IMG/VR virus record: IMGVR_UViG_3300037420_000217
Source of the DNA: an uncultured virus (IMG/VR IMGVR_UViG_3300037420_000217)
Lineage: Duplodnaviria; Heunggongvirae; Uroviricota; Caudoviricetes
Direction: 5' to 3' (one strand)
DNA: 20,000 nucleotides
In this document: positions 1-20,000 of the stretch, in pieces
Layout of the letters: the number at the start of each line of letters is the position of its first letter
Numbering within the stretch: the first letter of the stretch is position 1
The notes under the pieces: generated by a model
Told to the model about the DNA's origin: nothing
The model's input: only the letters and a program-made list of their open reading frames with translations
Databases searched by the model: none
Translations under genes and position numbers: made by a program

Positions 1-1220
1 TCCTTGAATTGGACATCTTCGGTCTTGAGCTTGGGCCACAGCTCCTTGGGAATGCCGTTGAGCGTACACAACGCCCCCACGAAGTCCCGGTTGTAGGCAT
101 CCCGGATGTCGTTCTGGCACGACGTCACGGTCATGTAGAAGTCCGTCACCTTCATGGTGCCGAGTGCTAGGGAGCCGGTGCCATCACTGCCGAGCAGCAG
201 GTGGTCAGTCCCGAGGACAGTGGCCAGCTCCCGGTTGAGTCGATTGATGGCGTTGGCCACCTCGCCTTGGCCGGACGCGTCACCCTGGAGCAGGCTGACG
301 TCCCACATCTTCTCATTGGATGGTGCTTGCTTGTCATCCGTCGTGATGAAGGTGGCGCTGTCCATCAGCAACCCGGACTTCTCATTGCGGATGTGGTTGC
401 CGAGGAACCGGGTCAACGGCCCAAGGAGCTTGGTGGCCTCAGGCGCGGTCAGCTTGCCTTGGCGCTCCATCTCCCGCAGCTGCGTCAGTGGCGCGCGGGC
501 GATGGGAATGCCACGCAGGTCTGTCTCATAGCCGACCTGCTCAAGCTCCTCGTACGCTGTGAGGCGTTCCACGGTCTTGACAAGGTGACGCAGGATGCCC
601 AGGCCCTCAGGGCTGTCATTGAGCGAGTCATCCACCAGGTGGATGATCTTCTTGCGCGGCAGGTAAATCTCACCGGCCGCCAACTCCGGCAGCTGCCAGC
701 ACCCGAGGACTGACCCGTTGTCGTCCAAGTCCCAACGTTCGATGGTAGATTGGGGCCGTGCCTCCACGTCCAGCATGCCGAGCTTGCCGTCAACGTCGCG
801 GCGCTTGGCGGTCCACTCCTGGATGCTGAAGCCGAAGTAGCGGAACATGGCAGCCCGGCGGATGACCTTCGACCAGGGGGTGGTCATGTCGCACATACAT
901 GACTCAATGAAATCCGCGACTTCTTTCGCGCCGTTGAGCTCTTTGCCCTGGCTATCGGTCGCAGGCTCCACGCTCCAGGAGGACTTGCCGAGGATGTTGA
1001 GGAAGTAGCGGGTGCCAGCGGCCACGATGGACGTGTTGGCCAGGATGTCGCTGTAGGTGCGGTACTTGGCCTTGCCAGCGATGGAGGGGGAGCGCTCACG
1101 CTCAACCAGGTATCCACCGTAGGCCGTGGCCCCGCCCTTACCGGCTGTCACTGTGGGAGCGACGGCCTTGCGGCCAGGGCTGACGGCCTTCAGAATGTTG
1201 GTGAAAAGGCCGTCAGCCAT
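1..1220 (-). CDS. Phage portal protein (DUF935 / Mu gp29-like), 3' end runs off the window
   Basis: Absent from the ORF track because it has no stop in the window. Manual translation from ATG 1220 (RBS GAGGAG 8 nt upstream) is open to base 1: MADGLFTNILKAVSPG...YFGFSIQEW...DSPEGLGILR...DLRGIP...INRLNRELATVLG...GSLALG. These motifs and the position downstream of TerL fit DUF935-type portals. Confidence 0.85.
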   Translation of the reverse strand, partial: MADGLFTNILKAVSPGRKAVAPTVTAGKGGATAYGGYLVERERSPSIAGKAKYRTYSDILANTSIVAAGTRYFLNILGKSSWSVEPATDSQGKELNGAKEVADFIESCMCDMTTPWSKVIRRAAMFRYFGFSIQEWTAKRRDVDGKLGMLDVEARPQSTIERWDLDDNGSVLGCWQLPELAAGEIYLPRKKIIHLVDDSLNDSPEGLGILRHLVKTVERLTAYEELEQVGYETDLRGIPIARAPLTQLREMERQGKLTAPEATKLLGPLTRFLGNHIRNEKSGLLMDSATFITTDDKQAPSNEKMWDVSLLQGDASGQGEVANAINRLNRELATVLGTDHLLLGSDGTGSLALGTMKVTDFYMTVTSCQNDIRDAYNRDFVGALCTLNGIPKELWPKLKTEDVQFK

Positions 1221-1294
1221 ACCGAGGCTCCTCAAATCAGACGAGCAGCCTTACCCTGAACGATGGCGGATCGTCTAGGGAACAGGACCTGATG

Positions 1295-2299
1295 CTAGCA
1301 GGCCGGATCAACGATGCTGGGGCGATTGGCGCCAGCTTCCACTATGTTGCCGCAGCGCTTCACGTAGGTGGAGCGCTCGGTGTTGATGCTGGTCCGCCAC
1401 TGAGCAAGCGGCAGCGTCGCCACGCGATTGTTGGTGAGCTGGCATTGGCGGCAGTCATACAGGGCGATGCCCTGCGGATAGCTGCCCAGCACGTAGTTGT
1501 CGCTCACCGTGATCCGGTCGAAGCCGCCATCATCCACGCCGTCCCGGACGTGATTGAAGCCGCTGAACCCCTGGCTGTCGCCAAAGGAGCTGTTGAACCG
1601 GATCGTGATGTCGGCCACCGGCGGGAAGGTCGGACGGCTGTACATCTGGATGCAGTCGGGGTGTTCCAGGCTGGTGATGCGCGTGCCGTCGCAGACGTTC
1701 CGCTCGATCAGGCCCTTGTTGCTGCCTGGGCCAACGTTCACGCCATCCGACCGCATCGTGGTGAAGCGATTGCCCGCAATCCTGAAGTCGTGCGAGCCGT
1801 TGTCCATCACGATGCCGATCTTGAAGCCGTGGAACACGTTGTTGGTGATCGACATGTTGGCCGTGGCGTTGGACCGCAGCCCGTAGCCGTCGCCCTTGGC
1901 CCCCATCACACCGGCAATGCTGACCTCCGGTCCCTTGAGGAAGGCACCATTGAGGCTGAAGCCGGAGCCACCCGTGAGGATGATGGCATAGTTGTAGCAG
2001 TTCGTCAGAGCGCCGGGCACGCAGCCGTTGAGGAATGTGCCGCCCGTCACCTTGAAGTTGTTGACGTTCTTGAGGCTCATGCCGTTGATAGTGGAGCCGC
2101 GAGCGTCCACGGTCACGCTGGTGAAGGGGCGATCCTGGAGGACGATGGCGCTGTATGTCCCAGGAGCCAGGATGACAGTGTCACCGTCCTTGACAGCAGC
2201 CCAGGCCGTCCTGGTCGCTGTCTCAGGCGTGAAGTTGAGCGTTGCAGCGAGCGCAGGCGCTGCTAACAGGGTGAGCAGGAAGGCGAGCAGAAGTCGCAT
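1295..2299 (-). CDS. Secreted right-handed beta-helix (pectin lyase-like) protein, putative polysaccharide lyase/depolymerase
   Basis: Sec signal peptide MRLLLAFLLTLLAAPALA|A, DGDTVILAPGTY cap, repeated I(T/A)xN beta-helix rungs, HPDCIQ and SDGV motifs. RBS AAGGAG. Confidence 0.8.
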   Translation of the reverse strand: MRLLLAFLLTLLAAPALAATLNFTPETATRTAWAAVKDGDTVILAPGTYSAIVLQDRPFTSVTVDARGSTINGMSLKNVNNFKVTGGTFLNGCVPGALTNCYNYAIILTGGSGFSLNGAFLKGPEVSIAGVMGAKGDGYGLRSNATANMSITNNVFHGFKIGIVMDNGSHDFRIAGNRFTTMRSDGVNVGPGSNKGLIERNVCDGTRITSLEHPDCIQMYSRPTFPPVADITIRFNSSFGDSQGFSGFNHVRDGVDDGGFDRITVSDNYVLGSYPQGIALYDCRQCQLTNNRVATLPLAQWRTSINTERSTYVKRCGNIVEAGANRPSIVDPAC

Positions 2300-2308
2300 G
2301 TGGTCTCC

Positions 2309-5254
2309 TTACGAGGCGAGGTCGAAGGCACCGGGGCACCCGTTGCCGTTCGTCGCTCTCGTAGTCCCGCTCAGGTCTTCAGGGAAGCACTGATCAGTGG
2401 CACTGATCATCCCCTTGTGCGGCGAGAGGCTGGTGGGGTGGTAGTCCCCGCCACCTGCCTTCGCACCGCTCGGTGCCGACCAGGACTGATCGTTGACCCA
2501 TTTGGGATCAAGGTTGACGCCGGTCAGCGTGGTGGCCTCGAACACCTCGCCTGCGTTGTTGCCTGGACCAGCCACGTTGTTGAAGCTGCCAGCCCCAAAC
2601 AGCGCATTCTTGTAGCGGTCCACGCTGTGGATGGAGTGCCAGTTGCCCACGCGGAAGCGGTTCATGCGAGGTGTGGCACTGTCGTACAGGTCCGACTTCG
2701 CGTTGCGGTCCATGTAGGCGTTGCAGCGGTCGATCACGCGCTTTTGGACGCAGCCGAGGGCGCTGGGCGAGGTCTCGTTGATCGCCCCGTTGGAGGCCAC
2801 GCTGTTCTCGTTGTACACGAGGTTGATGCCTTCACCAGCGTAGGTGTTCCAGAGGTGGTACAGGAGCGGGATCGGCCGGATGGTGCCGTCAGCTGACAGC
2901 TCGCCGCCCTTCGAACTCGCGACGCCAGCATTGCTGTACACCTCAACGAAGTTCATCATCCAGCAGCCTGCGCGAGCGAGGTCACCCGTGGTGCCGGTCT
3001 GGTTGAAGTCCTTGGGCGTGGCCTTACACGTCGGGAAGCTGTTGAAGGCACGCATGCTCGTCTGGAGCTGAGGTCCAGGAAGCGTTGTACTGCCCGTCCC
3101 CTCAGCGCAGTAGTACTGCGACGGGTTGAACATGTTGGCGCCGTTGCTGAAGATGATCCCAACAACGTTGACCGCGACCGTGGTGCAGTTGGACGACTGC
3201 CCGGTCAGGTTGCTGGCGCTCATGGTGCCGCCCGCAACCAGCTTGATGTTGCTGAATGCGTCGATGCCCAGAGCCGGGCCACAGCCGTCGAAGATGCAGT
3301 TGGTGAACCACATCAGGCCCATGCGAGCCATACAGCGCTGTTGACTGGTCCCCGCGCCGGTGAGCTTGCAGCCTTCGAACCACGTCTCAAAGTTGTACTC
3401 AGAGGCGTTCGAAGGCGCGAGCGACTGATTGTCCAGCGCCGCCGTGGTGGTGTTGCCTTGGATCGTGACTTCCACGAACTTGACACGGCGACCACCGGTC
3501 TTGAGCGAGGTTGAGGCCGCAGGCGTGATGACCACATCCGCATAGGAGGACGTGGTGGACGGGTGGCGCTGGATGATCATCCAGGTGTCGCCCTTGGTGC
3601 CAGAGCTCATGTTGCTCGTGGTGCCGTGGTACCCGACGTAGGTGCCGCTCTTGAGGTAGATGACAATGTTGCCGGTGTCGTTCTTGTTGCGACCGCCCGA
3701 ACCGGTTGCCAGAGCGCTCTTGGTCAGGGCCGCGACCTTGGCCGCGCTGATCGTCGCGAACGGCGAGGCGTCGGCTGTGGCCTGGGTCAGGCTCGCCACC
3801 CCGGTGCCATCGTTGCCTGACGTCGGGTCCACGGTGGCATACATGGGAGCCCAGGCCGCCGAGGCATCCTTGCGGAACGGGATGCGCTTGGTGTTGTTCG
3901 TGGGCGCACCACCCGCCTGCGTCGGGATCGCGAGGCCATAGCCGTGCGTGTTGGACAGGAACGAAGCGCCCCGGAACGGGAACACATCGTACTCCAGCCC
4001 GTACCAACCATCAGAAAGGCTGCTGATGTCGATGGTCTGGCCGAACACCTGCACGATGTTGCCAGCCGTGCTGATCGTGGAGCGGACCATGCTCGTGACT
4101 TTGGCAGGCGTCAGCACCGTGTTGCCGTTGGACAGGTCGATCACGCGGAACTGGACGCAAGCGGCCATGCGGCCTGACTGGCCAAAGGGATGCCCAACGA
4201 CAAGCTCCGCACGCAGGCTGGAGGTCACACGCTGGTAGGGCTGCGTCAGCTCGGTGATGACCGGCTGGTATTGGGCTATGGTGCTGTTGTTGGTCTTGGT
4301 GATGATGTTGACGTTGCCAGCACGGCTCGCGCCGTACAGGTTGGCCGACGCATTGACAGCCGTGATCGTCTCACCGGCATGGATCGTCTGGTCAAGCACC
4401 ACGTAGATTTCAGCATCAGCCCCGTTCTGGATTTCCATCTTGGGGAGGGTGAAGCCGCCGCTGGCCGAGCCGATGCACTCCCAGCTCACGCCACCGTCCG
4501 TGACCACCTGGCCAACCGTGGTGTGCGTGGGGGCGGTGGCGCCGCAAGTCCCGGCCGTCGTGGCCCGGTAGAACTTGGTGGAGCCGCTGAAGTCCCGGAT
4601 GCGGCGATCATTGATGGCCACCACTTCACCGGTGGTCCAGTCGGGGTCAACCGGGAGGCGCAGGGCAATGGTCGGCTTGACAGTGCGTGACGGCGTAGTC
4701 GCACCGCCGGTGCTGTCGAAGCCCGCACCCTGGACCGTGAGCGTCAGCTTGGTCGGATCGAAGGTCTGCCCGATGGACATGCCCTTGAACACCAGCTTCA
4801 GGCCGTAGCCGTTGAGGTTCACCAGGTTCGTGGGGCTCGTGACAACCGGCGTGGCGTCCATGACCGTGACGGACAGCAGGTCGTTGTTGACAGCGCCGAC
4901 TGCGGTGCTGATGGAGAACGTGTCGCTGGTGGTGCCGATGTTGAGCACCACGTCCACGGTCGTGTCAGGATCGGTGCTGGAGTTGCGTCGCACCGAGAAC
5001 TGATCTCCGTTGACAGCCGTTCCGGCCGACGAGGTGTAGGCTCCACCGTTCTTGCTGTACGTGCCCCCGGTGACCGTGACCGCAGCCGTGCCATTGATGC
5101 CGGTGACGGTGATCGTGTTCGAGGTGTATTGCGTGTTGAGGGTGGCGCCCGTGACGTCGTTGAAATGGTAGGGGTCGGGCAGCACGTCAATCTGCCCTGA
5201 GACCTTTCCACCAAGCTGGCCGAGCCGTCCGAGGGAACCGGGACCTTTGCGCAT
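2309..5254 (-). CDS. 981-aa virion fibre/spike-like protein: Ig-like repeat + CBM5/12-like module + C-terminal beta-helix
   Basis: N-terminal GSLGRLGQLGG; Ig-like unit PDPYHFNDVTG...SNTITVTGIN...GGTYSKNGG...SDTFSIST; CBM-like WTTGEVVAIND...FYRATTAGT...TDGGVSWECIG; beta-helix cap VDPTSGNDGTG...SPFATISAA; terminal GDYHPTSLSP...DLSGTTR...GAFD. Very T/S/G/N-rich. Confidence 0.7.
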   Translation of the reverse strand: MRKGPGSLGRLGQLGGKVSGQIDVLPDPYHFNDVTGATLNTQYTSNTITVTGINGTAAVTVTGGTYSKNGGAYTSSAGTAVNGDQFSVRRNSSTDPDTTVDVVLNIGTTSDTFSISTAVGAVNNDLLSVTVMDATPVVTSPTNLVNLNGYGLKLVFKGMSIGQTFDPTKLTLTVQGAGFDSTGGATTPSRTVKPTIALRLPVDPDWTTGEVVAINDRRIRDFSGSTKFYRATTAGTCGATAPTHTTVGQVVTDGGVSWECIGSASGGFTLPKMEIQNGADAEIYVVLDQTIHAGETITAVNASANLYGASRAGNVNIITKTNNSTIAQYQPVITELTQPYQRVTSSLRAELVVGHPFGQSGRMAACVQFRVIDLSNGNTVLTPAKVTSMVRSTISTAGNIVQVFGQTIDISSLSDGWYGLEYDVFPFRGASFLSNTHGYGLAIPTQAGGAPTNNTKRIPFRKDASAAWAPMYATVDPTSGNDGTGVASLTQATADASPFATISAAKVAALTKSALATGSGGRNKNDTGNIVIYLKSGTYVGYHGTTSNMSSGTKGDTWMIIQRHPSTTSSYADVVITPAASTSLKTGGRRVKFVEVTIQGNTTTAALDNQSLAPSNASEYNFETWFEGCKLTGAGTSQQRCMARMGLMWFTNCIFDGCGPALGIDAFSNIKLVAGGTMSASNLTGQSSNCTTVAVNVVGIIFSNGANMFNPSQYYCAEGTGSTTLPGPQLQTSMRAFNSFPTCKATPKDFNQTGTTGDLARAGCWMMNFVEVYSNAGVASSKGGELSADGTIRPIPLLYHLWNTYAGEGINLVYNENSVASNGAINETSPSALGCVQKRVIDRCNAYMDRNAKSDLYDSATPRMNRFRVGNWHSIHSVDRYKNALFGAGSFNNVAGPGNNAGEVFEATTLTGVNLDPKWVNDQSWSAPSGAKAGGGDYHPTSLSPHKGMISATDQCFPEDLSGTTRATNGNGCPGAFDLAS

Positions 5255-5266
5255 GGCGGATGATCC

Positions 5267-5569
5267 TTACAGGACGCCGCAGGGAGTGATATACAGCGTG
5301 CCAGAGCCACTGAGGGCAGCGGCGGCGATCTTGTCTTCACCCCGCTTGACCTGGATGAAGTGGCGCTCGCCGGCAGCCAGCACGAAGTTGTAGGCTGCGC
5401 CGGTGTCAGGGGTCGGCCCCCGAGCGATCTTCATGTCAGCGCCCATGGCGTGGAGCATGACTTCATCAGCGTCGATCACGGCGCTGGTGGGAGTGCTGGA
5501 GGTGGTGATGGCCAGCGCCTCTTGGATGTTTCCATACAGACGGGTGCCAGCTTCATAGGGATCGAACAC
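5267..5569 (-). CDS. Small all-beta virion protein (about 100 aa), candidate head-spike base/decoration protein
   Basis: Start revised to GTG 5569 (AGGAG 8 nt upstream). Alternating beta-strand pattern ending KIAAAALSGSGTLYITP. Its stop TAA overlaps the RBS of the 981-aa gene. Function is inferred. Confidence 0.5.
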   Translation of the reverse strand: MFDPYEAGTRLYGNIQEALAITTSSTPTSAVIDADEVMLHAMGADMKIARGPTPDTGAAYNFVLAAGERHFIQVKRGEDKIAAAALSGSGTLYITPCGVL

Positions 5570-5647
5570 AGACGACGCTCCTGGATTGGACAAGCGCCGA
5601 GCAATGCTATGAGCCCGGTGAACATCGCACCCTTACTGCGGACCTCA

Positions 5648-5680
5648 GCCCAGAGGCAAGGCGGTTCACAGCCTCTGGGC
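5648..5680. terminator. Perfect 10-bp hairpin just downstream of TerL (terminator or RNA processing/stabilising stem)
   Basis: GCCCAGAGGC (5648-5657) / GCCTCTGGGC (5671-5680), 13-nt loop. There is no U-tract, so it is not a canonical intrinsic terminator. Confidence 0.45.
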
Positions 5681-5689
5681 GTTGGTCGG

Positions 5690-7375
5690 TCAGCCGAAGG
5701 CTCCAAGCGCCCTGTCAAGAGCGGATTGGTTTTCTTCGCTCGGCATTGATCCGGCTTTCACCTCTCGCGGACCCTCGGGCACCTGCGTGGTCGGCACGCT
5801 GATGAGGCGCTGATAGGCGCGGCTGGCGGCGTCCACCTGGTCCTTGTATGCGCCCCTAGGGAACGTGGCAAGCTCGTTGAGGAAGGCGTCATTCCACGGC
5901 CCCTTGACGATCTTGACGTTGCCATTGTTCCACTGCGAGGCGAGGGGGATGGCGCGGTCAGCCTTGTCGCCTGACTCAGGCGTGATGCTGAACTTGCGGC
6001 CGTCCAGGGCCTTGCCGAGGTGAGCCTTCTGCGACTTGCCGGCCGAGCCGGGGTCTTGGGGCAGGTCCTGGTGCACGCCAAAGTCGTCATCGCGAGCGGT
6101 GTCAACGATGTGTTGCTCAGCCGCTTCGATCTCAGCCCTGACCCTGGTGACGTGCTTCACCACGTAGCCGCCGGTGGGCGTCTTGCCAAGCATCACGCTG
6201 GCTGTGTAGGGGCTGGTCTTGCGCGTGGAACCGGCGATGTCCCAGCCTCGCACCCATTCGCAGTTGGCAGGGGCGAACTCCAAAGGCTCACCGCACGCAT
6301 CCCGCTTGAACATGCCGCCGCCACGAGGCGCGGGGCGCTGCTGCAGCTGACCAGCAACAGCGTAGTCGCCGCCCCATGAGCTGAGCGTGCGCTTGAGGTC
6401 CGCGACCCCCTTGGCAGTGAAGCGCTCAGGGAACAGCAGCTCATCCTCGACCGTGCGGGGGTCAGTGAAGGTCAGCTCCTCCGGCTGCGCAGGATCAGCG
6501 CCCGCTGGTCGCAGGACCGTGTGGCAGCGTCGGCTGGGTTCGAACTCCATGGGCAGCTCTAGGTGCACGTAGGGCAGCCCCTCGGCCAGGATCAGGCCGG
6601 ACACGTCCCGCTCGTGGACGCGCTGCATGATCACCACGAAGGCTGACTCATCCAGATCGTTCACGCGTGAGGGGACAACTTCGGTGAACCACTGCGCCTT
6701 GCTGTCAAGATCCACCTCGCTCTCAGCGGTCTTGACGTTGTGGGGGTCGTCGATGATGAACCTGTCGCCCCGCTCGCCGGTCGCTGTACCGCCGACCGAG
6801 GTGGCAATGCGGAAGCCCCTGTGGTCGTTCTCATACTTCACCTTGGCGTTCTGGTCGCTTGCCATGGCGAAGCGATCACCCCAGAGGTGTTGATACATGT
6901 CGCTTTCGATCAGCTGTCGAGCCCGGCGGTTGTCCCGGATCGTCAGTGACTCGCTGTACGAGGCTGACACGTAGCGCAGGAAGGGCTGGTTGCGTGGCCC
7001 CCACTCCCAGCTGGGCCAGATCACCTGCGTGAGCAGCGACTTCATCATGCCCGGCGGGACGTTGATGAGGAGCTTCTTGATGTGGCCGTAGCTGACCGCC
7101 TCAAGGTGGTCGCAGATCGCCCGGATCGCCCAACCATCCTTCATCTCGCGGCCAGGCTCCAGGACGGGCCACATCATCTTGGCGTAGTCGATCAACGACG
7201 CCTCTGCGATGTCCTGGTTGAGCAGCGCCAAGGCCTTCTGCGCATCGCTGAGGGCATGCGTGACCTTGGTGTGGATCGCGAGCCGAGCGCGCTCCTCCGG
7301 TGGCATGGGGCCGCGCCCCTGCTTGGTCTTGCCGATCAGGTGGTGGCGTCCGTTGTGGGGGTCCTTGAAGGTCAT
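5690..7375 (-). CDS. terL: Terminase large subunit
   Basis: ATPase motifs LLINVPPGMMKS (Walker A variant), FIIDDPH (Walker B), VIMQR; nuclease motifs RGWDIAGS and FPRGAYKDQVDA; LLFPERF linker. Confidence 0.95.
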   Translation of the reverse strand: MTFKDPHNGRHHLIGKTKQGRGPMPPEERARLAIHTKVTHALSDAQKALALLNQDIAEASLIDYAKMMWPVLEPGREMKDGWAIRAICDHLEAVSYGHIKKLLINVPPGMMKSLLTQVIWPSWEWGPRNQPFLRYVSASYSESLTIRDNRRARQLIESDMYQHLWGDRFAMASDQNAKVKYENDHRGFRIATSVGGTATGERGDRFIIDDPHNVKTAESEVDLDSKAQWFTEVVPSRVNDLDESAFVVIMQRVHERDVSGLILAEGLPYVHLELPMEFEPSRRCHTVLRPAGADPAQPEELTFTDPRTVEDELLFPERFTAKGVADLKRTLSSWGGDYAVAGQLQQRPAPRGGGMFKRDACGEPLEFAPANCEWVRGWDIAGSTRKTSPYTASVMLGKTPTGGYVVKHVTRVRAEIEAAEQHIVDTARDDDFGVHQDLPQDPGSAGKSQKAHLGKALDGRKFSITPESGDKADRAIPLASQWNNGNVKIVKGPWNDAFLNELATFPRGAYKDQVDAASRAYQRLISVPTTQVPEGPREVKAGSMPSEENQSALDRALGAFG

Positions 7376-7536
7376 TGCTCGCCGTCCTTGAGCGGCACGA
7401 TGCGGAACCGTTCTCCAGTGGGCAACGTAGCAACCAAACCGCGCAGCTTGGTGCCCTTTGGGAACCGGATCGCTGCCATGATTGCTGCTAGGCGCACTGC
7501 GTCCTCAATCCACTCGTCATTGGGCCGTTCAAACAT
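7372..7536 (-). CDS. Hypothetical 54-aa protein between terS and terL
   Basis: MFERPNDEWIEDAVRLAA...PLKDGEQ. Its ATG overlaps the terS stop (ATGTTTGA) and its TGA overlaps the terL ATG (ATGA). The longer 129-aa track ORF is an out-of-frame extension into terS. Confidence 0.7.
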   Translation of the reverse strand: MFERPNDEWIEDAVRLAAIMAAIRFPKGTKLRGLVATLPTGERFRIVPLKDGEQ

Positions 7537-8083
7537 CGCTGTGATCCTCCAGCTTCTGCTGCGAGATGACCTGATGCTGCTCAGCGGCCTTGACGCGTTG
7601 AGCTTCCAGGTCCTCCATGATGATGTCCCGGATGCGCTTCTTGGCGTCCAGGCTGAGCTGCTTGAAAACGTCCAGGCCGCCGCCGAGCTGACCCTGGTGA
7701 TTGACCGTGATCTCGCTCTTGTTGGCGAACTCAGGATGGAGCTTGGTCGCCATGAGCTCAAGCAGCCGGTCGGACTTCTTTTGAACGTACCCGACCACCT
7801 TGCCCATGTGGAACACCGGCTCGTTCCAGCCGTCCACGGCCCGGCTGCGCACCTCAGTCTTCACGCTCTCAAGGAACTTGGCGTAGGACTCATCCCACAG
7901 CTCTTGCCACTCAAGATCGCCGATAGCCGCTTGCGCGTTGATGGCGTCCATCACGCCGCCATACTTGACGCCGGACAGCTCACAGCTCTTGTACTTCGCC
8001 CCTGTGAGCTCAAGGTTGGTGCATATCTCCTGGAACAACGCCCAAGTGATCTTCACCCTGCTCTCGTCTGGCCGCTTTGCCAT
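7529..8083 (-). CDS. terS: Terminase small subunit
   Basis: EVRSRAVDGWNEPVFHMGKVVGYVQKKSDRLLELM matches the common TerS pattern E..RRA.EG..EPVF..G..VG..RKYSD.LL; N-terminal HTH-like segment; lies upstream of terL. Confidence 0.88.
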   Translation of the reverse strand: MAKRPDESRVKITWALFQEICTNLELTGAKYKSCELSGVKYGGVMDAINAQAAIGDLEWQELWDESYAKFLESVKTEVRSRAVDGWNEPVFHMGKVVGYVQKKSDRLLELMATKLHPEFANKSEITVNHQGQLGGGLDVFKQLSLDAKKRIRDIIMEDLEAQRVKAAEQHQVISQQKLEDHSDV

Positions 8084-8472
8084 GTGTCGTCCCTAAACGT
8101 TGGTAGCAATGAGGCTCCGCGCCCGCATGCTAATTGAGTCATGAGTTGGAGGGGAGTGGTGTTTCATTGCCCAGAACACGCGCTCACCATTCTCAGCCTA
8201 CTTAGGTTCGTACTTAACGCTGACAATTGAACGTAAGTACACTGAATGCCATCATAAAACACACATAAATATATGTTTCTCTTTACGTTAGTTAAGTAGA
8301 GATTGATATACTTATGTTCTTGTGGGCTATCGGTGCCGGAGCTAGGGAATTCCCTGTCTCGGAATACCCGAGTACCCACGAGCGTGTCAAGTAAGGTAAG
8401 AAAGCCTGGGCAACGCAGCATAATACAACGCTTACCTTTATAGCACTCGTTAAGCCAAAAGTCGCCGTTCGC
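8084..8472. promoter_or_regulatory. AT-rich non-coding control region upstream of terS (late promoter, packaging site or origin candidate)
   Basis: 8241-8320 has 22/80 G+C by count. It carries several inverted repeats and a 1-mismatch CtrA-like box at 8291-8306. Confidence 0.55.
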
Positions 8473-8841
8473 TTAATAACGTGGCCGAATGCCCATGATC
8501 CGGGGGTTTAGGCACCTCCACTCGTATCCCCAATCAAGGTTGGTCGCCCACCCGAGCTTCCGGCTGCTCACTAGCCAGTCCGGCATATTGAGCTTGGCCC
8601 TCAGCTTGTGGATCATTTGATGGAGAGTGTTCGCCGGGTTCGATGGTCGCGGTCTCCCGGCCCAAAGCCCAGCAATCAGGTCCTCCTTGCTGATGTATCG
8701 CAAGTGGTGAGAGCTGGATAGGCTCGCGAGGTGTCGAGCCATGATGAGCTCAATGAGCTCGCCTTCCATGGGCGTCACGTCCACGACCCTTGGATATTGT
8801 CCGATGAATATGTGGACCTTGGAACAAGTGAGCTTTCGCAA
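8473..8841 (-). CDS. OmpR/PhoB-type winged-helix DNA-binding protein without a receiver domain
   Basis: VTPMEGELIELI...ISKEDLIAGLW...NTLHQMIHKLRAKL...LVSSRKLGW fits Trans_reg_C. Start revised to TTG 8841 (GGAGA 7 nt upstream), because the track start at 8940 lies inside the terminator. Confidence 0.72.
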   Translation of the reverse strand: MRKLTCSKVHIFIGQYPRVVDVTPMEGELIELIMARHLASLSSSHHLRYISKEDLIAGLWAGRPRPSNPANTLHQMIHKLRAKLNMPDWLVSSRKLGWATNLDWGYEWRCLNPRIMGIRPRY

Positions 8842-8924
8842 GTCGATGTCTCCGCAAGATGCGGCTCTTACATAACTCGCAAAGGATAATGGCGCTTCAC
8901 TTATTAAGTGACCTATCCCCGCAC

Positions 8925-8960
8925 AAGAAAAAGCCCCCACCGCTTCACAGCAGCAGGGGC
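8925..8960 (-). terminator. Rho-independent terminator
   Basis: Minus strand GCCCCTGCTGC-TGTGAA-GCGGTGGGGGC (11 bp including G-U pairs) followed by TTTTTCTT. Confidence 0.85.
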
Positions 8961-9000
8961 CTAGTCAGGGAGGAAACGCTCAGGGGTGAGCCTGAGCACA
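8925..9000 (-). ncRNA. Candidate alpha-r8 (MmgR-like) small RNA, about 76 nt
   Basis: 5' hairpin GCTCAGG-CTCACC-CCTGAGC, then unpaired GTTTCCTCCCTGACTA containing the exact UUUCCUCCCU decamer (8967-8976), then an intrinsic terminator. The 5' end is uncertain. Confidence 0.6.
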
Positions 9001-9023
9001 TCGCCCAGGTAACATCGCCCAGG
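8998..9023. repeat. 12-bp direct repeat ACATCGCCCAGG x2
   Basis: Exact copies at 8998-9009 and 9012-9023. Confidence 0.85.
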
Positions 9024-9036
9024 ACAGGCTGCCCGT

Positions 9037-9537
9037 CTACTTAGGAGGATTGTCCAGCCGGGGGCCGATGTCTGCTAGTACAACCCCAGCCAGACCGCCT
9101 GTATGGCCGAGCAACCACCAGCTGCCATCTGTTTCAAGCTCAGCAGGTTGCCAACCCTCGCCTTTAACACGCTTCACCCAATAGAACCCCGGCTCCCGCT
9201 TCGGAGGAGGATCAAGGAAGTCAGCCGCGTCCAGGAACATCTGCGCAGCTGGTGCGCCAACACGCGCAGACATACCTCTCAAGGCTTCAGCCAATGAGAC
9301 AGCCTCCACCGACCTCGGCAGCCCCTCCACCATCCAACGCACCATCTCGGTCGCCTGCGTCGCGGTGAACAGGTTCGTCCCGTTGGGCTCATGCCTCATG
9401 GGAGGTTTGCCCTGCTTGGCCATGTACTCCGCGCTGTGCTCAGGCTCGAATACGATCCCACAGTCAGGTGAGAAATTGGCAGGCAGCTTCCACCCTAGGA
9501 AACGGCTCACCATGTGCTTGATTTGTCTGTCATCCAT
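9037..9537 (-). CDS. Phage hypothetical protein (two domains)
   Basis: Start revised to ATG 9537 (AAGGAG RBS). MVSRFLGWKLP..FSPDCGI...GTNLFTATQA, plus a C-terminal REPGFYWV domain. Confidence 0.75.
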   Translation of the reverse strand: MDDRQIKHMVSRFLGWKLPANFSPDCGIVFEPEHSAEYMAKQGKPPMRHEPNGTNLFTATQATEMVRWMVEGLPRSVEAVSLAEALRGMSARVGAPAAQMFLDAADFLDPPPKREPGFYWVKRVKGEGWQPAELETDGSWWLLGHTGGLAGVVLADIGPRLDNPPK

Positions 9538-9775
9538 CCTTGTTCTCCTTCGATTTAGCTTCCAACTCGGCCACGCGATCAATCAAGCGTTTCTCACCGT
9601 CTAAATCCAACAACGGACTCAGTACAGTTAGCTCATTGTCGTACCAGGTGAACTGCGTGCCGATCAGCTTCCACAGGCCTTGACCGATGTGCTGGGCAAT
9701 CCGGGTTTCACCATGCTTGGCGAACTCGTTGGGCAGCAGCTGCACCCAATACAGGCCCTTCGATCGCTCAGTCAC
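9530..9775 (-). CDS. Hypothetical protein (GLYWV domain + short coiled coil)
   Basis: GTG start (9775 or 9778) overlapping the upstream TGA; protein-like composition. Confidence 0.7.
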   Translation of the reverse strand: MTERSKGLYWVQLLPNEFAKHGETRIAQHIGQGLWKLIGTQFTWYDNELTVLSPLLDLDGEKRLIDRVAELEAKSKENKDG

Positions 9776-9900
9776 CACTGAGCCTTATACACGCGATCTC
9801 CATTTACATAACAATCTTGATGTGGATCGCACCTCTCGTAGATTTGCGACCGATTACAAGCCGTCAGTCCCAGCATCACAACAATCAAGATGATCTTCAT
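9772..9900 (-). CDS. 42-aa lipoprotein (not in ORF track)
   Basis: MKIILIVVMLGLTA-CNRSQIYERCDPHQDCYVNGDRVYKAQW: lipobox LTAC, AAGGAGG RBS, ATGA/GTGA overlaps with both neighbours. Confidence 0.8.
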   Translation of the reverse strand: MKIILIVVMLGLTACNRSQIYERCDPHQDCYVNGDRVYKAQW

Positions 9901-10226
9901 GACTCGTCTGCCTCCTTCATCGCTGATGATTCATCCAACACTATCATTCGCGCTCGCTTACCGCCGACGTGGGCCATGACATGCGCTGTCATGGCAGCCT
10001 CTATCCGGCTGTAGTCCAGCTCCGGCAGCTCCGAAATCGGAGTGGTCATCCTCACCACGATAGGCATCTGCGGCACCATATCAAAGGTCCGTAGCTGGCC
10101 TGCCATGACGCGATACACCCCAGCCCACCGACCAACGCCAGGCTTCATCGTCCGACGACAGAACCTGGCACGATACGCCGGCAGCCTCCGCTTGGCCCGC
10201 TTGTTGACAGTCCTCAGTCGTGGCAT
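9897..10226 (-). CDS. Arg-rich hypothetical protein
   Basis: Start revised to ATG 10226 (AAGGAG RBS): MPRLRTVNKRAKRRLP... Confidence 0.7.
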   Translation of the reverse strand: MPRLRTVNKRAKRRLPAYRARFCRRTMKPGVGRWAGVYRVMAGQLRTFDMVPQMPIVVRMTTPISELPELDYSRIEAAMTAHVMAHVGGKRARMIVLDESSAMKEADES

Positions 10227-10702
10227 CCCTGCTCCTTTGCTAGGCGCTCGGTGAACGCCTCCATCTGCTCCAGCGTGTCGAAGCTGATGCTGTCGTACAT
10301 CGCTCCCTCGCCCACGGTCGCACCGCACTCCACCGCGATCCGGCGCATGGTCTCCATCTCAGTGGCGCTGTTCCGATCCTGGATCAGGCGCTGTGTGAAG
10401 TCCATCCTCAGCAACGGCTCCACAGCAGGTGAACTTGCGACATACGCCCACGCTCCACCTTGGATGGGTCCATCCCATCTGGCGTAGCTTCGATTGAACA
10501 CATCGCTGTGCTTGTAACCGTGGTGTACAGATTCAATCAGGCCAGCCCAGACCTCATCAGCGCTCGCGCCATCCCACCTGACATAGCTCGTGTTGGACAC
10601 GCCCCACACCTTGGACGTCCGGCGGCGCGTGAAGGCCTTGTGAGACCATTCCCACGACAGCAGTCGCCTCAACCGGCGCTTGTTCGCCGTCCGCAGCCTC
10701 AT
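10214..10702 (-). CDS. Hypothetical protein with Arg-rich N-terminus
   Basis: Start ATG 10702, ATGA overlap, GAAGGGGG RBS: MRLRTANKRRLRR... Confidence 0.7.
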   Translation of the reverse strand: MRLRTANKRRLRRLLSWEWSHKAFTRRRTSKVWGVSNTSYVRWDGASADEVWAGLIESVHHGYKHSDVFNRSYARWDGPIQGGAWAYVASSPAVEPLLRMDFTQRLIQDRNSATEMETMRRIAVECGATVGEGAMYDSISFDTLEQMEAFTERLAKEQGCHD

Positions 10703-10935
10703 CGTTTGGCCCCCTTCATGTAGGCCCACGGCCAGACGTTCCTGATCCTATAGCCGTCCAGCGACATGCGTTTGGCTTCAGCCAACGGCAGCTTCATCAG
10801 CCCCACAGCGCTACCGGATTGGTAGATGCTAGCCGCAAGGGCAAGGTGCAGCGTCGTTAGCACCCCTCTGCGCTCCAGATAGATGTTAGCAGGCAGCCCC
10901 TCTTCAGGGCCGACGTTGAATGTCCGCAGCCTCAC
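10699..10935 (-). CDS. Hypothetical protein
   Basis: GTGA overlap with the upstream gene; MRLRTFN... Confidence 0.65.
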   Translation of the reverse strand: MRLRTFNVGPEEGLPANIYLERRGVLTTLHLALAASIYQSGSAVGLMKLPLAEAKRMSLDGYRIRNVWPWAYMKGAKR

Positions 10936-11420
10936 GACGCACTCACCGACATCAGCTCGCTCACCTTCCCCGGCTGGATGCGATCAAAGGCGCGCTCCAT
11001 GCCCGTGTACTGGAAGGATTTGTTGCGGTTGCGCACCAGCTCGGCGCGGAGATAGCCGTGGTCCTCCACCACCGGCGACAACACGGTGATGTTGCTAACC
11101 CATCGCAGCTGGTAGAGGTCCCCGGCTGCGTCGGTCACGTAGTCCCCGGCCTGGGCCGGGAGGCTGGCGTTCATGTAGCGCTGGACCGCCGCTTCCAGCG
11201 CCGTGACCCACGCTAGGGTGAACGCGTTATCCACACCCTTGCTGGTCAGGAGGCTCTGGGTCAGCTCACGGCCCAACACCGTCACGATGCTCTCAAGAGC
11301 ATACAGCTCCATCAGGTCCGGCAGGTCTGCGTCCTCCCGCCGCCTGAGGTCTTGGGCCATCGTGGTGAAGGCGTCAGCCATCCGACTGATCACCGTGATC
11401 GAGCTGTTGTTCTGAATCAT
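10932..11420 (-). CDS. Hypothetical protein (helical)
   Basis: ATGA overlap, GAGGG RBS, 162 aa. Confidence 0.7.
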   Translation of the reverse strand: MIQNNSSITVISRMADAFTTMAQDLRRREDADLPDLMELYALESIVTVLGRELTQSLLTSKGVDNAFTLAWVTALEAAVQRYMNASLPAQAGDYVTDAAGDLYQLRWVSNITVLSPVVEDHGYLRAELVRNRNKSFQYTGMERAFDRIQPGKVSELMSVSAS

Positions 11421-11605
11421 TTCTTGTCCCTCTGCTCTGTTCTAGCTCTACGGATACAAGTTGCATGGGCGTAGGCAATCGCACCAGCTGGCACTTCGTA
11501 CCCAAGGAATTTCAAAATCGTGGTTGAGCCTATGCCTCCTGGCTTCCCACAGATGCCGCAGCACCGGACGTTCGGATCAGATCGCTTGAGCGGGATGCCC
11601 ATCAC
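11417..11605 (-). CDS. Small putative zinc-finger protein
   Basis: CCGICGKP...HATC; overlaps both neighbours. Confidence 0.6.
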   Translation of the reverse strand: MMGIPLKRSDPNVRCCGICGKPGGIGSTTILKFLGYEVPAGAIAYAHATCIRRARTEQRDKK

Positions 11606-11850
11606 TTCCCCTCCAAATGCTTCCGCATCACACGGTCCTGCTCTGCGAGCTGCGTCTTGAGATTGGCTAGCCGCTCAGCCTTCGCCTGCCGGATCGGTAT
11701 GTCCATTCCCATGTCGATCAGCCTGCGGCAGGCCGCCCCCTCTCCTGCAGCGTGGACCATCACCGGGCCACGGTTCGGCAGGTTCGCATACCGAAGCCCA
11801 CGACCGCACCACTTGCAGCGAGCACGCATCAGGTTTGAGGGGATGTCCAT
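11602..11850 (-). CDS. Small putative zinc-binding protein
   Basis: CKWCG...H...C followed by a helical C-terminus; TGATG overlap. Confidence 0.65.
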   Translation of the reverse strand: MDIPSNLMRARCKWCGRGLRYANLPNRGPVMVHAAGEGAACRRLIDMGMDIPIRQAKAERLANLKTQLAEQDRVMRKHLEGK

Positions 11851-12503
11851 CAGATGTACATAAGCTGCTTGGGGCTCAACGGCGTGGCGTACTGCGGCGA
11901 GGGATCGCGGAGCCAGGCGACCACCTGCTGAGCGAGCTTCCGGCGGAATTCGCTCTTGAGACGCTTGCTCTCGACCTGCTTGGCGAGCTTGATCACCCGC
12001 TCCAGATCGTCCTTGCGATAGGCCGCTTCTAGCCGCTTCACAGCAGACGGACGCACCCCGAACTCCCGAGCCAGCTCAGCGCGGCGCTTGGACGCCGACC
12101 GGCGCGACTGCACGTCGTACACCCGCTGACGGCGCTTGATCCAGGCTTCGTGGGCTGCCCGAACCTCAGGCGTCGCGTCTACATAGGAATTGTAGGATGG
12201 ATAGGACCAGCCACGAGTGGAGGCAAAGCAGATGTCTTCAGGCGATTGCGTTTCCGGGTTCCACACGACCATATGGAAATCACTGTCGTCATAGCCGTTG
12301 CGCTCATAGTCCTTGAGGCACAGGCCGATGTGGGTTTCATAGGTCCATAGACCAGTGGGGCCTGCGTGGTCCACGTAGACGTACTTGCGGCCGGTCTCAT
12401 CCCACTGGCCCAACTGGTAACCAGCCCCACGATGCGAGGCCTGGACGTTCTGCGCCCCTTCGGGGAGCTTGTCCGGGGTGAATTCGAAGCGAATGATCGC
12501 CAT
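11850..12503 (-). CDS. Early phage hypothetical protein (217 aa)
   Basis: GGAG RBS, directly after a strong promoter; NGYDDSDF, VDATPEV and PLSPKQ segments. Function unknown. Confidence 0.8.
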   Translation of the reverse strand: MAIIRFEFTPDKLPEGAQNVQASHRGAGYQLGQWDETGRKYVYVDHAGPTGLWTYETHIGLCLKDYERNGYDDSDFHMVVWNPETQSPEDICFASTRGWSYPSYNSYVDATPEVRAAHEAWIKRRQRVYDVQSRRSASKRRAELAREFGVRPSAVKRLEAAYRKDDLERVIKLAKQVESKRLKSEFRRKLAQQVVAWLRDPSPQYATPLSPKQLMYI

Positions 12504-12534
12504 CTCAGTAGCTCCAACTCAGTTTCTAAGACAA

Positions 12535-12563
12535 CTTGTAGCCTCACTCAGGGGATAGGTCAA
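12535..12563 (-). promoter_or_regulatory. Housekeeping-sigma (early) promoter P1
   Basis: TTGACC-N17-TACAAG (GCTACA), close to the Caulobacter TTGAC..GCTANA consensus, with an upstream AT tract AAAATTAATTT. Confidence 0.75.
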
Positions 12564-12594
12564 GCCCCAACGACAAATTAATTTTGCCGTTGGC

Positions 12595-12635
12595 ACGAAA
12601 AGGCCCCACCTGTGCGGGGAACACTGGCGGGGCCT
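12595..12635 (-). terminator. Rho-independent terminator
   Basis: Minus strand AGGCCCCGCC...GGTGGGGCCT stem followed by TTTCGT. Confidence 0.7.
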
Positions 12636-12687
12636 CAGGGCAACTTCATTCAATGGGGGAAAGTAAGTGCAAGACCAGAACACTACT

Positions 12688-12951
12688 TCATGCGTCACCT
12701 CCCGGATCGCCGACGACCAGGTGAGCATCCGACTCAGCACCGGCGGGGTCTATCCCCGCTGCCTTGGTCGTCAGCGAGAGGAGCACCTTGTGGGCGTCAG
12801 CCTCGGTGTCGTGAGGTCCCTTGTACTTGAACCCCCACTCAGCGGCGTCGTCCACGACATGCCAGCCCTCAAAGATGGACTCCCGCAGGCCGCTCTCGTG
12901 GAACAGGTCTTCAGCCTCGCGCTCGCTCAGGTGTACCACTCGCAGAGTCAT
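12688..12951 (-). CDS. Acidic 87-aa hypothetical protein in its own transcription unit
   Basis: Start revised to ATG 12951 (GAGGAG RBS); flanked by promoter P2 and the terminator. Confidence 0.7.
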   Translation of the reverse strand: MTLRVVHLSEREAEDLFHESGLRESIFEGWHVVDDAAEWGFKYKGPHDTEADAHKVLLSLTTKAAGIDPAGAESDAHLVVGDPGGDA

Positions 12952-12986
12952 CCCGTCCACTCCTCTGTTTCTGCCACAGACATAGT

Positions 12987-13014
12987 GCTGTAGCTTGAGG
13001 CGGGGATAGGTCAA
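12987..13014 (-). promoter_or_regulatory. Housekeeping-sigma (early) promoter P2
   Basis: TTGACC-N16-TACAGC (GCTACA); shares CTTGACCTATCCCC with P1. Confidence 0.7.
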
Positions 13015-13346
13015 GAGGATTGATTGTCAACCCACCTCCGCACCAGGCGGCCCTTCCCGTCCCTCTGGGCAGTCTGGGAGAACTCTCGGGCACCGCCGCC
13101 CGCGTGGTGTAGACCCAGCCTATACGCACGTCCCACAACCGCGTTGTGGGTAGCTCCAAGCCGAGCGGCGATCACACGTACGGGCACGCCCTGCGCATAC
13201 CAGCGTCGCAGCTTCCCGTCCCTGTCGTCAGTGTGCCAGAAGGGGTGGAAGCGCTGCTGCTTGAGGATGACATGGCTGCGATCCTCCTGACCTTCCTCAA
13301 GCATGTGGAGATGGTCATCAGCAACATCAGGGTCTAGGATACGCAT
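13011..13346 (-). CDS. GcrA-like HTH protein (N-terminal DNA-binding domain only)
   Basis: WHTDDRDGKLRRWYAQGVPVRVIAARLGATHNAVVGRAYRLGL aligns by eye with GcrA WTDER...LKKLW..GLSASQIA..LGGVTRNAVIGKVHRLGL. No Cys-containing C-terminal domain. Confidence 0.78.
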   Translation of the reverse strand: MRILDPDVADDHLHMLEEGQEDRSHVILKQQRFHPFWHTDDRDGKLRRWYAQGVPVRVIAARLGATHNAVVGRAYRLGLHHAGGGAREFSQTAQRDGKGRLVRRWVDNQSS

Positions 13347-13348
13347 AA

Positions 13349-13621
13349 CTACAGTCCAGCAGCTCTCTCAATCGCAGCTTTTACCATAGACTGCCAGACC
13401 CTGTACATAAGCCATCCAGCCTTGAGATCGCGGGTTACGTAGGTCCCGGCCTCGTATGTCAGTCTCTCACGTCGGTGGAGCATCCGGGCCAAGGCTGCCC
13501 GACGACGCTTCAGCTTCTTGGGCACCAGCCTGTAGTGTCTGCTGCATAGGTATTCCTGCCCAACGAACTTGGCCGACGTGTTGGGACACCCAGGGACCTC
13601 ACAGCAGACCCGGCTCACCAC
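13349..13621 (-). CDS. Basic putative zinc-finger protein
   Basis: CEVPGC...LCSRHYRLVP (CCCH pattern). Confidence 0.65.
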   Translation of the reverse strand: MVSRVCCEVPGCPNTSAKFVGQEYLCSRHYRLVPKKLKRRRAALARMLHRRERLTYEAGTYVTRDLKAGWLMYRVWQSMVKAAIERAAGL

Positions 13622-13941
13622 ACCACCAACACAAAGCGGTCAGCCTGCTCAAACTCAGCCTTGTCCCGAACCCAGAGCCCTGGAGGGTGAGGATAGAGGT
13701 GCTTGTACAGCACACGTTCCCGGCCGTCGTCAGCATCCCTGATAAGCTGCAGACGTGCGTACAGGCCGCCTTTCTTGTGCTTGAACAAGTTGCCGAAGGC
13801 TATCCAGCAGTTCACCTGGTCCATGCCGTACAGGTGGTCCAGCGCCTTCTGCTCATGCGGCTCTAGCCGATAGGTCGGACGCGAGGCTGTCCGTTGGACA
13901 TAGGTGTCGTCCTTTGGGTATGGACCCGGACCGGCCATCAC
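13615..13941 (-). CDS. DUF1653-like protein
   Basis: FKHKKGGLY...ERVLYKHLY...LWVRDKAEF matches the DUF1653 pattern YRHYKG..Y...VVY..LY...WVRP..MF. Confidence 0.7.
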   Translation of the reverse strand: MMAGPGPYPKDDTYVQRTASRPTYRLEPHEQKALDHLYGMDQVNCWIAFGNLFKHKKGGLYARLQLIRDADDGRERVLYKHLYPHPPGLWVRDKAEFEQADRFVLVVW

Positions 13942-14357
13942 GGACCACTCCCATGAGCCGGCACCGCCCGGCCGATGTCGGCGCTCAGGGTGGACAGCTC
14001 GACCCCCAACATCCCCGCCAGCTTGCCCAGCGCTCGCTCCAGGGCCGTGACCCGAGCCTTGGTCCGCTCCAGCTCCTCACCGCCGAACATGTCCGGCTGT
14101 ACCGGTCCAGACGGCTGAGGCCTCCACAACAGCCCGAACTCCTCATTGCGTAGCTTGCCGACCGCCTTGGCGCCATGGCCAGGGTAGTCCGGGAAGGCCT
14201 CCCGAGCCACACGAGCATCGTCCCAGCCCTCGGCATACATGACGGTCCTGGGCTCATGAAGCATCAGGACCGTATGCTGCTCCAGCAGCTTCATCGCCGC
14301 GAAGCTCTGTCCCCGCGTCAGCTTCTTGAAGGATGGTTCGGGTCTGTTAGTTGCCAT
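13938..14357 (-). CDS. Hypothetical protein (HTH-like + coiled coil)
   Basis: ATG 14357 with GAGGG RBS; WDDARVAREA...AVGKLR, ELERTKARVTALERAL. Confidence 0.7.
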   Translation of the reverse strand: MATNRPEPSFKKLTRGQSFAAMKLLEQHTVLMLHEPRTVMYAEGWDDARVAREAFPDYPGHGAKAVGKLRNEEFGLLWRPQPSGPVQPDMFGGEELERTKARVTALERALGKLAGMLGVELSTLSADIGRAVPAHGSGP

Positions 14358-14368
14358 TGTAGTCCCTC

Positions 14369-14758
14369 TCACTTGATGGTGACGGTCACGTTCCCAATCA
14401 CTGCGACGTCAACCGGTTTGATGCGATCCCTGATCCGGGTCCACAGGTGGTGCTCAGTCTTCCAATACGGTTGACCAGCCTTGGCAGCAATCCTGCGAGT
14501 GATGTGCTCCACGTCACTCCAAACATACCAGATGGCATGCCAACGCGGAGGGCGACCAAAGTCGAATAGACGCGGCTTGAAGATGCTGACCTCAAGGTGC
14601 AGTCCGCTGAAGATCACGGTGCCATCGTCACGCGACGTCATCAGATCGCGGCGGGTGAACAGCATCAGCCAGACCAGCCAGCCTGAATCGTGGTATATGT
14701 TGCGTCCAGCATAGAAACTGAACAGTTGTGGCTTGCGCTTCTTCACTTCAGCACCCAC
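14369..14758 (-). CDS. Hypothetical Trp-rich protein
   Basis: Fills the minus-strand gap and overlaps the upstream gene. Confidence 0.6.
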   Translation of the reverse strand: MGAEVKKRKPQLFSFYAGRNIYHDSGWLVWLMLFTRRDLMTSRDDGTVIFSGLHLEVSIFKPRLFDFGRPPRWHAIWYVWSDVEHITRRIAAKAGQPYWKTEHHLWTRIRDRIKPVDVAVIGNVTVTIK

Positions 14759-15117
14759 GCCTTGTCGCAGTTGGGGCAGTAGCCGATCTCACGGTGGAAG
14801 CCCTTAGCAGACCTGACCCCGCTCAGCACGGTCAGGTCAGCATGCTCACAGTGATCCTCCGCCAGGCTCGGGGACACGCCTAGAAACACCGGAGGATGGC
14901 TGTAGCCGAGCCCCGTGATACCGAGCACAGCCGGATGGCCCGCGTTCAGCAGGCGCAGCTCCTCCGGCGTCGGCTCCCAGGCGGAACACTGAGCGTTGCC
15001 CGCAGCAGTCTGGATGTCTCGAACAGCCAGACTGCTGCACTCCCCGTGCTCCTCCGGGTTCCAGCCAGGAGGCTTGCCCAACCAACGGGTGAAGCCAGCG
15101 ATACGAGCGGGGATCAT
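14743..15117 (-). CDS. Phage hypothetical protein with C-terminal zinc-ribbon-like motif
   Basis: LGKPPGW...CSSL..RD...SAWEPTPEEL..LNAG...HPPV; CEH...CPNC. Confidence 0.72.
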   Translation of the reverse strand: MIPARIAGFTRWLGKPPGWNPEEHGECSSLAVRDIQTAAGNAQCSAWEPTPEELRLLNAGHPAVLGITGLGYSHPPVFLGVSPSLAEDHCEHADLTVLSGVRSAKGFHREIGYCPNCDKAWVLK

Positions 15118-15596
15118 AGATTCAACGTTCCTTGTTGAGACGGCGGCACGTAGCGGCCCTTGTGAGTCACGGCGTCGCCGTTGGGCAGGATAACTGTCAG
15201 AGGTTTGCCAGCTTCAATGGTGTAGCGGATCGTGGCCCAGGTCCCAGATCGCAGCTGCTCCGTCATCTCGAATGGCAGCGCATACATCTGGAACGCAACC
15301 ATGACGATGTCCCGGTTGCGTGCGAGCGGTGGCTTGGGTGGATATCTGAAGTTGGCATTGACATACGCCCGGTGGTCCGGCGGGTCCATGGGGTGAGCGT
15401 AGCTCAGCCAGCCGAGCGACTTGATCATGTGGTGGACCTGCTCGTCAGCCCCTACGCAATCGCCGTGGTGGGCAACGAAGGTCTGGTTGCCACGATACCC
15501 GGACCAAACATGGAGCACCTTGCTCAGCCGCCGCAGCTGGGCTTCCGTCGCGCCGTGCCGGGTTCCAGTGAACCCGAAGTGAGTGAGCTGGGTCAT
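15114..15596 (-). CDS. SLOG superfamily (YspA/DprA-like Rossmannoid) protein
   Basis: Start revised to ATG 15596 (TGATG overlap). GFTGTR, HGDCVGAD, RNRDIV, SGTWATIRY..EAGKP motifs. Confidence 0.8.
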   Translation of the reverse strand: MTQLTHFGFTGTRHGATEAQLRRLSKVLHVWSGYRGNQTFVAHHGDCVGADEQVHHMIKSLGWLSYAHPMDPPDHRAYVNANFRYPPKPPLARNRDIVMVAFQMYALPFEMTEQLRSGTWATIRYTIEAGKPLTVILPNGDAVTHKGRYVPPSQQGTLNL

Positions 15597-16240
15597 CACA
15601 CGTCCAGAAGCACGCCGCCAAGGCCGGAAAGTCCCCGGCCGAGAAGCAGCATATTGATGGTGTTCAGACGGGACCGAGCGTGGTCCGCGTCCATGCGGTT
15701 GTACAGGCCGTCCAGCGACGGTTCCTGGCGGGAGCCGGGCGGACGCCACAGCTGCGTCGGCTCATCCATGGCCAAGACATCCGGCCCCTGGTCCAGCATG
15801 ATGACCGTCTGGTCACTGCCCACGGCTATGGTGTGGATTTCCTCAGCCTTGTGGCCGTGGATCGATCCGGGCGGATAGGTCTCAGCTGGCAGCCGATACA
15901 GGCGTGTGCGACCGGCCCAATCGAACCCCTTGCCGCCGTTGAGCGGCGTCATGTAGTCGAAGCGCTCATACAGCTCGCTGAAGGGGTCCGGCTTCATCAC
16001 CCGTTCGTAGCGCCAGTTGCGCAGGCTCCCGGACAGCACCATGGTGGTGAAGTTGTAGCGGTGGTTGTGTGGCGCCACGACCTCAGGAAGGTGGGCAATG
16101 TCGCCATCAAAGAAGTACACCTTGATGGTTGAGGATGGGCTGCGCTTCAGGCAGATGTAGTCAAAGCCCTTGACGTGGAAGTCCCGGAAGCTGTTGTCCA
16201 GCACCGTCTTCAACGACACTACTGTTGGTATCCAGCCCAT
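15596..16240 (-). CDS. Cupin-fold metalloprotein (cysteine dioxygenase/RmlC-like)
   Basis: PHNHRYNFTTMVLSGSLRN and distal EIHTI give an HxH...H metal triad; AAGGA RBS. Confidence 0.72.
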   Translation of the reverse strand: MGWIPTVVSLKTVLDNSFRDFHVKGFDYICLKRSPSSTIKVYFFDGDIAHLPEVVAPHNHRYNFTTMVLSGSLRNWRYERVMKPDPFSELYERFDYMTPLNGGKGFDWAGRTRLYRLPAETYPPGSIHGHKAEEIHTIAVGSDQTVIMLDQGPDVLAMDEPTQLWRPPGSRQEPSLDGLYNRMDADHARSRLNTINMLLLGRGLSGLGGVLLDV

Positions 16241-16454
16241 CCAAGTATTCCTTCAATGCTTTCTCAGCTTCTGCGTAGTCGGTGTACAGCGTGTCTTCAG
16301 AAGGGATCAACGGCTGGGTCAAAATGTCCCAGCCCCACCTCTCCAGAACCCACTGCTTCAGGGTCAGTTTCCATCCCCCGTACACCGTCGTGATCCCCGG
16401 CTCCGGCGTCTCGGCTCTCTGGACGCGCAGGATATGGCCGAGGATCGTCAGCAC
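16161..16454 (-). CDS. Hypothetical protein (overlaps both neighbours)
   Basis: Protein-like core KQWVLERWGWDIL...YAEAEKALKEYL; weak RBS. Confidence 0.5.
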   Translation of the reverse strand: MLTILGHILRVQRAETPEPGITTVYGGWKLTLKQWVLERWGWDILTQPLIPSEDTLYTDYAEAEKALKEYLDGLDTNSSVVEDGAGQQLPGLPRQGL

Positions 16455-16683
16455 GCTTCAACTTCTCAAACAATCCCAGCTGGTGCAGCTGGCGCAGTTC
16501 GATCACCCTAAGCCGTTCGGGGATAAGCCGCCTCCGCTGGTCGATGAAGCGACATCTTCCAGCTGAGATCACTTGAGCATCGAGCGAGTTCAGCTGCAGC
16601 AGAACGTGATCCCTAAGACCACGCCACTTCTGTACCAGCAGTCGCTCCGTCTCGGTGTACTCAACCCCGCTGGGGCCGATCAT
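16297..16683 (-). CDS. Hypothetical protein
   Basis: ATGA overlap with the upstream gene; the C-terminal 50 aa or so look like read-through. Confidence 0.55.
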   Translation of the reverse strand: MIGPSGVEYTETERLLVQKWRGLRDHVLLQLNSLDAQVISAGRCRFIDQRRRLIPERLRVIELRQLHQLGLFEKLKRADDPRPYPARPESRDAGAGDHDGVRGMETDPEAVGSGEVGLGHFDPAVDPF

Positions 16684-17006
16684 GCTGATACCGTCCGCAT
16701 CTTGTCCAGCTGGTCCTCGTAGCCCAGAGGCTCCTCATCATCCATGAGGCTCGTGTCGCCGTCGTTGAGCGGTTTGAACCGCATGATGCAGTAGCACAGC
16801 GGCACGGTGCCGAACACGAAGTGGTGGAAGTGTTTCCCGACCAGATGGACCCTGCCCACGCAGATCGGTCCGTCGCAGACCTTGCAGCTGGGGTCCATCT
16901 TGCCGCCGTGGATTTCCTCACACGTGTACAGCGCGTCTTGAGTCAGGTCATCTGCCCCGTCCGCGTTGATGCAGATCAGAGGCGTTCCCGGTCCTAGCGT
17001 GATCAT
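16680..17006 (-). CDS. Cys-rich hypothetical protein
   Basis: Start ATG 17006 (GAGGGG RBS, ATGA overlap); LICINA...LYTC...CKVC...RFKPL. Confidence 0.7.
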   Translation of the reverse strand: MITLGPGTPLICINADGADDLTQDALYTCEEIHGGKMDPSCKVCDGPICVGRVHLVGKHFHHFVFGTVPLCYCIMRFKPLNDGDTSLMDDEEPLGYEDQLDKMRTVSA

Positions 17007-17356
17007 GTGTATCCCCTCATTTCGCCCCATTCACGTGGGGTCATCTTCGGAAGCACAGCTGTCTCCCTGAGCAGCCGGGCTGCCTGCGGGAGTTGGAAGT
17101 CTAGCCCCGGCACCGGCATCCAGGGCAGCGGTTGCTTGGTGGGCATCGCTCGGCCTCTGACCCTGATCACAGGCCCATGGCGGATTATCTTGAACCACCA
17201 GGACCCGTCACGGGCCTGGGAGAACAAGATGTGGTCCACCACGTGACTCAGCCCCAGCCGCTCGCACTGGTGGCGTGGCAGCTTCCACTTGTAGCTGTGC
17301 CCCTTCCACTCCAGTGGCGGGAGGCTGTACCTGGTCGTCTGCATCATGACGCCCAT
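17003..17356 (-). CDS. Hypothetical protein
   Basis: Fills the gap and overlaps neighbours; start could be 17356, 17347 or 17344. Confidence 0.6.
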   Translation of the reverse strand: MGVMMQTTRYSLPPLEWKGHSYKWKLPRHQCERLGLSHVVDHILFSQARDGSWWFKIIRHGPVIRVRGRAMPTKQPLPWMPVPGLDFQLPQAARLLRETAVLPKMTPREWGEMRGYT

Positions 17357-18468
17357 TCATCATCAGCCTCAAGCGGTCCAAAGGCGGACTCAGGCTCCGG
17401 TTGAGTCTCCATCCCCATACCAGAGATGATGCGCAGGCCGGTCGGACCCCACCGGCCCTCATAGCCGTAGGGAGCGGCGAACACGGCTTGTCCATCCGCG
17501 TCCAGGACTTCACCCTGATCCTCGCTGAGCCTCCACGGACCCTTGTGCTTCAGCTCGATATTCTCCACAGGCGCGGCTGGCCTACGGTCATGGTGAACGT
17601 AGTAGCTGGCCATGGCCACAGACGCCCCACGCGGCCTGGCCTCCGCGACAGCCCGGAAGGCGTCCGATGGCCTCTGCCACTTGGGGAAGTCCATGCCGTG
17701 TTCCCACACCTCCTTGGGTGCGGTCACGAACTGCTCGATCAGGCCCGGATCGTCGCACCCAAGGATGTGGCGCGCAACAATATCCCTCACCTGGAACTCG
17801 TGCTTGAAGGTGCGGTCCTCGGTCAGGTCCAGGCCGGCAAGGATGTTGTACGTGAACAGCGTCGGCTTGCTCACGTCCATGGCTCTCAGGCCACGGTAGT
17901 AGATGCGCTGAGAAGGCTTCTGCAAGAGTTGCAGACCTTCGTCTGCCAGTCTTGCAGCCTGACCGTCCGGGAGAAAGACGTCATCCCGGTTCTGCCAGGC
18001 CTTGACATAGTCCTCGTGGTCGATCACGATGGTGGTGAAGCCGTCCTGGCCAACATCCCTGCCAGCTTCCTCCGGCAGCATGTCAGTGATGCCGCCCTCA
18101 TCCCGCGTGTTGGCTTCCAGCTCCCGGAAGGCCATCCACATCTCCCAATTGCGACCGTATTCGGTTGTGAAGGGGAGGTCGATGGTCCGTGGGCGGCCCA
18201 AGCCGTACAGGGACCACGTTTGGCGCTTCATGCGCACCAGCTGGAACTCCTTGTCACGAAACTTCGTTCCCTGACAAAAGAACTCATACCGATCCCGGCC
18301 GATCCACACCACAGGCCGCGCTCCATTGCGGACCAGGACCGCAATGGCATACTTGAGCCCGGTCCCGAACATGCCGATGGGGTTGGTGCCCACCTTGGCG
18401 CTCAGCCCCATTGTCGTGAAGGCCCGGATGTCGATCAGGTCCGGCGTGCGATGAACAATTGCGGTCAT
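17344..18468 (-). CDS. GHKL (HATPase_c/Hsp90-like) ATPase domain protein, apparently circularly permuted
   Basis: G2 box IGMFGTGLK, N box FRELEANTRDEG, T motif GFTTIVI. Confidence 0.75.
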   Translation of the reverse strand: MTAIVHRTPDLIDIRAFTTMGLSAKVGTNPIGMFGTGLKYAIAVLVRNGARPVVWIGRDRYEFFCQGTKFRDKEFQLVRMKRQTWSLYGLGRPRTIDLPFTTEYGRNWEMWMAFRELEANTRDEGGITDMLPEEAGRDVGQDGFTTIVIDHEDYVKAWQNRDDVFLPDGQAARLADEGLQLLQKPSQRIYYRGLRAMDVSKPTLFTYNILAGLDLTEDRTFKHEFQVRDIVARHILGCDDPGLIEQFVTAPKEVWEHGMDFPKWQRPSDAFRAVAEARPRGASVAMASYYVHHDRRPAAPVENIELKHKGPWRLSEDQGEVLDADGQAVFAAPYGYEGRWGPTGLRIISGMGMETQPEPESAFGPLEADDEWAS

Positions 18469-18662
18469 TGATCAAAATCCAATCCCAATTCGTCTTTGGC
18501 CCGTCGCAAGTATTCCTGCCATTGTGCAGGCGTTGCATCCGAGAAATCCATTATATCGCTGTTGATTCCTACAGTGACCTTGGCACCGCAATCAGAAGCG
18601 ATCTGCCTCAGTCTTGAATTCATCTCAGCGGCGTGAGCAGCTTGAGACGGATAGTCGGTCAT
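18465..18662 (-). CDS. Hypothetical 65-aa protein
   Basis: Start ATG 18662 (TGATG overlap, GAGGA RBS); similar to the C-terminus of 10214..10702. Confidence 0.68.
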   Translation of the reverse strand: MTDYPSQAAHAAEMNSRLRQIASDCGAKVTVGINSDIMDFSDATPAQWQEYLRRAKDELGLDFDQ

Positions 18663-18853
18663 CACCATTCCTCCCCAGGCAGACAGTGCTGCCATTGATA
18701 ATCGTAGTCCAGGCTGCCAACGTCCACGTAACGGCGACGCACCGTCTCCCACCAGATCAGCTCAAAGCGACCGGCGACGGATTGGACGATCACCGGTCGC
18801 CAAGCGAACCAGTCATGCCAATTCTTGCGGTGGTTGAGGTCGATCAGCTTCAC
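18662..18853 (-). CDS. Small Trp-rich hypothetical protein
   Basis: WHDWFAWRPV...IWWETVRRR; GTGA overlap. Confidence 0.7.
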   Translation of the reverse strand: MKLIDLNHRKNWHDWFAWRPVIVQSVAGRFELIWWETVRRRYVDVGSLDYDYQWQHCLPGEEW

Positions 18854-19053
18854 TTCACCACCCCAATAGCAACGGCTCCAAGGAACAGCCCCACGCCGAT
18901 GAGACCCAGGAGTATACCCGCCACAAAGAGCCCAAAGAAGCCTGAGAAGACGAACATGGGCAGGTCGAAGACGTCATAGGGTGCGATTTCACGATACAAC
19001 ACCAACCAGCAAAATAGCCAGGTGACGAAGTAGACGGCGGCGAGGATACTCAC
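18850..19053 (-). CDS. Small two-TM membrane protein
   Basis: Start revised to GTG 19053; two hydrophobic stretches (ILAAVYFVTWLFCWLVLY; FVFSGFFGLFVAGILLGLIGVGLFLG). Confidence 0.68.
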   Translation of the reverse strand: MSILAAVYFVTWLFCWLVLYREIAPYDVFDLPMFVFSGFFGLFVAGILLGLIGVGLFLGAVAIGVVK

Positions 19054-19199
19054 AGTGGCACCCCTAGATACCAGCCCACCAGGCCGCAGCCGACGTAGCC
19101 TGCGGCACAGCAGGCAGCCGTGATCCAGCGGCGGCCTTGGATGGCAGCACAGAACACCAGTCCCGTGAGAGCCATTCCAACAAATGCTGCCTCGCCCAT
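19050..19199 (-). CDS. 49-aa membrane protein (not in ORF track)
   Basis: MGEAAFVGMALTGLVFCAAIQGRRWITAACCAAGYVGCGLVGWYLGVPL; TGATG and GTGA overlaps. Confidence 0.65.
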   Translation of the reverse strand: MGEAAFVGMALTGLVFCAAIQGRRWITAACCAAGYVGCGLVGWYLGVPL

Positions 19200-19435
19200 C
19201 ACTTGCTGTCCAGATCGTAGTCAAGGTTGAACTCGCGGGTGTCCAGGTCCTCAGCCCAGCCGTGTTCAACCAGCCAGCTGATGAAATTTGGCTTGCCACC
19301 CTCCTTCCACAACTCCCGAAGGTCCGGGATGGGCTTCAGCGCGCGCATGATGGTCACCACGCCGTAGTCGCTCCATTCGCCATTGCTGAAGATGATGGTC
19401 TGGCCGACTGCCAGATTGAGATATTCAGGCTCCAC
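19199..19435 (-). CDS. Hypothetical protein
   Basis: GTG start with GGAGG RBS; GEWSDYGV motif. Confidence 0.72.
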   Translation of the reverse strand: MEPEYLNLAVGQTIIFSNGEWSDYGVVTIMRALKPIPDLRELWKEGGKPNFISWLVEHGWAEDLDTREFNLDYDLDSK

Positions 19436-19437
19436 GC

Positions 19438-19869
19438 TCAGTCCTCCGCCGGGGGCAAGCCACCAGCCGCCACGATTGCTTGCTTGATCTCACGGAACTG
19501 CTGACTCAGCTCAATGAGCTTCATCATGCTCTCCTGGGTGAGCAGGTCCTCGCCGGTGCCGTTGGAGCCGCCGTGCGCCTTCATCATGACACCCAGGGCA
19601 TACGTGACATTCTTGTCGCAGTTGGCGATCAGGAACGTGGCCTGCTCCGGGGTGAGTGTCACGTGGACATCCTGGCTGTTCGAGCCGACCATGGCCAGCG
19701 GCACAGGCTCTAGATTGCCTGGATGCCAAAGTATGGTGCCCATGAGAGGCTTATCCAGCATCACGCCGTCAGCTGACACCCAGCGTATAATCACGGCTGC
19801 CTTCGGTGTGTCACGACCCTCAGTGAGCCGGACCAGCTGCCCCACAGGGGATGTTTCTGGCTTGATCAT
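19438..19869 (-). CDS. Hypothetical protein
   Basis: Start ATG 19869 (GGAG RBS, ATGA overlap). Confidence 0.7.
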   Translation of the reverse strand: MIKPETSPVGQLVRLTEGRDTPKAAVIIRWVSADGVMLDKPLMGTILWHPGNLEPVPLAMVGSNSQDVHVTLTPEQATFLIANCDKNVTYALGVMMKAHGGSNGTGEDLLTQESMMKLIELSQQFREIKQAIVAAGGLPPAED

Positions 19870-20000
19870 TTGGACAGCTCCAGCCTGACCCACTCCAGGT
19901 CTGCGCCCTCGGCCGCGATGCGCATCAGCTTCAGCGCTTCGTCCAGAGTCACCCCGAAGGCTCCCGAGAGGGTCAGAAACGTCGTCTCGGGCGTGTGCTT
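19866..20000 (-). CDS. 3' end of a hypothetical protein (5' end outside the window)
   Basis: Open frame ...KHTPETTFLTLSGAFGVTLDEALKLMRIAAEGADLEWVRLELSK*; stop overlaps the next ATG. Confidence 0.6.
   Translation of the reverse strand, partial: KHTPETTFLTLSGAFGVTLDEALKLMRIAAEGADLEWVRLELSK

Follow-up and report, generated by a model that had tools for sequence, protein, structure and literature searches.

A likely divergent alpha-r8-type small RNA between the early and packaging genes of an uncultured tailed phage

The locus and its gene neighbourhood

The analysed DNA, referred to below as the window, comprises 20,000 nucleotides and corresponds to bases 17074-37073 of a linear IMG/VR virus record of 46,409 bp that is estimated to be about 70% complete. 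Its polymerase, primase, terminase, portal and tape measure protein, identified by PHROG and Pfam scans, mark the record as a real tailed phage, and the element described here is in its interior. Neither an integrase nor a CI-type repressor was detected by these scans in the 46-kb record (about 70% of the genome), which also holds no tRNAs. The minus strand carries, in this order, a DNA polymerase, a homing endonuclease, a helicase, a primase and a MazG-like pyrophosphatase, followed by about 20 small ORFs including a GcrA-like one, the putative sRNA and an OmpR-type winged-helix ORF. After a 390-bp AT-rich gap come the terminase small and large subunits, a 981-aa protein, a beta-helix protein, the portal, adaptor, head-closure and head-morphogenesis proteins, the tape measure protein and the baseplate hub. 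The element sits precisely where the replication/early block gives way to the packaging/structural block, in agreement with the initial annotation, which had placed it at an early/late hinge of phage DNA. The relevant neighbouring features are listed below.

13011..13346, minus strand: GcrA-like ORF (Pfam, 31.6 bits; cut-off 26.9)
9037..9582, minus strand: last ORF of the early/middle block, 181 aa, without a Pfam or PHROG family; relatives in five IMG/VR loci
8473..8769, minus strand: small winged-helix ORF (OmpR-type Trans_reg_C; PF00486 at 26.2 bits, equal to the cut-off, E 8.6e-6; no PHROG match), start codon uncertain
8084..8472, minus strand: AT-rich non-coding gap before terS (GC 52% over 8001-9000)
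8295..8268, minus strand: promoter-like site TTAACT-16-TATATT, the sole one of the region (promoter scans)
7529..8083, minus strand: terminase small subunit, terS (phrog_4044, E 8.4e-22)
5690..7375, minus strand: terminase large subunit, TerL (phrog_38, E 8.6e-72)

Positions 8998 to 8925 of the minus strand read TGT, GCTCAGG-CTCACC-CCTGAGC, G, TTTCCTCCCT (8976..8967), GACTAG, the terminator arms and TTTTTCTT, letter for letter as quoted in the initial annotation. The 7-bp hairpin and the intrinsic terminator reported there were both recovered by folding and by a terminator scan. The element and its immediate surroundings comprise the following parts.

9023..9012 and 9009..8998, minus strand: two exact copies of the 12-nt sequence CCUGGGCGAUGU (sequence search)
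8918..8998, minus strand: candidate alpha-r8/MmgR-type sRNA unit (RF00519 match, model positions 1-77, 35.9 bits)
8978..8997, minus strand: 5' hairpin GCUCAGG-CUCACC-CCUGAGC, 7 bp with a 6-nt loop (folding, -10.7 kcal/mol)
8967..8976, minus strand: anti-Shine-Dalgarno decamer UUUCCUCCCU, the putative seed (exact match)
8925..8962, minus strand: intrinsic terminator with a 14-pair stem (8962..8931) and a U tail (8932..8925, UUUUUCUU) (terminator scan, -27.1 kcal/mol)

The element starts 38 nt past the stop codon of the ORF at 9037..9582, and the next credible ORF begins near 8769; it is therefore situated in a non-coding gap, as had been supposed. A plus-strand ORF at 8859..9044 (61 aa) was considered as a gene and rejected, having no family, no PHROG match and an implausible sequence, and no credible plus-strand gene was found behind the complementary AGGGAGGAAA. 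The two CCUGGGCGAUGU direct repeats are spaced 14 nt apart, abut the 5' end of the putative sRNA and have no further copy in the 46-kb record even when one mismatch is allowed.

The proposed promoter upstream of the element was not supported. The string TAGACG-N17-GATGTT is present, but it matches the sigma-70 consensus at just 4/6 and 3/6 positions and was listed by neither of two promoter scans, which found no sigma-70-like promoter upstream of the sRNA. At the other end of the element, the terminator stem is the longest among the nine terminator-like sites detected in the 20-kb window, and its energy compares with a median of -22.8 kcal/mol across 75 phage-borne elements. In the same set the 5' hairpin ranks as the third most stable (median -6.4 kcal/mol).

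How far the decamer is exposed depends on the length of the RNA that is folded. In the 74-nt RNA spanning 8998..8925 its mean unpaired probability is 0.99, which bears out the exposed decamer that had been predicted. With 5-6 extra nucleotides at the 5' end the value is 0.77-0.81, and in read-through forms extended 5' into the upstream mRNA it drops to 0.50-0.52, because an upstream GGG pairs with the CCC of the seed; in these forms the decamer is half sequestered.

Relationship to the alpha-r8 family

The Rfam family RF00519 (suhB, 'Makes More Granules Regulator RNA') represents the alpha-r8 sRNAs and has a gathering score of 41 bits. When positions 8800..9150 (351 nt) were searched with all families, RF00519 was the best match by far (model positions 1-77, 35.9 bits, E 5.9e-6), and a search of the whole 46,409-bp record with this model returned the same match at E 1.9e-7. 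At gathering thresholds, no Rfam family matched anywhere in the 20-kb window. To put the score into perspective, one of 14 control genomes, that of Caulobacter, was matched by RF00519 at E ≤ 0.001, and three alphaproteobacterial genomes reached through loci gave ten matches at this cut-off, ranging from 71.3 to 29.2 bits. The single match in the Rhodobacter capsulatus genome scored 29.2 bits. As five of the ten genome matches fall below 41 bits, scores under the gathering threshold are common for real family members.

In the RF00519 alignment, the score of the element is lost in the 5' hairpin and in the longer terminator loop. The 13-nt core GCGUUUCCUCCCU agrees with the consensus at every position, whereas the hairpin and the terminator differ from it wholly. 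According to PMC12559287, the family is defined by a Rho-independent terminator and by an internal decamer, 5'-UUUCCUCCCU-3', that is single-stranded and preceded by a weak hairpin. The window contains the terminator, the exact decamer (unpaired at 0.99 in the 74-nt RNA) and, immediately before the latter, a hairpin. This hairpin is placed as in the family and closes on the same GC, but it has 7 bp and a different loop and is stronger than the 'weak hairpin' of the definition. Its loop, CUCACC, is devoid of the UCCUU of the common GCCC-UCCUU-GGGC form, i.e., of the usual CU-rich loop. Based on sequence and predicted structure, the element is most likely a phage-borne, divergent member of the alphaproteobacterial alpha-r8 family (MmgR, SisA-D). 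The assignment made in the initial annotation is thus supported by the architecture and by a significant full-length match, while the score of 35.9 bits stays short of the 41 required for gathering.

Among the closest known systems, MmgR of Sinorhizobium meliloti limits PHB accumulation and is transcribed from a promoter under NtrC/AniA control (PMC7143759). With MmgR and RF00519 the phage RNA shares a length of about 77 nt, the exact and unpaired UUUCCUCCCU, a hairpin on its 5' side and a Rho-independent terminator on its 3' side (as described in PMC7143759 and PMC12559287). In contrast, a GCUCAGG/CCUGAGC hairpin of 7 bp with a CUCACC loop stands in place of GCCC-UCCUU-GGGC, and the decamer is followed by a spacer that has one nucleotide less (CCCU-GACU). 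The genomic setting also differs: the phage copy follows an ORF at 38 nt without a recognisable NtrC/AniA-controlled promoter, and it lies among phage genes, not beside an N-formylglutamate amidohydrolase gene. According to PMC12559287, that synteny marks the core chromosomal alpha-r8 copy; it is a feature of the ancestral copy and not of the paralogues.

SisA-D of Caulobacter crescentus, for which the sponge CrfA is known, belong to the same family and carry the same seed (PMC12559287). Unrelated promoters are normal among alpha-r8 paralogues, and the same would be expected of a phage copy. The family is conserved across Alphaproteobacteria other than Rickettsiales and spread via duplication, vertical descent and lateral transfer (PMC12559287, for the last point citing Lagares et al. 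2016). Unlike the putative phage RNA, SisA-D are chromosomal copies.

Conservation and copies in other phages

One IMG/VR contig from another sample is 99.98-99.99% identical to the record over 6-11.7 kb and carries an identical element; owing to this degree of identity it is uninformative on conservation. RF00519 was not found at E ≤ 1 with any of four more remote relatives of the upstream ORF, which share 46-73% identity with part of it. Relatives of TerL at E ≤ 1e-30 were present in 40 of 401 sampled genomes (best identity 50%; the tally includes an unpublished genome, G043) in a survey that covered alphaproteobacterial genomes alone. In 11 prophage regions with a related TerL, for which about 4 kb upstream of TerL was covered, RF00519 was again absent (0/11 at E ≤ 0.5). 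The conservation in related phages that the initial annotation had proposed as a check was thus not observed, the near-identical contig being the only relative with the element. From its absence in these 0/4 and 0/11 distant relatives it follows that the element is not an old conserved part of the phage lineage; judging from sequence comparison, it looks like a sporadically acquired gene.

Wider searches for close relatives gave few results. The whole DNA had no near match in 50,697 phage records, and the element DNA produced just two 24-nt matches at E 0.4 in phage records. A protein search with TerL yielded no match in genome contigs and only the near-identical contig among viral contigs; with TerS, this contig and two weak relatives were found. 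A search for a bacterial donor or host with the pattern GAGCGTTTCCTCCCTGAC returned 32 genome matches, mostly in coding sequence, four of which are alpha-r8-like; the hairpin of the window was absent from all 32. The GcrA-like gene, the TerL relatives and the taxonomic range of the family point indirectly to a soil or rhizosphere alphaproteobacterium as possible host. The 12 sequencing runs that matched the phage in a run search are all DNA, from soil or rhizosphere metagenomes, and the search for RNA data returned no RNA run containing it.

Covariation of the hairpin across the phage-borne set was weak: in the MAFFT alignment, which sets the longer hairpin of the window out of register, 75.7% of cells were paired, six double changes occurred and 16 of 500 shuffles scored as high. 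Within this particular phage lineage, neither conservation nor covariation of the element was found, the distant relatives detected lacking it.

Similar elements recur in many other phages. A pattern scan of IMG/VR for the core followed by NNAC revealed at least 119 loci; among the 119 matches listed, the core is followed by a terminator in 54, 14 are unclear and 51 are unrelated, the same 17-mer being there the ribosome-binding site of an opposite-strand gene. The spacer variant of the window itself, GCGTTTCCTCCCTGACT, occurred at 56 IMG/VR loci, with a terminator in 50 of them. In total, at least 104 IMG/VR loci combine core and terminator. The canonical GCCC-N4-6-GGGC hairpin is present in 63 of the 104 listed and missing, as in the window, from the other 41. 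Twenty core-plus-terminator loci were searched at Rfam gathering thresholds, and RF00519 passed in 12 (43.1-68.6 bits) and not in eight. Since the set was gathered by a pattern search, the invariance of the core within it is not independent evidence.

The neighbours of 54 IMG/VR loci that were examined fully with Pfam, in batches that differed in ORF-length and E-value cut-offs, are phage genes. A large terminase gene lies within 3 kb in seven of the 54, downstream on the same strand in L004, L045, L057 and L146 and upstream of the sRNA, with a portal gene downstream, in L067, L073 and L159. An S24 CI-type repressor gene was found within 3 kb in seven loci as well (L005, L013, L020, L038, L048, L055 and L136). 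Further neighbours encode capsid, muramidase, DNA polymerase, GcrA, methyltransferases, RusA and collagen-like fibre proteins. Some loci may include host flank, as L135, L168 and L042 contain host-like neighbours (an epimerase, DUF1254/DUF1214 and an outer-membrane beta-barrel, respectively).

A BLAST search of a canonical copy against the 50,697 deposited phage records located the core in five, while the matches in six further records concerned another part of the query. Rfam confirmed the five GenBank copies, with the following RF00519 scores.

Bradyrhizobium phage ppBeUSDA76-1: 62.8 bits
'Microcystis phage' Mwe-JY08: 62.8 bits
vB_MweS-yong2 ('Microcystis' phage): 47.0 bits, match adjoining an integrase gene
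Bradyrhizobium phage BDU-MI-1: 37.0 bits
Bradyrhizobium phage ppBdUSDA122-1: 32.0 bits

Three of these five reach or exceed the gathering score. All five lie in annotation-free gaps and carry no RNA annotation. In ppBeUSDA76-1 and ppBdUSDA122-1, the RNA is located directly before an HNH endonuclease gene that is followed by two small genes and then TerL, which is the junction also seen in the window. A same-strand position shortly before the terminase genes is hence shared by the window, these two Bradyrhizobium phages and four of the 54 IMG/VR loci. The three high-scoring GenBank copies (47-63 bits) differ from that of the window in having the canonical hairpin. GenBank copies are also separated from the preceding gene by 250-350 nt and, because of this distance, probably have promoters of their own. 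In the literature searched, no paper describing a phage-borne alpha-r8 RNA was found, although Lagares et al. (2016) may mention prophage copies. The earlier remark that no described phage-borne member was known agrees with the literature searched, but such members are not rare, as threshold-level copies exist unannotated in GenBank phages and in many IMG/VR contigs. Taken together, the data suggest that phage-borne alpha-r8 copies are a broad, unannotated phenomenon, of which the window is a further divergent example and not a unique one.

Proposed role and alternative explanations

We consider it probable, albeit far from certain, that the element has a dual role as terminator of the early operon and as source of a released alpha-r8-type sRNA that pairs with host ribosome-binding sites with the help of Hfq. 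The strong intrinsic terminator would end the long minus-strand replication/early transcription unit ahead of the gene for the winged-helix regulator and of the packaging genes. Termination at this site would yield the 3' end of a short RNA (about 74-81 nt) whose 5' end would arise either by cleavage within the 3' UTR of the last early ORF or by initiation at an unrecognised promoter. Derivation from the early operon as its 3' end seems the more plausible of the two, because no promoter was found and the stop codon is only 38 nt away. In the short form, the decamer UUUCCUCCCU is predicted to be unpaired between the 5' hairpin and the terminator; given the values of 0.99 in this form and 0.50-0.52 in read-through RNA, the seed would be fully open only after processing.

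The action of such an RNA may be deduced by analogy with SisA. SisA represses mRNAs directly by pairing of its decamer with 5' UTRs, together with Hfq, as was shown with compensatory mutations at the decamer; its regulon, shown in 2025, is large and rich in TonB-dependent receptors and transporters, plus metabolic genes, and the alpha-r8 regulon of Caulobacter includes carbon metabolism (PMC12559287). Correspondingly, the phage seed would bind host mRNAs at their Shine-Dalgarno region and repress their translation, Hfq would bind the terminator and U tail, and the infecting phage would enforce the alpha-r8 regulon that the host itself possesses, independently of host promoter control. The initial annotation had suggested rewiring of host carbon metabolism, titration of Hfq or of a sponge RNA, or tuning of the phage's own RBSs as possible functions. 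For the last of these, the phage itself offers no obvious targets. The full complement AGGGAGGAAA occurs in it only on the antisense strand of the element, and a duplex scan of the minus strand gave 846 sites at ≤ -14 kcal/mol compared with 1308 in a shuffled genome, i.e., no enrichment and no sign of self-targeting.

Several features speak against the dual role, namely the score below the gathering threshold, the lack of an upstream promoter, the half-sequestered seed of the read-through forms, a 5' hairpin much stronger than the usual weak one and without CU-rich loop sequence, the absence from distant relatives and the weak covariation of the hairpin. The score below the gathering threshold would also fit a chance resemblance of an ordinary hairpin, a CU-rich spacer and a terminator, and an opposite-strand ribosome-binding site accounts for the same 17-mer in 51 of the 119 IMG/VR matches listed. 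The E value of 1.9e-7 for the record, the full-length match with hairpin, core and terminator in the right order and spacing, and the want of a credible plus-strand gene behind AGGGAGGAAA make such a coincidence highly improbable. Hardly any weight can be given to the idea that a host alpha-r8 gene is the integration site of the phage and that the element is the portion of this gene retained as an attachment site. Phage-associated partial sRNA copies were described for SdsR (PMC5913331) and the RF00519 match of vB_MweS-yong2 adjoins an integrase gene, but the match in the window is full length instead of a 3' fragment, no integrase was found in the 46-kb record (about 70% of the genome) and the element is found between early genes and terS. 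A more substantial alternative, unlikely as we judge it, is that captured host alpha-r8 DNA is kept for its terminator, the seed being intact by recency or chance and playing no role in trans. This would account for the strongest terminator of the window being situated right at the early/late boundary, for the start of the element 38 nt past a stop codon with no promoter found, for the absence in distant relatives (0/4 and 0/11) and for the frequent location of the elements of other phages at operon ends, after capsid, muramidase, polymerase or tail-fibre genes. It does not explain why the stems have diverged completely from the consensus with the 13-nt core untouched. An intact core within diverged stems is the pattern expected of a seed under selection, and not of a recent capture. 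Moreover, no bacterial copy with the hairpin of the window was found among the 32 genome matches (four alpha-r8-like), and a bare terminator needs neither the decamer nor the 5' hairpin.

The terminator could also be regulated, with read-through by antitermination or leakage timing the expression of the winged-helix regulator and late genes, and the short RNA arising as a terminated by-product. A known case is the 6S transcript of lambda PR'-tR', a short terminated by-product of the leader/terminator of the late operon. Gates of this type have a promoter directly upstream, an adjacent antiterminator gene and the late genes directly downstream. The element indeed directly precedes the regulator gene and the late module, a NusG-like gene is found directly upstream of the sRNA in L004 with TerL downstream, and in the two Bradyrhizobium phages the sRNA comes before HNH-x-x-TerL. 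In the window, though, no promoter was found directly upstream, no antiterminator-like gene is adjacent (the upstream ORF has no Pfam or PHROG match), and the winged-helix ORF and the 390-bp AT-rich gap with a separate promoter-like site intervene before terS. TerL is located downstream within 3 kb in just four of the 54 other loci. We therefore regard a gate as improbable as the main function; it is compatible with an RNA that also acts in trans, and hence with the dual role favoured here.

If the dual role as terminator and trans-acting sRNA is correct, the phage-supplied copy would be a direct viral route to operate a core post-transcriptional switch of the host. More tentatively, and with rather low confidence, carriage of alpha-r8 may be a widespread take-over device of alphaproteobacterial phages and prophages, by which the seed is supplied outside host promoter control. 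Were this true, TonB-dependent receptors, transporters and carbon-switch genes of the host would be subject to forced repression. Phages often use outer-membrane receptors of the TonB-dependent kind for attachment. Possible consequences are superinfection exclusion, a host held in the 'feast' state or titration of a CrfA-type sponge. On this reading, the dose of the RNA in the phage of the window would increase with early transcription, as it would form the 3' end of the early operon.

By analogy, the enterobacterial phage anti-sRNAs AsxR and AgvB (named in PMC12559287) likewise are small phage RNAs that intervene in a host Hfq-dependent network; they are, however, sponges against host sRNAs that belong to no host family, whereas the RNA of the window would be a copy of a core host sRNA family. 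Phage-borne alpha-r8 RNAs may be a general, overlooked feature of the interplay between phages and soil or rhizosphere bacteria, to which the window contributes a divergent case from a phage with replication genes of its own.

Sequences adjoining the sRNA

The following features flank the alpha-r8/MmgR-type sRNA unit (window 8918..8998, minus strand), which lies at the boundary between early and packaging genes:

9023-9012 and 9009-8998, minus: exact 12-nt direct repeat CCTGGGCGATGT, two copies
8473-8769, minus: small ORF with an OmpR-type winged-helix DNA-binding domain (PF00486, 26.2 bits, equal to the cut-off)
8084-8472: AT-rich non-coding gap of ~390 bp preceding the terminase small subunit gene, terS

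The two repeat copies lie 14 nt apart, the last base of the second being the first base of the sRNA, and the repeat was found nowhere else in the 46-kb record. It may serve as an operator or processing signal, or have arisen as a duplication by slippage. Immediately past the sRNA terminator sits the winged-helix ORF, which according to Pfam carries its DNA-binding domain without a receiver domain, and for which the PHROG search returned no matching family. Its product may be a phage late-gene regulator. The gap in front of terS is likely a late promoter or packaging-site region; at 8295..8268 it contains TTAACT-16-TATATT, which is the region's sole sigma-70-like site.

Alpha-r8 matches in other phages

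Among the IMG/VR loci retrieved by the pattern scan for the alpha-r8 core, L004 encodes a NusG-like protein (3280-3984) immediately upstream of an alpha-r8 RNA scoring 56.4 bits, above the RF00519 gathering score of 41 bits, and a gpA-type large terminase on the same strand ~1.6 kb downstream of this RNA. In L025, a Tad3 anti-Thoeris gene (3062-3739, Pfam E 2.4e-40) directly follows the alpha-r8-like RNA; the sRNA is located there amid accessory counter-defence genes. The 17-mer of the search pattern was also present in at least 51 IMG/VR loci as a strong ribosome-binding site on the other strand (AAGGGAGGAAACGCAGATGAGT...), an unrelated source of matches to the pattern. These loci (e.g., L003, L009, and L015) belong to a family of 24-46 kb contigs, many of them from a single metagenome.

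Two GenBank genomes deposited as Microcystis phages, Mwe-JY08 (PP395640.1) and vB_MweS-yong2 (OM681334.1), carry threshold-level alpha-r8 copies (62.8 and 47.0 bits, respectively). As the sRNA family is otherwise confined to Alphaproteobacteria, the true hosts of both phages are in question. In vB_MweS-yong2, the match (2495-2575) separates the integrase gene from the final late gene, which is the expected position of an attachment site. The integration target of this phage may be an alpha-r8 gene of its host.

Further ORFs of the window

13011-13346, minus: GcrA-like phage ORF (Pfam, 31.6 bits, match to the N-terminal portion of the cell-cycle regulator GcrA)
1295-5254, minus: 981-aa protein without family and 334-aa right-handed beta-helix protein

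GcrA-like genes were likewise found near the sRNA in the IMG/VR loci L025 and L027. The 981-aa and beta-helix proteins are placed between the large terminase and portal genes, an unusual location for fibre- or depolymerase-like proteins.
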